Of a stretch of 64,000 nucleotides of DNA, positions 1 to 64,000 are shown piece by piece. Below the pieces are notes generated by a model, which ran no database searches, was not told the DNA's origin, and saw only the letters and a program-made list of their open reading frames with translations. The stretch lies in IMG/VR virus record IMGVR_UViG_3300031813_000003, positions 64,001 through 128,000 of that record; one strand, written 5' to 3'. The stretch's first letter is position 1, and the number at the start of each line of letters is the position of its first letter. This DNA comes from a virus (taxonomy: Duplodnaviria > Caudoviricetes). A program made the position numbers and the translations under genes.

Positions 1-273
1 AAGCTTGATCCTAAAACTTCTGATCCTGTCACCAGAACCTGTGATGAGATTGATGCAATCTTCTCTGATAATATCGATGGTAAATGTGTCATCCTCTCAA
101 CCATCCACAAAAGTAAGGGGCGGGAATTTGACAGGGTGTTTTGGCTCCAATCTGGCACCTCCAAATGGGCAAGGATGGATTGGGAAAAAGAAACCGAAAT
201 CAACCTTTGCTATGTAGCTGTTACTAGGGCAAAGAAAGACCTCATTCTTGTTCCAATGCCAAAGAAGCAGTAG
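1..273 (+). CDS. SF1 UvrD/Rep-like helicase, C-terminal part (runs in from left edge)
   Basis: Frame 1 (not in ORF track) reads ...LSTIHKSKGREFDRVF...NLCYVAVTRAKK..., helicase motifs V and VI; stop TAG 271-273. Confidence 0.85.
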   Translation, partial: KLDPKTSDPVTRTCDEIDAIFSDNIDGKCVILSTIHKSKGREFDRVFWLQSGTSKWARMDWEKETEINLCYVAVTRAKKDLILVPMPKKQ

Positions 274-943
274 TTTTGGTGGTGAATAATCTACCAAGTA
301 TAAACCCCTCTGGTTGTTGATCTGGTATGCATGTTAAATTGATGGTTCCATTGTTGTACATCTTTTTACCATGCATACCGTTCTTGTTGCCTAGTTTAGT
401 TTCACTCTTTCTTTGAAGCTGTTCCGGTGATAAATTTCTTTGAGCATATGATAACTTAGCTTTTGATTCACTTGTATGTTTATTTCCTTCTTTACCTCTC
501 TTAGCTAGAGAGCATTTTTCACGAACCATGTCATCTTGCATAATAGAGGTCATTATTAACTTATGATTAATACGTTCATCATCAGTCCATTGTCTACCTT
601 TGCACCCTCCCAATTTGAGAGTAATTTGGGCTTTATGTTTATCTGATATGTGTTTACCTTTTTGAGAAGGTGGTTTACTTCCGCCTAAAGTTATGTTATA
701 AGTATCATTGCGATCAATAAACCATTGATCCACAATTTGAGCTTCAATCTCAAGCATATGTGATTCCTCTAAACAATAATGTAAAGTTATACGTTTGAAA
801 TTTTTGGTTCCATATTTTTTGATAGCTCTTTTTAAAAGTTTACCTGATCCTAGATAACTGTCATTTTTAATGTTAGATGAATGAACACCAACATATATTT
901 TGTTATTGATAATATTGGTGGTAAGATAAACGATGTGATACAT
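242..943 (-). mobile_element. GIY-YIG (Seg-like) free-standing homing endonuclease with NUMOD3-like C-terminus
   Basis: VYLTTN..NKIYVGVHS..YLGSG motif; HTSESKAKLS repeat-type tail; antisense insertion overlapping helicase 3' end. Confidence 0.85.
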
Positions 944-1038
944 TGGCAGTCTCCCATAACTAATATGATTTGAATGAGGACAGTAGTTTCCTGACTATTG
1001 GTGATATGTTCTCAGCATTCACCTAACTCATTTAATAG

Positions 1039-1046
1039 TATTTATA
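1039..1046 (-). promoter_or_regulatory. T4-type late promoter TATAAATA for GIY-YIG gene
   Basis: Exact TATAAATA on - strand ~95 nt upstream of ATG at 943. Confidence 0.7.
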
Positions 1047-1066
1047 CAAAATAAAAGGAACCTCTA

Positions 1067-1327
1067 ATGACTCACATAGATGAGAAGCGATTTAATGAGC
1101 TTAATGAAGCAGGGTTGATGTTCAAACTGATTTGGATTGAAAATGGTAAAGAGGAATATTTCTTTACTGGAACTTCTGAACAGTTTGCTGATTGTTACTT
1201 CTCCAATGTTGATTATGAAAATGTGATTGATTTTGCTGAAGAGAATGAATGTATTGTATTGGAGTACACCCCTGAAGAACATGTTGAATTCCTCAGAGTA
1301 CATGGAAAGAGGTTGGGTTTGATATGA
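1067..1327 (+). CDS. hypothetical protein
   Basis: ORF with SD AAGGA. Confidence 0.6.
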   Translation: MTHIDEKRFNELNEAGLMFKLIWIENGKEEYFFTGTSEQFADCYFSNVDYENVIDFAEENECIVLEYTPEEHVEFLRVHGKRLGLI

Positions 1328-1509
1328 GTAGACTATTTCTTCTCTTAGAGAAAGACCTTGATTTATTTGGGGATTCTCCTACCGTTTGGGAACCCAAAGG
1401 ATATACAGATGATGTTGAGGTTGCTATCCTTTGGAACCGATCCGCAACTAGGGATCATGATCGAAATTACAACACTCTTAATCGTATAGAGAAAGGGGAT
1501 ATTAGATGA
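1324..1509 (+). CDS. hypothetical protein
   Basis: Start overlaps upstream stop. Confidence 0.5.
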   Translation: MSRLFLLLEKDLDLFGDSPTVWEPKGYTDDVEVAILWNRSATRDHDRNYNTLNRIEKGDIR

Positions 1510-1682
1510 ATAAGAACTATGGAACCAACAATAGTAGGGCATACAACGAAGGAGAATGCCCTGTAGCCCTAGAAGTCGATGGGAGGCATACATGGGTATT
1601 CAAAAGAGAGGTTGGACGGTGTGTAACCGAATATGAATGCTCTGTGTGTGGTGCAATCCACACCATCAACAGTTCAGATTGA
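1506..1682 (+). CDS. small hypothetical protein with CxxC
   Basis: 58-aa ORF MNKNYG...YECSVCGAIH; coupled ATGA. Confidence 0.5.
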   Translation: MNKNYGTNNSRAYNEGECPVALEVDGRHTWVFKREVGRCVTEYECSVCGAIHTINSSD

Positions 1683-1689
1683 GGAGAAT

Positions 1690-1977
1690 ATGAAAGATAA
1701 TATAGATATTGCAAAATGGATAGGTTGGGATGATTCAATTCTAGTTCCTAGCTTTCATAAATGGATAAGTCCTGGTTTTGTACCAACTGATATTGAATGT
1801 TTGGAGTTGTTTGTAATTCTAATCAAACGAAACCTACATTTTCATATGTATTATGAAGGTTTTTACACGTTTGTTATAGTACATAAAGATGGAACTTGTA
1901 ATATAGGGCAAGGAAATACAATATCACTGTCAATCTTAACGTCAATCTTTGATCTTATAGATCAACAAGTTAAGTAA
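1690..1977 (+). CDS. hypothetical protein
   Basis: GAGGAG SD before ATG 1690 (start moved from 1633). Confidence 0.55.
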   Translation: MKDNIDIAKWIGWDDSILVPSFHKWISPGFVPTDIECLELFVILIKRNLHFHMYYEGFYTFVIVHKDGTCNIGQGNTISLSILTSIFDLIDQQVK

Positions 1978-2046
1978 ATATTTACTAATATTTTGTCTAT
2001 ATTAAAATTAATAAAGGAATTAAGAATGAGAATCAAAGGATAAATT

Positions 2047-2199
2047 ATGAATGATAATATGATAGGAGGTCTAATACTCTTGCTTAGTGGACTTTATCTA
2101 ACAGGAAGGTGTATAGATATGGATATTAGAGGTAAAGATGCTAGTGGATGGGCCATTATAGCATTCTTTCTTATCGTTGGCGCATGTAACAAACTATAA
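2047..2199 (+). CDS. small membrane protein
   Basis: AAGGA SD; two hydrophobic segments. Confidence 0.45.
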   Translation: MNDNMIGGLILLLSGLYLTGRCIDMDIRGKDASGWAIIAFFLIVGACNKL

Positions 2200-2212
2200 A
2201 GGAGATTAACCA

Positions 2213-2587
2213 ATGTCTAAAATGAAAAAACTAATTGAAGCAAAAGAAGTAGAATTTATTCAAGCTTGTGACAAACCTAAAGCTAAAACCAATGCGCCTA
2301 CTCCTGAGTCTGTGGTAGTTACTGTTGCATACTCTAGAGTAGATGGGACTTATGGGATTGCTGTTAAGCTTCCTGGGGATCAACCAGTTCCCAAGGTTGG
2401 TAAAGCAATTGCACTTAGGAACATGACCACAACCAACTTTACCAATCCCAATGCAGTTGATAACTCTGATTTGATTTTTGAATTTTTCAAGGTCAAAAGC
2501 GGTAGTAAGAAATCATTTACTCCTGACGTGAGGGATCGTATCCGTTATATCTTTGGGGATAATATTGTTGCAATGCTTCAGGATTAA
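2213..2587 (+). CDS. hypothetical protein
   Basis: AAGGAG SD. Confidence 0.65.
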   Translation: MSKMKKLIEAKEVEFIQACDKPKAKTNAPTPESVVVTVAYSRVDGTYGIAVKLPGDQPVPKVGKAIALRNMTTTNFTNPNAVDNSDLIFEFFKVKSGSKKSFTPDVRDRIRYIFGDNIVAMLQD

Positions 2588-2606
2588 TCTCTTAAGTTAT
2601 GAATAA

Positions 2607-2667
2607 AACAAAAAGGTCTTTGTCATTTCATTAAAATTTGACAAAGACCTTTTTGTTATGATACAAT
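2607..2667 (+). promoter_or_regulatory. 19-bp inverted repeat (terminator-like) overlapping sigma70-type promoter of gene 55
   Basis: AACAAAAAGGTCTTTGTCA / TGACAAAGACCTTTTTGTT; TTGACA 2638-43, TGaTACAAT 2659-67. Confidence 0.65.
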
Positions 2668-2694
2668 GAATTATCTTAGTTTGTAGGAGAACGA

Positions 2695-3165
2695 ATGGAA
2701 ATAAATGAAACAGAAGTGCCAGAAAAGAAGAAAAGAGTTTTTCGTCAAAAAGATTCCCCCCATTATGTTGATAATAAATTGTTTGCTGCCGAACTTACAA
2801 CATGGATTGTATCAAATAAAGATAATGGCAAGAGGATTAATTGGACAGAAATGCCTAGGTACGTTGCTGAATGCCTGATGAAGATCGTAGACCACTTTGG
2901 GTTACAATCTTGCTGGCGCTCATATACTTACTTAGATGAGATGAAATCTGAAGCTATTATAAATCTGGTTAAGGGTATCCATAACTACAACATCAACTTC
3001 TCCCCTAATGCTTTTGCATATGCATCAGAAATCGTAAGAAAATCCTTTCTGTTTGTTCTTGAAAAAGAAAAGGCCCAGGCAGCAATCCGCAATGAAACTG
3101 TTAGTCGTAGTTCAATCTACAATTACAACAATATCAATCTCCATGATGAAGAGGAACACGAATGA
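2695..3165 (+). CDS. 55: T4 gp55-like late transcription sigma factor
   Basis: HYVDNK..YVAECLMKI..YTYLDEM..PNAFAY motifs; directly upstream of 47/46 as in T4-likes. Confidence 0.85.
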   Translation: MEINETEVPEKKKRVFRQKDSPHYVDNKLFAAELTTWIVSNKDNGKRINWTEMPRYVAECLMKIVDHFGLQSCWRSYTYLDEMKSEAIINLVKGIHNYNINFSPNAFAYASEIVRKSFLFVLEKEKAQAAIRNETVSRSSIYNYNNINLHDEEEHE

Positions 3166-3235
3166 AAATAACAAAAATGATGAAATATATTGATCCAAAT
3201 AATTTTAACCAATTTTAAAAGTTGGAGTAATTTTA

Positions 3236-4354
3236 ATGAAACCGATAATAGCTGTATTCACTGACCCACATTTTGGAAATAAGGGTCATGATTTGAAAGT
3301 GTTTGAGCAACAAATGCTGTTCTTTGAACAGCAATTCTTTCCATACATACTAAAACACGATATAAAGTTTGTTGTATGTTGTGGAGATTTTTATCACGAT
3401 AGAAATAAAATTGATTGGTATATTCAAAACGAACTAAAACGAAGATTTTTTCAATGGTTTGATGATAATGATGTAGAACTTCATACTTTAGTTGGTAACC
3501 ATGATACTTATTATAAATCTACTTTAGACCAAAATTCACTTTCAGAAACTACAAAGTTCTTTACTAATGTTCATGCTTATGTCAATCCAACTAGGGTAAC
3601 CTATGCACCATATACAATTGGGTTCAACCCTTGGATACTTGACAATAAGAATCCAAACCTAACTGAAAGAGTTGATATTCTCCTGGGGCATTTTGACGTA
3701 GTTGGATTCCCAATGATGAAAGGAATCACATCTAAGGATGGTCTAAATCCGAAAGACCTTGCTAAGTATAAATTGGTTCTCTCGGGGCATTATCACATTC
3801 ACCATATCCAAGACAACTTTCATATGGTTGGGAGTCCATTTCAGCTCTCTTGGAATGATTTTAATGAACCAAAGGGATTCTTAGTCCTTGATAACAATTT
3901 CAATTATGAATACATCCAGAACCAGACAACACCACAGTTCATTAAGATTTACTATGACGAGGGCAACATAGAAGTTCTAGGGTTAGATTATGATGATGAA
4001 CCTATCCCTATGTCAAAAGAAAAATCATTAGAAGTTGCTAGTAACAATTACTGTAGGTTGTTTACTAGAAAGGTTGATGATCAAATGAAACTTGAGTTAT
4101 ACCACACAAGTTTACTTGCTGTATCATGTGATGATTATAAAATTGACATTGTGAGTCTTCAGGATACTGTAGAAGATTTTGATTCAACTGAATTTGATGC
4201 TAAGTTTGAAGAAGGAGAATCAACTTTACAATTGATTATCAGCTGTCTTGAAGGTATGACCTTTGAGCCTGGAATCGATAAGGATTTGTTAATAGAATTA
4301 AGTAAAACTGAGTATAAGACTGCATACAATGAAGTTTTGTCTATAGGAGAATAA
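3236..4354 (+). CDS. 47: recombination endonuclease subunit, Mre11/SbcD-like
   Basis: DPHFG, GD, VGNHD, GHF, SGHYH metallophosphoesterase motifs. Confidence 0.92.
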   Translation: MKPIIAVFTDPHFGNKGHDLKVFEQQMLFFEQQFFPYILKHDIKFVVCCGDFYHDRNKIDWYIQNELKRRFFQWFDDNDVELHTLVGNHDTYYKSTLDQNSLSETTKFFTNVHAYVNPTRVTYAPYTIGFNPWILDNKNPNLTERVDILLGHFDVVGFPMMKGITSKDGLNPKDLAKYKLVLSGHYHIHHIQDNFHMVGSPFQLSWNDFNEPKGFLVLDNNFNYEYIQNQTTPQFIKIYYDEGNIEVLGLDYDDEPIPMSKEKSLEVASNNYCRLFTRKVDDQMKLELYHTSLLAVSCDDYKIDIVSLQDTVEDFDSTEFDAKFEEGESTLQLIISCLEGMTFEPGIDKDLLIELSKTEYKTAYNEVLSIGE

Positions 4355-4356
4355 GA

Positions 4357-4539
4357 ATGACATCTAGAAGGGATGAATGGGAGTATGAAGCATTCAAAGA
4401 AATGGCAGCAAGGTATTTTGATGCTGATGAAGAAAAGGCAACAAATGCATTTGTATTCTATAAAATAGCAATTTCAACAATGAGTGTTCCAACCCTAGAA
4501 GATATGAAATGGGCTAGAAAAAAGTTAGGATTGATTTAA
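4357..4539 (+). CDS. hypothetical protein
   Basis: Fills gap between 47 and 46 with coupled start/stop. Confidence 0.5.
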   Translation: MTSRRDEWEYEAFKEMAARYFDADEEKATNAFVFYKIAISTMSVPTLEDMKWARKKLGLI

Positions 4540-6254
4540 TGATTGAGTTTCAAAAACTAAAATTTAAAAATGTTCTTAGTTATGGAAATAATTTCACTAC
4601 TATAGAATTCAAGGAAGGTATCAATCGATACTTTGGCGTGAATGGATCAGGGAAGTCAACTCCACATCTAGATGCCTTAACCTTTGTCCTCTTTGGCAAA
4701 CCATATAGAGATATCAATAAAAGTCAGTTGATCAATTCAAAGAACAAGAAGAATCTTGAAGTATATCTCACATTCATGAAACAAGATGATTTCTTTAGGA
4801 TTGAAAGAGGAATTAAACCTGATTTCTTCAGGATATACAAGAATGATCAATTAGTCCCTGTATCATCTACTGTCAGAGGATACCAAGATATCCTAGAAGA
4901 AGATATCCTTCAGTTTGACGAAAACATTTATAATCAAGTTACTGTCAAGTCCCTCACAAAGAACATGTCATTCATGACATTGAAGAAAGCAGATAAACGT
5001 AAGGTAATTGAGAATCTTTTTGATATTGAAGTATTTTCAATCATTGGAAAGAATCTTAAAACAAAGATTGATGCTACTGAACTAGAGATAAAAGCAATCA
5101 ATAAAGATATCGAAAACACAAATCTTTTAATCATTCAAGAACAATCTAACCTAGAGAAATTGACTAATTTGAAGCGTAGAATAGAATCTGAAACTAATCA
5201 AAACATCCAATTATACAAAGATGAAATCAAAGAACTGGAAGCAACAAATGCTAAATACGTTATAGGATTGGGAATTATAGCAAAGAAAAAAGATCAGAAA
5301 ACGGCAAAACTTCAGGAGATTTCTACCCTCAAAGGATTTATAAACAAATCATTAGCTGCCAAAGCAACAGCAGAGGCACTGATAGAAATGAATGGGAAGA
5401 AAGTCAAGTTTCTGACAAATACTTGTGGGGAATGCCCCAAGATCAAAGAACTTATGAATGATTCTGAATTGGAAGAAGCATATAAGTTTTTAGAAGGGTA
5501 TAATAAAATTTCAGAAGTTAGACAGGAAGAGTTAAAAAACCTTGATACTGATTTAAATAAGATCAATGAGATTCTATCAAATGAAAGATTTGTTACAGAG
5601 AATCTAGCTAAAAACAAAAGAAGAATTATTGAACTTATGACGGCAATCAATAAAAGTTCTGAGTCTGTAATTGAAATCGATGAATCAAAATTGAAAGAAT
5701 ACAACTCAAAATTGATTGTATTGAAATCAGCTTTCAATACAAAATTTAACACAAAAACACATTTATCTTTACTTAGAGGATTGTGTTCTGATGATGGAAT
5801 CAAGACATTTATCATCAAAAAGTATCTTCCAACAATAAACAAAATACTTAATACATACCTGACAAAATTTCAAACAGACATTGTTTTCAACTTTGATGTT
5901 GAGTTTAATGAAGTAGTTCTTACTAAGTATAAAGAGGATTATACTTACGAATCATTTAGCCAAGGGCAAAAGAAACGTATTGACTTAGCAGTTATGTTTG
6001 CGTTTATAAAGTTTGCGCAGATGAAGAATAAAAAATCTGATACCAATCTTCTGATTATGGATGAAGTATTAACTTCCTTAGATCAACAAGGGACTGAAAG
6101 TGTTATGCAAGTTCTATCAGATTATAGGGATAAGAATAACAAATGTATCATCACTATAAATCACCTTACAGATATGAATCAAGAGTTTTTTGATTATAGC
6201 TATAAAGTAACATTAGAAAAAGGATTTTCAAAAATAACAGAGGAACAATCATGA
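4539..6254 (+). CDS. 46: recombination ATPase subunit, Rad50/SbcC-like
   Basis: Walker A GVNGSGKS, coiled coil with CGEC hook, FSQGQ signature, LLIMDE Walker B. Confidence 0.93.
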   Translation: MIEFQKLKFKNVLSYGNNFTTIEFKEGINRYFGVNGSGKSTPHLDALTFVLFGKPYRDINKSQLINSKNKKNLEVYLTFMKQDDFFRIERGIKPDFFRIYKNDQLVPVSSTVRGYQDILEEDILQFDENIYNQVTVKSLTKNMSFMTLKKADKRKVIENLFDIEVFSIIGKNLKTKIDATELEIKAINKDIENTNLLIIQEQSNLEKLTNLKRRIESETNQNIQLYKDEIKELEATNAKYVIGLGIIAKKKDQKTAKLQEISTLKGFINKSLAAKATAEALIEMNGKKVKFLTNTCGECPKIKELMNDSELEEAYKFLEGYNKISEVRQEELKNLDTDLNKINEILSNERFVTENLAKNKRRIIELMTAINKSSESVIEIDESKLKEYNSKLIVLKSAFNTKFNTKTHLSLLRGLCSDDGIKTFIIKKYLPTINKILNTYLTKFQTDIVFNFDVEFNEVVLTKYKEDYTYESFSQGQKKRIDLAVMFAFIKFAQMKNKKSDTNLLIMDEVLTSLDQQGTESVMQVLSDYRDKNNKCIITINHLTDMNQEFFDYSYKVTLEKGFSKITEEQS

Positions 6255-6721
6255 CAGAACTTGATGTAAAATTATTGAACTATAATCTAATAACTGATAT
6301 TCAAAAATTAGTAATTGAGCATTATGGTAAAAATTATAACACTATAATCACGAAATCAGATACAATATATGCGTTAAGCACACCAACTTTTATTTTAAGT
6401 TATGATATAGAAAATTCACATTTCTTTTTGTCATTTAAAGTGGGACAAACAGGAAAAGATGTTGCTACTGATGTTAGAATTATTATGTTAGTTTTGGATA
6501 TTACTGAATTTTCTATGATGGAAGATTCTCATTATGACATAGAAAGTAAATCTTTAGTCTTTGGAAAAGAAGCTTTAGAATCTAAACATAAAGATGTTTT
6601 AAAATCAACAGGCAAAACTAAATGTCCAATGTGTAATAGAATATTTACAAATGAATATATGACCCCTGCTGGAATTTGTAAAGTATGTGATAGTCTAAAA
6701 GATAAGATTATTTGGAATTAA
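6251..6721 (+). CDS. hypothetical protein with C-terminal Zn finger
   Basis: CPMC...CKVC. Confidence 0.6.
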   Translation: MTELDVKLLNYNLITDIQKLVIEHYGKNYNTIITKSDTIYALSTPTFILSYDIENSHFFLSFKVGQTGKDVATDVRIIMLVLDITEFSMMEDSHYDIESKSLVFGKEALESKHKDVLKSTGKTKCPMCNRIFTNEYMTPAGICKVCDSLKDKIIWN

Positions 6722-6937
6722 ATGAAGAACATATTAGAAAAAATTTCAAAAGAAACAGGGGTATCTATTCATACAATAAAAGAAATGTGTGATGAAATAT
6801 CTAATACTTTATTATATGAAGGTTGTAAAAAAGATGAGCCTAGATTTCTTCAGTATCTTATCCGTAGATTGAGAAAAAGACTGAAGATTGAAGAATCAAA
6901 AACTTATCAAACTTTTAAACAATTTTTCAATATGTAA
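6722..6937 (+). CDS. hypothetical protein
   Basis: Adjacent ORF, 71 aa. Confidence 0.5.
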   Translation: MKNILEKISKETGVSIHTIKEMCDEISNTLLYEGCKKDEPRFLQYLIRRLRKRLKIEESKTYQTFKQFFNM

Positions 6938-7172
6938 AACATTCTGGTAAATTGCCAGTAATTGACAATTCACCTTTTTTGTGATATATTAATAGATAAC
7001 CATCATCAGTCAAAAACCTTCCTTCAATGATGATATTCCCAAGGTGAACTTCCATATGATCAGAAGCACAAAGCAAGGCTATATTACTAGGGTTGTTATT
7101 TCCGCCCTGTGACCTAGATTGTATGTGGTGTCGATGATGTGCAGCTTTGCCGCAAATTTCACAAGTTTTCAT
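6927..7172 (-). CDS. small HNH endonuclease
   Basis: MKTCEICG..HHIQSRSQGGNN..SNIALLCASDH; start reassigned to 7172; CCTAAATA late-type motif at 7178-85. Confidence 0.75.
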   Translation of the reverse strand: MKTCEICGKAAHHRHHIQSRSQGGNNNPSNIALLCASDHMEVHLGNIIIEGRFLTDDGYLLIYHKKGELSITGNLPECFTY

Positions 7173-7197
7173 GCAAGTATTTAGGAGACAACAAAGT

Positions 7198-8412
7198 ATG
7201 GCAAAAGTAACAGAAAAAGAACTACAAGAACTAAAGTTTAAATTAGAAAATGGAATTAAGCTTACCAAAATGGAGAAGAAAACTCTAAAAGATAACTCCC
7301 AGGAGGAAAAAGAAAAAAAGAAAGCAATGTCTTTTGGTCAAAGGTTAATGCACGTTACAGGATCAGAATATGCGCAGCTTATGGGAGACGATCAACCAGA
7401 TAAGTACCCTATTAGGGATTGGATTAACACAGGAAACTATCTATTTAATGCACAAATTGCTGGTAGTCCGTTTAGGGGATGCCCATCTGGTAGAGTTTGG
7501 CAACTAGCAGGACTAAACTCTGTTGGTAAAACATTCTTGATGTTAGAGACAGTAAAGAATGCCCAGGCACTTGGATACTTCTTTGTTCTTTTCGAAACTG
7601 AAATGGCTAACAACTCTAAAGAAGATTTAAAGAGTAGAGGAATTAATACCGAGAATATGCTTTTTGTTCCTTGTCCCACTGTAGCAGAACTTAACACTCA
7701 AATGATTAATATCCTTGATGAAATCACACCAAATGATAAAGTAATTATTGGAGTTGACTCAATTGGTAATATTAGTACTACTAAAGAACTAGGAGATAAA
7801 ACTTCTGGTAATGATGCTAGAGACTTTACCAAACAAACAGAATTACGTGCATTATTCCGAACTGTTACACTTAAAGCTGGTATTAAGAATGTGCCTATCA
7901 TTGTAATTAACCATGTATATTCACAAATTATGGGATTTGGTGGTAATATTATCTCTGGTGGAGAAGGGAGTCTTTATAATTCATCCATTATTAGTAGCTT
8001 CACAAAGGCCCAGGTAAAGGGAACAGCTAAAGATAATAAAGAAGATACAGTTGCTGCTAGAATCACTAGTACCAATGTAAAATGTAGAACTGCAAAAGAG
8101 AAAACTAAGATTCAATTTAATATCGACTTTGAAAGTGGATTGACTCCATATTCAGGATTATTTGAATGGTGTTATGAGGATGAAGCAATTTTTATAAAAG
8201 AGAAAAACTCTTATAAAATTGATCCTATCAAAATACCACAACTCGCTCATAAAAAAGATGATCTAATTACAAAAGCTAAAATGACTCCTGCTTTTTGGGA
8301 AGATTTTCTAAAAAATGGATTGGCTAAATACATGGAAACTAAATTCCAATATCAATCTTCAACTGAAGGACTTTCAGTTGAAGAGGAAGAAGAACTAGAA
8401 GGAGAAGTTTAA
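7198..8412 (+). CDS. uvsX: RecA-like recombinase
   Basis: WINTGNY, AGLNSVGKT Walker A, VDSIG, INHVY, SGGEG; AGGAG SD before ATG 7198. Confidence 0.9.
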   Translation: MAKVTEKELQELKFKLENGIKLTKMEKKTLKDNSQEEKEKKKAMSFGQRLMHVTGSEYAQLMGDDQPDKYPIRDWINTGNYLFNAQIAGSPFRGCPSGRVWQLAGLNSVGKTFLMLETVKNAQALGYFFVLFETEMANNSKEDLKSRGINTENMLFVPCPTVAELNTQMINILDEITPNDKVIIGVDSIGNISTTKELGDKTSGNDARDFTKQTELRALFRTVTLKAGIKNVPIIVINHVYSQIMGFGGNIISGGEGSLYNSSIISSFTKAQVKGTAKDNKEDTVAARITSTNVKCRTAKEKTKIQFNIDFESGLTPYSGLFEWCYEDEAIFIKEKNSYKIDPIKIPQLAHKKDDLITKAKMTPAFWEDFLKNGLAKYMETKFQYQSSTEGLSVEEEEELEGEV

Positions 8413-8666
8413 TGGCAGAACGAATTCAAGAATTAGATATTGAAAGTAAAGAATATGCAAATGAAATGAATAAATTACGCCTAGCTGCTGCTAAAAAAGA
8501 TCAGGCTATAGCTAGAAAGGCATCTAAACAACGTAGAGCATTAGAAGTGATAGAAACTCTTAAAAAGGTTTTGGACTTGGAAGGAGGGGCTGGAATCCCC
8601 TGGGATGAAAGAAAAATAGTTGTTAATAAATTGATTGAATTTATCAAATCGCTAAAAGTACAATAA
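8412..8666 (+). CDS. hypothetical protein
   Basis: Coupled TAATG. Confidence 0.6.
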   Translation: MAERIQELDIESKEYANEMNKLRLAAAKKDQAIARKASKQRRALEVIETLKKVLDLEGGAGIPWDERKIVVNKLIEFIKSLKVQ

Positions 8667-8686
8667 TATAAGGTATATAACCTAAA

Positions 8687-8722
8687 CAAAAGGACTTTAC
8701 AAATATGTAAAGTCCTTTTTGT
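8687..8722 (+). terminator. intrinsic terminator
   Basis: AAAAGGACTTTACA-aata-TGTAAAGTCCTTTT followed by T-rich run. Confidence 0.8.
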
Positions 8723-8742
8723 ATTTTTAGTCAAAATAAAAA

Positions 8743-8771
8743 TTGACTTGAAAATGGACTCATGTTAAGGT
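8743..8771 (+). promoter_or_regulatory. sigma70-type early promoter
   Basis: TTGACT-17-TAAGGT with A-rich UP element. Confidence 0.7.
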
Positions 8772-8803
8772 TAAACATAATCAATCACAAAGGAGATTTC
8801 AGT

Positions 8804-8986
8804 ATGTCGATTGTTGAAAAAATAGAAATCCTAAAAATTTCTTCATGTGTTATGAACAGTAGCAAAGAACTATGTGTTGCTGATGCTATCAAATTTCAGG
8901 CCCAAGGAAATGACAACCTTGCAATCAACCGGCTTGAAAAAGCTGCACAATATACCTGGGGTTTCTATCGCCCTACTAACTGGTAA
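8804..8986 (+). CDS. hypothetical early protein
   Basis: AAGGAG SD before ATG 8804. Confidence 0.6.
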   Translation: MSIVEKIEILKISSCVMNSSKELCVADAIKFQAQGNDNLAINRLEKAAQYTWGFYRPTNW

Positions 8987-9010
8987 TAACTAAACAATAA
9001 AGGAGATTAT

Positions 9011-9274
9011 ATGAAAACGTCTGTTAAGTTTGGTACTAGTTATGAGCAAATGAGGAACGCTGTTACTGTTACTCTAGTGACGCTAGTATCCGAAAGAAAC
9101 ATCAATTCGGTTGATCTCCCTGCAGCAATTACGGCAGTTACTGAAGCTTTTGATAGGGCTGATGGTAATGCTGGTAATGGTGGATCACCTTGGGCAACTG
9201 CTACCCAAGGGGTTTGGATGGCGAAAGCAAATATCGATACCAGTGAATTCTACCTCTGGAGGCAAGTAATATGA
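9011..9274 (+). CDS. hypothetical protein
   Basis: AAGGAG SD. Confidence 0.65.
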   Translation: MKTSVKFGTSYEQMRNAVTVTLVTLVSERNINSVDLPAAITAVTEAFDRADGNAGNGGSPWATATQGVWMAKANIDTSEFYLWRQVI

Positions 9275-9421
9275 AAACCAGACCTATCCCTACCAAGCAT
9301 TACAGAAAAGATGACATAGACTCTGCTATCAACAACCGTTGCCTCAAGACAGGGGAAACCCATATCTGGAACTATGACCCTGAAAACGAAAGGCAATATA
9401 AGTGTGCATGTGGATGTACCC

Positions 9422-9667
9422 TTGAAAAGTAAATTCAAAGACATAGATCAGCAAAGGGTATATAATTCTTTCTTTCATATGTCTAATGAAGATGTGGAGA
9501 AAGTTGTACTCAGACATGGTACATCACTGGATTATGCTTTTACTATGGGATATTTAGAAACTCCATTAGAAGGAATTCATAGATATCTCAAAACTTCGGC
9601 TTGCTATGCTGTATACTCCGCAGGGAAAGATCGAAAAAAGATTGATAATAAATTGACAAACAAATGA
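9422..9667 (+). CDS. hypothetical protein (start uncertain)
   Basis: Open frame from 9374; TTG at 9422 overlaps the end of a small ORF 9271-9432. Confidence 0.45.
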   Translation: MKSKFKDIDQQRVYNSFFHMSNEDVEKVVLRHGTSLDYAFTMGYLETPLEGIHRYLKTSACYAVYSAGKDRKKIDNKLTNK

Positions 9668-9681
9668 TTATCCTGTAGGAT
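9653..9681 (+). promoter_or_regulatory. sigma70-type early promoter for PARP gene
   Basis: TTGACA-17-TAGGAT. Confidence 0.65.
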
Positions 9682-9713
9682 CATCTTAAATTATACTTCT
9701 ATGGAGATTGCAC

Positions 9714-10916
9714 ATGTCTACCGTTCGTTCTGCAAAGCTCATCTTCGTTTCTGACGATAATCATAATAAATTCTACAACATGAACGATGATGGTTCGACA
9801 ATTCATGTTGAGTATGGTAGGGTCGGTGCAACATGTCAGACTGCATCATATCCTTCATCTAACTGGACAAAACTTCTCAACTCCAAGACCAAAAAAGGAT
9901 ATAAGGATGTAACCCATCTGTTCACTGAAGCAGTTTCATCTGCTACGGTATCCTTCCATGATATCTCTGACAAATTCGTTTCTGATCTGATCAGAAAGTT
10001 AGAATCCTACACCACAGGTCAGGTCAAGGAAAACTACCTTGTAACTGCTGATTCCGTAACTGAAAAACAGATCAGGGAAGCTCAGTCCCTTCTGAATGCA
10101 CTCTCTGGTGTTAAAAACAATAGGGAACTGAATCAAGTTCTTCTTGAAATCTTTTCAACAATTCCTAGGAAGATGAAGAAAGTTCAAGATCATCTTTACA
10201 GTGAATCCGAAACTTTCAAATACTCAATCGTAGAGAAGATCGTTTCTGAAGAACAGGACTTGCTGGATGCAATGAGTCAACAGGTCAAGCAAGTTGAACT
10301 GGTTGCTGAAAACAAGGATGACAAACTGACCTTGCTTGATGCAATGGGATTGGAAATCTGCAGCATCGATGTTAAAGATGAGCAGATTGTAAAATCTAAG
10401 CTTGCTAATCTTCGTGATAACTACATCAGGGCATTCAAAGTCAGGAACAAGAAGACCCAAGCAAAGTTCGACAAGTACCTTGGTGCAGCTGCTAACAAGA
10501 AATGCGAACTGTTCTGGCATGGTTCCAGAAATGAGAACTGGTTACCGATCCTTCAGACAGGGTTGGTTCTACGTCCTACTAATGCCGTGATCTCTGGTAA
10601 AATGTTTGGATACGGAACGTACTTCGCAGACAAGGCTCAGAAATCGTGGGGTTATACGTCAGCTAGAGGGTCTTATTGGGCAAGGGGCAATGCGTCAGAG
10701 GCTTACATGGCACTTTTCGATGTACACCTTGGAAACCAACTTCATATCAAGCGTCATGAAAGCTGGTGTTCTTCTCTGGATCGTAATAAATTGAGGGCAA
10801 GGGGAAATTATGACTCCCTATTTGCTGAGGGTGGAATCGATCTAAGAAATAATGAGTACATTGTATACGAAGAAGAACAGAGTACAATTTCTTATATAGT
10901 TCAAATGAAAGGATAA
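9714..10916 (+). CDS. PARP-like ADP-ribosyltransferase with WGR and helical regulatory domains
   Basis: N-term NHNKFY..EYGRVG (WGR); IFSTIPR (PARP_reg-like); catalytic FWHGSR, GKMFGYGTYFAD..KS.GY, NNEYIVY (H-Y-E). Confidence 0.9.
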   Translation: MSTVRSAKLIFVSDDNHNKFYNMNDDGSTIHVEYGRVGATCQTASYPSSNWTKLLNSKTKKGYKDVTHLFTEAVSSATVSFHDISDKFVSDLIRKLESYTTGQVKENYLVTADSVTEKQIREAQSLLNALSGVKNNRELNQVLLEIFSTIPRKMKKVQDHLYSESETFKYSIVEKIVSEEQDLLDAMSQQVKQVELVAENKDDKLTLLDAMGLEICSIDVKDEQIVKSKLANLRDNYIRAFKVRNKKTQAKFDKYLGAAANKKCELFWHGSRNENWLPILQTGLVLRPTNAVISGKMFGYGTYFADKAQKSWGYTSARGSYWARGNASEAYMALFDVHLGNQLHIKRHESWCSSLDRNKLRARGNYDSLFAEGGIDLRNNEYIVYEEEQSTISYIVQMKG

Positions 10917-10917
10917 A

Positions 10918-11118
10918 ATGATGCTAACAGAAGAGGAAGCTAAAACATAGAAATGCCCACATTATAGATATGGTACAAATTCAGGATGGGGATATGCTAT
11001 ATATGAATATAGTAATTGTATTGCATCTGATTGTATAATGTGGGAATTTAATTATACTTCACCTATTAATGGATTTTGTGGATTAGTTAATACAGGGCTT
11101 ACTAAGGATAACATATGA
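10918..11118 (+). pseudogene. Cys-rich small protein interrupted by in-frame TAG at 10948
   Basis: MMLTEEEAKT*KCPH...CIASDCIMW...GFCGL fills the whole gap and ends coupled to next ATG. Confidence 0.6.
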
Positions 11119-11381
11119 AACTAGATAGAGTATTACCTAACATTGGCAGAAAAGTTACTGTCAATAGTCACATAGTTATGGGGAATGGTTCTGTGTTGAA
11201 AAATCTATATGATGATGAAGAGGAATGTGAAATCATACGATTGACTACTGCTGGGCTGGTTCTGTTAGAAGATATAAAAGGAAGAACTTATTCTATCCCT
11301 GCTAGATATTGTGATCTAATCGAACCTGAAGGTGATGATGGGAACTGGATTCATGACCCTGATATGGGAGCAAGAGGCTAA
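11115..11381 (+). CDS. hypothetical protein
   Basis: AAGGA SD. Confidence 0.6.
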   Translation: MKLDRVLPNIGRKVTVNSHIVMGNGSVLKNLYDDEEECEIIRLTTAGLVLLEDIKGRTYSIPARYCDLIEPEGDDGNWIHDPDMGARG

Positions 11382-11623
11382 GTGAACAATTTCTTAATAG
11401 GGTATATTGCGGGTGCAGTTATTACAGGGTTAATCTTCATGTTTACAACAGGTAAATAAAATGTCAATACAAATTTTCAAACCAAGTAGCTGTAGACCAG
11501 AGACACCACTTGAAAATTGGTTATCATTTATCTTGTTTGCCTTGCTCATGGTTGGTGTAATGTACGGAATCATTCATGTTTTGGACTGTGCATCAACTCA
11601 TTCAATTTTGTAGTTCTTTTTAA

Positions 11624-11652
11624 TTGACAGTTAAATCGTCTTGATGTAAAGT
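11624..11652 (+). promoter_or_regulatory. sigma70-type early promoter
   Basis: TTGACA-17-TAAAGT. Confidence 0.65.
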
Positions 11653-11692
11653 GTACCTATAGTTGATCACTAAACAACATAGGAGATTCCCC

Positions 11693-12214
11693 ATGTCGAA
11701 AGAACTGCCTTACTGCGAAACCTATGCCGTTGTTTCCTCTTCTGACTACAAGGACGGTTTCACCTACGATACCTACAATATTGAAACCGAAATCAGGAAT
11801 GCTGCTGGTGGAACCTTCAGAACTGACTATGATCTGCAATCCTCTTTCAGGATCAGTAGCAGGTTCTCCACTCCCTACGCAGGGGAACTGAGAGCATTCA
11901 AACATGGTGCTTTTAGCCTTCACGATCTGGAATCTGCTACTAAGGTCATGCGTAAGGCAGAGGCAAAACTAATCAAGATGCAGGAGAAATTCGGTAACGT
12001 TACCTCTGTGACCGAAAACATCATTCGGTATCTTCAGGCTACAGGTTGCAAAGAAGTCAGGATTGCTGATCCTGAAGCTACTAACTTCCCAGGATGGGAT
12101 AACATCAATCCTCTCTCTGTCAAGACCGATCTTCAAGAGATCAGGTATGCATTGAGAAGGATCGAAAACAAAGCAAGGAAGCTTCATCCTTATGAAGGTG
12201 ATAAAAATGACTAA
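11693..12214 (+). CDS. hypothetical early protein
   Basis: AGGAG SD before ATG 11693; C-ending codon bias. Confidence 0.7.
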   Translation: MSKELPYCETYAVVSSSDYKDGFTYDTYNIETEIRNAAGGTFRTDYDLQSSFRISSRFSTPYAGELRAFKHGAFSLHDLESATKVMRKAEAKLIKMQEKFGNVTSVTENIIRYLQATGCKEVRIADPEATNFPGWDNINPLSVKTDLQEIRYALRRIENKARKLHPYEGDKND

Positions 12215-12431
12215 CAATTCCATTGTAAAACGGTATTTCACCAAACTGGATAAGAGTAGATTTCCAGAGTGTAATAACGAGGAATATCTGGAAGTCGTTA
12301 AACATCCTCTTGGGTTCTATGTGTCCCAAGGATATATGGAAATCACTAAAATTGATACTACTGGCACATACTACAAGTGGATTCCGATTGTCGAAGCTAA
12401 ACAAAAACTTAACAAGGGAGATCAAGAGTGA
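12207..12431 (+). CDS. hypothetical protein
   Basis: Overlaps upstream stop. Confidence 0.55.
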   Translation: MTNNSIVKRYFTKLDKSRFPECNNEEYLEVVKHPLGFYVSQGYMEITKIDTTGTYYKWIPIVEAKQKLNKGDQE

Positions 12432-12844
12432 AGAATGCTAAACTGTTCAAAGATGGGGATATTTTTATCAAGTCAATGGAAGAATTGATTAAAAGATACC
12501 AGAAAGCAATTGAGCTTGGTATTTCTAAATCTTCATATGAAGACTCTAAAGGTATGCAGTGTCTTCTTTGTAATCCTATTAATGCTGCACATAATAGAGA
12601 TCACTATATCAATGAATGTCCTGACGCTAATCCTGATGAAGATTATGATATTGCATGTAAACTTCTAGGTTGCCCTTGGATTGTGATTCTTGGAATGACT
12701 TGTCATGAGTTTTCTGATATGCGTAATATGTACAGTAATATATACCATAATTGTGATCCTGATATTATGAAAAATAGGATTCGTCAGATCAGGAACTGGA
12801 TTAAGATTTACAAAGCACATATGGAGTCCCTCAAAGAAAAATAA
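12428..12844 (+). CDS. hypothetical Cys-rich protein
   Basis: GGGAG SD, GTG start, CLLC...CPW...C. Confidence 0.6.
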   Translation: MKNAKLFKDGDIFIKSMEELIKRYQKAIELGISKSSYEDSKGMQCLLCNPINAAHNRDHYINECPDANPDEDYDIACKLLGCPWIVILGMTCHEFSDMRNMYSNIYHNCDPDIMKNRIRQIRNWIKIYKAHMESLKEK

Positions 12845-12881
12845 ATGATATATTATCATATAGGCTAAAGGAATAACTAAA

Positions 12882-13094
12882 ATGGATGTTTATTGTAGCT
12901 GTGGTAAATATATGGGTGTTATCCTTGCTGGTAGCAATCTAAGAAAGGAATTTGGTGTTATTTGTAATGAATGTCACTATGAATTTATTTCTATGAAGCG
13001 TGAGAAGAATAGCATTAAAAGACCGCATTCATCATATGATAAAGATAAGCCATTTGGTGATATCTTTAATGATATTTTCGGAAAAGGAAAATAA
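12882..13094 (+). CDS. small Zn-ribbon protein
   Basis: CSCG...CNEC. Confidence 0.55.
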   Translation: MDVYCSCGKYMGVILAGSNLRKEFGVICNECHYEFISMKREKNSIKRPHSSYDKDKPFGDIFNDIFGKGK

Positions 13095-13096
13095 TC

Positions 13097-13285
13097 ATGG
13101 TCTGGAGTAAAGATTTAGTATATATCACAAGAGGAAATTACATGGCATTGTTCACTACACCTTGCAATCAAAATGAATGCCTGTATCAACTTACAGCTTA
13201 TTGTATGCAGAATTATAGAAATACAACACCCAATTCACCAACATGTGAAAATTTAATAAAGGCTAAGGATAAAGTAAATGACTAA
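13097..13285 (+). CDS. hypothetical protein
   Basis: Short Cys-containing ORF. Confidence 0.45.
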   Translation: MVWSKDLVYITRGNYMALFTTPCNQNECLYQLTAYCMQNYRNTTPNSPTCENLIKAKDKVND

Positions 13286-13577
13286 AAATGAAGAAACACT
13301 TGTAACAATTCTATTAATCCCACTTTTTATGATAGGTACATTGAAAATTGTTGTCCCTACCGTTCAATCAATCTGGATGATGCTTGTCTATCCAACAACC
13401 CATTACCCTCTGTCAACTGGTGTAGTTCTATTCACTTCCATTGCAGCTGGCCTACTTAAATACAAATTAGAAGATGAAAATCAAGATTTAAAACATACGA
13501 TTTCCTTTGCGGTTTGATTTTATGCAATGTTAGGCATCTGTTGGGTATTTGCATACGTCTACACTTTTTTCATTTAA
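13278..13577 (+). pseudogene. membrane protein with in-frame TGA at 13515-17
   Basis: After the TGA the frame continues FYAMLGICWVFAYVYTFFI* (a further hydrophobic helix) to TAA 13575-77. Confidence 0.5.
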
Positions 13578-13580
13578 AAA

Positions 13581-13633
13581 TTGACTTGTAATCTCCTTTG
13601 TGTTAAGGTTGAATCAAATCAAACCCAAAGGAG
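13581..13633 (+). promoter_or_regulatory. early promoter with anti-SD arm
   Basis: TTGACT-17-TAAGGT; CTCCTTTG (13593-600) complementary to CAAAGGAG (13626-33). Confidence 0.7.
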
Positions 13634-13640
13634 TTTTCAT

Positions 13641-13943
13641 ATGAGTAGTATATTTGAAATAGACATCTTGGTTGAAAATGAATTCATTTCTGATCAAGAA
13701 GAACTTGCACATTGGTTGTTAGGGCAAAACAAACCTGTGATTCTCTCTGCTGAATCATCAATGGTTGATGTAGTGATGTTGATTCCTGGGATGTTCAAAT
13801 CTAGAACTGATGCAAGGAAGAACGGTTGGGAAGGGAAAGAAATCCCCAATGGAATGTCTGATTGGGTTGTTGGAAAGAAAAAGTGGAGAATCTGGATTTT
13901 TAAACCAATGAAAATGAACCCGAAAGAATCGGGAGGGAGATAA
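13641..13943 (+). CDS. S4-like RNA-binding protein resembling TyrRS C-terminal domain
   Basis: GMFKSRTDARK...VVGKKK resembles TyrRS S4 'GL..SKSEARR...VGKKK'. Confidence 0.5.
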   Translation: MSSIFEIDILVENEFISDQEELAHWLLGQNKPVILSAESSMVDVVMLIPGMFKSRTDARKNGWEGKEIPNGMSDWVVGKKKWRIWIFKPMKMNPKESGGR

Positions 13944-13944
13944 G

Positions 13945-14130
13945 ATGATTAGATATTTGTATATGTTGTTTGCTCTTTTAACTGCTATTGTAGGTTACCA
14001 TATTCATAATAGTATTTTCTGGTCTATTGTGGATTATATTTTTTGTCCGTTTGTTATTGGTAAATGGTTTGTTTACCATGAAATTACACTATCAATCATC
14101 AAATCTACATTTATGTGGTTCTTTGTATAA
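13945..14130 (+). CDS. small membrane protein
   Basis: Hydrophobic 61 aa, GGAGG SD. Confidence 0.55.
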   Translation: MIRYLYMLFALLTAIVGYHIHNSIFWSIVDYIFCPFVIGKWFVYHEITLSIIKSTFMWFFV

Positions 14131-14331
14131 ATGATTGAGATAGTTCATACAGTAGAAACAAAAGTTTTCATTTGTCCTATCTGCGGTAGAAAAGATGCTG
14201 AAATATATCATAGAAACACCGCATATCATGATTACTGGAGAAATGTTGCGGTTGCTTGTGAATACTGTCAGAGAGAAGAATATGAGTACTATGCGGATTT
14301 GTGGGCTGATTACTATGGAGGGTTATTATGA
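14131..14331 (+). CDS. small Zn-finger protein
   Basis: CPICG...CEYC. Confidence 0.55.
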   Translation: MIEIVHTVETKVFICPICGRKDAEIYHRNTAYHDYWRNVAVACEYCQREEYEYYADLWADYYGGLL

Positions 14332-14828
14332 AAAACTTAGTCCTGAAAGCTATCCAGTTTGCATCCGAAAAACACGAAGGGCAGTTTAGGAAATTTGATA
14401 ACTCTCCTTATGTAGGTCACCCTCTTGCAGTAAGTTATATTGTCGCTAGTTTCAAGAAGTCAAAGCATCTAAATGAGATTCTAGCGGCATGTTTACTCCA
14501 TGATACACTAGAGGATACAGATACTAATTTCGTGGAACTAGCAACCGAATTTAGCCCTCTGGTTGCGTCTCTGGTGCTTGAGTTGACCTCTGATAACGAT
14601 GCAATTACAATAATGGGCAAATGTGACTATCTGAAGACTAAGATGGTTGGAATCTCCTCATATGCTCTGATTATCAAACTTGCCGATAGACTCCATAATG
14701 TTTCTGATCACCCTACGCAGAAAACCATTGATGATACCAAGTCGATCCTAGATCATTTGGAAAAGAAACGTAAATTAACCAAAACTCACAAAGAACTTAT
14801 CAAAGAAATAAGAAATAAATTGACGTAA
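14328..14828 (+). CDS. HD-domain small alarmone hydrolase (Mesh1/SpoT-HD-like)
   Basis: HEGQFRK..PYVGHP, LLHDTLEDT, IKLADRLHN. Confidence 0.85.
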   Translation: MKNLVLKAIQFASEKHEGQFRKFDNSPYVGHPLAVSYIVASFKKSKHLNEILAACLLHDTLEDTDTNFVELATEFSPLVASLVLELTSDNDAITIMGKCDYLKTKMVGISSYALIIKLADRLHNVSDHPTQKTIDDTKSILDHLEKKRKLTKTHKELIKEIRNKLT

Positions 14829-14883
14829 AATGATCTTTGGGTTATAGTCGTTTTGTAGCTAACGAAATCACGAAGGAGATCAT
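14820..14883 (+). promoter_or_regulatory. early promoter with partial anti-SD arm
   Basis: TTGACG-17-TATAGT; ATGATCTTT pairs with GGAGATCAT (2 G-U). Confidence 0.6.
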
Positions 14884-15069
14884 ATGTTACTTCAAGAAGG
14901 TAAGAAATACATCAATTGTTTCAACGATGAAATCACTGTTACTCTTACCCATCCTGAATCCAATTTCCCCTTCACTGGTTCTGACTTTTGCCGTTACATG
15001 GCAGATGGACGTTACATCGAAGATATCGGTAGACCTGTCAATGATCTTGATCTGAAGGAGATTCTGTAA
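14884..15069 (+). CDS. hypothetical early protein
   Basis: AAGGAG SD. Confidence 0.6.
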   Translation: MLLQEGKKYINCFNDEITVTLTHPESNFPFTGSDFCRYMADGRYIEDIGRPVNDLDLKEIL

Positions 15070-15391
15070 TGGCGATCAAATCTTTTGAAGAACTGAATGA
15101 ATCGTCACAGATCGTATATGGAATTGCTTATACAGGGAATGATGGTAATCTCAAATGGTATATGGATAGTACCATTTATAGAGGGTTGGTAATATCTGGT
15201 CTATAACAACTTTTATAAACATAGAAGATGCTGGAGTTGTTTTTAAATCACTTCAATTTCAGAAATATCCTAAAAAAGTAGGAACTAAAAATACCATTTT
15301 TGGTGGAACCAAAGATGTGTATGAAATGTCACTTAGGTATCCAAATGCAAAGATTGTAAAATTTAAAATATCCAATATTGAGGTAGTGTAA
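15069..15391 (+). pseudogene. hypothetical gene with -1 frameshift near 15185
   Basis: MAIKSFEE...IYRG then -1 frame GNIWSITT...NIEVV* ending in coupled TAATG. Confidence 0.5.
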
Positions 15392-15774
15392 TGCCTGAAG
15401 TGAAATGCTACAAGATCAGAAATAAAGATGGTCTTTACTCCACAGGGACAACTTCCCCTAGATGGTATAAAAATGGAAAGACTTGGAGTACTAGAGCAGC
15501 TATCATGTCACACCTGACACAGTTTGTTTCCAGTAACGGTAAGTATATCGAAAAGACATACAAAGATACTGATGAAATTGTAGAGTTTGTTGTATCTACA
15601 GTTGAAGGGTCTTCTATGAATGTTAGGGATGAACTTCTTAGACTTCAAACCAATAAACAGAAGAAAGAATTGGTACATCAAGAACAAAGGGCTAAATATC
15701 AGATTCAAGCTGCTGAACAAGCATTGAAGTATGCCCAAGATAAATTAACCAAACTCAAAGGAGATTCAAAATGA
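15391..15774 (+). CDS. hypothetical protein with C-terminal coiled coil
   Basis: GAGG SD; YKIRNKDGLYSTG..W..GKTW. Confidence 0.65.
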   Translation: MPEVKCYKIRNKDGLYSTGTTSPRWYKNGKTWSTRAAIMSHLTQFVSSNGKYIEKTYKDTDEIVEFVVSTVEGSSMNVRDELLRLQTNKQKKELVHQEQRAKYQIQAAEQALKYAQDKLTKLKGDSK

Positions 15775-15962
15775 TTACCGAATACACCAATTACATCACC
15801 TTCTTTACTGGTGCGTACCTGATGTTCCTGGCTTTTTGTATGGAAACTAAAAATTTTGGGTCAAGTATAATTTTCAAAATTATACCATTTGTCCTAGGAG
15901 TTGGATGCTGGGGAGTTGCCGCAAAACTTTTTAACCTCATTTAATACCCAAGGAGGATTTAC

Positions 15963-17081
15963 ATGTTAGAAGTTCAGAAATACTTAAAAGCTGCTCATAC
16001 CTTTGAAATGCTTACTGCAGAGTATGGTATCAAGGTTAATCGTCATATTGAATACCCTATGGCAATACTTAATTATGATCAGATTGAATCTCCTAAGATG
16101 GAACTGATTGTGCGTGAATGCCGTGGACTAGTTCTGGATACCAATACCTTCGAAATCGTAGCAGGGTGTATGCCTCGTTTCTTCAACATGGGCGAAGCTC
16201 TGGAGATCACCAATGACTTCGTGTGGGATGATAAAATGACCATGAGAACCAAGGAAGATGGTTCTATCATCACCTACTTCTGGAATCCTTATGCTAAAGC
16301 TTGGACTGTAAAAACTAGAGGTTCTTGGGCTGATATGCCTATCGGTGAGAACCTTCCTCGTTGGGATGAACTAGTACTTTCCTTGCTTCCAGAACTTCCT
16401 TACGGTGAATGTTTTGATACCGCATGTTCTTATGTGTTTGAGCTTTGCACTGAATTCAATCAGGTAGTGCGGCTTTACCCTGAACCCAAACTTTTTCTTT
16501 TGACTATTATCATTAATGTTAATAATGAAGAATTTGTGGATGGAGGGATCACTTGGTGTGCAAATGCAAAGGGATTGGAACGTCCTGCGCTTATAAACCT
16601 GAAAGATGAAGCAGCTGTTCGTGCTTATATCCAGACCCTAGAAGAGACTGATGGGACTGCTGAAGGTCTGGTTCTTCGTGACCGTAACAATCTGAGAATG
16701 AAGGTGAAATCTTCTACTTACCTTGCTTATTCTCGTTTGGGTAACAATGGCAATATTTCGTCTGACAAGAATTTGGTTCCGTTGATCTTGGCTAACGAAC
16801 AGGACGAAGCAATTGCTATCTATCCCAGGATCAAGGAAAGAGTTTATGAACTGGAAATGGTCATCAACGATCTTTTCAATGATCTTAGCTGTGTTTGGCA
16901 TAAGTGTCATCTAATCGAAGATCAGAAAGAATTTGCTCTTACTGTTATAAAGGAATTCAAGTCACCATTCTCCAGCATCCTATTCACTTTGAAGAAGAAT
17001 GGGTTGATCCACAATTATGTTGAACTGGAGAAGGAGTTCAGACTGAACGGAAATTTACTACTGAAGGTTATTGAGGGCTAA
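15963..17081 (+). CDS. rnlA: T4 Rnl1-like RNA ligase
   Basis: RECRGLVL, RFFNMGE, motif I KEDGS, FEL, EGLV, KVKS. Confidence 0.88.
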   Translation: MLEVQKYLKAAHTFEMLTAEYGIKVNRHIEYPMAILNYDQIESPKMELIVRECRGLVLDTNTFEIVAGCMPRFFNMGEALEITNDFVWDDKMTMRTKEDGSIITYFWNPYAKAWTVKTRGSWADMPIGENLPRWDELVLSLLPELPYGECFDTACSYVFELCTEFNQVVRLYPEPKLFLLTIIINVNNEEFVDGGITWCANAKGLERPALINLKDEAAVRAYIQTLEETDGTAEGLVLRDRNNLRMKVKSSTYLAYSRLGNNGNISSDKNLVPLILANEQDEAIAIYPRIKERVYELEMVINDLFNDLSCVWHKCHLIEDQKEFALTVIKEFKSPFSSILFTLKKNGLIHNYVELEKEFRLNGNLLLKVIEG

Positions 17082-17321
17082 ATGATTAGTATGACGTTTG
17101 TTGTTATTGCTGCGCTAATAGTATGGTTTGTTATTGGTGCTGTAACTTTTTGGTATATGGAAACAAGGGCATGTAGTAGAGATATTGGCATTGAGACATT
17201 GCCTTTAATGTTTGCGGTATCTTGCTGCGGTTTTATTGCATTCTTATATGCTGTTGGATATACCTGTTACTATAAATTTGAAGGTATGGTAATATTCAAA
17301 GCCAAAAAGAGGAAAGAATGA
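17082..17321 (+). CDS. membrane protein (paralogue of 17318-17548)
   Basis: WFVIGAVTF...VIFKAK. Confidence 0.6.
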   Translation: MISMTFVVIAALIVWFVIGAVTFWYMETRACSRDIGIETLPLMFAVSCCGFIAFLYAVGYTCYYKFEGMVIFKAKKRKE

Positions 17322-17548
17322 ATTCAACCATGATATTGCTGCTGATTGTAGGATGGTTTGTTGTAGGAGCATATACTTTCATCCATTGGCAAACCAGAGT
17401 TGAAAAGAAAGATTTGCTGCTGTCTGATTTTGGTATTACTCTAGGATTTGGATTACTAGGGTTGATTTCAGTAATTATATATTTTTTTACTATTCACCCA
17501 ATTACTCTTTCAGAAATTGGAAAAAAGGTAATAATTAAAGCAAAATAA
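17318..17548 (+). CDS. membrane protein (paralogue of 17082-17321)
   Basis: WFVVGAYTF...VIIKAK. Confidence 0.6.
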   Translation: MNSTMILLLIVGWFVVGAYTFIHWQTRVEKKDLLLSDFGITLGFGLLGLISVIIYFFTIHPITLSEIGKKVIIKAK

Positions 17549-17549
17549 A

Positions 17550-17609
17550 TTGACAAACAAATCTCCTTTGTGGTACAGTTGATTTATCAATTGAACACAA
17601 AGGAGATTT
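17550..17609 (+). promoter_or_regulatory. early promoter with perfect 14-bp anti-SD/SD inverted repeat
   Basis: TTGACA-18-TACAGT; AAATCTCCTTTGTG / CACAAAGGAGATTT. Confidence 0.75.
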
Positions 17610-17610
17610 C

Positions 17611-18822
17611 ATGTTTAAAAGCCTCGCACATAAAACTTACGCAGTTGGGGGAAGCATTCGCAACGAATTTCTTGGGCTTGAAGCAAAAGACCTTGATTTC
17701 GTTGTTGCCGAAACGTCAGTTGCCGAATTTGAAGCTATCTTTCCTGATGTTGAGAAAGTGGGTAACAACTTTCCGGTTTACCTTCTTCCTGATTTCACTG
17801 GAGAAAAACACGAAGTAGCCCTTGCAAGGGTGGAAACTTCTACTGGTGATTCATATCAGGATTTCAACTTCGTTGCTGGTGTGACGATTGAAGAAGACCT
17901 TGGGCGCAGAGACTTCACCATCAACAGTATGGCACGTAATGTTGTTACTGGTGAACTGGTCGACCCACACAACGGTCAGAAAGACCTGAAGCTTGGGCTG
18001 ATCCGTACCATCAACAAGAATGCCTTTATAGACGATTCTCTGAGGATTCTCAGGGGTGTTCGTTTCGCAAATGAATTTGGTATGGTTATCGAATTTGATA
18101 CATTCAACCAGATGAAAGCTGCCAAACATCTGCTGAAAGCAATCCCTTCTGAGAGGGTAATAGCTGAACTGGAAAAAAACTACAAAAGAAGTGAGAAACC
18201 TTCCAGATTCTTCAAACTCTTGAAAGAAATGGATGCACTTCAGATTCATTTCAAACCTCTGTATGTCATGACCAAAGTAACCGCAGGACCTAATCAGTTC
18301 CATAATGGCAAGACTGCATTTGAACACGCAATGGATGCATTCGACTACGCTAAAAAACATGGTTACAGCTTCGATGTTGCCCTCGCAGGACTGTTCCACG
18401 ATACTGGTAAAGGTGTTACTAAGAAGTCGATCCTTCCTCACCACTATGGGCATGAAGTCATGTCTTACCTGATCAATAAACAGTTTGTCAAGCAACACCG
18501 TTTCACCAAGAAACAGGAAGAATTGATAGTGACTTTCGCAAGGCAACACATGTACTTTCATCTGTTGGAGAAGATCAAGACCCCTGTGAAACTGGTAAGG
18601 TTCTACAAGAAGATCAGGAAACATGCTGCTGATATCATACTAGCTGCAAACACTGATCATGAACTGACTCCCGAAAAGCTAGTGATCCTTGATCGTCTGG
18701 AAAGGACTTTCAAAGAAACTGTGATAGAAGTTCCCAAGGAAATCCTGAAGAAAGGTGGAGATCATGTTGTGACTTTTGTTGAGAACCAGTATGCTCAAAA
18801 GTACAAGGAGCTTTCCAGATGA
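17611..18822 (+). CDS. cca: CCA-adding tRNA nucleotidyltransferase with HD domain
   Basis: VGGSIRN..DLDFVV, EEDLGRRDFTINSMA, DSLRILRG.RF, LFHDTGKG. Confidence 0.9.
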   Translation: MFKSLAHKTYAVGGSIRNEFLGLEAKDLDFVVAETSVAEFEAIFPDVEKVGNNFPVYLLPDFTGEKHEVALARVETSTGDSYQDFNFVAGVTIEEDLGRRDFTINSMARNVVTGELVDPHNGQKDLKLGLIRTINKNAFIDDSLRILRGVRFANEFGMVIEFDTFNQMKAAKHLLKAIPSERVIAELEKNYKRSEKPSRFFKLLKEMDALQIHFKPLYVMTKVTAGPNQFHNGKTAFEHAMDAFDYAKKHGYSFDVALAGLFHDTGKGVTKKSILPHHYGHEVMSYLINKQFVKQHRFTKKQEELIVTFARQHMYFHLLEKIKTPVKLVRFYKKIRKHAADIILAANTDHELTPEKLVILDRLERTFKETVIEVPKEILKKGGDHVVTFVENQYAQKYKELSR

Positions 18823-19010
18823 TAGGCATTCAACGTGAGCATGTGAAAGAACGTATTGCCAGATATCGTGAACAATTCCCCGATGATCCTAGGGAAGATT
18901 GGGTCATCGGGGAAGCACTTGGTATGATGCATGATTCAAAGAACACATACTGGACAGATTTTCATTGTTCTTTATGTGATAAAAGATGGACTGAGGATGG
19001 GAGTAAATAA
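18819..19010 (+). CDS. hypothetical protein
   Basis: Coupled ATGA. Confidence 0.5.
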   Translation: MIGIQREHVKERIARYREQFPDDPREDWVIGEALGMMHDSKNTYWTDFHCSLCDKRWTEDGSK

Positions 19011-19107
19011 CATATAGTCACAGGGTCACCATGATAAATATCCTATCATAAATTATAAATCTGATATAGAATTTATAAAATGTGTAATGTTATAACGGAG
19101 TATAACA

Positions 19108-20094
19108 ATGAAAGAACTAGTAGAACAAAATAGAATTCTAATGATTACTACGGGTTCGCAAGTATATGGGGCCAGCACTCCTGAATCAGATCAGGATTTT
19201 AGCGGAATCTTTATTGCACCAAAGAGATACTACTTAGGGCTAGATAAAGTAGAAGAAGTTGATCTATCAATTGTTTCCAAATTAGAAAGCGGTAGAAATG
19301 ATAAGGATGCTATCGACTCCAAATACTATGAACTTCGTAAATTCATGCGCCTAGCTATGGAAAATAACCCTAACATTCTGGATCAGTTGTTCACCCCTGC
19401 TAATCAAGTTGTGTTTACCAATAGCTTTGGTGATCTAATACTGAAGAATGCACAGCTGTTCCCTCATAAGGGATTAAAAGACAAGTACCTTGGATATGCA
19501 TTCAGCCAGAAACATAAGATGATTATCAAAGTTGATAACTATGATGGTCTTAAAGATGCTTATGATTGGTTACACGAACAATGTGGTATTGTTGATGGTG
19601 GTCTTCTTGTTGAAGATTTCCATAATGGCAGGAAGCACAAACGTCTTCTTACCGAATTCAGGGATACTGCACCAAGTTGTTTCAAGTATGACCATCATAA
19701 TGTAACAATTGGTGATCTAAGTATTTCCATCAAAGACAGTATTTACAAAACTTGGATGAAAGTGCGGGATCGTTTAAGCAAGGTTGGTAACCGTGAAGAA
19801 CTTTACACCAAATACGGTTACGATACCAAATTCGGTATGCACCTTGTCAGACTGATGTTGGAGGGTAAAGAACTGTTGTTGACAGGGAAGCTAGAATACC
19901 CTTTAAAAGACCGTCAGATGCTCTTAGATATACGCAGTGGTAAATGGGCGAAGGAAGATATCGTTTCTTACTCTGAACAGCTAGAAAGCGAATTAGCTAC
20001 CCTTGCTGAAAGTTCTGATCTGCCTAGCAAGCCTAGGTACAAAGAAATCGAAGAACTTTTGATTTCGATGGTTGAAGAATGGTGGGTAAGATAA
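19108..20094 (+). CDS. RlaP-like (pol-beta superfamily) nucleotidyltransferase
   Basis: GSQVYG..TPESDQDFSG, NNPNILD, YDTKFGMHLVRL, LLDIRSG. Confidence 0.85.
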   Translation: MKELVEQNRILMITTGSQVYGASTPESDQDFSGIFIAPKRYYLGLDKVEEVDLSIVSKLESGRNDKDAIDSKYYELRKFMRLAMENNPNILDQLFTPANQVVFTNSFGDLILKNAQLFPHKGLKDKYLGYAFSQKHKMIIKVDNYDGLKDAYDWLHEQCGIVDGGLLVEDFHNGRKHKRLLTEFRDTAPSCFKYDHHNVTIGDLSISIKDSIYKTWMKVRDRLSKVGNREELYTKYGYDTKFGMHLVRLMLEGKELLLTGKLEYPLKDRQMLLDIRSGKWAKEDIVSYSEQLESELATLAESSDLPSKPRYKEIEELLISMVEEWWVR

Positions 20095-20108
20095 ATTAAA
20101 TTTTTAAA

Positions 20109-20167
20109 TTGACAAATAAATCCTCCTTTGATAGAGTTGTTTCGTAGCTCAAATCAAAGGAGGATTT
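20109..20167 (+). promoter_or_regulatory. early promoter with perfect 15-bp anti-SD/SD inverted repeat
   Basis: TTGACA-17-TAGAGT; AAATCCTCCTTTGAT / ATCAAAGGAGGATTT. Confidence 0.75.
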
Positions 20168-20170
20168 TTC

Positions 20171-20470
20171 ATGAGGAAAGCAACCGAGGTAAGTACTATC
20201 AAGACTCTGGTTGATGATACTGAAGTCAACCTTTACTCTAAGAAGCAATCTGATCGTTTTTACTCCCATATCAAAGAAAGACCTGATTCACAAACCAAAG
20301 TTGTCAAACAGGAATCTGATGGTATAATTGTCCTTCATCATTTCTTTCGTTACGAAAAAGGTTGGTTAGGTTACGTCCTTCTGCTTGGCCCACTTGGGGG
20401 AGAGAAGACCCTCCATGACGTATATGTATGGGAAACGCAGAAAGGTGAATTGTTTCTATCCAGAAAATAA
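20171..20470 (+). CDS. hypothetical early protein
   Basis: GGAGG SD. Confidence 0.65.
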   Translation: MRKATEVSTIKTLVDDTEVNLYSKKQSDRFYSHIKERPDSQTKVVKQESDGIIVLHHFFRYEKGWLGYVLLLGPLGGEKTLHDVYVWETQKGELFLSRK

Positions 20471-20487
20471 CATCCCAAGGAGGGAAT

Positions 20488-20784
20488 ATGTCAGTCTTAA
20501 ATTTCGCTCATAAAGTTGCGGTTCTTCGTGAAAGTATCAATCAAGGTTACGAAAGTCTTTCTGAGTTTGAAGCTCAATATCACTCTGAATGCGCCATGTT
20601 TGGTGATGCAGGGCCAGGACAATATCTCACTATCCAAAGTATCAAAGAGGATATCAAAAAAGAAGAAGAGGTTCTTATATCTCTCATGAACACCCCTATC
20701 GGGAAAGCACTCAAAGCTTTCGAACAACGTAAGCATGAAGCGTATATAGCAACCCTCACTGATGATGATCTCATTCCATTTTAA
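20488..20784 (+). CDS. hypothetical protein
   Basis: AAGGAGG SD. Confidence 0.65.
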   Translation: MSVLNFAHKVAVLRESINQGYESLSEFEAQYHSECAMFGDAGPGQYLTIQSIKEDIKKEEEVLISLMNTPIGKALKAFEQRKHEAYIATLTDDDLIPF

Positions 20785-20989
20785 AGGAGTATTCTATAAT
20801 GAATATATATGTAAAGATTGGAACACACTCATTGGAATGTGTGAAGGTTTGTAGGAAACGTAATCTTCCTAAGAGTGGCGAAATCATAGCGATAAAGAAA
20901 CTTCATCATGGGGCAAAAGAAGAGAAGATCAGGATAGAATCTGTGAATAGCGCAGGTTTCTATTTTGCATCATACTAAAGGAATATTAC

Positions 20990-21172
20990 ATGGATAAGTT
21001 AGAAAAAATAATGCGGTTCAGATGTGAAGGATGTGATTATTTTGGTGTTACTGTCGATGGTATCAAACAAAATGGTTGGTGCTATATGTTTGGTGATTTT
21101 ATGATGAACTGCAAACAGTACTCATATACTATGACCGCAGAACATACACATCATGCATTGACAGGGGAATAG
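20990..21172 (+). CDS. small Cys-rich protein
   Basis: AAGGA SD; CEGC..C..C. Confidence 0.5.
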   Translation: MDKLEKIMRFRCEGCDYFGVTVDGIKQNGWCYMFGDFMMNCKQYSYTMTAEHTHHALTGE

Positions 21173-21517
21173 ATGGAAGACTTAATACTTAAATTCACTC
21201 TAGATGATCCGAAACCAGAACCAGATAACTGTAAAGGATTGTACTTCAGGGGCTATAATAACTTCTATTCTCAAGGGATAAATGTACATCGTAAACAAGG
21301 TGTTAAGTTCCTGAAGAGAAAGTCTTGCCCTGGATGTAAGTATTGTAGTTGGTATTATGATCAGATGAATGAAATGCTTCAATCCGATTGTGTACTTTTG
21401 CCTGAGATAGAACATGGGGCTTTATATTCTATTCGTGTAATTAATGAATCAAGAGATTGGGAAACTGGATATATTGATCAATATGATTTTGAGTTTTATG
21501 AAGTCGAGGAGAATTAA
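21173..21517 (+). CDS. hypothetical protein
   Basis: KRKSCPGCKYC, SRDWETG. Confidence 0.6.
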   Translation: MEDLILKFTLDDPKPEPDNCKGLYFRGYNNFYSQGINVHRKQGVKFLKRKSCPGCKYCSWYYDQMNEMLQSDCVLLPEIEHGALYSIRVINESRDWETGYIDQYDFEFYEVEEN

Positions 21518-21693
21518 TGAAAGTCGGAGATACAGTTAAAATAATTCAAAGTCGATATATTACAGAATTGAAGAATAGAGTTCACCCTGTAAAAGGTGTG
21601 GTTACTAGGATAGATGGTATGTATATATATGTAAAACCTCATAGGTGTGATTGGGAGCTTGAGGCATACCCAAATGAATTACGAATGTTTTAA
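21517..21693 (+). CDS. small SH3/KOW-like protein
   Basis: MKVGDTVKII...GVVTRIDG...YPNEL; coupled TAATG. Confidence 0.5.
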   Translation: MKVGDTVKIIQSRYITELKNRVHPVKGVVTRIDGMYIYVKPHRCDWELEAYPNELRMF

Positions 21694-21701
21694 AATAAAA
21701 A

Positions 21702-21730
21702 TTGACATAAAAATGATCTTTTGCTATAGT
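21702..21730 (+). promoter_or_regulatory. sigma70-type early promoter
   Basis: TTGACA-17-TATAGT. Confidence 0.7.
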
Positions 21731-21779
21731 TGATTTACGAACTGAGGCGAAACAACTTAACCCACAGAGGAGATTTACC

Positions 21780-22073
21780 ATGAGCAAAGCAACCAAGACC
21801 ATCACTTCCGCAGACGTTTCCTCCATCATCAAGACCATTCCGAATGGTCACATGTTCACCGCAACCTTCGTTAAGGCAAACGGCGAAACTCGCAAGATGA
21901 ATTGCCGCACTGGTGTGGTGAAATACCTCAACCCGAATCCTTCGAGGGTCAAAGCACCGAATCCTTCGCATCTGGTAACCGTCTACGATGTCAAGAGCAA
22001 AGGTTACCGCACGATCAACTGCACTACGGTCACCAAGATCGTTGCTGAGAAACGGGTCTTCGCAGTAGCGTAA
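21780..22073 (+). CDS. SH3/Sm-like (WYL_2-type) beta-barrel protein, copy 1
   Basis: FTATFVKANGETRKMNCRTGV...VTVYDVKSKGYRTIN. Confidence 0.7.
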   Translation: MSKATKTITSADVSSIIKTIPNGHMFTATFVKANGETRKMNCRTGVVKYLNPNPSRVKAPNPSHLVTVYDVKSKGYRTINCTTVTKIVAEKRVFAVA

Positions 22074-22085
22074 TCAACAATTTTA

Positions 22086-22156
22086 TATGAGGTAATTAGG
22101 ATATGGTTTAAGATGCCTGTGAAAAGGTTGGAAGAAACCGTCCTAATTACCTCATA
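22086..22156 (+). other. long intergenic stem-loop (16-bp perfect arms)
   Basis: TATGAGGTAATTAGGA / TCCTAATTACCTCATA, inner TGGTTT/AAACCG and CCT-gtgaaa-AGG. Confidence 0.7.
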
Positions 22157-22203
22157 GTTTATTAAATTGACAACATCCAACTTATATGATAAAAGGATAT
22201 GTT

Positions 22204-22383
22204 ATGTATAAAGAATTATGTTTTATATTAGTTTTTATTAATTTGGGTGTTGCTGTGTTTAATGCAGCTATTTCCTACTACTTTAGACCAACATGCAAAG
22301 TTTCAATCTACTGTGCCAGATTTTCGTTTCTGTATGGAATTGGATGTTTGGTGTATTACTCGGCTAAGGGTTATCTCAACTAA
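22204..22383 (+). CDS. small membrane protein
   Basis: AAGGA SD; hydrophobic. Confidence 0.5.
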   Translation: MYKELCFILVFINLGVAVFNAAISYYFRPTCKVSIYCARFSFLYGIGCLVYYSAKGYLN

Positions 22384-22395
22384 AGGAGATTCTGT

Positions 22396-22704
22396 ATGAA
22401 AAAGGCAAAGAAATCGTCAAGAGAACAGGTAATCACCCCAGGAGATATCCATACTCTACTTTCTATCATACCCAAAGGTCACACTTTTAGTGTCCTCTTC
22501 ACCAAGAAGGATGGGCAAGCTAGACTGATGGATTGCCGTATGGGTGTGAAGGCATACCTCAATCCGAATCCTTCAAGGCCCAAACCAGCAATGCCTGAAA
22601 ACATAGTGACTGTGTTCGATATGCAGAAAAAAGCATATCGCCACATCAATATCGATACGACAATCACTATCAAAGCCGAAGGGTCTACTTTCTATGTCCG
22701 GTAA
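22396..22704 (+). CDS. SH3/Sm-like (WYL_2-type) beta-barrel protein, copy 2
   Basis: FSVLFTKKDGQARLMDCRMGV..YLNPNPSR..VTVFDMQKKAYRHIN, clear paralogue of 21780. Confidence 0.7.
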   Translation: MKKAKKSSREQVITPGDIHTLLSIIPKGHTFSVLFTKKDGQARLMDCRMGVKAYLNPNPSRPKPAMPENIVTVFDMQKKAYRHINIDTTITIKAEGSTFYVR

Positions 22705-22879
22705 AATATACTTCAGACCTAATTCCAGTGAACGTGATCCGCATAGATGTTATTGTGGATCATGTAAAAAGTACTTTAACCCATACACAGCACCTAAATA
22801 TCAAAATTACACAGGTATTCCTGATACATTTCAATGCCCTTTGTGTGGGCATATTGGTGAAGTTGACAGAGATTATTAA
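22694..22879 (+). CDS. small Zn-ribbon protein
   Basis: CGSC...CPLCG. Confidence 0.55.
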   Translation: MSGKIYFRPNSSERDPHRCYCGSCKKYFNPYTAPKYQNYTGIPDTFQCPLCGHIGEVDRDY

Positions 22880-22885
22880 AAGCCA

Positions 22886-23058
22886 TGCTAGGCTTGCTAC
22901 CTAGCTAGTGGGGATGACACCCCATGATCGAAGCGGAGTAGCTACCGCAAAAAACAGGGTAGAGGTCAACCTTAGACTCCTGATAGCAGTAGGGTCAGAG
23001 TAGGAACGGTGGAGGGAAGTTATGTGACTATCCCCATGAAGCTGTCCAACTCCTGCTG
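22886..23058 (+). ncRNA. candidate structured RNA (several hairpins plus K-turn helix), class unknown
   Basis: GC-rich gap with no credible ORF; four hairpins then ACGGU-GGA-GGGA...UCCC-CAUGAA-GCUGU; G-U pairs favour + strand. Confidence 0.55.
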
Positions 23059-23088
23059 AAGTTAAATCTAAATCAAAAGGAAGCAAAA

Positions 23089-23430
23089 TTGGAACCTCTT
23101 ACTGTATTTTTATTGATCTTTGTTTTTGCTGCTAGTACTGTTGCTTCAATAAGGTATACAAGTTGTTTTGAACTATTTATGGTGTGCGTCATTGGAACTA
23201 TGTTCATGGTAATGGTATCATTTATTGATGATTCTTCACACATAGACCATGAATTGCTTGATCATAAAGTAATAGAAACACCAACAGAGATAATTGTAGT
23301 GACTCCTTCAAGGAATTTCACTTTCAAATCAATTGAAGATAGGTCTGCTCTGACTGCAAAAAGATTTTTCATCAGGAAGTACAAGAATGCTTGGGGAATA
23401 GATATAGACCAAACATTAGTTTGGTTATAA
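23089..23430 (+). CDS. membrane-anchored protein (paralogue of 23443)
   Basis: Two N-terminal TM segments; EDRS..AKRFFI..WG. Confidence 0.6.
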   Translation: MEPLTVFLLIFVFAASTVASIRYTSCFELFMVCVIGTMFMVMVSFIDDSSHIDHELLDHKVIETPTEIIVVTPSRNFTFKSIEDRSALTAKRFFIRKYKNAWGIDIDQTLVWL

Positions 23431-23442
23431 AGGAGATTTTAA

Positions 23443-23808
23443 ATGGATACCATTACTATTTCGTTTTTGCTTACAATAATATTATTTGTTTGTGGGATAG
23501 TATTAATAAAAAAGTATAATGAAGATGATTTAGGTGCAATTCTTATGCTGATAGGAATTATTATAGGAACTATTGCAATTGTATGGTCTTTTAACAAAGA
23601 ATATCCTACGACAAATATACCTGTGCAGGTTTTAATTTTTGATCACAAAAGTAAACTTCTTGTAGAGGTTAATGATAATGTTGAATCACCTTTTGAATTT
23701 ACTAAGCTAGAAGATAGAAGTATGTTCCAAGCTAAACGATTCTATATTCAAAACTATAATAACTATTGGGGAATGGAAATGACACCTAAACTCAAATGGG
23801 AGAAATAA
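23443..23808 (+). CDS. membrane-anchored protein (paralogue of 23089)
   Basis: Two TM segments; EDRS..AKRFYI..WG. Confidence 0.6.
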   Translation: MDTITISFLLTIILFVCGIVLIKKYNEDDLGAILMLIGIIIGTIAIVWSFNKEYPTTNIPVQVLIFDHKSKLLVEVNDNVESPFEFTKLEDRSMFQAKRFYIQNYNNYWGMEMTPKLKWEK

Positions 23809-23809
23809 A

Positions 23810-24205
23810 ATGTCTAAACTGATTATAGTAAGAGGGTTGCCTGGGTCTGGTAAGTCAACCGTAGCAAAGTCTTTCGGTCTGTTCCATGTGGAAGCTGACA
23901 TGTTCTTCATGCACGATGGTGTGTATGATTGGGACGCTGGAAGAGTATCTAAAGCACATCGTTGGTGTGCTGATATGGTACGGACTGCAATGATTAATGG
24001 ATCAGATGTTGCGGTATCTAATACCTTCACTCAGAAGTGGGAACTTCAGAACTACATCGAAATCGCATCACAGTACAACTACGATGTAAGGGTGATCCGT
24101 TGTATTGCTGATTTTGGTAATGTTCATTCTGTCCCTGCCGAAGCACTTGCCAAAATGAAAGCAAGGTTTGAAGACTACGAGGGCGAAGAGATTTATGTTC
24201 CTTAA
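23810..24205 (+). CDS. AAA_33 P-loop kinase (polynucleotide kinase-like)
   Basis: IIVRGLPGSGKST, EADMFF, VSNTFT..WE, HSVP. Confidence 0.8.
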   Translation: MSKLIIVRGLPGSGKSTVAKSFGLFHVEADMFFMHDGVYDWDAGRVSKAHRWCADMVRTAMINGSDVAVSNTFTQKWELQNYIEIASQYNYDVRVIRCIADFGNVHSVPAEALAKMKARFEDYEGEEIYVP

Positions 24206-24530
24206 TGTCGATACGTTTCTGTTGATCCTATGGGTACATTTCATAGCTGACTTCGTACTACAATCCTCCCAAATGGCTCAAAACAAGTCCACAAGCGTCA
24301 AATGGCTTTCGATCCATGTGGTGACCTACACTTTGCCATTGCTCCTATTTGGATGGAAATTTGCGCTTCTAAATGGTATTGCGCATTGGTGCGTTGACTT
24401 CGTTACCTCCAAATATACCAAACGTCTTTGGGAAGCTAAAGAGGTACACTATTTTTTCGTTGTCATTGGGTTAGATCAGGTTATTCATATGTCATTTTTG
24501 TATGGTAGTTATAACCAATTCTTAAAATAA
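24195..24530 (+). CDS. DUF3307-like membrane protein
   Basis: HFIADFVLQ..MA..K, H..VD, GLDQVIH. Confidence 0.75.
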   Translation: MFLNVDTFLLILWVHFIADFVLQSSQMAQNKSTSVKWLSIHVVTYTLPLLLFGWKFALLNGIAHWCVDFVTSKYTKRLWEAKEVHYFFVVIGLDQVIHMSFLYGSYNQFLK

Positions 24531-24541
24531 AGGGATATTAA

Positions 24542-24790
24542 ATGTTTACAAGATTTGAAATTGTATCTGATATAAAATTTTTTGGAGTTAAACTTATTAC
24601 TGTTGATGGAATACCAGTTGCAGGATTGCAACTTGTTCATGATGATTTGAACAATGATGCTATTGTATGGAAAACATTAGGAGAAACAGTTAAAATTAAG
24701 AATAGAACTGAATCGAATGGACGTAACTGGAAGTGTAAAGTTATTGAAATTTCTCCTTATAGTGTCATAAATTATCGTGAAGTAGAATAG
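24542..24790 (+). CDS. hypothetical protein
   Basis: AAGGGA SD. Confidence 0.55.
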   Translation: MFTRFEIVSDIKFFGVKLITVDGIPVAGLQLVHDDLNNDAIVWKTLGETVKIKNRTESNGRNWKCKVIEISPYSVINYREVE

Positions 24791-24799
24791 GAGAGTAAA

Positions 24800-25285
24800 A
24801 TGAGTAGTATTACAGTATTTACAGAACATGGTGTTGAATATCGTCAAGAGTATGAAGCATCTTTGATTTCAATTGAACAAGATAATGTTAAACTAAGTGA
24901 AATCAGAATCATAAATGGTAAATTTCATACAGTAGCTTATGTTGAAAAAGTTAGAAAGAAGTGGTATAAACCACAAGTATACCGAATTTGCTGGTTACCA
25001 TTCAAAAATAGGCAGTCTTATATCAATGAGCAAACAGTTGAAGAGGTCAATATTCTTATTGCTGGTATGGCAGAACTTAAACTAGGGCTAGAAACATGGC
25101 AGAATGAAATTGAAGAATGGAAAGCAAGACAGGCTGATCATATCAAAGACCTTGGGTTAGGAATGCACAATTTTCAAAATTCATTTGATAATAGAGAAGA
25201 AAAAATCGAAGTTCTTGAAAAGAATATTCGAACTCTTGATAAGAAAATCAAGGACTTGAGTATTGTTGTTCCTCGTACCAGATAA
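24800..25285 (+). CDS. hypothetical protein with coiled coil
   Basis: AGGAG SD. Confidence 0.6.
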   Translation: MSSITVFTEHGVEYRQEYEASLISIEQDNVKLSEIRIINGKFHTVAYVEKVRKKWYKPQVYRICWLPFKNRQSYINEQTVEEVNILIAGMAELKLGLETWQNEIEEWKARQADHIKDLGLGMHNFQNSFDNREEKIEVLEKNIRTLDKKIKDLSIVVPRTR

Positions 25286-25301
25286 AAATTTTGATTAAAA
25301 T

Positions 25302-25360
25302 TTGACAAACCGATCTCCTTCATGATAGGGTAGATTATCCTTTCATGAAGGAGATTTTTA
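25302..25360 (+). promoter_or_regulatory. promoter embedded in terminator-like anti-SD hairpin
   Basis: TTGACA-18-TAGGGT; ATCTCCTTCATGA / TCATGAAGGAGAT then TTTT. Confidence 0.65.
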
Positions 25361-25373
25361 TTTACGGAGATTT

Positions 25374-25640
25374 ATGAATATTCCAGATTTAATTAACGGT
25401 AGTTTTGAGTTGTGTGGTGGATTGCTTTGTTGGTTTAATGTCAAAAAGCTTTTAATAGAGAAAGAAATCAAAGGTGTTTATTGGCCTATCCAAGGATTCT
25501 TCTCTGCCTGGGGTCTTTTTAACATTTTCTTTTATAGTAATTTACAACAATGGTCTTCTTTCCTTGGTGGAATCTTCATGGTTATAGCTAACATCACTTG
25601 GGTTGTGTTGGCTTGGTATTATACTAAAGCTAACCAATAA
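25374..25640 (+). CDS. PQ-loop/SemiSWEET-like small membrane protein
   Basis: Three hydrophobic helices, K..KGV motif. Confidence 0.55.
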   Translation: MNIPDLINGSFELCGGLLCWFNVKKLLIEKEIKGVYWPIQGFFSAWGLFNIFFYSNLQQWSSFLGGIFMVIANITWVVLAWYYTKANQ

Positions 25641-26343
25641 TTAGTTGCCAATTTTTACATTTTCCACTCATTATCTTTCGGTTCAATGTTAAAGATTTAC
25701 TAAAGGTTTGCCAAGCATACCCATTTTCTTTACACCATTCTTGTATGTTAGAGAAATTTGTAAAATGAATCACTATATCATCTGCTGTTATGATTTTGTA
25801 ATCTTTTTGCCGAGCTCTCCTTAAATTGATTGACATTTGTTTTCTACTCTCATCACTTTTATAAAATTCTTTTATTCCATCTGATTGTCTCTTACGTTTT
25901 TCATCAGATGCTTTTTTACCATAGTTTGGATTTTTTGTCGGGTCTTTATATAATGCTTTTTTACTTTGTGATATAAGTTTTCTAGTTTCTGGAGAATTTA
26001 CTCTAACATAAGCATTATTTTTGGCTAACCAAATAGAATATGTTTCAGGATCATTGAAATTTATTCTATTACCTCCACTACCACCAATACACATATTATA
26101 TGTATCTTTACGATCAACAAACCATTGATCTACAATTTGAGTTTCCAACTCATATGCATGATCAACATCAAGACAATAATGAAGTATTTGGTATGTGAAC
26201 TTATCTTTACCATATTTTTTAACAGCTAATGATAATAGTTTACCAGAACCAATATAACCATCGTTTAGATTATAAGTAGAATGAACACCGATATACATTT
26301 TTAAATTGACAATGTTTGTAGTTAGATATACAATATGATACAT
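25630..26343 (-). mobile_element. GIY-YIG (Seg-like) homing endonuclease, paralogue of 242-943
   Basis: MYHIVYLTTN..YIGVHS..YIGSGKLL; NPNYGKKAS NUMOD3-like; GATAAATA late motif at 26371-78. Confidence 0.85.
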
Positions 26344-26446
26344 AATAAGTTACCTCTATAGTTTTATTAGTATTTATCTAAAATAGGATGGAACCTTTTA
26401 TATTACGGATAAACTATAGAAATAATTAAACTAAAGGAGAAATGAA

Positions 26447-27118
26447 TTGAACAAACTAATGAAGTCCCTAGAGGAACTAATAGAACTTAAAGCAGATAAT
26501 CAAGATTTAAAAAAAGAACTTTCCTCACTTCTAAAAATGTTGAAGGTTGGATTTGAATCTACCACAAAGGGAATGGAAAAAATCCCCAAACTATATGCAA
26601 CCAATGATACTGAAAAGATCATGGCATTCTATAACTCTTTCGGTAACCAAATAAACGCCATGAAACTATCAGGGAACTTTGAAAAGTTTGCTGAATTCCT
26701 ACGCATCACCTATGGGATAAATATCTCGTTCACTTCAGAAACTGCACCAAACATTCATTACATCAAGAAACCAAAGAAACTTCAGAAGTTTCAAGACCTG
26801 TTCAACCGTTATTTCCTTGAAGAAGCACCAAGGTCTGCTGCTGAAGCAGTAACTAAAATTCTCAATTCTCTGGATAAATTAACCAAAGAAAATATCTCAG
26901 AGAATGATACAATTAAAGAAACTCTCAAGGGTATTATCGAAGCACAGAATGAACATTCTCCTGCGACTGTTAAGACTATGGACAAGATTCTTACTTCAGC
27001 TAGGATCAAATCTCTTAGTGTTGAAGATGTAGCAAATGATGCAGAAGAAAAGCTAAACCTACAGCAGCAAGGGATTGACCTTGTACTCAAGGAGAACTCA
27101 ACAGACAAAGAGGACTAA
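26447..27118 (+). CDS. hypothetical protein
   Basis: AAGGAG SD, 223 aa. Confidence 0.65.
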   Translation: MNKLMKSLEELIELKADNQDLKKELSSLLKMLKVGFESTTKGMEKIPKLYATNDTEKIMAFYNSFGNQINAMKLSGNFEKFAEFLRITYGINISFTSETAPNIHYIKKPKKLQKFQDLFNRYFLEEAPRSAAEAVTKILNSLDKLTKENISENDTIKETLKGIIEAQNEHSPATVKTMDKILTSARIKSLSVEDVANDAEEKLNLQQQGIDLVLKENSTDKED

Positions 27119-27120
27119 TT

Positions 27121-27432
27121 ATGGAATGGTGGAACGATCTTAATGTAAAAAAGATGTACGCAGTAGGGCAATCATTTGACGGTAAATCAATTGATGGTGA
27201 TCAAGTTGGTTGTTGGATGATGGAAGGTATTTTTGAAACTGAACAAGAAGCAATCAAACATTGTACTAAAGATGATTGGTTTGTTGTACCAGTTCCTGTT
27301 GGAATGCTTACTGGTTATGCTATCCCTGATGGAATGTTTTGGCCCAATCTTCAGAGTAAAGAAGAAGGATTAGAAAGAATTAGATTATTTAGGTTAGGGT
27401 TATTAGATGAAGAGGAAGGTTCAGGTTGTTAA
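27121..27432 (+). CDS. hypothetical protein
   Basis: GAGGA SD. Confidence 0.6.
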   Translation: MEWWNDLNVKKMYAVGQSFDGKSIDGDQVGCWMMEGIFETEQEAIKHCTKDDWFVVPVPVGMLTGYAIPDGMFWPNLQSKEEGLERIRLFRLGLLDEEEGSGC

Positions 27433-28814
27433 TAGATAACATTTTTGTTTCGCTGATAGCATCAAATGATTTTTTTACTGTTGTATTTCCTCACTTAGAT
27501 GAAAGATATTTTGGAGAAACACACCACTCTAAACTCTTCACCAAAATTAAAGAATACAATCTAAAGTATAACAAAATCCCTAAAATATCTGATTTGAAGC
27601 TTCTGGTTGAAATGGATAACAATATTTCAGAATCAGATTCTGATGATATATATAATTATCTTGATAGTTTGAAAAAAGTAGAGCGAGTAACTGATGAAAA
27701 ACTACTGATAAAAGAAACTGAAAGTTATGTTCAACAAAGGGCATTAGAACTATCAGTATTAGCAGCTGTCGATATAATCCAAGACCCCAAAAAATCAAAT
27801 GGTGAAATTGAAGATGTAATTAAATCTGCCTTAGCAATTGAGTTTGAAGTGAAGATAGGGCATGATTATTTTTCTCCTGAAGATGTTAAAGCTAGGATGA
27901 ATTCATATCTAGAAGATGAAATGAAAATTCCATTAGATATTGAATTGATGAATACTGCAATGGGTGGTGGATTGGTTAGAAAATCACTATTCATTTTATT
28001 GGCTAATACAAACGTAGGTAAAACTGTTTGGTTATGCCACATTGCGTCAAGTTTAATTAGATCAGGCAAAAACGTTTTATTTGTTTCAGCTGAAATGGGA
28101 TTTGAAGAGATTGGTAAAAGAGTTGACTGTAATATGCTGTCAATTGATATAAATAATCTTTCAAACACTCTTGATAAAACATTATATAAAAACAAAATAA
28201 CAGAGGCTTTTCAAAAGACACATGGTAATCTGATTATTAAAGAATACCCTGCTGGTGCTGCAAATGCAAAACATCTAAGAAACCTTTTGAATGAAATCAA
28301 AACTAAAAAAGGATATCTACCAGATGTTCTGATTCTTGACCATTTAACTCTTTTTGCTTCATTTCGACTTCCAGCATCACAAACAGGGACACATACATAT
28401 GTTATGTGTGTAGCCGAGGAAATAAGGGCTATAGCCAAAGAATACGGCATAGTAATACTAACAGCGGCTCAGTTCAATAGAGGGGCTAAAACCAAGGGTG
28501 TTGACGCTGGAAACGAGGATGTTGGATTAGGTTATGGTATATCTCAGACAGCAGATTGGTCTGGTACTATAGCACAAACACCTGAATTGAAAGAACAGAA
28601 TAAATATCTACTAAAAGTGGCAAAAACTAGATTCGGTTCTAACAACGAATCATATTACACAATCGGAATTGATTACAATCATATGAGATTAATAAATCTT
28701 GATGCAGCTGATCAAGAGATTCCGATTCATTTGAAGGATAAATTAAAACAAATAAAAGACAAAAAAGTTGAAAAAGAAGAATCAAATCTATTTGATGAAT
28801 TCGATTTTGGCTAA
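27426..28814 (+). CDS. 41: replicative DnaB-like helicase
   Basis: IGHDY, ANTNVGKT, VSAEM, IKEYP, ILDH, TAAQFNR, KTRFG. Confidence 0.92.
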   Translation: MLIDNIFVSLIASNDFFTVVFPHLDERYFGETHHSKLFTKIKEYNLKYNKIPKISDLKLLVEMDNNISESDSDDIYNYLDSLKKVERVTDEKLLIKETESYVQQRALELSVLAAVDIIQDPKKSNGEIEDVIKSALAIEFEVKIGHDYFSPEDVKARMNSYLEDEMKIPLDIELMNTAMGGGLVRKSLFILLANTNVGKTVWLCHIASSLIRSGKNVLFVSAEMGFEEIGKRVDCNMLSIDINNLSNTLDKTLYKNKITEAFQKTHGNLIIKEYPAGAANAKHLRNLLNEIKTKKGYLPDVLILDHLTLFASFRLPASQTGTHTYVMCVAEEIRAIAKEYGIVILTAAQFNRGAKTKGVDAGNEDVGLGYGISQTADWSGTIAQTPELKEQNKYLLKVAKTRFGSNNESYYTIGIDYNHMRLINLDAADQEIPIHLKDKLKQIKDKKVEKEESNLFDEFDFG

Positions 28815-28996
28815 GAAAGGAAATCTATGATCTTAACTCTATGCAAGAAATGCGGTAAGTTCCTACCAGAGGGTGAAACTCTTTACCCTGTGACTATTGA
28901 CGAAGGAAATGGTTTGGTGAGTCATATGGATGTATGTCAGAGTTGTTACTGTATCATTCAGAATGATAATGATTCAAAACTTCTGTTGGAGAATGC

Positions 28997-30034
28997 ATGA
29001 TTCTACCAAGATTAGCAGCAAAATATGGTCATAAAAAAATAATGATCACTAGTTCAGATTCAACAGGATGTGGATTGATGAGGGCTGAATACCCTTATCG
29101 ATTCTTGAAAGATAGTTTTGAATGGTGTGAATACTCTTCAGGATTTCCTAGTAGTGATCCTAGAATATATGAAGCAGATATTGTCTGGTTACAACGTCCA
29201 TTACATGAATTTTTCTTAACATATATTCCTGAAATGCAGAAGCAAGGCAAACATGTGATCATTGATCTTGATGATACCCTTTGGCATATCCCTGCATCCA
29301 ATCTAGCACATGTGCATTACCCTACTAAAATATTAAAAAAGGTTGATGCTGTATTTAATTTAGCAAGTTGTTTAACAACTTCAACAGTTCCTTTACGGGA
29401 ATTATTGGTAGAACGTTTCAAAAAAGAAACTTTTATTTTACCAAATCATCTTATTCAAGATGAAATATTCATTCAAGGAAATAAACCTAAGAATGATAAA
29501 ATTAAGATTGGCTGGGCTGGAAGTTATACTCATGCTGGTGATTTTAATCATCATATTGCTAATGCACTAAGGTCTTTACCAAAAGATAAAGTTGAAATAT
29601 ATTGTATGGGTTATATGCCCAATGGATTTGGATCATTTGCAACTGCATTACCGTGGATAGAAACAACACAATTTCATAGAACTTTCAGAGAGCAGAATTG
29701 GGATATTGGTATCATGGTTGCGGATAACAATATGTTCAATACATGTAAGAGTAATTTGAAATTTCTTGAATATGGCGCAACTAAAACTGCAGTTGTCGGA
29801 CATTCTGTTTATCCTTATGCAAATACTGTAAATCATGGTGTAAATGGGTTTTTAGTACAAAAAGATAAAACAGATTGGAAAGAGTATCTCAATACTCTCG
29901 TTGAAAATGAATCTCTTAGACTTCAAATGGCGGAAAATGCTTATTTTGATGTTAAAAGAAACTTCACATATGAAGAGAATTATGAAAATTTAGAACAACG
30001 CTACCTAGATATATTTGAGTATCTAGGAGTATAA
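28997..30034 (+). CDS. GT-B (family 4-like) glycosyltransferase
   Basis: IIDLDD, IGWAGSYTH..D, KSNLKFLEYG, NGFLV. Confidence 0.8.
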   Translation: MILPRLAAKYGHKKIMITSSDSTGCGLMRAEYPYRFLKDSFEWCEYSSGFPSSDPRIYEADIVWLQRPLHEFFLTYIPEMQKQGKHVIIDLDDTLWHIPASNLAHVHYPTKILKKVDAVFNLASCLTTSTVPLRELLVERFKKETFILPNHLIQDEIFIQGNKPKNDKIKIGWAGSYTHAGDFNHHIANALRSLPKDKVEIYCMGYMPNGFGSFATALPWIETTQFHRTFREQNWDIGIMVADNNMFNTCKSNLKFLEYGATKTAVVGHSVYPYANTVNHGVNGFLVQKDKTDWKEYLNTLVENESLRLQMAENAYFDVKRNFTYEENYENLEQRYLDIFEYLGV

Positions 30035-30047
30035 AAAGGAGAAATGA

Positions 30048-30707
30048 ATGAAAGTAAATCTAACAGATATCAATTTTATTTTGGATCAAAGTACTTCTAT
30101 GAGACTTATAGAAAGTTCTACCATTAGTGGATTCAATGAATTCCTAAAATCACAACAAGAAGCAGATGGGGAAGCTAATTTTACCTTAGCCAAATTCGAT
30201 AGTCTATATGAAATTGTATATGATGCGGTAAACGTAAAGGACGTTCAACCACTCTCAACTAAAACTTTTACCCCAAGGGGAATGACTGCTCTACTTGATG
30301 CTATTGGTAGAACAATTGATGCAACTGGTCAACGTCTTGCTGCAATGGCGGAAGAAGATCGTCCTGAGAAGGTTATCTTTGTTATCTTGACTGATGGTGA
30401 AGAAAACATGAGTAAAGAATACACCAAAGAAAGAATCAGTGAAATGATCAAACATCAAACTGAAACTTACTCATGGGACTTTGTATTCCTTGCTGCTAAT
30501 CAAGATGCTATCCAAGCTGGTATGCAGTATGGGTTTCAAGCTTGCAATAGTATGACCTTTGCTGCAAATGCTAATGGTAATTCTAGGGTATACTCTTCTA
30601 TGTCAGATAAAATGACAATGTATCGTTCATGCTCTGTAGAGGCAAAGTGTGCTGGTGGATTCTTTGATGATGCAGACCGTGAAGCGCAAAAGCAAGCAGG
30701 AGCTTAA
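30048..30707 (+). CDS. von Willebrand factor A domain protein
   Basis: MIDAS DQSTSM, PRGMTALLDAIG, ILTDGEEN. Confidence 0.85.
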   Translation: MKVNLTDINFILDQSTSMRLIESSTISGFNEFLKSQQEADGEANFTLAKFDSLYEIVYDAVNVKDVQPLSTKTFTPRGMTALLDAIGRTIDATGQRLAAMAEEDRPEKVIFVILTDGEENMSKEYTKERISEMIKHQTETYSWDFVFLAANQDAIQAGMQYGFQACNSMTFAANANGNSRVYSSMSDKMTMYRSCSVEAKCAGGFFDDADREAQKQAGA

Positions 30708-30715
30708 TCTATTAC

Positions 30716-30744
30716 AAAGGCTAGGGAGAATATCCCTAGCCTTT
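30716..30744 (+). terminator. hairpin, probable terminator
   Basis: AAAGGCTAGGGA-gaata-TCCCTAGCCTTT. Confidence 0.65.
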
Positions 30745-30761
30745 CACCTAAAGGTAACTAA

Positions 30762-31697
30762 ATGATTTTATTCGATTTATCATATTTCGCACATCGTATT
30801 GTGCATCCAAACAAAGATCAGATCATTGAAAATCCTAATTTCTTTGCCCACTTGATCACCATGCAGATTCTGCGATTCTCTAAAATGCTAGGGGCATCCA
30901 AACAGAATAAATTTGTTATATGTTTAGATTCTAAAACATGGAGAAAGGAATATTACGAAACTAATAAAGTTAAGTTTCCTGAACTAGTGAATGAGACGTA
31001 TAAGGGACGTAGAGTAAAGGATGATACTATTCCCTGGGATACTATTCAAGAGACAATCAATATCATAGGAACTGCGTTTAAATTAGCTAGTGATTTTTAT
31101 GTTGTTAAAGCTTCAGGGGCTGAAGCTGATGATGTTATTGCAGTATTAACCAAAAAATTTAAAAATAAAGAAACTATCTTTATTCTTTCTCCAGACAAAG
31201 ACTTCATTCAACTTCAAGACGATAATGTTTATATTTTTGATCCATTGAAGAATGCCTTTAAGCCTACTCAGGATATCGACTATTTTATGAAGATTCACCT
31301 TATGATTGGTGATAAATCTGATAATATTCCAGCAATTAGATCAAGATTAGGTGAGAAAACTGCTGTTAAGATATTGAAAGATTTAGATAATTTATTAGCA
31401 ACTGATCCTACTATGCGAGAAAAATATGAGTTCAATAAGAATTTAATTGACTTTTCTATGATTCCATCGTATATTGAATCTAACATATTGGAAGAATATG
31501 AAACCCAAAGTTTCAATTATAATCCAAGTAACCTAATGAAACTGTTTATGAAGTATGGCATGGCTAAAATCTCCGAAGATGTTGGTTCTTTCAAGCTGGC
31601 CGAATCTGAAGTCAAAACACCTACCAATCAATTTTTCATAGACAGTAAAAAGAATGAGGAATTCTCTAGGTACACTCTAGAAGAATTTTTCAATTAA
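30762..31697 (+). CDS. rnh: T4 RNase H / 5'-3' flap exonuclease
   Basis: YKGRR, EADDVIA, SPDKDFIQL, GDKSDNIP. Confidence 0.9.
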   Translation: MILFDLSYFAHRIVHPNKDQIIENPNFFAHLITMQILRFSKMLGASKQNKFVICLDSKTWRKEYYETNKVKFPELVNETYKGRRVKDDTIPWDTIQETINIIGTAFKLASDFYVVKASGAEADDVIAVLTKKFKNKETIFILSPDKDFIQLQDDNVYIFDPLKNAFKPTQDIDYFMKIHLMIGDKSDNIPAIRSRLGEKTAVKILKDLDNLLATDPTMREKYEFNKNLIDFSMIPSYIESNILEEYETQSFNYNPSNLMKLFMKYGMAKISEDVGSFKLAESEVKTPTNQFFIDSKKNEEFSRYTLEEFFN

Positions 31698-31723
31698 TCA
31701 CTATTAGAATCAAAGGATACCAA

Positions 31724-31933
31724 ATGTCTAAAATCAATGAAACAATAACATTCACAAATGGAAATTATTTTTGTTCGTCAATTATTCGCCCTGATTGTCT
31801 TCGAAAAGGTGGCAACCAATGCTGCCTTTATTGTGATCTTGTGGAAAAATGTATCACCCTTAACAAAAGTAAAACTAAACCATGTTCAGCTTATATTGTA
31901 TCCACTGACGAATTCTGCCCATATAGTGTATGA
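31724..31933 (+). CDS. small Cys-rich protein
   Basis: AAGGA SD; many Cys. Confidence 0.5.
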   Translation: MSKINETITFTNGNYFCSSIIRPDCLRKGGNQCCLYCDLVEKCITLNKSKTKPCSAYIVSTDEFCPYSV

Positions 31934-32115
31934 TAATTTTTACACCTAAACCAGCAGCACCTATGTCATATACAACTGATTGTATAAATTGTGAGGGTCA
32001 TATTGAATATCAAAAATGTGATATTCAATATTTCTCCGATGTTGATTATCACAATGAAACATATGATTACCCAGGAATAACTTGCCCTGGATGTAAAACT
32101 AAAATAAGGATATAA
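31930..32115 (+). CDS. small Zn-ribbon protein
   Basis: CINC...CPGC. Confidence 0.5.
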   Translation: MIIFTPKPAAPMSYTTDCINCEGHIEYQKCDIQYFSDVDYHNETYDYPGITCPGCKTKIRI

Positions 32116-32119
32116 AGAA

Positions 32120-32503
32120 ATGAGAAATACACCAGAATTAATAGATCATATGAAACCAGATGAAGTTTTCGTATTCGGTTCTAACACCGCAGGGATTCAC
32201 GGCGCAGGAGCAGCACTTCTAGCCAAACAAAGATTTGGGGCAATCAAGGGGCAAGGAATAGGCATACAAGGACGTTCTTACGCCATCCCTACCAAAGGTA
32301 TGCAGCTAGAGGTTCTACCTCTTTCAACCATCCAGAATTATGTCAATGATTTTATCTCCTTCACTAGGAGAACCCCTGAACTGAAATTTTATGTGACTAA
32401 AATCGGTTGTGGATTAGCAGGATATACAGTTGAAGACATTGCTCCTATGTTTAAACAACATAGTATTCCAGATAATGTCTGGTTGCCTGTTGAGTTTTGG
32501 TAA
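32120..32503 (+). CDS. macro-domain-like (A1pp-type) ADP-ribose-processing protein
   Basis: VFVFGSN..GIHGAGAA, SYAIPTK, VTKIGCGLAG. Confidence 0.7.
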   Translation: MRNTPELIDHMKPDEVFVFGSNTAGIHGAGAALLAKQRFGAIKGQGIGIQGRSYAIPTKGMQLEVLPLSTIQNYVNDFISFTRRTPELKFYVTKIGCGLAGYTVEDIAPMFKQHSIPDNVWLPVEFW

Positions 32504-32561
32504 TAAAATATAATCATTATATTAGATAAACTAACAAAGAAATATAAATCCTAGGGTTATA

Positions 32562-33527
32562 ATGCAGAAATATAAAGAACTCCAATATATACACAGATTA
32601 GGGTTACCAAAATTGAAACGTGTTCAGCCTGGGTATATGTGTAGTTGTATTAAATGTAGAGAAGGTAGTTCTCCTTGGAAAACTAGAATGTATTTTCTGA
32701 CAGAGAATAAAGAGTATATCACGGTGTTTTGTCAGCATTGTGGATATAATACTAATCTCAGAATGTTTTTGAAAGAATTTTTCCCTTTTATATATGAAGA
32801 GTATGTAAAAGAAGAATTGAATGATAAGATGGAAGGGCTTAAAAACGGAACTTTGATCATCAAAGAACCAAAAAAATCCAAAATAAATACTTGTGTAGAA
32901 CTGAAATACAAATTCAACCTAAATCAAAAATATTTCAAACCAGCAAACAAATACAGAGCATCTGTAGATTTTTGCAAGAAAAGACATATTTCAGAACATA
33001 TTGATAAGTTCTATTATAATATTCATCCAACACATATAATGTCAGGAATGGTAGTTTTCCCATTTTTATTGGAAGATCAAGAAACACTTTATGGTCTTCA
33101 AGGAAGACATACTGAAAAGAAATTGTTTCATACAATATCTAAAAATGAAGCAATGAAAATTTATAATATATTTAATGTAAATTTTGATAAACCTGTATAT
33201 TGCTTTGAATCTATTATCGACTCTCTCATGGTAGAAAACGCAATTGCAATGTTAGGTACTACATTAAGCCCTGCTATATCAGATATGATTCAACATAAAG
33301 TAATGATAACCGATAACGATAGGGTAGGTAGGGAAAGAACGTTACGATATTTACAGGAAGGACATGAATGTTTCATATTCCCTAGTAATTTCAAGTATAA
33401 AGATTTCAATGAAGCAGTTTGTGATGGGTTTAAAAAATCTGATCTCCCTAAACTCATAGAAAATAACACTTTTATAAAAGAAGCTGGTATAGCAAGAATT
33501 AAATTTCAGTTAATGGGGAAAAAATAA
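32562..33527 (+). CDS. 61: DNA primase
   Basis: Zn finger CIKC...CQHCG; TOPRIM FESIIDS, DND, KDFNE. Confidence 0.85.
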   Translation: MQKYKELQYIHRLGLPKLKRVQPGYMCSCIKCREGSSPWKTRMYFLTENKEYITVFCQHCGYNTNLRMFLKEFFPFIYEEYVKEELNDKMEGLKNGTLIIKEPKKSKINTCVELKYKFNLNQKYFKPANKYRASVDFCKKRHISEHIDKFYYNIHPTHIMSGMVVFPFLLEDQETLYGLQGRHTEKKLFHTISKNEAMKIYNIFNVNFDKPVYCFESIIDSLMVENAIAMLGTTLSPAISDMIQHKVMITDNDRVGRERTLRYLQEGHECFIFPSNFKYKDFNEAVCDGFKKSDLPKLIENNTFIKEAGIARIKFQLMGKK

Positions 33528-33838
33528 TGCCTTTGTATGAATATGGATGTAGTAAATGTAATAAAACATGGGAATTAAAATTGACAATGCAAGAGCATGA
33601 TGATATAAAGGGACAACTCAAATGTGAGTGTGGTGAAGTGGCGCACCAAGTTGTTACACCATTGAATTTTAGACTAAAAGGAGAAGGATGGTTTGGTAGG
33701 GATGGAGGAAATAACGCCAGCGGGTTAGGATATGAAATGACACAGAACTCTATGGACAAATCGAAAGACGAAGTTGCCCGAATGGATGACTGTGTATCTG
33801 AAATGGCAGCTAAAGATGAAAATGTGAGGGAGATTTGA
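33527..33838 (+). CDS. FmdB-family Zn-ribbon protein
   Basis: MPLYEYGCSKC...CECG...FRLKGEGW. Confidence 0.8.
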   Translation: MPLYEYGCSKCNKTWELKLTMQEHDDIKGQLKCECGEVAHQVVTPLNFRLKGEGWFGRDGGNNASGLGYEMTQNSMDKSKDEVARMDDCVSEMAAKDENVREI

Positions 33839-34485
33839 TGAATGCTATGAAACTTGGAGTGCGACCTATTAAATCATGTGACGAATGTGAAGATCAACAA
33901 GGAGAAGTTCTTGGACAAACATTCAAAGAAAGAATGTGGCTTGCCTTTCTGCCCGAAAAGAAAATTCTCCTTAACTGTGTAATAGATGAAGACCTTATTG
34001 AAAAAGCAGTTATGCAAATATTTGCTTTCAATGAATATGATGCCGCAATGAAAGCAGAAAATCCTTCTTATATTGCCGCTCCTATCAAAATCTATATCAA
34101 CTCTGCTGGTGGTATTCTTGATGAGTGTTTCAGTCTAGTTTCTACAATTGAAGCTTCTACTACTCCTGTATGGACAATTGCCCTAGGTAAAGCATATTCC
34201 GCAGGATTCCTGATTTTACTTGCTGGACATATGAGATTTGCTCAGAAAAGAGCTACCCTCATGTATCATCAAGGTGCAGCTGGAATCAACGGTGAATTCA
34301 GTAAGATCATCGAATATGCCCGACATTGGGAACAGTGCCAAGGTATTGTGGAAGACTACGTTATAGAAAAAACAAAGATTAAAAGAAAACAACTTGACTT
34401 GATTTTCAACCATAGAACTGACTCATATATGAACACCGAAACTGCGTTGAAACTTGGAGTTATTGACGCAATCTGGACTCACTAA
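33835..34485 (+). CDS. clpP: ClpP-like protease subunit
   Basis: IYINSAGG, GKAYSAG (Ser), LMYHQ (His), ALKLGVIDAI. Confidence 0.85.
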   Translation: MMNAMKLGVRPIKSCDECEDQQGEVLGQTFKERMWLAFLPEKKILLNCVIDEDLIEKAVMQIFAFNEYDAAMKAENPSYIAAPIKIYINSAGGILDECFSLVSTIEASTTPVWTIALGKAYSAGFLILLAGHMRFAQKRATLMYHQGAAGINGEFSKIIEYARHWEQCQGIVEDYVIEKTKIKRKQLDLIFNHRTDSYMNTETALKLGVIDAIWTH

Positions 34486-34503
34486 CTAATAATTAAATAT
34501 CAT

Positions 34504-34550
34504 AAAAGTTGCACCATAACACTAACTATGTTATGGTGCAACTTTTTATT
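34504..34550 (+). terminator. terminator hairpin containing a promoter-like sequence
   Basis: AAAAGTTGCACCATAACA-ctaacta-TGTTATGGTGCAACTTTT; TTGCAC-17-TATGGT inside. Confidence 0.7.
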
Positions 34551-34569
34551 TAACTTAAGGAAATAACTA

Positions 34570-35481
34570 ATGAAAGTTCTTTATGCAGGGAGTTTCAATC
34601 CTTTTCATTTAGCACATCAATATGTTTTTGATACAGCATGTAAATGTTTTAGCAAAAAAAATGTATGGATTGGTGTGGGCCAGAACAAAGATAAACCTAT
34701 CAAGAATTTAGACAAGATCAAATACTCTTTAGTACCAGTAACTCCAAATGTAATCACATACACAGGGCTAACCGCAAAAGTCATCAGGGAACTTGGATTT
34801 GATCTTTTAGTTCGTGGTATTCGTCCAGGGAAATCTATAGAACAAGAAGAGGATTTGCTATACTGGAACCGTAACCTCACAGGTATTGATACAATCCTTA
34901 TTCCTACACATTCAGACCTTTGTAGAATTTCTTCATCAGCTATCAGGGAACTTGCTGCTAATGGTGAGTATATATACGATTATGTCAACCCTGAAGTATA
35001 TGCGAGATTGACTAACCAACTGACAACTGTATATTTTGGGAAGTCATGTTCTGGTAAATCAACTTACCTTGATAGAAATACTATTGGTAGGGTGAATATG
35101 GATTACTACATTTGGGAATTGATAAATCTATCAAATAGTAGGAAGAATGTTCTCAAAGAACAACTAAGAGGTTGTATCAAAAATCCCGATCAAACTGGTA
35201 TATATAACAGTATAATCTATGAGATTGCAAGAAACATTGATTGGATGCAATTTGTTCAGTCTGGATGTAATATTGATGCAGCTGTTATTGGCGTGTACTG
35301 GTACTATATTCCTCCTGAGATTAGGGGATTGATGAAACTAATAAAGGTTGAAACATCAGAATCAAATAGAATGAAATTTGCCGAAATGAGGAATGTTTCC
35401 AAAGAGTTCTTGTATTTCTCAGATTGCTTTTATAAAGACCCTCCCTATTGGGACGAAACTATAACTATTGAGGATATATAA
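34570..35481 (+). CDS. CoaD-like adenylyltransferase fused to P-loop kinase (CoaE-like)
   Basis: YAGSFNPFHLAH, LVRGIR, ISSSAIREL; then GKSCSGKST, NMD, IDAAV, V.TS..NR. Confidence 0.7.
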   Translation: MKVLYAGSFNPFHLAHQYVFDTACKCFSKKNVWIGVGQNKDKPIKNLDKIKYSLVPVTPNVITYTGLTAKVIRELGFDLLVRGIRPGKSIEQEEDLLYWNRNLTGIDTILIPTHSDLCRISSSAIRELAANGEYIYDYVNPEVYARLTNQLTTVYFGKSCSGKSTYLDRNTIGRVNMDYYIWELINLSNSRKNVLKEQLRGCIKNPDQTGIYNSIIYEIARNIDWMQFVQSGCNIDAAVIGVYWYYIPPEIRGLMKLIKVETSESNRMKFAEMRNVSKEFLYFSDCFYKDPPYWDETITIEDI

Positions 35482-35889
35482 ATGAATGAAAAATATTGTA
35501 AATTGAAACTAGGCAACGAAACTAATGGTATTGAGCTTTCATATCTAACCTACAAAGGTACATGGGATATAAATGTGGGGGTATACTCCAATAAGAAAGC
35601 GAGTGATTTTTGTTTAGACTACAAATATCCTGATGATATAGCTTTCTTAAACTCTCTTAAAAACTTTACTTTAGATAGCAATAAAATTATATGGAAATAT
35701 GAAGAAAGATATTTTAACTATATATACGATATTCATATCTACCCTAAAGCAGAGAAAATTTATATATCTACATATGAAAATGATGAAGATGATAATGAAA
35801 CCGTAGTTGAACTTGAATATAATCTAAATGAAAAAGAAATCAAGAAGTTCATGAAATTTGTGAAAGAACTAAATAAGGAACTAGTGTAA
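35482..35889 (+). CDS. hypothetical protein
   Basis: GAGGA SD. Confidence 0.6.
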   Translation: MNEKYCKLKLGNETNGIELSYLTYKGTWDINVGVYSNKKASDFCLDYKYPDDIAFLNSLKNFTLDSNKIIWKYEERYFNYIYDIHIYPKAEKIYISTYENDEDDNETVVELEYNLNEKEIKKFMKFVKELNKELV

Positions 35890-36089
35890 TGGATAACAAC
35901 GATAGTATCAAAAAGTTGATTACTTCACTTAACACAAAGAAAGCAGAACTATTAAACGAAAGTAACAAAGTTCAAGGTGCCATCAATGCACTTCAGAATA
36001 TTTGTGACCATGATTGGAACTGCGTAGGGCATGACTCCCATAAAGATCATTATACATGTACAATATGTGGAAAGACTGATTCTTACTAA
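35889..36089 (+). CDS. small Zn-finger protein
   Basis: CDHDW...CTICG. Confidence 0.6.
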   Translation: MDNNDSIKKLITSLNTKKAELLNESNKVQGAINALQNICDHDWNCVGHDSHKDHYTCTICGKTDSY

Positions 36090-36099
36090 AGGAAAATGA

Positions 36100-37371
36100 A
36101 TGAATGAATATGATGTATTGGTAGATACCCTACCAAAAGATAGCGAAAGCGCAGGGTCAGTAAATCTTGGTCTAGAACTAGTTGCAAAGCAAACTGGAGC
36201 AAAGGTAGTTCAATGGCATGAAAAGCTAGATATAGTACCAAAGAATATCGGCATCAACATCATCTATCCTCCCCATATGCTAAACATAGTTCCATTCCTT
36301 CGAAGAAACGGCATAGAACCTCTCAAAGACAAACGTAATGGAGAACATATAATCACAGTTGGAGGCCCAGCAATCGGTAATGGCAAGGCTTTAACTGATA
36401 TTGTTGATCATGTTTACTTCGGGGAATTCGATCTTGATTTAAATTTGACTTCTATCGTTTCTGAGCCTATAATAAAAAATGGAAAAGCAGTTATCGAATT
36501 GACTAGGGGATGTAAATCAAAATGTAAATTTTGTGAATATACATTCAACGTCAAACAGTATAGAGAAAAAGATTTTGAACTAGTAAAAGCTCAACTTCAT
36601 CAACTAATGAAAGTTGGGATCAAACGTGTCAACTTCCTGTCAGCAAACTTCGCTGGATACTCCAAACTCCCTGAACTAATAGAATATTGCATCTTCCATC
36701 ACATCACAATCCTAAACTGTGATTCTTGTGTTAAAGATGCACATAGACTTTTACCATACACTAAATATCTCCAGAACAATATTAAACTAGGGATTGAATC
36801 CTTTGATGAAGCTACTAGAAAATCTATAGCTAAACCAATGGCTGAACAAAAACTAATTGATACAATCAGGACTCTTTCAAATCACATGACATACATTCAT
36901 ATGTATTTGATTTTTGGTTTGCCTGGGGATAACTATGATGAATGGGTTCGTTGGTTAAAGATTTTATCAGATATCAGGAAAGAATTCACTACAACATCTT
37001 ACAATCTTCTTGATGAAGAACTTGTCAGGAATACAAAGAACCTTAGATATGAATTCTCTATAACTAATTTTGAGCCTTGTTATAATACACCAATGGCTAA
37101 TACACCTACCGTGGATTTTAAAGCAAAAGACGAATTCTTGATCAAATGGGGGGAAGGGCTGAAACAATATGGATTCTTCAAAGGTGAAGAATATGGTTAC
37201 AAAAACGCAAAAGGAAGAATTGGTAGAAAAGAAGCATCATACGAAATGTTGATGCTGTTGAAAAAGGGTGATAACCTTACAGATAGATTTTTGAATCTAT
37301 TTCAAAAAGGAATCAGTAGAAGTATTGATCATGATCTAGCTGAAGAATTTATAAACTATAAAGGAAAATAA
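36100..37371 (+). CDS. radical SAM enzyme (B12-binding-like N-terminus)
   Basis: ELTRGCKSKCKFC, VGGP, LGIES, IFGLPG. Confidence 0.85.
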   Translation: MNEYDVLVDTLPKDSESAGSVNLGLELVAKQTGAKVVQWHEKLDIVPKNIGINIIYPPHMLNIVPFLRRNGIEPLKDKRNGEHIITVGGPAIGNGKALTDIVDHVYFGEFDLDLNLTSIVSEPIIKNGKAVIELTRGCKSKCKFCEYTFNVKQYREKDFELVKAQLHQLMKVGIKRVNFLSANFAGYSKLPELIEYCIFHHITILNCDSCVKDAHRLLPYTKYLQNNIKLGIESFDEATRKSIAKPMAEQKLIDTIRTLSNHMTYIHMYLIFGLPGDNYDEWVRWLKILSDIRKEFTTTSYNLLDEELVRNTKNLRYEFSITNFEPCYNTPMANTPTVDFKAKDEFLIKWGEGLKQYGFFKGEEYGYKNAKGRIGRKEASYEMLMLLKKGDNLTDRFLNLFQKGISRSIDHDLAEEFINYKGK

Positions 37372-37374
37372 TTA

Positions 37375-38052
37375 ATGAATGTTGAATTGAAACACTACAC
37401 ACCAATGCCAGTTCTGATAGAAGCTATTAGAACTTGTTATGACTCTATGGGAAGATCAGATAGTCAAACAATTGAAGGTGACTTCATCTTAGGAATAAAA
37501 GATAAAGAACTTATTATGAAAGTAGTTGAAGATGGTCATGGGTCAACTTTAGAGCATCTGACATACAGTTTTAAAATAAATGGTCTTCCAAGATTTATTC
37601 TCCAAGAACTTGTAAGACATAGGATAGCATCTTATTCAGTTAAGAGTACTAGGTTTACTTTATCTGAACTAAAATATGAAACACCATTTGTTATTAATGA
37701 ATGGGATGAAGATGATCCTAAATTTGATACTGTTTTTTATGACGTTGAAAGGGCTGCTAAATACCTTTACCTTTCAGGGAACACAAAACTAGATAATATA
37801 TCAATTCAATCCTTAGAATATCTTAGGCAAGAAATTGTAGATGGTACTGTCACCAAAGACGAAGTAAAACAAATAGTCCCTGAAAACTATCTATGTGATC
37901 TAATGATGACCCTAAATGCTAGATCACTATGTAATTTATTATATCTAAGAAGCGGCAAAAGAGCACATTTCCTCATTCAACAACTCGCAGCATATGTGTT
38001 TGGTAACATTCCAGCACAACACAAATTCATCTTCGAAAAGTCTATGCAGTAA
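37375..38052 (+). CDS. thyX: flavin-dependent thymidylate synthase
   Basis: GHGSTLEH, QELVRHRIASYSVKSTR, NARSL..LR. Confidence 0.92.
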   Translation: MNVELKHYTPMPVLIEAIRTCYDSMGRSDSQTIEGDFILGIKDKELIMKVVEDGHGSTLEHLTYSFKINGLPRFILQELVRHRIASYSVKSTRFTLSELKYETPFVINEWDEDDPKFDTVFYDVERAAKYLYLSGNTKLDNISIQSLEYLRQEIVDGTVTKDEVKQIVPENYLCDLMMTLNARSLCNLLYLRSGKRAHFLIQQLAAYVFGNIPAQHKFIFEKSMQ

Positions 38053-38075
38053 GCAGAAAAGGATACACCACAATT

Positions 38076-40427
38076 ATGGATAAACAAATTTTAAAATTGT
38101 TGCAAGAGCGATACTTTTTACCAACAGAAACATCATGGGATGATATTGCAAAGAGAGTATCCGCTATCTACCCTCCAATATATGAAGATATCAAGAACAA
38201 ATCTTTCATTCCGTCTACACCAACTCTGATGAACGGAAATACCCAAGGGCAACGTCAAGGAACCTTATCATCTTGTTTCACAATGGATATCGAAGACTCT
38301 ATGGAAGGGATCATGGACTCCCTAAAAGAGGCAGCACTAGTAACAAAAGCTGCTGGTGGAGTTGGGTATGTCTTTTCCAAACTAAGGGCATCAAAAGAGA
38401 ATATCGCATCAATTAACAGAGAATCTAGTGGGCCTATCCCATTCATGAGAATGTTTAATGTTCTACTTGATGGAGTATCACAAGGAGGAGCTAGAAAGGG
38501 TGCAGGTATGGGTCAGTTTGATATTAATCATCCTGATATTCTTTCTGTTATTCGTCTTAAAAATACCAAAGGTGCAATGGAAAGACTCAACATTTCCATT
38601 CGTGTAACTGATGAATTCTATGATACTTTAAAAAATACTCCTGATGCTCCACATATTGTTTATGATATGAATGGTAAAGGATTTCCTCTTCAAGATAATG
38701 GTAAATCTATAACAGTCAAAAAACTTTGGGATGAAATTATTGAGTATGCTTGGTTATGTGCAGAACCTGGGATATTCAATGTTGATATAGCTACTAGACA
38801 ATGCACTGTCACAAATCTAAACAACTATGTTCTATCTAACCCTTGCGCTGAGTTTACTAATATTCCTTATGCATCATGTAACCTAGGTAGTGTGAACTTA
38901 ACCAAGTTTGTCAAAACCAGTAAGTATAATGGTAAAGTATATTTTGATTGGGATGAATATATCAAAGCAATAAAGAGGGCAACTAGATTCCTTAACAATG
39001 TAATTGACGTAAATGATTTCCCAATTAAAAAGATTAAAGATGTTACATTGAAAGTTCGCCCTATAGGACTAGGTGCAATGGGATATGCTCATATGCTTTA
39101 TCTTCTTGAGATTCCATATAACTCACCAAAAGCACTAAAGTTAAAAGCCAAACTATTTCATACTCTTACAATGCAAAGTATGAGAGAATCCGTGAATATC
39201 GCAGCTGAAAATCGCTCTAGATATCCTGCATTTAACTATGATCTATTCATGAAAGCAAATGAAAGATTTTTTACATATGATACTGATCTAACTGATCCTG
39301 ATTCTATTGAATATTGTGAATGGTTGAAGACCTTAGCAAGTGATATTAATAGTTATGGTGCTGCTAACTCATGTTACACTTCAATTGCACCCAATGGAAG
39401 TATTGCTTATATTGCTGATATGACTACAGGGGGGATTGAACCAGTTTATGCACTAACATACTCCCGTAGTATTGAAAAGATGGATAAACAATATGAAGTA
39501 GTATATATCACTGATCCAATTTTTGATAACTATTTGACTATGAATTATGATATTGAAACAAAAACAAATATTTTATCTCAAGTTGCAAATGATAAAGGTT
39601 CTTGTCAGAATGTACAAGAGATTCCTGAAGAAATGCGTAAAGTATTTGTTGTAGCTGGTGATCTAACTCCAATGGAACATCTTGATTCACTTGCAGTTGC
39701 TGCAGTTAATACAAGTCTTTCTGTTTCCAAGACAATCAATCTTCCTGCTGATGCAACTAGGGAAGAAATTTCTGAAGTGTATCTCAAAGCTCATGCCCTA
39801 GGAGTTATTGGTGTAACCGTTTACCGTGATGGTTGCCGTGATGGTATTCTTAACCATAGTGTTAAGGATGATAAGGAAATAATTGTCAAAACCAATGCGC
39901 CTAAACGTCCTAAGAGACTTCCAGCCCACGTTTACAGAGTTAGTATTCTCAATAGGGTGACTGATAAGCCAGAAAAATGGATCATCTTTGTTGGATTACT
40001 TGATGGTGATCCTTATGAGATTTTTGCTGGTAAGATTGATGGTAAGGATTTCTCAACTGATATCACAGAAGGGGAATTGGTTAAGACAAAGAAAGATGGA
40101 AAATCTGTTTACCAATTCCATAGTGAGGGAGAGGTTCTTGTAGAAAACATTCAGGAAGCTTATCTAAACGGTCTTCGTGAGTATATCACACGTATTATGT
40201 CCTGGGGATTAAGACATGGTGGTGGTATTGAATATCTTAAAGAAGTCCTTCAAAAATCAGATGGGACCATTGTAGACTTCAATAAGGCTATTATTCGTGC
40301 CATTGGAAAGTACTGTAAGAACGTAGCTTCCAAAGAGAAATGCCCTACTTGTAATGCTGATCTGAGATATGAAGGTGGGTGTGTTGTATGTTCAAATCCC
40401 GAATGCGCTTTTACTAAGTGTTCGTAA
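38076..40427 (+). CDS. nrdJ: class II (B12-dependent) ribonucleotide reductase
   Basis: PTLMN, LSSCF, NPCAE, CNLGS, IAPNG, SKTIN, YRDG; C-terminal Zn ribbon; no beta subunit adjacent. Confidence 0.88.
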   Translation: MDKQILKLLQERYFLPTETSWDDIAKRVSAIYPPIYEDIKNKSFIPSTPTLMNGNTQGQRQGTLSSCFTMDIEDSMEGIMDSLKEAALVTKAAGGVGYVFSKLRASKENIASINRESSGPIPFMRMFNVLLDGVSQGGARKGAGMGQFDINHPDILSVIRLKNTKGAMERLNISIRVTDEFYDTLKNTPDAPHIVYDMNGKGFPLQDNGKSITVKKLWDEIIEYAWLCAEPGIFNVDIATRQCTVTNLNNYVLSNPCAEFTNIPYASCNLGSVNLTKFVKTSKYNGKVYFDWDEYIKAIKRATRFLNNVIDVNDFPIKKIKDVTLKVRPIGLGAMGYAHMLYLLEIPYNSPKALKLKAKLFHTLTMQSMRESVNIAAENRSRYPAFNYDLFMKANERFFTYDTDLTDPDSIEYCEWLKTLASDINSYGAANSCYTSIAPNGSIAYIADMTTGGIEPVYALTYSRSIEKMDKQYEVVYITDPIFDNYLTMNYDIETKTNILSQVANDKGSCQNVQEIPEEMRKVFVVAGDLTPMEHLDSLAVAAVNTSLSVSKTINLPADATREEISEVYLKAHALGVIGVTVYRDGCRDGILNHSVKDDKEIIVKTNAPKRPKRLPAHVYRVSILNRVTDKPEKWIIFVGLLDGDPYEIFAGKIDGKDFSTDITEGELVKTKKDGKSVYQFHSEGEVLVENIQEAYLNGLREYITRIMSWGLRHGGGIEYLKEVLQKSDGTIVDFNKAIIRAIGKYCKNVASKEKCPTCNADLRYEGGCVVCSNPECAFTKCS

Positions 40428-40447
40428 TTATTTGGTAATAAAATAAA

Positions 40448-40506
40448 TTGACAATTAAATCCTCCTTTGTTATAGTTGAATCTCCACTATGAGCAAAGGA
40501 GGATTT
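40448..40506 (+). promoter_or_regulatory. early promoter with 13-bp anti-SD/SD inverted repeat
   Basis: TTGACA-17-TATAGT; AAATCCTCCTTTG / CAAAGGAGGATTT, extended by TATAGT/ACTATG. Confidence 0.75.
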
Positions 40507-40507
40507 T

Positions 40508-40663
40508 ATGGAAGTCAAACTGATTAAAAATAAGAAATGTAATTCTTGTGACAAACGTTATTATGATGAAGATGTAACTGAAATAAATCTGAATGGTATA
40601 CTCACCAGATTGTGTCATTTGTGTGTAGAAGAACTTATAGTAAAAATTAGGAGAGCAAGATGA
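40508..40663 (+). CDS. small Zn-finger protein
   Basis: CNSC...CHLC; GGAGG SD. Confidence 0.55.
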   Translation: MEVKLIKNKKCNSCDKRYYDEDVTEINLNGILTRLCHLCVEELIVKIRRAR

Positions 40664-41190
40664 AAATCATATTTCTACATGGGTTGGAATCTGCACCAGA
40701 AACGTCAAGCTCTGCTAAAGCAATCAGGGATTATTTCGTTAATCAGTATGATGTGATCATTCCTGATTACAAGCCCAAGGAGAGAACACATAGTCAGATA
40801 TGTGATTACTTTGAGGAATTCACTGCGAATCTCCCTGAAGGAGAAGAGTATGTGGCTATTGGGATTTCGTTGGGAGGGTATTGGGCTTTAAACCTGACGA
40901 ATATCACTGAAGGTCAGATGATCAACAAGGTGATCCTTCTGAATCCTTCATTGGACTACTACTCCAGAACAGGGGAAGTTCCTGAAATAAAGATTGACCC
41001 TTGTGTGCTTGGACAGGTTATTGTAAACATGGATGATGATGTTGTTGATAACAACAAAACTATCAAAAGATACATAAACCGGTTTCATTTTCTCACGTTC
41101 TCAAAAGGAGGGCATAGGATGAGTAATATGAAACATGTGCTGCCTTACATGGATAATACCCTGAACACTTACAGAGTGTGGACTCCTTAA
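40660..41190 (+). CDS. YqiA-like alpha/beta hydrolase (esterase)
   Basis: FLHGLES, GISLGG, LLNP, DDVVD, GGH. Confidence 0.8.
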   Translation: MKIIFLHGLESAPETSSSAKAIRDYFVNQYDVIIPDYKPKERTHSQICDYFEEFTANLPEGEEYVAIGISLGGYWALNLTNITEGQMINKVILLNPSLDYYSRTGEVPEIKIDPCVLGQVIVNMDDDVVDNNKTIKRYINRFHFLTFSKGGHRMSNMKHVLPYMDNTLNTYRVWTP

Positions 41191-41741
41191 CGTGGAACAG
41201 TAATCTTCTTTGCGTTGGGATTCCCTACCATAACCTTTGTTACCATTTCCCCTCCAATGTCACGTTGGTAGAAATAGTCATCAATTGGAATTAGCTCATC
41301 ATCTGGAAGCTTTTGTTGAGCTATTTTCACAGGGATATCATATTTGTAGAAGTCATCACCAAGCTGTTTCTGAAGTGAGTTGAGTGCTTTACCTGATAGC
41401 TCTATAAATGCACGTTTAAGGTCTTCTTTTGTTATCTCTCTATATGCTTTCACAGAGTCTCTTGTTCCATCAGTACCAGCAGCTACACCTTTACGTCCTT
41501 CTTTGTCTTTATACATTCTACATGTGGTAACTTTACCATCTTTGGTTGTTAGCTTCCAGAATGGGATATTTTGTATCATATCCTCTTTTGATTTGAAACC
41601 AGAACCTTTGATTCCTCCAGCATATGCATATGTTGCCTGGAGCAAGTCCCAAACTTGATCAGCATAGGGTGCTTTCTCTTCAGGTGTGAACAGATTTAGG
41701 TAATGTTCATTTATAAATTGTTTGAAGTTTAGAATTTTCAT
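41187..41741 (-). CDS. probable internal head (ejected) protein
   Basis: N-terminus MKILNFKQFINE resembles T4 capsid-targeting sequence; CATAAATA late motif 41747-54; start reassigned to 41741. Confidence 0.6.
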   Translation of the reverse strand: MKILNFKQFINEHYLNLFTPEEKAPYADQVWDLLQATYAYAGGIKGSGFKSKEDMIQNIPFWKLTTKDGKVTTCRMYKDKEGRKGVAAGTDGTRDSVKAYREITKEDLKRAFIELSGKALNSLQKQLGDDFYKYDIPVKIAQQKLPDDELIPIDDYFYQRDIGGEMVTKVMVGNPNAKKITVPR

Positions 41742-41765
41742 ATCTCTATTTATGTGATTTTTATA

Positions 41766-41794
41766 TTGACAGTAAAATATTCTTGGGTTAAGAT
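41766..41794 (+). promoter_or_regulatory. sigma70-type early promoter
   Basis: TTGACA-17-TAAGAT; near-copy of 42731 cassette. Confidence 0.7.
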
Positions 41795-41824
41795 GAATCA
41801 TAATCAAATGACAAAGGAGATCAT

Positions 41825-42729
41825 ATGACTCGTTTAGAGAAAGCACAGAATATCTTCAACGCAGGTTTCAGCACCAAAGCTGACCAGAAATACTGCCTTG
41901 ATATGATCAACCGCTCCTATGATGATCTCCGCAAAAACATCACTACCACCATCCTTGATTTGAGGAACGAAGGTAAAATGAAAGAAGATGTTGCCAATGA
42001 ACTGTACTACTCTGTGCCTTACGGTCTTCATCAGTTTCGCACCAAACATGCCGATTCTCTCAAAGTTCTATTCTCTGCGGAAGTGGCTGAAATCAACGAA
42101 CTGATTGCTTTCAGGAACAAAGCAAAAGAAGCTACCATCACTCCTAAAATCTCCAAGACCGCAGTAGCCAAAGCAGCAGTAGCCGAAATCTCCAAATCCT
42201 CCAATAACAAAATCGAATTAGCAGTAATGCCCTTGAAAGAAGCAGCAATCGAAAGAGCAGAACAAGAAGCTATTAATATGGTTAACATCATGACTACCAA
42301 GCTTACAGCTGCAAATTTTGATCTTGGTGTAGTTGCCCCTGCCCCTAAAGCAACATTAGTGTTAACGAATACCATATCGCAATAGGCAAGCGCAGAATGT
42401 ACCTTCAAATCGTGAAACATGTTTCCGGTTGCCGTAGAAATAATGATCCTGAAATTATTAGAATTTCTGATGACTTAGTTGCAAGGTTTATCAAAATCGC
42501 CAAAGAAGACGCAGCAATCCAGTATGATGAATTCGTTGCAAAACTAGTTATCAAGATTGGTAAGGTAACTGACGCAACTCTGTTTGGGAATCATGTGTGG
42601 AGTTTTTCGATTCTCACCGTGACCAAAGAAGACGGTTCCATAGAGAAGTGGAAAACTCAGATGATCGTGAACATTTCCAAACTTGGGAAACTCTTCAACC
42701 AATGGCCCACGAGGAAGATGAAAAAATAA
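41825..42729 (+). pseudogene. early gene split by -1 frameshift near 42347 (ORFs 41825-42385 and 42397-42729)
   Basis: One extra A in CCTAAAGC gives continuous APAPK-SNISVNEYHIAIGKRR-MYLQ; second ORF lacks an SD. Confidence 0.55.
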
Positions 42730-42730
42730 A

Positions 42731-42759
42731 TTGACAGTTAAATGGTCTTAGGTTAAGAT
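42731..42759 (+). promoter_or_regulatory. sigma70-type early promoter
   Basis: TTGACA-17-TAAGAT. Confidence 0.7.
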
Positions 42760-42793
42760 GAATCATAAATCAAACCACAAAGGAGATTGAACC

Positions 42794-43228
42794 ATGAAAG
42801 CTGAAGAATTCGTCCTCACTGACAACATCGAACTGGTAGTTGCCAAGATCACGAAACTGAACAAGAAAGCAGACAAACTCCTTTGCCCTCGCATCACGGT
42901 CACCGTGACTGATGAAACCAAGATCGAAGTTTTAAAGAAAAATGCTGAAGCAGGGCGGCTCCAAGACGAAACCTACCACTACACCAAGATCATCATCGAA
43001 GGTGAGACTCCTAAACTGAACGGTTGGAGTTTGGTAGCAGTCAAACATCACGATCCCGATATGGGCTTGATGATCGATACCGTACCTGAGAAGGAAATGC
43101 CCAAAGAATTCAGGGAAACTGGTGATGCATGTGACCATTGCGGTCACAATCGCCGCAGGAACGAAACCTTCATTCTGGAGAAGGAACTGAAAGAACTCTC
43201 CGAAGACGAAAAACTGAGGTATCTCTAA
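42794..43228 (+). CDS. N-terminal half of a Zn-finger/OB-fold phage protein
   Basis: KLNKKA..PKLNGW..CDHCGHNRRRNETFIL. Confidence 0.65.
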   Translation: MKAEEFVLTDNIELVVAKITKLNKKADKLLCPRITVTVTDETKIEVLKKNAEAGRLQDETYHYTKIIIEGETPKLNGWSLVAVKHHDPDMGLMIDTVPEKEMPKEFRETGDACDHCGHNRRRNETFILEKELKELSEDEKLRYL

Positions 43229-43513
43229 ATGGACAAGCGTATAATTTCTTGGAAACTGAATGATCACGAGGATCATAATAGTTTCTCTAGAGCTTTCATA
43301 TTTGGAGGATACGGGGAAACATTTTCCAATTACTCTGAACTTGTTGCCGAAGCTAAGAGAGATTACCCTACTTTAAAAGATCAGGATATCATCATAAGCA
43401 AAGTTCATACATCAAGTTATATGAAAGGATATTCAGTAATTTCATTCCTTGTCCCTGTTGATTCTGTAAAAAAGGGATATAAAAATTGGGATCAATTCGA
43501 CTTTAATTACTAA
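43229..43513 (+). CDS. hypothetical protein
   Basis: Abuts upstream stop; GAGG SD. Confidence 0.55.
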   Translation: MDKRIISWKLNDHEDHNSFSRAFIFGGYGETFSNYSELVAEAKRDYPTLKDQDIIISKVHTSSYMKGYSVISFLVPVDSVKKGYKNWDQFDFNY

Positions 43514-43523
43514 GGAGAAATTA

Positions 43524-43691
43524 ATGGAAGTAAAAATACTTCAAAATAGCATGGCAGCTAAACTTGCTGATGAAATCAACGCAACTTTAAATGAAGGAGA
43601 AGGATGGGAAATGTTAAACTCTCTCATTGTAGTTGCAACCCCGCAAGATCAATTTATTTGTAAATATGTCCAGATGATGAAAAGAGGGTAA
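43524..43691 (+). CDS. small hypothetical protein
   Basis: AAGGAG SD; 55 aa. Confidence 0.5.
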   Translation: MEVKILQNSMAAKLADEINATLNEGEGWEMLNSLIVVATPQDQFICKYVQMMKRG

Positions 43692-43708
43692 ATAAATTCA
43701 TTTTTAAA

Positions 43709-43772
43709 TTGACTAGAAATACATCCTTTGTTATAGTTGTTTTACGAGTTGAGCAAATTAAAACACAAAGGA
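43709..43772 (+). promoter_or_regulatory. early promoter with 8-bp anti-SD arm
   Basis: TTGACT-17-TATAGT; TCCTTTGT / ACAAAGGA. Confidence 0.7.
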
Positions 43773-43779
43773 GTTTATC

Positions 43780-44595
43780 ATGCCAGTTGCCAAGAATGAA
43801 ACCCTGTTCGTAGAAGTTGGGCGCAGCTGCCTCAAAGATTTCCTTTGCACCGAAAAGATTGAATCTATCCTCTGGTCTGCTACATTCACTCAGACGATTA
43901 GTGATATCCTTTCTGAAGGTAGGGAAACTGGTGGGCGTGTTAACCCTGTCTATGCACTGGAACTGGTGCTTGGTTGTGCCATTCACTCTGTCAACGAAAT
44001 CGGTTACATCACCAAGAAAAGGGCAATGGAAGATGAAGTCTGCTCGACTGCTGGTGAGGCAATGTACCTCCTGAACGGTGATCGTTATAACAACGTTGCT
44101 CCCTATGAACCCACTGAAGCAGAACTTGACGAAGCTAGGAAGATCATTGCTTTCGTCAAAGAAGCTAACACCAACAACGACTACATGTTCAATCTGGTGA
44201 AAATTGCCCAAGCTGAGTACACCACTGGTTTGTTTGTTGGTTACGCAGTTTCCATGATCCCCTACTACAGAAGGGAGAGGGCTACTATCCTCGCACAGCA
44301 GAAAAAAGCGCAGACTCCTTCTGAGTTCATTGGTGAAGTTGGCAAGCGTTGCACCTTCGATCTGACCTTCGTGAATTTTTTCACCTTCGAAGGTTTCTAC
44401 GGAGTCACCTACATCTACAAATTCACTGATGTAACTGGCAACGTAGTGATCTGGAAAACCACTTCTGCTGAAGAGTTTGTCCAAGGGGAAGAAGTGAAAA
44501 TGGTTGCAATGGTCAAAGCCCATGAAGTCTACAAAGATCACAAAGGTGGAACTACCAATCAGACCATCGTTAACCGTCCGAAGTTTACCAAATGA
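43780..44595 (+). CDS. C-terminal half of Zn-finger/OB-fold phage protein
   Basis: VEVGRSCLKDFL; C-terminal SEFIGEVGKR..YG..F.D..GNV..W.T..VKAH..QT...RPK OB-like fold. Confidence 0.65.
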   Translation: MPVAKNETLFVEVGRSCLKDFLCTEKIESILWSATFTQTISDILSEGRETGGRVNPVYALELVLGCAIHSVNEIGYITKKRAMEDEVCSTAGEAMYLLNGDRYNNVAPYEPTEAELDEARKIIAFVKEANTNNDYMFNLVKIAQAEYTTGLFVGYAVSMIPYYRRERATILAQQKKAQTPSEFIGEVGKRCTFDLTFVNFFTFEGFYGVTYIYKFTDVTGNVVIWKTTSAEEFVQGEEVKMVAMVKAHEVYKDHKGGTTNQTIVNRPKFTK

Positions 44596-45053
44596 GATAT
44601 ATATTTTTTATATTGGTAATGCTTCTTGCTCCTATCACAGCCAGGGGGCAAGAAGCAAAAACAGAATGGAACACAACTGATACTATCCTTCAGATAATAA
44701 CTACAGGGGCATTAGCTATTGATAGAAGTCAAACTTTATGGATTGCAAATCAAAAATGTATTGATTTTTCTCATATAGTAACTGATTCTAAAGGTGAAAG
44801 ATCATTTGTAGGCAACCCATTTACTACAAATGAAATAAATCCTATAATAGGTAAAAATGCATCAAGAGGACGTATAAATACATACTTTGGTACTGTTGCT
44901 ATTACCCACACATTAATAAGTTATGGATTACGCAAAAGTGGATTAAGTTTTATAGGAATTCCATTAGTTAATATATGGCAAGCAAGTGTAATAACTATTG
45001 AATCTGCGCAAATAGGTAAAAATATAAGTCTAAATATTGGAATGAAATACTAA
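44592..45053 (+). CDS. secreted/membrane protein
   Basis: Signal peptide; D..QT, E.NPIIG. Confidence 0.6.
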   Translation: MRYIFFILVMLLAPITARGQEAKTEWNTTDTILQIITTGALAIDRSQTLWIANQKCIDFSHIVTDSKGERSFVGNPFTTNEINPIIGKNASRGRINTYFGTVAITHTLISYGLRKSGLSFIGIPLVNIWQASVITIESAQIGKNISLNIGMKY

Positions 45054-45249
45054 CAAAGGAGTTTTATATGAATGTGAATATCTTAATCGAAGATTGTGAA
45101 TCTTGTGGTGGAACTCATTATATTGAACCTTCTGAATTGTATGCACTCAGAATTGATTATGAAAAATGTATTGATGAAATTAAAATCTGTTGCCCTACTA
45201 CTGGTAAATCAATGGTTTTACATACCGACAAATAAAAGGAATTTTAGAT

Positions 45250-45462
45250 ATGAAAATGCCAGTGAAAGACTTCAAAATAGTGCCATTACTTTGCCCTGCG
45301 AACTATACCTTTGGTTGTGGAGCATGTAGATACGGCTCACAACTAAATGTAATGAATCCATCAACATCATCTAAAGATAAATTCTTTGGTGATGTTGAGT
45401 GTAATTACATCGATTCATTCAACAACGAATTCACAGTATTAAAACGAGGGAATAATGGCTAA
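45250..45462 (+). CDS. small Cys-containing protein
   Basis: AAGGA SD. Confidence 0.45.
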   Translation: MKMPVKDFKIVPLLCPANYTFGCGACRYGSQLNVMNPSTSSKDKFFGDVECNYIDSFNNEFTVLKRGNNG

Positions 45463-46261
45463 AAAAGTAAAAGAACCAAAAATCCTAACTGATGAAGAAC
45501 TGATTCTTGAAAAGGAGAATACTGCAAAGAAACTCCTTCTTGAGAATTTTATTCCTTCTCCTCCTGCTTCTAGGACTTTCAAAGTAGGGGATATAATCAC
45601 ATATGGCACACATCCAAATGCTGTTATTGTTGGTGTATATGAACAGGGTAGGATTTATGAAATCAAACTTTGGGGAGAGTACTTCTCATATGGCAAATCC
45701 ATAGGGCAACAAGAATCATTCCAGTTTGTTGATTGGACTTCGGTTCTTCCATTAGAATCAAGACATATGAAGTCTGACCTATCAAAAAATCAGGATATCA
45801 GACTCAATTATTCCCAAATGTCTCTAGACTCCATGCTAGGGTGTTACTACAGCTTTGGTATCGATATGAACCCCTCCTATCAACGAGACTTCGTTTGGAC
45901 TCTAGAGGACAATGTTGCCCTCATAGACTCCATTTTCAATAACAGGTCTATCGGTACTTACATCCTCTGTCACAATGGGTATGGAATGGGATATGGTGTT
46001 CCAGGATATGAAGTTCTGGATGGTAAACAGAGGATTAAGGCAATAACTGACTTTTTTGAGGATAAGTTCAAATATGAAGGATTTCTATATACTGAACTAT
46101 CTCCGAAAGATAGGAATTTATTTGAAAATGTTGTCTTTCCTAGGGCTGAAATCAAAAATGCTACATTAGAACAGAAGATTAAAATTTTCATACATGTTAA
46201 TACAACTGGAAACCATATGTCTCCAGAACACCTTGAAAGGGTAAAAGGAATGCTTAAATAA
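45455..46261 (+). CDS. DUF262 (ParB/Srx-fold) protein
   Basis: PSYQRDFVW, LIDSI, VLDGKQR, F..VNT.G. Confidence 0.8.
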   Translation: MAKKVKEPKILTDEELILEKENTAKKLLLENFIPSPPASRTFKVGDIITYGTHPNAVIVGVYEQGRIYEIKLWGEYFSYGKSIGQQESFQFVDWTSVLPLESRHMKSDLSKNQDIRLNYSQMSLDSMLGCYYSFGIDMNPSYQRDFVWTLEDNVALIDSIFNNRSIGTYILCHNGYGMGYGVPGYEVLDGKQRIKAITDFFEDKFKYEGFLYTELSPKDRNLFENVVFPRAEIKNATLEQKIKIFIHVNTTGNHMSPEHLERVKGMLK

Positions 46262-46551
46262 TGTATTTTAATAACCAAGTGTTGGAAGCTGTAAACTGTG
46301 TAACAAAATTGAATGATATATATTTTGATTGTACTAATGATGAAGAAAATTTACCATTTACGGTTATCATTGCAGAACCTTATATCAGGGTTGAATTTCT
46401 AAATATTCTGATGTGGGACAATCAAGATTATGATGGTGATTATACTAAAGATGAAGAAGGTGACCTTACAGAAGACAGAGAACCTATATACACTACTGTC
46501 ATTAGAAGAACCAAAGAGTTTATGAAAACTCTGAAGAAGTTAAAATTATGA
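46261..46551 (+). CDS. hypothetical protein
   Basis: Coupled TAATG. Confidence 0.55.
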   Translation: MYFNNQVLEAVNCVTKLNDIYFDCTNDEENLPFTVIIAEPYIRVEFLNILMWDNQDYDGDYTKDEEGDLTEDREPIYTTVIRRTKEFMKTLKKLKL

Positions 46552-46730
46552 AAAATAAACTGATAAACGATATTGCTACTCTTATCATGAAATATGAAGA
46601 TGAAACAAGTGAAATAGTTGGATTTGGTATTTCATTTCCAGATCAACAGTTTGAATACAACGGTGAGAAGTGCAAGAATATAACTGTACAAGGGTATAAA
46701 TGGGCTAAAGTAAATATTGATAAAAAATAA
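46548..46730 (+). CDS. hypothetical protein
   Basis: Coupled ATGA. Confidence 0.45.
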   Translation: MKNKLINDIATLIMKYEDETSEIVGFGISFPDQQFEYNGEKCKNITVQGYKWAKVNIDKK

Positions 46731-46769
46731 TCTTATCGAAGTTACACAAATTAAAAGGAAAATTTAAAA

Positions 46770-47936
46770 TTGGCACTAGATAAAATGAATGTACCCAAGA
46801 CTATCACGGTTGGGTTCAATGAAAGAAGTGATACCTACACAAAGAAACTTGCTTATATCATCTACACAGACGCAAAAGGTGTTCTCAGAAAAGAGAAATC
46901 TTGGGAAGGGTGGAGGGACAAAAAGATCAATCCTGAAACCTATGATAATGAAGCAATGTCAGGGTTTGTCCTCAACAAGAAAGTTGGCGGAAATAACTAC
47001 AGCTGGAACCCAAGAAATACCTATGTAAGGGTGTTCGATCCAAGGGGATTTGAATTTGAAATCTCTGTCCCTAATCTTCTATTTATCCTTCAGGAAACCT
47101 CTTCGATAAAAGGTAAAGGTCTAGAAGGTGAGTTTGTGTATGCTTGGGATGGTGCTGAACTTGTTCTTCTGCCTACTACATGCCAAGAGTATAAAGACTC
47201 AGCAGCTTTCACCACTCTTCAAACCAAGAAGATCACCAAGAATGACATAAAAGAAGGTATGATCTATCTCAACAAAGATAATGATCGTGTTATGTATCTT
47301 GGTAGACATGATTGGACAACTTATAATAGTTCATATGAATACAGTGATATCTATGGGAATTGGCAACCAAGATATAGTGGTAACTACTATGGCTATGGTC
47401 ATGACACATCTACTAGGAAAACCAAAATTAATTACTTCTTGATCACCAAAAAGAAACATGTATTCGTATACATCGACAAAGATGAATACTGGATTCAGGA
47501 TGGATTCACTAAAATTGGTAGAATAGAATCCCCTGATGTTAGCCCATTGTATGCAGAAAAGTATGATACATTCAAAACTAAATGCCCAAATGTTGGTAAT
47601 GAGTTTGAAGTTGTAAAAGAAACTTTCAATGTGAAAGAAAGTCTTGATTTAAACCATACTAGACAATTCAATAGATCATTTCGACTTGGTAATGATAGAT
47701 TCAATGTTAGTTTCAATTCATATATGAAAGCCCCTACCATTATCCTTGAACATAACAAGGATCATTATATCTATACTATTGACTGTGATAAGTTATCCTA
47801 TATCACACCTTCATATACAACAGATGGGGTAAAAACTGTTATATCAGAAGAACAACTAGCTTCACTAATCGGTGATAAATATACATTCAAGAACAAAAAT
47901 AACGATACTACTCTATACATAATGTCAACATATTAA
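46770..47936 (+). CDS. hypothetical phage protein
   Basis: 388 aa; KLAY..RKEKSW..WRD, DPRGFEFEI, GEFVYAW. Confidence 0.75.
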   Translation: MALDKMNVPKTITVGFNERSDTYTKKLAYIIYTDAKGVLRKEKSWEGWRDKKINPETYDNEAMSGFVLNKKVGGNNYSWNPRNTYVRVFDPRGFEFEISVPNLLFILQETSSIKGKGLEGEFVYAWDGAELVLLPTTCQEYKDSAAFTTLQTKKITKNDIKEGMIYLNKDNDRVMYLGRHDWTTYNSSYEYSDIYGNWQPRYSGNYYGYGHDTSTRKTKINYFLITKKKHVFVYIDKDEYWIQDGFTKIGRIESPDVSPLYAEKYDTFKTKCPNVGNEFEVVKETFNVKESLDLNHTRQFNRSFRLGNDRFNVSFNSYMKAPTIILEHNKDHYIYTIDCDKLSYITPSYTTDGVKTVISEEQLASLIGDKYTFKNKNNDTTLYIMSTY

Positions 47937-47950
47937 GGAGAAATAAACAA

Positions 47951-48379
47951 ATGTCTAAACATGATGAAAAAGTAAAAGCAATGTTGGAAGTACTAGAAAC
48001 AAAGAGAAAGGAACTAGGAACAAAACCATCTGGTAGTCTAGTAACCAATGGTCTTCTGAAGTTCAATGATAGAGATCACATCAACATTCAGACTATCAAT
48101 GATATCAAGGTTGCTGTTAACTCCCTTGCATTAGTACTTGGCAACAAACTTGTGTATGAGAATGCCTGTAAACTGCTTGATGTGGAATCTGAATACAACT
48201 ACGGTGGATATGCAATTGAAGATTGGATTGCAGACCTGAAGCATCGTGTTGATATTATCAAATGGAACACAAAACAAGCTGAGTTTAATGCTATCTCCAA
48301 AAAACTTGATGGATTAATCTCTGAAGACCTTAGAACTGAGAAAGAACTTGGTGATATCGAGGCACTTTTAGGGAAATGA
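47951..48379 (+). CDS. hypothetical protein
   Basis: AAGGAG SD. Confidence 0.7.
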   Translation: MSKHDEKVKAMLEVLETKRKELGTKPSGSLVTNGLLKFNDRDHINIQTINDIKVAVNSLALVLGNKLVYENACKLLDVESEYNYGGYAIEDWIADLKHRVDIIKWNTKQAEFNAISKKLDGLISEDLRTEKELGDIEALLGK

Positions 48380-48633
48380 CCAGATATGATATCATCAATC
48401 TAGGTAAAGAATTTGCAGATGAAAATGATGCTGCATTTGATTTATGGACTTGGTTGCCCTCACATGAAGTGACTAAAAAACATCATAATGATTATGCTGA
48501 TGAATTTAGACCATCAATCAAAGATATTATGTATGAGGCATCTATGTACATGTCTTCCATCAAATATGGCAAAAATGAAATTCATGATGATTGGTTTAAT
48601 AGATGTTGTTGTGGGGAATCCCATGAAGAATAG
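48376..48633 (+). CDS. hypothetical protein
   Basis: Coupled ATGA. Confidence 0.55.
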   Translation: MTRYDIINLGKEFADENDAAFDLWTWLPSHEVTKKHHNDYADEFRPSIKDIMYEASMYMSSIKYGKNEIHDDWFNRCCCGESHEE

Positions 48634-49333
48634 AATCATAGTAGCATATGCAACCAATAGGGACGTTGGATTCCAAAAGTTTTTTAAAAAAGAAGTGAAA
48701 AAGAGTATAGGATGTGACTTTGAAATATGTCCTATCCCTAATAATGGATCAGTGTCCCTTACTAAGACATACAATAAATTTTGGGAAGGATACCCATTTG
48801 ATGAACATGATATATTTCTGTTCATTCACCATGATATCCATTTCAAAAATGTAGGTTGGGGAAAGAATTTACTTAACCTGTTTAATGAATCTGATGCCAA
48901 TATCATTGGTGTGGCAGGGACTGATCATCTTTATAATCATGGCGTTTGGTGGCTTGATCAATCAGGGCAATTTAACCAGAAAGATTTATGGGGAAAGGTT
49001 TGGCACACTGATGGTAAGAAAAACTGGAAGTCTGATTTTACCACTCCAATAAAGAAATGTGAACGTCTTCAGTCTGTAGCGGCAATCGATGGAGTGTTCA
49101 TTGCGTTTGACCCTGATGAATGTGAACAGTTTGACGAGGATTTCGAAAGCTTCCATTTCTACGATCTATCATTTTGCCTTCGAAATTTGGCTTCTGGACG
49201 GTCTATCTATGTAACTGAGACTATCCCTATCATCCATGAGTCCGAGGGCCCTGTGAATGAAATATGGGACCAGAATAGACAACAACTAATTCTTAAATAC
49301 CCAGGAGATCATACTCCAAATATTATACCGTGA
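48623..49333 (+). CDS. GT-A (family 2-like) glycosyltransferase
   Basis: FIHHDI, IIGVAG, AIDGVF, FDE.F..FHFYDL, HES.G; start reassigned to 48623. Confidence 0.8.
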   Translation: MKNRIIVAYATNRDVGFQKFFKKEVKKSIGCDFEICPIPNNGSVSLTKTYNKFWEGYPFDEHDIFLFIHHDIHFKNVGWGKNLLNLFNESDANIIGVAGTDHLYNHGVWWLDQSGQFNQKDLWGKVWHTDGKKNWKSDFTTPIKKCERLQSVAAIDGVFIAFDPDECEQFDEDFESFHFYDLSFCLRNLASGRSIYVTETIPIIHESEGPVNEIWDQNRQQLILKYPGDHTPNIIP

Positions 49334-49800
49334 TTTTTCATAACATCTATAACATCATCAATAAAAGTTACATTTATTTTTGGTTTTATTAATTCTGGTT
49401 TTGTTTGTACATCAGTAATTAAGTATACCCCATGAGAGTTCATAACATCAATCACATCAGCTTTGAATAGCGATATTGTTTCTGGTGTGTTATATTTACT
49501 TTTATTTACTAATTCCTTTATCCAAGCATATTTTTTGCTATTATACTCTCTAACAGAGTATCTTTTCATATTAGCCATCATATTCACTGTTTTAAGCAAA
49601 CCATATTGTTTAGGGTATCTTTTACATAGCAACACATGAGCAAAGAAATGCTCTCTAGCTGTTAACAATACCATATTATCAGATAAATCATTCCCACCCA
49701 TACATCGTGGAATAATATGATGATTTTCAGTACATACTTTCTTTGATCTTATTAAAATTTGGTTGTTACGTTTTTCGATAAGCGCATTATACTCTTTCAT
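49309..49800 (-). mobile_element. HNH homing endonuclease
   Basis: ENHHIIPRCMGG.D..DNMVLLTAREHF.AH. Confidence 0.8.
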
Positions 49801-49808
49801 AATTCATA

Positions 49809-49846
49809 TATGACTCCTATATTTTAAACTATTTATAGGAGTCGTA
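49809..49846 (-). promoter_or_regulatory. late promoter TATAAATA inside RBS-sequestering hairpin
   Basis: GACTCCTATA / TATAGGAGTC; TATAAATA at 49830-37 overlaps the 5' arm and loop. Confidence 0.7.
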
Positions 49847-49917
49847 TAACTCATATAGAGTTATGATAATGCTTTATATAAAGCAAACTTGTATATTTTA
49901 TATATAAACTAATATGA

Positions 49918-49950
49918 AATCAACCACTTGCAGTTGGCACAGATACTGCT
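49918..49950 (+). promoter_or_regulatory. IHF site and sigma54 (-24/-12) promoter
   Basis: AATCAAccacTTG matches WATCAANNNNTTR; TGGCACagataCTGC has GG-N10-GC. Confidence 0.6.
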
Positions 49951-49988
49951 TTATCAATAGAAACAAACTAAAAAGGAGTATCACCCAA

Positions 49989-50204
49989 ATGAAACTATCA
50001 GCAATCGTACTAATCGTATCATCACTTTTCGCAACCTCTGCATTCGCTAAAGCAACTTCAACTACAACCCTTGCAACTGCAACACCAAAGGTTGCCCAGG
50101 CTCAAATGTCTTCAGCTAAGAAAGTGAAAGCAAAAGCAGTGAAGAAAGCTAAGAAAGCAGCAAAGGCAAAGAAAGTTGTTGCTCCAGTAGCAGTAACCAA
50201 GTAA
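49989..50204 (+). CDS. secreted Lys/Ala-rich small protein (Asr-like)
   Basis: Signal peptide ending SAFA, then AKKVKAKAVKKAKKAAKAKK; AAGGAG SD. Confidence 0.7.
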   Translation: MKLSAIVLIVSSLFATSAFAKATSTTTLATATPKVAQAQMSSAKKVKAKAVKKAKKAAKAKKVVAPVAVTK

Positions 50205-50222
50205 TTCAGTATTGAACTGTAT

Positions 50223-50259
50223 AAAAGGATAGGTGAGATACAATTCGCCTATCCTTTTT
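50223..50259 (+). terminator. intrinsic terminator
   Basis: AAAAGGATAGGTGA / TCGCCTATCCTTTT. Confidence 0.75.
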
Positions 50260-50295
50260 CATAAATAAAGATAAACTCACAAAGGATATACTTTT

Positions 50296-50517
50296 ATGGA
50301 CTTCAATAAAGCTTTACAAAAACTCCAAGAAGATACAGTTCAAGATCAACAATTAGCAGTAAAGAAAGCCGCTGCCCTAGCTAAATTTCAAGCAGCTAAA
50401 CAACTTCAGCCAGGAGACGATATAATTCCTGATCCATCTGATCCTACTGGCAATAAATGGAAAATTCTTCCAGCTGCGGTGAAGCAACAAGCTAATAACG
50501 CAACTCTATCACGTTAA
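50296..50517 (+). CDS. small late protein
   Basis: CATAAATA at 50260-67, AAGGA SD. Confidence 0.55.
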   Translation: MDFNKALQKLQEDTVQDQQLAVKKAAALAKFQAAKQLQPGDDIIPDPSDPTGNKWKILPAAVKQQANNATLSR

Positions 50518-50529
50518 AGGTTAGAAATA

Positions 50530-50718
50530 ATGAATGAAAAATTACAAAGTATTTCCATTAAACTTATTCTAACAATCCCTGCACTTGTTGTAGGGATTGT
50601 TACCGCTTTACTTTTCATCCTGAAACCAGTTATAGAACTATGGACTGAGAAGAAATTCAATCAAAAACCAATTCCTCTTGAAGTATCCAAACCAGAACCA
50701 AATCACACCTTTATGTAA
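50530..50718 (+). CDS. small membrane protein
   Basis: One TM segment. Confidence 0.5.
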   Translation: MNEKLQSISIKLILTIPALVVGIVTALLFILKPVIELWTEKKFNQKPIPLEVSKPEPNHTFM

Positions 50719-50724
50719 TTACAT

Positions 50725-50758
50725 TTGACAAAAGACCTTGCTATATGGTAAGGTCTTT
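50725..50758 (+). promoter_or_regulatory. promoter in near-palindrome upstream of DNA polymerase
   Basis: TTGACA-18-TAAGGT; AAAGACCTT / AAGGTCTTT. Confidence 0.6.
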
Positions 50759-50834
50759 ATATCCCCTATTTTAAAAATTTAAAAGTCTATCTAGTTTACT
50801 AGGGTAAGAATGATGTTAGACCCAAGGAGTACGA

Positions 50835-53336
50835 ATGCCCAAAATGCTGATAAATGCTTATCTAAGTAGCCCAAACACAATAACCCATATATATAGTCAG
50901 TGTGGTATTGTTAAGAAAGAAAAAGTAAACTTCAAACCGTTCCTAGGGTATCATGTAGGAGAAAATGATGTTACTACTTGGACTGATATGCATGGGAAGA
51001 AAGTAAAAGTAAAAATCTTTGATTCAATTATGGAAATGCGTAAATGGAAAAAAGAAAACAAAGGAATGGAAATATTTGGTGATATTGACGTAGTTGATAT
51101 GTTTGTAGCAACCAAATATAGGGGAGATATACATCTAGATAGAGCAGGAATGAAAATATTCAACATAGATATAGAAGTTTTTGTTTCTGAAGGTGCTGGT
51201 TTCCCTAAAGCAACTGAAGCAAAACATCCTATCAATGCAATTACCATAAACGAGATTTGTACTGGAACATTCACAACGTTTGCTTATATAGATTATGTTC
51301 CTCAAAATAGCAAAGAAAACTTCATAGTATGTACGAACGAAAAAGACTTACTATACAAGTTTCTTGATTTTTGGAACAAAGAAGACCCACAGATTATCAC
51401 AGGGTGGAACATCAATGGTTTCGATATTCCGTACCTAGTAAATCGTCTTCAAAATCTCTTTGGTTCTGAAGAAGTAAAACGTCTTTCAATAGATAAAGTC
51501 ATTACACCTATTAAAGAAATTGATAAGTACGGCAACGAACAGATACATTATGCTCTCCAAGGGCATATCATTTGGGATTATATTGAACTGTATAAGAAAT
51601 ATACCCAAGAAACAAGAGAAGAATACTCTCTATCCAACATCGCAATGGTTGAACTTGGGGATGACAAAATTGATTATCATGAAGAATATGATAACCTGAA
51701 CGATCTCTATCTGAAGAACCCACAATTATTCATTCAATACAACATCAAAGATACTGGACTAGTAGCAGACCTTGATTACAAACTAGATTATATCAATGTA
51801 GCAATGTCTATCATGCATAAAGCAAAGTGCAGACCTGATAAAATATTTGGTACTCTAGCTCCTTGGGACTGTCTCATCTATAACAATCTCTTATCAAGGA
51901 AAATGCTTTGCCCTCCAAATACAAATCATAGTAAACAAGACTTTGTTGGTGGATTTGTTGGTATACCAAAAGTAGGGTTACATTACTGGCTTGAAGTCAT
52001 CGATATTGTGAGTTCATACCCTAATCAGATCAGGTCTTATAATCTATCTCCTGAAACAGCAATTCCACAAGATACTCTTCCCCAAGAATTGTTAGACATA
52101 CAACATAAGTACACAGGAATTGATATTTGCGCTGATCTGGAAAAGACAAAAGATATAGGAGCAATCCTAAGAAAGCATAAAGTATCCTTCACATCAAATG
52201 GTCATTTCTTTGACATTTCTAAAGAAGGTATTATTCCTGCGATATTCACAGAACTGTTCCAGCTGCGTAAATCATATAAGAGAGAGAAAAAAGAACATGA
52301 TAAAGCAGGGCGTGTTCGTGAATCTAAAATTGCTGACTTGTACCAGTATACAATCAAGATTCTTCTTAACTCTGGATATGGTGCATTAGCTAACAATTAT
52401 AGTAGATATTTTGATATTAGGATTGGTGAAGCAATCACATCAAACGGTCAAGTAGCTTGTAAAGGAATGATCAATACTATAGAACACAAGTTGGGTATCC
52501 CTGTAGTCTATGCCGATACAGACTCCAACTTCATTTCTCTAGAATCAGTCATTGATAAATGTTTCAAAGGTAAAGAAGTAGACACAAAACGTAAACTTGA
52601 CTTTATTCTTCAGTATCATGAAAAGTGCATTCAGCCAGCAATCGATGAATTCTTCCAAGGGTTGAAAGTAAACATGAATATGAGAGAACTGACCATTGGA
52701 GTTGAAGCAGAATGTATTGCTGATGTTACTATATTTACTGCCAAGAAACGGTATATCATGAACAAGGTATGGGATGAAGGAACTTTCTTACTGGATCATC
52801 CTAAGAGGAAGATTAGGGGAATTGAAATAGTTCGTTCTTCTACTCCAAAGTTAATACGTGAAAAATTAAGGGAAGCAGTTGATATCATATTCACCACAAA
52901 ATCAAATGATAATCTAATTGACTTTGTTGATGACTTTAGGAATGAATTCAAAACTCTTCCAATAGAAAGAATTTCATCCCCTGTGTCGGTTACTTTTAGT
53001 GATTATACTATTGACTCAAAGGGGTTGCCTATTGGTGTTCGTGCAGCATTCTCATTTAATGCATACCTCAGAAGAATGAAGTTGAACAACAAATATGTAC
53101 CAATTGTTGATGGTGATAAAATAAGACATTGTTATATTAAGCAACCTAATCACGTAAGATCACATGTTATCGGATTCATAGGTAAACTCCCAAATGAAAT
53201 GTTAGATACATTTCAGATTGATTATAACCTACAATTTCAAAAGACCTTCGTTGCGCCATTAGAAAAAATTCTAAATGCAATCAACTGGAATATTGAAAGA
53301 ATTCAAACACTTGAAGATTTGTTTTCATATGATTAA
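50835..53336 (+). CDS. 43: family B DNA polymerase
   Basis: Exo DIE, GWNINGFDIPY, YNIKD; pol DIVSSYP, KILLNSGYG, YADTDS, KKRY. Confidence 0.95.
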   Translation: MPKMLINAYLSSPNTITHIYSQCGIVKKEKVNFKPFLGYHVGENDVTTWTDMHGKKVKVKIFDSIMEMRKWKKENKGMEIFGDIDVVDMFVATKYRGDIHLDRAGMKIFNIDIEVFVSEGAGFPKATEAKHPINAITINEICTGTFTTFAYIDYVPQNSKENFIVCTNEKDLLYKFLDFWNKEDPQIITGWNINGFDIPYLVNRLQNLFGSEEVKRLSIDKVITPIKEIDKYGNEQIHYALQGHIIWDYIELYKKYTQETREEYSLSNIAMVELGDDKIDYHEEYDNLNDLYLKNPQLFIQYNIKDTGLVADLDYKLDYINVAMSIMHKAKCRPDKIFGTLAPWDCLIYNNLLSRKMLCPPNTNHSKQDFVGGFVGIPKVGLHYWLEVIDIVSSYPNQIRSYNLSPETAIPQDTLPQELLDIQHKYTGIDICADLEKTKDIGAILRKHKVSFTSNGHFFDISKEGIIPAIFTELFQLRKSYKREKKEHDKAGRVRESKIADLYQYTIKILLNSGYGALANNYSRYFDIRIGEAITSNGQVACKGMINTIEHKLGIPVVYADTDSNFISLESVIDKCFKGKEVDTKRKLDFILQYHEKCIQPAIDEFFQGLKVNMNMRELTIGVEAECIADVTIFTAKKRYIMNKVWDEGTFLLDHPKRKIRGIEIVRSSTPKLIREKLREAVDIIFTTKSNDNLIDFVDDFRNEFKTLPIERISSPVSVTFSDYTIDSKGLPIGVRAAFSFNAYLRRMKLNNKYVPIVDGDKIRHCYIKQPNHVRSHVIGFIGKLPNEMLDTFQIDYNLQFQKTFVAPLEKILNAINWNIERIQTLEDLFSYD

Positions 53337-53339
53337 AAG

Positions 53340-53392
53340 TTGACATAACCCTCCTTTCGATGGTATAATTCATTATCTACTATCGAAAGGAG
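53340..53392 (+). promoter_or_regulatory. promoter with 15-bp anti-SD/SD hairpin
   Basis: TTGACA-18-TATAAT; CTCCTTTCGATGGTA / TACTATCGAAAGGAG. Confidence 0.75.
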
Positions 53393-53398
53393 AATGTC

Positions 53399-53611
53399 AT
53401 GACAACTTCAGAACAACTTATAGAATTCTTAAAGCAATACCCAGGAGCAGAAATAGAAGTTCTGGTAAACAGAGTAAGAGGATATGAAGTATATGCTGAA
53501 TGGGAAACTCTTGATCTAGAATATCATACTAATATTATTGATGTGAGAAAAAAGAGTTTTACTGATCCTCCATTTCAAGGTAAAGTTTATATTAGATTAG
53601 GAGAAAGATGA
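53399..53611 (+). CDS. hypothetical protein
   Basis: AAGGAG SD. Confidence 0.6.
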   Translation: MTTSEQLIEFLKQYPGAEIEVLVNRVRGYEVYAEWETLDLEYHTNIIDVRKKSFTDPPFQGKVYIRLGER

Positions 53612-53759
53612 AAACACCAAGGGAAGTAATAGATCAGATTCTAGAAAACAAGGTAAGACTAGCAACAGTTGATGTTCAAAAAGAGTTCATCCATCTTGAT
53701 AAAAACAATAAAGGTGAATGGACTCTTGTTATAACAAAATCACTTTTGGAGAAATCAGA

Positions 53760-53939
53760 ATGAAACTTATATATAGACAACTTTTATTGGTATTGTTCAC
53801 TTCACTGTTTTTATATGGTTGGACTGAGCCTGTTGGAAGTATACTAAAAACAAGCACACCACTTACTTTTTTATTGAGTGCTGTGTGTTGGATGAATTTA
53901 CTTCCACAAAAATTTTTAGATAAATTATTAAACAGGTGA
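53760..53939 (+). CDS. small membrane protein
   Basis: GGAG SD, hydrophobic. Confidence 0.45.
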   Translation: MKLIYRQLLLVLFTSLFLYGWTEPVGSILKTSTPLTFLLSAVCWMNLLPQKFLDKLLNR

Positions 53940-54075
53940 TTACATATGACTCAACAAGAAAAAGATATCATTTTTGATATATATAAAAATATAGTAAAAT
54001 TTGCATACTCAAGTCATATTACAAGTGAAATTTATAAAAAGTATCCTGAAGCATTCTTCAGATCTAGGGAGTAGA

Positions 54076-55164
54076 ATGGCAGACATTACATTAACACCAG
54101 AACAACATCATGCTGTAAATCTCATTAAAAAATGGTTTACAAGTTCACATAAAAAAACACCTTTCATATTAGCAGGGCTTGCTGGAACAGGCAAAACCAC
54201 TATCATAAAACATATCACAAATGATCTAGAAATAAAAGATTATCAAATCAGATATTGTGCTTTTACAGGCAAAGCAGCACTTGTAATGAAATCAAAGGGA
54301 ATGTTAGCAACAACGATACATTCTCTAATTTATGAGCCTAGAACAGATGAAATGAAAAAGGTAAAATTTGTAAGGAAATCAAATTTAGGGGCTGATGTAA
54401 GACTGATCATATGTGATGAATCATCTATGATTGGGAAGGTAATTCAAGGTGATTTAGAATCTTATAGTATCCCCATTCTTTATGTTGGGGATCATGGGCA
54501 ACTTCCTCCAGTTGGAGATGATGTTACAAATTTAATGTTTAACCCAAATTTTAGATTGGAAACTATTCACCGCCAAGCCTTAGATAATCCAATAATTTGG
54601 ATAGCAAATCAAGCTAGAAAAGGAAAGTTTATCGAATATGGTAAATATGGATCAACTGTATTCAAAACTACAGCATCTAAGATAGGGATTGATGCTCTAA
54701 AAATTGCAGATCAGATCATATGTGGTAAAAATATTTCCAGAAAAAATATAAACAAACAAATGAGGGACTATTATGGATTTATTTCAGAATATCCTCAAGT
54801 AAATGATAAATTGATTTGTTTAAAAAACAATAGTCAGAATGGCTTAGTCAATGGAATGACTGGAACTTGTATGTCATTTGATGAATCAAAATTCAGAATG
54901 GATTTTATGTCAGATGAAGGTGATAACTATGATGACTTGATAGTTGATTATAATATCTTCAAAGGAACAAAATCTGACAAATACAACAAGATGATAGATC
55001 AATTTGATTTTGGTTATTGCATCACTTGTCACAAGTCCCAAGGATCGCAGTATAACAACGTGATTGTGTATGAAGAAAGACTAGGATTTGATAAAGAAAT
55101 GCATAACCGATGGTTGTATACGTCAATTACTAGAGCAGCAGAAAAATTGATCATTATATCATAA
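54076..55164 (+). CDS. dda: Dda/RecD-like SF1B helicase
   Basis: GLAGTGKT, TIHS, DESSM, GDHGQLPPV, HRQ, TCHKSQGS, YTSITRA; start reassigned to 54076. Confidence 0.8.
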   Translation: MADITLTPEQHHAVNLIKKWFTSSHKKTPFILAGLAGTGKTTIIKHITNDLEIKDYQIRYCAFTGKAALVMKSKGMLATTIHSLIYEPRTDEMKKVKFVRKSNLGADVRLIICDESSMIGKVIQGDLESYSIPILYVGDHGQLPPVGDDVTNLMFNPNFRLETIHRQALDNPIIWIANQARKGKFIEYGKYGSTVFKTTASKIGIDALKIADQIICGKNISRKNINKQMRDYYGFISEYPQVNDKLICLKNNSQNGLVNGMTGTCMSFDESKFRMDFMSDEGDNYDDLIVDYNIFKGTKSDKYNKMIDQFDFGYCITCHKSQGSQYNNVIVYEERLGFDKEMHNRWLYTSITRAAEKLIIIS

Positions 55165-55172
55165 GGAAAATA

Positions 55173-56141
55173 ATGAAAAATAAATTATCACCATTAAAAC
55201 ACTTAGTAATCACTCATATGGATTATGATGGCATTGCATCATTGGTGAATATCTACAATATAGTAGAAGACAAAGAAAATAAATTTCAATACTATGCAGT
55301 AGGGTATCATAGTATTGATAAAACTTTACTAAAGATAAAACGAGATACCTTCGATGTGTTATGGATTCTTGACCTTAATCTTACCAAAGAACAGATTAAT
55401 ATTATAAAAACATATACAAATTACAATGCAATTATCTGGATTGATCATCACAGTTACGAATTCGATGTAAAAGCATATATCAAGGAAACCCCAGGATTCA
55501 GATGTTTCTTTATCCATGATGAAACCAAGTCAGCATGTTTAGCAACTAACGAGTATATTGGAAAGCGTTGGACTGAAGCGCAAGAGAATTGCCGTGAGTT
55601 TTGTTACCTTGGTGATCTCTATGATATGTGGAGGACTGACAACCCACGGTTTAACGAAGCATATGCCATAAATGACCTGTTTTGGGAATATCGCTATGAG
55701 AAGTTCTTCAATACCTTTAAGAACGGTTATAAGCTATCTAACGAGGACAGAAACACTATTCTTGCAATCCATAAGGAACGTAAAGAGTATGAAGCAGATA
55801 CAATGGCAAATTATGCCCAAGAGAATGAAGAATACAAAATTTTATATGTATTGAATCCTAAATGTAAACACATCAATCATATCACGTTGGCAGTGCCAGG
55901 AAAGAACTTTTATGTGATTATGAAAGAATTGTCTACTGAAAATATTGGGTATTCTATCAGGATTTACGATTCTGAATTTAATTTGACTTTACAAGAAGTT
56001 TTTGCTATAATGAAAAAAGTAGGAATTACAATAAACACAGCGGGTGGACATGAAAGAGTTGGCGGAATACAAATTCCAATAGAAGAAAATGAAAAGTTTT
56101 TAGAAACAATAAATGGGATATTTGAAAGGAAGATTAGATGA
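55173..56141 (+). CDS. DHH-family phosphoesterase
   Basis: THMDYDG, ILD, WIDHH, GGHERVGG. Confidence 0.85.
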   Translation: MKNKLSPLKHLVITHMDYDGIASLVNIYNIVEDKENKFQYYAVGYHSIDKTLLKIKRDTFDVLWILDLNLTKEQINIIKTYTNYNAIIWIDHHSYEFDVKAYIKETPGFRCFFIHDETKSACLATNEYIGKRWTEAQENCREFCYLGDLYDMWRTDNPRFNEAYAINDLFWEYRYEKFFNTFKNGYKLSNEDRNTILAIHKERKEYEADTMANYAQENEEYKILYVLNPKCKHINHITLAVPGKNFYVIMKELSTENIGYSIRIYDSEFNLTLQEVFAIMKKVGITINTAGGHERVGGIQIPIEENEKFLETINGIFERKIR

Positions 56142-56310
56142 GTACTGAATTGAATGGTCTTTTGGCTAATATGCCAGAAGCAGATGTAAAGGTAGTAAAT
56201 GGAATTAAGAAGTCTATTATAACAGCAGTAAATCTTGATCCTGAATTAGGATTCTTAGCCCTAGCATTAGCAACTGATGAACTAAGAAGTATTGCGTTGC
56301 AACAAGAACC

Positions 56311-56541
56311 ATGATAGATAACGCATCACTTCAGATTGAAGAATTAAAAGTTTTAAGAGGATCATACATAGACGCAATACTTGAGTTTCAGCAAAAGCAT
56401 GAAATCCCCGATATTGAAGACCTCCTAGACATTATCAATCCTATCCTTTATGCAAAAATTGCTCAAGAATTTAAGGACAAAAAGCATTTTGCAAAAGATT
56501 CACCACACTATAAACAAAATAATCTAGAAGACTTATTTTAA
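56311..56541 (+). CDS. 33: late transcription coactivator gp33-like
   Basis: SYIDAILEF..EI.D.E....I.P.L..KI..E; adjacent to 32. Confidence 0.7.
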   Translation: MIDNASLQIEELKVLRGSYIDAILEFQQKHEIPDIEDLLDIINPILYAKIAQEFKDKKHFAKDSPHYKQNNLEDLF

Positions 56542-56560
56542 GAATACTAGTATTTTTCTA

Positions 56561-56568
56561 GATAAATA
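56561..56568 (+). promoter_or_regulatory. late-type promoter upstream of gene 32
   Basis: GATAAATA within ACTAGTATTT/AAATACTAGT inverted repeat. Confidence 0.55.
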
Positions 56569-56650
56569 CTAGTGTAGAACAAATCAACCCTCCCAAAAGG
56601 AGCGGTATATAAAACACCTAAACGGTGTAATTAAAAGGAGAAGTACTATT

Positions 56651-57586
56651 ATGGCAGGTAAATTTCAATTCAGCTGGGACAAAGTAAAAGAAGATATCAA
56701 AACCGCAGACGCAAAAAAGGGTTACCAGAAAGACGAAAGACTCTGGAAACCAACTGTAGATGACAAAGGCAATGCAACCGCAGTAATCCGTTTCCTACCT
56801 GATCCTTCAGGAACTCCATTTGCAAAATACTATACTCATAACTTCGACTATATGGTTAATGGTGTTAAGAAGTACTGGATTAACAACTGTCTAAATACAT
56901 TCGGTTATGACAAAGAATGTCCAATCTGTAAAAAGAATCAAGAGTATTGGAATTCCGCTTTTGACTCTGACAAAGCAATCGCAAGCAAGCGTAAACGCAA
57001 GCTAGTTTTCAAATCTAACATCCTTGTAATCAAGAATCCTGCTAAACCAGAAGATGAAGGTAAAGTATTCCTTTATGAGTACGGGCAGAAGATTTATGAT
57101 AAGATCAAGGACAAAATGTTCCCATCTGACGAAATCAAAGCACTTGGGGAATATGATGAATATGTTCCTTGTGACCTTTATGAAGGTGCAAACTTCACCT
57201 TAATCCAAGTTAAACAAGGTGATTACCCAAACTATGATAAATCATCTTTTGGAAAACAAGGCCCTGTGGGTAAAGAAGCTTTAATTGAAGCGATCATGGG
57301 AAAAGTTTATGATCTTTCTGAATTTATGGCAGAAGATAAATTCCCAAAAAATGAAGAAGTAGTAACTAAACTTGGTGTTCTGCTCGGATTAACTGCAGCC
57401 ACTAAACCAGTTGAGGAAGAACATCGCAATACTCTAGTAGATGATGAACCACTAGATGATATCTCAACAAATATGTTACCAGTAGAAGATGATATTCCAT
57501 TTGATTTTGGTAGCTCTAATTCATCTAAAAGTGCTGAACCTTCTACCACATCAGAAGAAGTAGATTTCTTCAAAAATCTAGTATAA
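56651..57586 (+). CDS. 32: single-stranded DNA-binding protein
   Basis: DERLWKP..D..GN..AVIRFLP, CPIC, NILV, EGKVF, GANF, NYDKS, acidic tail. Confidence 0.93.
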   Translation: MAGKFQFSWDKVKEDIKTADAKKGYQKDERLWKPTVDDKGNATAVIRFLPDPSGTPFAKYYTHNFDYMVNGVKKYWINNCLNTFGYDKECPICKKNQEYWNSAFDSDKAIASKRKRKLVFKSNILVIKNPAKPEDEGKVFLYEYGQKIYDKIKDKMFPSDEIKALGEYDEYVPCDLYEGANFTLIQVKQGDYPNYDKSSFGKQGPVGKEALIEAIMGKVYDLSEFMAEDKFPKNEEVVTKLGVLLGLTAATKPVEEEHRNTLVDDEPLDDISTNMLPVEDDIPFDFGSSNSSKSAEPSTTSEEVDFFKNLV

Positions 57587-57610
57587 CAAACTAATTCACT
57601 GAAGTAACTT

Positions 57611-57645
57611 GACGGATATGGTCTTATGATCATATCCGTTTTTTA
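57611..57645 (+). terminator. intrinsic terminator
   Basis: ACGGATATGGTC / GATCATATCCGT then TTTTT. Confidence 0.8.
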
Positions 57646-57660
57646 TGTTATTTTTAATAC

Positions 57661-57668
57661 TATAAATA
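57661..57668 (+). promoter_or_regulatory. T4 late promoter for baseplate operon
   Basis: Exact TATAAATA. Confidence 0.8.
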
Positions 57669-57697
57669 ATATAAAATATCATAAGAGGATATAGTGA

Positions 57698-58096
57698 ATG
57701 GCAATAACATCACCAATTATATATTATAACGACATATCCAAGATAGGCAAAGACTTTGTTGGTAAACGAGATATATCTCAATTACTTAATGAACAAGCCG
57801 TTCTTGAAGCTGTTAAAAATATCATAATGACTGAACCAGGGGAAAGAGTGATGTTCCCTACGTTTGGATGTAGATTATCAGAGTTTTGTTTTTCACTTCT
57901 TGATCCTGTTTCAATTGTTTCTATTACAACAGAAATTACAAATTCAATTAGAAAATTTGAAGATAGAGTAGATAAGTTGAATATAAATATATCTGAATCT
58001 CCCGACTCAGAATCTATTCAGCTTATATTAGTTTTCAATATGAAAACTTCTAACAATCCACAGACCCTAGTTTTGGATTTAAACAAATTAAGATAA
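57698..58096 (+). CDS. 25: baseplate wedge subunit gp25-like
   Basis: NIIMTEPGERVMFPTFG..L, FEDRV. Confidence 0.88.
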   Translation: MAITSPIIYYNDISKIGKDFVGKRDISQLLNEQAVLEAVKNIIMTEPGERVMFPTFGCRLSEFCFSLLDPVSIVSITTEITNSIRKFEDRVDKLNINISESPDSESIQLILVFNMKTSNNPQTLVLDLNKLR

Positions 58097-58107
58097 GGAA
58101 CAACAAT

Positions 58108-61100
58108 ATGAATTTCGCATTAAATCCAGTAAAATTTGAAGATGTTAGAGGGCAAATTGTTAAATATTTACAAACTAATTCAAATTTCTCAGGACAGTTT
58201 GACTTTACTGCATCTAACATTGGATTAATTATTGATACAATGGCATATGTGACAATGTTAATGGCGTATCAAGTATCAAACACTACAAACAATTTGTTCC
58301 TAGATACAACTACAATAAGAGAAAATGCATTATCAATCACCAAAACAATGGGTTATAGACCACAACGATCTATAGCATCTAAAATTACAGGAACTATTGT
58401 ATATACAGATGCTACAAATGATCTAACAAATCATACAATAAAAATACCAGCATATACAACTTTCATTTCTGATACTGGATATTCATATGTAAATTATAAT
58501 GATATTATTCTTCAATCAATAGATTCACATAATTTATCATCAACTATAGTCCTTTATGAAGGAGTTCTAAAGACTTATACTTATCTAGGGAATGGAAATA
58601 TTTTTCAATCATTCACAATTCCTTCCAGTAAGATCGAAGAAAATCATTTTCAACTTTCAGTAAGAAAGAATAATGAAACTGATGGTACTTCCTGGGATGA
58701 AGTAAAAGCATCATTCAATATGCTAAATATGAATTCTTATTTTGTTGAAGAAGATATTTATAATATTGGATATGTTAAAGTTGTATTCGGTGATGGAACA
58801 ATCACTAATATCCCAGGCAATGATGAAATTGTAGATGTTCAATACTTAGAAACAAATGCTGATATTGCAAATGGTTCAAAATTAGTATCTGCCATTTATA
58901 ATAATCTTCAATTTTCAATTGGATTCCCATCTTATAATGTGAGTAATTTCGCTACATTGTCAAATAATGTAAGTGTGTCTTATGGTGGAACTCCAATAGA
59001 AACTATTGATATTATTAAAGAACGTGCCCCTAAAACATTTGCAACAGTTGGAAGGGCAGTAACCCAAAATGACTTTAATACAATTTTATCATCATACCCG
59101 TATGTACTAAAAGCAAATTCAATTGGTGGAGATAAACTTTACCCTAATGATAAAACAAAACTAGGAAATATTTTCCTAACAGCAATACCAATTCTACAAA
59201 ATATGAATGCGGATTTCTTTAACTCCAATTCTATATACATCAATACAACAGATGAGATTGATATTTTAAACACTCTCAATAGATATAGAATTCTATCTAC
59301 ATATTTAAGTTTCATCAAACCTTCTTACATTTATATTGAAATCTCACCAACTATTGAGATAAAATCAAATGCAAGCCAGATAGAACTTCAAACAATAAAA
59401 TCAAATGTTGATATTGCATTAACAGCATACGCAAGTTCAATGATAGATTTTGCTCCTACTTTCAGAGAAGCAAAAATAAACAGCATAATGTCAGGAATAT
59501 CTGGAATTCTATCTTCTAACTATACATCCCAATATGCATTTGCAATATCAAAAGATAGTATATATTACCCTGATACTAACAATAACTTTATATTGTTACC
59601 AGTAATAATCAAAACAAAAGATGCTTATGGAGATGTTACTGAATATACTAACTTTGTTAAAACCAATATAGAACAAGCTTCAATATTAGACATTGTTGCT
59701 CCTAATGTATTACCAATTCCTAGTAGAACAATATATGGTCAACTATCATCAGGTAACAACATAAAATATATCTATAATGAAGATGTTGTTGTTAATGGTA
59801 AAACAGAAACTTGTGATATAAAAATTGATGGTACTAACTATTTCTTTGATCTTTATAGGTTTGAAACTGATTTGACTAAAAATATCATCACTAATAATAA
59901 ATCATTTATTTTTAATGGTACAACATACCAATTGGTAGTAACACCAACATACTCTGTATCAGGAGCATATTCATATGATTCTTATACTCTATCAGTAAAT
60001 GATGGTACTAGTGTTAAAGTTTTCGGGCAGATAAACAGAGCTTCAAATAGAGAAAATGGATATAAAGGATTAGTGGATAAAGAATCTATTATAACAAGCA
60101 CAAATACAGGAGATTTTTATAAAGCAATACTAAATTTTCCAATCACAGGGTCAGATAAAAATTTTAATTATCTATATGTAGATGATGTTATTATCTACAA
60201 TGGAGCAGCATCAGGATCACCTTGGATGAAAGCAAATCTCAAAGGAACTGTTTCTGCAGTAACCGATAATGATATTCTAAACAAAATAGCCCAAAATTCA
60301 ATTTATTTGATAGCTCCTGGGATGAGTGGAACATTCTATGATTCAATAAATTCTATTAATAGAACTCCATACGTATCAGGTGGGCAACAAATTATGTTTA
60401 ATACCAATCCAAATTCTGGTTATAATTGGACTGTACTATCACATAAATCAACTACTTTTGATGCATCAACTCCAATAGTTAACTCAGTTACACCTTATGA
60501 AATTAAAAAAGTTGTAAACTTAAATTATGGAGAAACTACTACATTTGGAGGTAGAACAAATTCATCAACAAATCTAATAGACGGTGATTTGATATGTTAT
60601 AACCCAATAACAAACCAATGGTTTCTTGTTGGAAATACTTCACCTTCAGGATCAATAAACACATTACCTACTATAAATGCAAATCCTTTGTCAGGGGGAT
60701 CACTTGAAAGCTTCAATTATAGTACTCTATCAATAGGAACCTCTTATCTAGTATATAATATAGGAAATTTTGGTTCTTCAACAAATAGAATAAATTGGCC
60801 CTCTATTGATGATGTTTCTTATGATGGAGATGTTCTAATATATGTAGGGAATGGGATGTGGAATATCTGGCAAGAAAGTCAACCTGATTATTTCAACATT
60901 GATGGAACTATGATTTCTGCATTACCAATCAATATTAATTTTGGTGATACTTTCACAATTTCAATTTCAGGAAATTTCAAATCATCAGATTCTAATGCAT
61001 TGGTGTATAACACAGGAACTCAAATTGTATATACCGGTTCAGGGTCAGGAAACGACTCATGGACTCCATATATCGTTTCTAGCCCTAGTTCAGGACTAAC

Positions 61101-61710
61101 CCCTACCAATGCATCATATTTACCAATTGAAGCGTCTATAGGGGATATGTATACCGTTACAGCCAATGGCTCATTTTCCAATAGCTATATGATTTCACCA
61201 AGGAACGATTCATTCTCCCAAGGGGATGTTATCATATATAATGGAACTCACTATACCAAAGTAAATGAATATTCTTTTCAATATATCAATATTGACAATG
61301 ACATAACTGGTATGGATTTCATCAATAACACATTGAATTTAAATTCTGTATTTCACTATGAATATGATTACAGTACTAGATATTACAGGATGTATTTTAA
61401 TGATATATTTCATGGGGTTACCATTGGATCATTTAGATATACAGGAACTCCTAATACAGAAGTAAGTCTATATGATGTTGGAAAATTGACATTTGAAAGT
61501 AACTTAATTGGATCATATGACTATAATAACATATCTACAACCAAAACAATAAAAGATATTTTTGACGATAATGTAATTAGTAAAATTACATTCTTACCAA
61601 AAAATAAGTTAGACCCATTAGGTAACATCACAAATGAACCTGAAACAAATTTTGAAACTAACTTCAACACATTTATAATTTTGAACCCTAATGCATCACA
61701 GGTACAATAA
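58108..61710 (+). CDS. 6: baseplate wedge protein gp6-like with internal repeat insertion
   Basis: FDF.ASN, FLDT, MGY.P, FGDG, RAVTQND. Confidence 0.85.
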   Translation: MNFALNPVKFEDVRGQIVKYLQTNSNFSGQFDFTASNIGLIIDTMAYVTMLMAYQVSNTTNNLFLDTTTIRENALSITKTMGYRPQRSIASKITGTIVYTDATNDLTNHTIKIPAYTTFISDTGYSYVNYNDIILQSIDSHNLSSTIVLYEGVLKTYTYLGNGNIFQSFTIPSSKIEENHFQLSVRKNNETDGTSWDEVKASFNMLNMNSYFVEEDIYNIGYVKVVFGDGTITNIPGNDEIVDVQYLETNADIANGSKLVSAIYNNLQFSIGFPSYNVSNFATLSNNVSVSYGGTPIETIDIIKERAPKTFATVGRAVTQNDFNTILSSYPYVLKANSIGGDKLYPNDKTKLGNIFLTAIPILQNMNADFFNSNSIYINTTDEIDILNTLNRYRILSTYLSFIKPSYIYIEISPTIEIKSNASQIELQTIKSNVDIALTAYASSMIDFAPTFREAKINSIMSGISGILSSNYTSQYAFAISKDSIYYPDTNNNFILLPVIIKTKDAYGDVTEYTNFVKTNIEQASILDIVAPNVLPIPSRTIYGQLSSGNNIKYIYNEDVVVNGKTETCDIKIDGTNYFFDLYRFETDLTKNIITNNKSFIFNGTTYQLVVTPTYSVSGAYSYDSYTLSVNDGTSVKVFGQINRASNRENGYKGLVDKESIITSTNTGDFYKAILNFPITGSDKNFNYLYVDDVIIYNGAASGSPWMKANLKGTVSAVTDNDILNKIAQNSIYLIAPGMSGTFYDSINSINRTPYVSGGQQIMFNTNPNSGYNWTVLSHKSTTFDASTPIVNSVTPYEIKKVVNLNYGETTTFGGRTNSSTNLIDGDLICYNPITNQWFLVGNTSPSGSINTLPTINANPLSGGSLESFNYSTLSIGTSYLVYNIGNFGSSTNRINWPSIDDVSYDGDVLIYVGNGMWNIWQESQPDYFNIDGTMISALPININFGDTFTISISGNFKSSDSNALVYNTGTQIVYTGSGSGNDSWTPYIVSSPSSGLTPTNASYLPIEASIGDMYTVTANGSFSNSYMISPRNDSFSQGDVIIYNGTHYTKVNEYSFQYINIDNDITGMDFINNTLNLNSVFHYEYDYSTRYYRMYFNDIFHGVTIGSFRYTGTPNTEVSLYDVGKLTFESNLIGSYDYNNISTTKTIKDIFDDNVISKITFLPKNKLDPLGNITNEPETNFETNFNTFIILNPNASQVQ

Positions 61711-61712
61711 TA

Positions 61713-62465
61713 ATGATAATAGATTTTATAACATCTTGTGCATCTATCATAAAAGTAAGTGATTATACTAATGCAAGCAATAATATGCTTTCAAATAATT
61801 ACTCTATAAAAACTACTGAAGATATTCAAGCATTTAACTTATTTGATAGTCCTGTGTCTGCATTGACCTTTACGTTTATATCATCAGAAGTTAAAAATTT
61901 AAAAGAGATTGATCTTGATTTTACAGGGGAAGTAACTGATGTTAAAATAGAAATATCAATAGATTATATAAATTGGTATGAACTTGATTATAAAAATGAT
62001 GATAAATATCTATATAAAAAGATAGGTGATCAATATATAAATCTATCTACATTTGAACCTATGGTTGGTGTTGTACCATATACATTCACTCAATTAAACA
62101 CATTTAGTAATACAGTATCATATATTTACAATCTACTTGAATGGAAGATTTTACGAATAACATTCAATGGAATATCTAACACAGCATATAACCCATTGAC
62201 TATATCAACTTTACAAATTTTAATAGATGATAATATCAGTACTGAAATAGATAGTTTATTGGAAGTTAAATCACCAATGTTTACCAAATCAAAAATTTTT
62301 GAAGAGGATGAAAACTATACATTCATACCCGATATGTTCACAAACTATCTAAAAATGTTAGAGGATAACAACACAGAACCAGATACTATAAACTATGTAA
62401 ATGTAAACTTAAATTTATCTCCAAGTGTATCAGCTAACTCTGATCTTAATACGGTGGTACAATGA
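61713..62465 (+). CDS. probable baseplate/structural protein
   Basis: In late operon; beta-rich composition. Confidence 0.6.
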   Translation: MIIDFITSCASIIKVSDYTNASNNMLSNNYSIKTTEDIQAFNLFDSPVSALTFTFISSEVKNLKEIDLDFTGEVTDVKIEISIDYINWYELDYKNDDKYLYKKIGDQYINLSTFEPMVGVVPYTFTQLNTFSNTVSYIYNLLEWKILRITFNGISNTAYNPLTISTLQILIDDNISTEIDSLLEVKSPMFTKSKIFEEDENYTFIPDMFTNYLKMLEDNNTEPDTINYVNVNLNLSPSVSANSDLNTVVQ

Positions 62466-64000
62466 TTCTATCAATAAATGAAATTATATCAACATCAAGT
62501 GGTATCATTATAACATCCGATGTTCCGGTAAATTCATACATATCACAAAATAATTTTGATTTGGTAATGTACTCAAACCAAAATTATATAAACATTCCTA
62601 TAAATCCATCAGATGTTGTTGTAGATGGTAATACTATAACTATATCAACACCTAGGATAGAAAATACTTTATACTTTTTAAACGCATTTTCAATATCAGG
62701 GGCAGATACATCTAATATAGTCAATAAACAAATTTTCAAATTTTTATCTGGTGATACAGAATCTATAGAAGGTAGTGCATCTGTTAATAATGTATACACA
62801 CAATTAAAGAATATAGGAAATACATTATCAACAGAATACCTACTTAATAATCAAGAAGATTATGTAGTAAAATTCAACCCTACAATATATGATTTTAACC
62901 AACAAAAATATATAGAACAATCAGAAAAAGTTGTTATATACAATAATGAGATAATTTTGAACTCACTAGTAGATCAATATTTCTCAGAGTATAAAACTTT
63001 TTATGAAATAATAAATTCTAATGTGAATATGTATGATCCTGATTACGTTGATAAAATTCATTTAGTTTTTATGAATAACATAGTCAAATGGAGTGCATTG
63101 AAGGGTAATCTTTCATACATTGAAATAATGTTAGGACTATATGCAAAATATACAGGGCAAAACATAATTAGTATAGTTGAAGACCCTGTTGATAACTTCA
63201 TCTATAGAGTTTCCTCATCCGTACCAAAAACTGTTTGGGATTCTCAAATCAAACCCTTTGTACATCCTTTATCATGGAATGTTATATACAATGAAATAAC
63301 ATCAAACACTAGTCCTGTTTACTATCAATTAATAGACTTAAAAAGACAAATAAGAGAAAACTGGAATCTAGCAAATATATCATATCTTGATGCACAAAAA
63401 TATTCAGATACTCCATTACAACACTATAGAAAGTTAAAATCTATATATCATAGTTCTGGAAACATAGAACCCTATAATGTATCAACTTATGAAAATATTT
63501 CAGATAGAAGTACAACATTACAAAATACTAGAGACGAATCAACATTCAACCAAAATTTCGGTGGTTTTATTGCAGGGCAATCATATGTAAATCAACATGT
63601 AGTACTAGGGATGTATAAAGAGTTAAAAGATAAAACAAAGATAAAATTCACATTTGATAGGCTAAATGGAAATGTTACTCTAGATTTTGGGTTAACAGGA
63701 GTTGCTGATAAGTATATTTACGAATTTTACAATGATAATACTTTGTATAAAGTTGTTCAATCAGCATTAAGCATACTAACAACTCCTATGAATTTTAATG
63801 ATGTTATTTTATTGAAATTAGTAAAAGATGATTGGGAACAGTATGTTTGTAAAATAGATCAATCTGCATTTATAAGGTATAAAGGTGCTATATTATCAGG
63901 AATTTCTAATATAAGTGGAAATAAATATATAAACATCACAAGTGGTACTAATAAGAAAGATTATCAACATTATGTATATAATGGCATGTCAGTTGTAAAT
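62462..64000 (+). CDS. baseplate wedge gp7-like protein (runs off right edge)
   Basis: Coupled ATGA; frame read in part: ..LKGNLSYIE..YRVSSS..W...IKPFVHP. Confidence 0.55.
   Translation, partial: MILSINEIISTSSGIIITSDVPVNSYISQNNFDLVMYSNQNYINIPINPSDVVVDGNTITISTPRIENTLYFLNAFSISGADTSNIVNKQIFKFLSGDTESIEGSASVNNVYTQLKNIGNTLSTEYLLNNQEDYVVKFNPTIYDFNQQKYIEQSEKVVIYNNEIILNSLVDQYFSEYKTFYEIINSNVNMYDPDYVDKIHLVFMNNIVKWSALKGNLSYIEIMLGLYAKYTGQNIISIVEDPVDNFIYRVSSSVPKTVWDSQIKPFVHPLSWNVIYNEITSNTSPVYYQLIDLKRQIRENWNLANISYLDAQKYSDTPLQHYRKLKSIYHSSGNIEPYNVSTYENISDRSTTLQNTRDESTFNQNFGGFIAGQSYVNQHVVLGMYKELKDKTKIKFTFDRLNGNVTLDFGLTGVADKYIYEFYNDNTLYKVVQSALSILTTPMNFNDVILLKLVKDDWEQYVCKIDQSAFIRYKGAILSGISNISGNKYINITSGTNKKDYQHYVYNGMSVVN

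Follow-up and report, generated by a model that had tools for sequence, protein, structure and literature searches.

K-turns of the type found in helix P2 of the SAM-I riboswitch, the Kt-7 type, are laid out as an NC stem, a G-A dinucleotide, a G-C-rich C stem, a 3-nt bulge and a second G-A. The same layout occurs in a non-coding stretch of about 180 nt at 22879–23058 (+) of the window, in a lake-water T4-like phage; the window is the whole stretch of DNA analysed, 64,000 nt long, and comprises bases 64001–128000 of a 215,974-base IMG/VR virus record. The likeness extends to an A-G pair at 3b-3n and a C-G pair adjoining the bulge, and the letters around the phage turn closely resemble the SAM-I consensus. 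Unlike SAM-I, the phage RNA is without a four-way junction, without P3/P4 and without a SAM-binding core, and there was no match to RF00162 at an E of 10. Its K-turn helix is a simple capped hairpin with a freely varying terminal loop, and closes directly into the outer helix. The initial annotation, made from the letters of the window, had not called this RNA a SAM riboswitch, and the missing RF00162 match and the lack of P3/P4 on the K-turn helix agree with that.

Few non-coding RNAs with complex folds are known from phages, and most of these are without known function. The stable small RNAs of T4 (species 1 and 2, rnaC/rnaD) are processed from polycistronic precursors. Like these, the present RNA belongs to a T4-like phage, is structured, has no terminator of its own and lies within a multi-gene transcript, so that processing would be needed for release in both cases. 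The T4 RNAs sit in a tRNA cluster, whereas the present RNA lies about 80 kb from the 22 tRNA genes of its phage (ARAGORN), the comparison being one of setting and not of sequence. Two genes of that 22-gene cluster, outside the window at G000:C1:175376-175450 and 178143-178217, are suppressor-type tRNAs with anticodons tta and cta (ARAGORN), and TAG terminates just 9 of 159 long ORFs of the phage genome; stop-codon read-through or recoding of late genes may be involved.

A further parallel is offered by the Y-RNA-like RNAs (YrlA/YrlB) from RNA-repair operons of bacteria and phages, which are likewise non-coding RNAs among RNA-repair-type genes; near the phage RNA such genes are Rnl1, a CCA-adding enzyme, an RlaP-family nucleotidyltransferase and a Pnk-like kinase. 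Unlike YrlA/YrlB, the phage RNA has no tRNA-like module and matches no Rfam Y-RNA, and its most divergent homologue, in an N4-like contig (L161), is free of RNA-repair-type genes in the 13.5 kb examined. The phage encodes no Ro/TROVE protein, and the idea of a Y-RNA-like ribonucleoprotein is not supported. The locus also resembles the Rfam motifs of the Weinberg/Breaker type and those of an IMG/VR survey (PMC10690425): it is intergenic, G+C-rich, multi-helical and covarying, and comes from uncultured phages and a lake metagenome. Unlike the Weinberg/Breaker motif sets, it matches none of the 4227 models of Rfam 15.

The phage genome is T4-like, encoding a gp43-type DNA polymerase, a baseplate wedge protein and Rnl1, and the phage is present in at least 17 lake or freshwater metagenome sequencing runs (DNA). 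No RNA sequencing run was found to contain it. Microdiversity was sought in four metagenome runs, which gave only fragmentary identical contigs. The intergenic gap (22880–23088) is bounded by the plus-strand ORFs 22694–22879 and 23089–23430. TAA, TAG and TGA stops are scattered through all three plus frames of the gap, and no credible plus-strand ORF was found in any frame of 22879–23058; the sole open frame of the gap is a 61-aa TTG-initiated ORF on the minus strand, while the credible genes of the surrounding stretch all run on the plus strand. An alternative genetic code was considered and rejected, since the three stops occur together in the plus frames and recoding opens none of them. The G+C content of the RNA stretch is 49–50 % vs 34 % for the phage genome, an excess that matches the habit of stable RNAs in A/T-rich genomes. 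The GC-rich gap without a credible ORF from which the initial annotation started is therefore real.

Taken singly, the window sequence is uninformative. The minimum free energy (MFE) fold (ViennaRNA) has a z of -1.33, with 19 of 200 shuffles equally good, and the minus strand folds nearly as well as the plus strand. Likewise, a K-turn pattern scan of the genome returned 3 sites vs a mean of 2.8 in 20 Markov shuffles; a K-turn in this single sequence is no more than chance would give, and the claim of a K-turn rests on its conservation in homologues. Two other K-turn-like patterns lie at 4310 and 48072 (+) of the window, a number that chance predicts. Searched at the gathering score, the whole window gave no Rfam 15 family match to the RNA, and at E values up to 10 the region and its homologues L013 and L141 gave chance-level matches, which places the RNA outside the known Rfam classes, as first proposed. 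The DUF805 RNA motif (RF03081) was considered and rejected, at 18.2 bits against a gathering score of 51.1 (E = 1); this match was found in the window and was absent from L013 and L141. No tRNA or tmRNA was found in the window (ARAGORN), and blastn of the window region and of the L161 RNA against 50,697 GenBank phage records gave no match. A 19-bit covariance-model match elsewhere in the phage's own genome lies inside a 187-aa ORF and was judged spurious as a second copy. As the single-sequence fold, the K-turn pattern and the database searches are insufficient alone, the case depends on relatives.

Four distinct sequences are available: the window, L013, the ENA lineage and L161, with covariance model scores of 233.7 bits for the window, 210.5 for L013, 164.8 for L141 and 65.9 for L161. 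L013, a 4.2-kb JGI contig of a related freshwater T4-like phage, was reached via one relative (46 % identity) of the downstream protein; its element (L013:3246-3430) is 79 % identical to the window in nucleotides, and the downstream gene is barely alignable between the two at the DNA level. The ENA lineage (L141/L154/L156), also of related freshwater T4-like phages, was reached in ENA and Logan assemblies via the second downstream ORF (23443–23808); its element (L141:56-241) is 83 % identical to the window and identical in four contigs from different samples. The most divergent homologue (L161:4654-4846, E 5e-18) turned up in an IMG/VR scan for a pattern taken from the 5′ domain; its IMG/VR contig measures 31.7 kb, has a G+C content of about 55 % and carries an ATPase gene and RNA-polymerase genes of N4-like (Schitoviridae) type. 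The remaining IMG/VR pattern scans gave only chance matches, in coding regions or terminators, as did the metagenome pattern scan. Of two genome pattern scans, one was without matches and the other matched Bosea, Humitalea and an Acidimicrobiia MAG; these sites resemble protein-gene starts, have no model match and were rejected. Model R2 gave no convincing match on 7 cultured N4-like phages, nor on 7 IMG/VR phages with WYL_2 relatives.

Table 1. Positions of the RNA, its structural elements and its surroundings in the window
Feature	Position	Strand	Evidence or remark
Nearest strong sigma-70-type promoter upstream	21702–21730	+	11/12 consensus positions, extended -10; consensus match only
61-aa zinc-ribbon ORF, upstream neighbour	22694–22879	+	Pfam zinc-finger match, E 1.4e-5
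Whole folded RNA: 5′ multi-helix domain and 3′ K-turn hairpin	22879–23058	+	Covariance model; no ORF
P1 5′ arm (tentative), with 22983–22987, closing the 5′ domain	22882–22886	+	One both-sided change, one unpaired cell
H1, 6 bp, 5–7 nt loop	22887–22905	+	4/6 pairs changed on both sides; all cells paired
H2, 6 bp, 6-nt loop	22908–22925	+	One pair with three pair types; all cells paired
H3, 4–6 bp	22933–22948	+	One both-sided pair change in two sequences; all cells paired
A-rich junction strand, then G-rich block	22949–22963	+	Almost invariant in 4/4 homologues
H4, 4 bp, conserved 7-nt loop	22964–22978	+	2 pairs changed on both sides; 94 % of cells paired
3′ domain outer helix, 5′ arm, with 23052–23058	22987–22993	+	Invariant in three T4-like lineages
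Middle helices and NC stem, 5′ strand, with 23041–23051	22999–23010	+	4 pairs changed on both sides
K-turn non-bulged strand: 3n G, then G-A of the predicted tandem sheared pairs	23011–23013	+	Invariant in 4/4
K-turn C stem and terminal loop	23014–23034	+	3/4 pairs changed on both sides; all cells paired
K-turn bulged strand: 3-nt bulge, G-A, A at 3b	23035–23040	+	G-A-A invariant
A/U-rich single-stranded tail, then Shine-Dalgarno of next gene	23059–23088	+	Alignment, predicted folds
113-aa ORF with hydrophobic N-terminus, downstream neighbour	23089–23430	+	Paralogue of ORF 23443–23808

The relatives point to a conserved, compactly folded non-coding RNA with a 5′ domain of four hairpins, between which the junction strands are nearly invariant, and a long irregular 3′ hairpin that the K-turn is predicted to bend sharply (Table 1). 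The structural model was built on the window and L013, with L141 and L161 kept out of its derivation. Between the first two, none of the 46 pairs is broken and 6 are compensated; L141 differs from the window by 4 compensatory, 2 one-sided and 4 broken pairs. In the four-sequence alignment, which was fitted to the model and hence flatters the pair counts, 95.1 % of pair cells are standard pairs. Covariation among homologues had been proposed as a check on the fold, and it is found in that alignment: 18 of 46 pairs are changed on both sides, vs 1–5 in six slid controls, in which pairing was 30–44 %, and the observed values were reached by 0 of 500 shuffles. With n = 4 distinct sequences, three of them from one clade, the set is too small for an R-scape-type covariation statistic. 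At least one compensated pair is found in each of H1, H2, H3, H4, the middle helices of the 3′ domain and the K-turn C stem. Conserved G-U pairs at no fewer than five positions are compatible with the plus strand alone, and the RNA is assigned to that strand for this reason. Together with the covarying helices, these pairs bear out the initial annotation of a structured RNA on the plus strand. At the level of sequence, the comparison of relatives establishes the conservation, the strand, the helices and the features of the K-turn.

The first three hairpins stand as originally drawn, being present in the MFE fold and supported by covariation; in H2 the closing G-U pair is invariant and the loop nearly so. 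A fourth hairpin had also been proposed, and one exists (22964–22967 paired with 22975–22978), but its proposed form, with a 3-bp stem and a 4-nt loop, and an outer 4-bp clamp are both broken in homologues. The long closing helix likewise exists, but its 5′ arm is the upstream copy of a repeated heptamer (22987–22993) and not, as had been thought, the one at 22999–23005: in L013 the downstream copy is unable to pair, and the upstream copy is the counterpart of the helix that in L161 is replaced by a different one of 5 bp (4761–4765 with 4832–4836). The middle helices of the 3′ domain are interrupted by a single purine-purine mismatch and, at 23006, by a bulge of one base. Support is poor for the closing helix P1 and for a 3-bp helix around H4; the assignment of P1 is uncertain, since two other pairings compete with it, one extending the 3′ outer helix and one a 3-bp alternative with 22958–22960. 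Kissing of the H1 and H3 loops was considered and dropped, as was a five-base motif common to loops, both being confined to the T4-like lineages and lost in L161. After the RNA, the window and the ENA lineage share a conserved tail that is predicted to be mostly unpaired.

The K-turn lies where it was first placed (23007–23017 and 23031–23044), with its features kept in all four sequences and both flanking stems covarying among them. In the window the NC stem is formed by 23007–23010 with 23041–23044, and in L161 it shows one both-sided and one one-sided pair change with pairing kept. Positions 3n and 3b are G 23011 and A 23040, and the A-G 3b-3n pair is kept in 4/4 homologues, in which the G-A dinucleotides at 23012–23013 and 23038–23039 are also invariant. 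The C stem pairs 23014–23017 with 23031–23034, the pair adjoining the bulge being G-C in 4/4, and its capping loop is variable in sequence and in length, from 5–7 to 17 nt. The bulge (23035–23037) is always of 3 nt and varies in sequence, with U as the third base in all four. All sequence-level features of a consensus K-turn are present, and from them sheared pairs and a kinked geometry are predicted.

No promoter or terminator belonging to the RNA itself was found flanking it. Beyond the promoter listed in Table 1, the next equally strong plus-strand sigma-70-type site is at 26306, and no plus-strand terminator was found after 22268; the RNA is for these reasons probably contained in an early polycistronic transcript. 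The only sizeable minus-strand ORF nearby (25630–26343) has an identical L014 gene with a faint NUMOD3 match, which suggests a homing-endonuclease-like insert. Separately, a contig of the ENA third lineage carries an 880-aa gene with DnaB_C, intein-splicing and LAGLIDADG domains about 3 kb downstream of the RNA locus.

Around the RNA are also found, apart from the RNA-repair-type genes named above (the kinase being of P-loop type), two WYL_2 (Sm-like SH3) paralogues, located at 21780–22073 and 22396–22704 of the window in the same early operon. An obligate partnership of the RNA with the WYL_2 proteins was rejected: WYL_2 relatives of 42–50 % identity occur in seven IMG/VR phages without the RNA, and the L161 record contains no WYL_2. 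In the three T4-like lineages the gene order opens with WYL_2 followed by the zinc ribbon. It continues in the window with the RNA, the 113-aa gene, a 121-aa gene and the kinase, in L013 with a 77-aa gene, the RNA, a 114-aa gene and a 121-aa gene, and in the ENA lineage with a 99-aa gene, the RNA, a 120-aa gene and the kinase. Homology links the 77-aa gene to the 99-aa gene, and the 113-aa protein belongs with those of 120/121 aa to a single family of paralogues. The window lacks the 77/99-aa gene and the ENA lineage the 113-aa gene; given these differences in order, the RNA has been kept despite loss or gain of either neighbour. In L161 both flanking genes are unrelated to the T4-like flanks.

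The zinc-ribbon ORF is also conserved in L013. In the ENA lineage it is frameshifted: compared with the window and L013, 1 nt is deleted, which splits the gene into two frames (L154:987-1181). The deletion is identical in five contigs of separate assemblies (L153, L154, L155, L156, L157), which indicates either a real frameshift (a pseudogene or a programmed shift) or a shared assembly artefact. Downstream, the adjacent paralogues 23089–23430 and 23443–23808 each have a hydrophobic N-terminus and a conserved C-terminal domain, and their proteins have no Pfam or PHROG match. A profile search of 1.8 billion proteins yielded 19 members of the 113-aa protein family, including the 120-aa protein of the ENA lineage.

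Taken together, the observations favour, with a probability of roughly 0.55, a conserved RNA outside Rfam that is probably an autonomous module, cut from the early transcript and provided with a protein partner. The preference for an autonomous module is based on the position of the RNA between unrelated genes in T4-like and N4-like phages and on the absence of a visible expression platform. Counted against this reading is the constant location of the RNA, with a conserved linker, some 20–30 nt upstream of a gene of one small membrane-protein family in the three T4-like lineages.

That location is the starting point of the main rival, a cis-acting leader (a riboswitch aptamer or a protein-binding translational operator) controlling the translation or stability of the next gene, which we hold to be unlikely. 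In 4/4 cases the next start codon follows the RNA on the same strand at a distance of 20–40 nt, and in the three T4-like lineages the next gene is of one family (a 113/114-aa or 120-aa paralogue). The linker and Shine-Dalgarno region are nearly identical in the window and the ENA lineage, despite a different downstream paralogue. Additionally, a K-turn and junction strands that hardly vary are typical features of riboswitch aptamers such as SAM-I, lysine and c-di-GMP-II. However, neither a terminator nor a conserved Shine-Dalgarno-sequestering helix is present, the region being 45–66 % unpaired with different predicted folds in three homologues. The downstream gene of L161, encoding a 101-aa Cys-rich protein, is unrelated, and more distant members of the membrane-protein family are without the RNA. 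Control of the adjacent gene would thus be less likely than an autonomous module.

The lack of a promoter or terminator and the intercistronic position would also suit an RNA-processing signal, for example a self-cleaving ribozyme, at which the early polycistronic transcript is cut between its cistrons, and small self-cleaving ribozymes are common between phage genes. The compact multi-helix fold with invariant junction nucleotides could be read in the same way. However, no Rfam ribozyme family matched at E up to 10, 180 nt is large for a small self-cleaver and K-turns are not known as a feature of the small self-cleaving classes, and we regard this explanation as improbable.

Very improbable is a non-functional remnant, of a decayed gene or a mobile-element scar, that folds by accident. 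The 61-aa minus-strand ORF and a single-sequence fold energy no better than that of shuffles could be taken as signs of one. Against this, the identity of the RNA is 75–83 % while the diverged flanking proteins have fallen to 46–64 %, the RNA is present in an unrelated phage family and has been retained through independent losses of either neighbour, and its pairing is preserved by substitutions, so that covariation has already largely refuted accidental folding. Least credible of all is a CsrA/RsmA sponge, which the initial annotation had entertained as titrating a host regulator through repeated GGA motifs: the window sequence does hold several GGA triplets, but the idea fails because no loop GGA is conserved, the sole GGA kept in 4/4 being the structural one engaged in the predicted sheared pairs of the K-turn and the others lying in stems or being variable, and there is no match to CsrB/RsmY/RsmZ-type families.

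As an autonomous module, the RNA would be transcribed inside an early operon that starts near 21730 and would probably be trimmed out at its A/U-rich flanks. Its most likely role would be that of a scaffold or decoy to which a protein of the host or of the phage binds, the K-turn fixing the angle at which its two domains meet. A phage-encoded partner of the L7Ae type is not supported, since neither phage record contains a gene for a K-turn binding protein of that type. The RNA was also considered as a mimic of the 23S rRNA stalk base, an idea that was dropped, as only 7-mers are shared.

More tentatively, the RNA may be the founding member of a new, horizontally exchanged class of phage RNA. 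It would then be either a ligand-binding aptamer or a decoy or scaffold that binds protein and acts on conserved host machinery, such as a defence that targets RNA or the apparatus of RNA repair and translation, and unrelated T4-like and N4-like phages would be using the RNA in hosts of very different G+C. In terms of classification it is a new family of RNA that incorporates a known motif, the comparison covering Rfam 15 and the GenBank phage records.

The size of 180 nt suits probing, ligand screens, pull-downs and structure determination, and the K-turn provides a simple experimental handle: point changes in the G-A dinucleotides should abolish folding and function. The occurrence of the RNA in two unrelated phage families indicates a portable function rather than a quirk of one lineage, and since the early cluster of the T4-like phages is rich in RNA-repair-type enzymes, a role in the contest between host and phage over RNA is worth testing.
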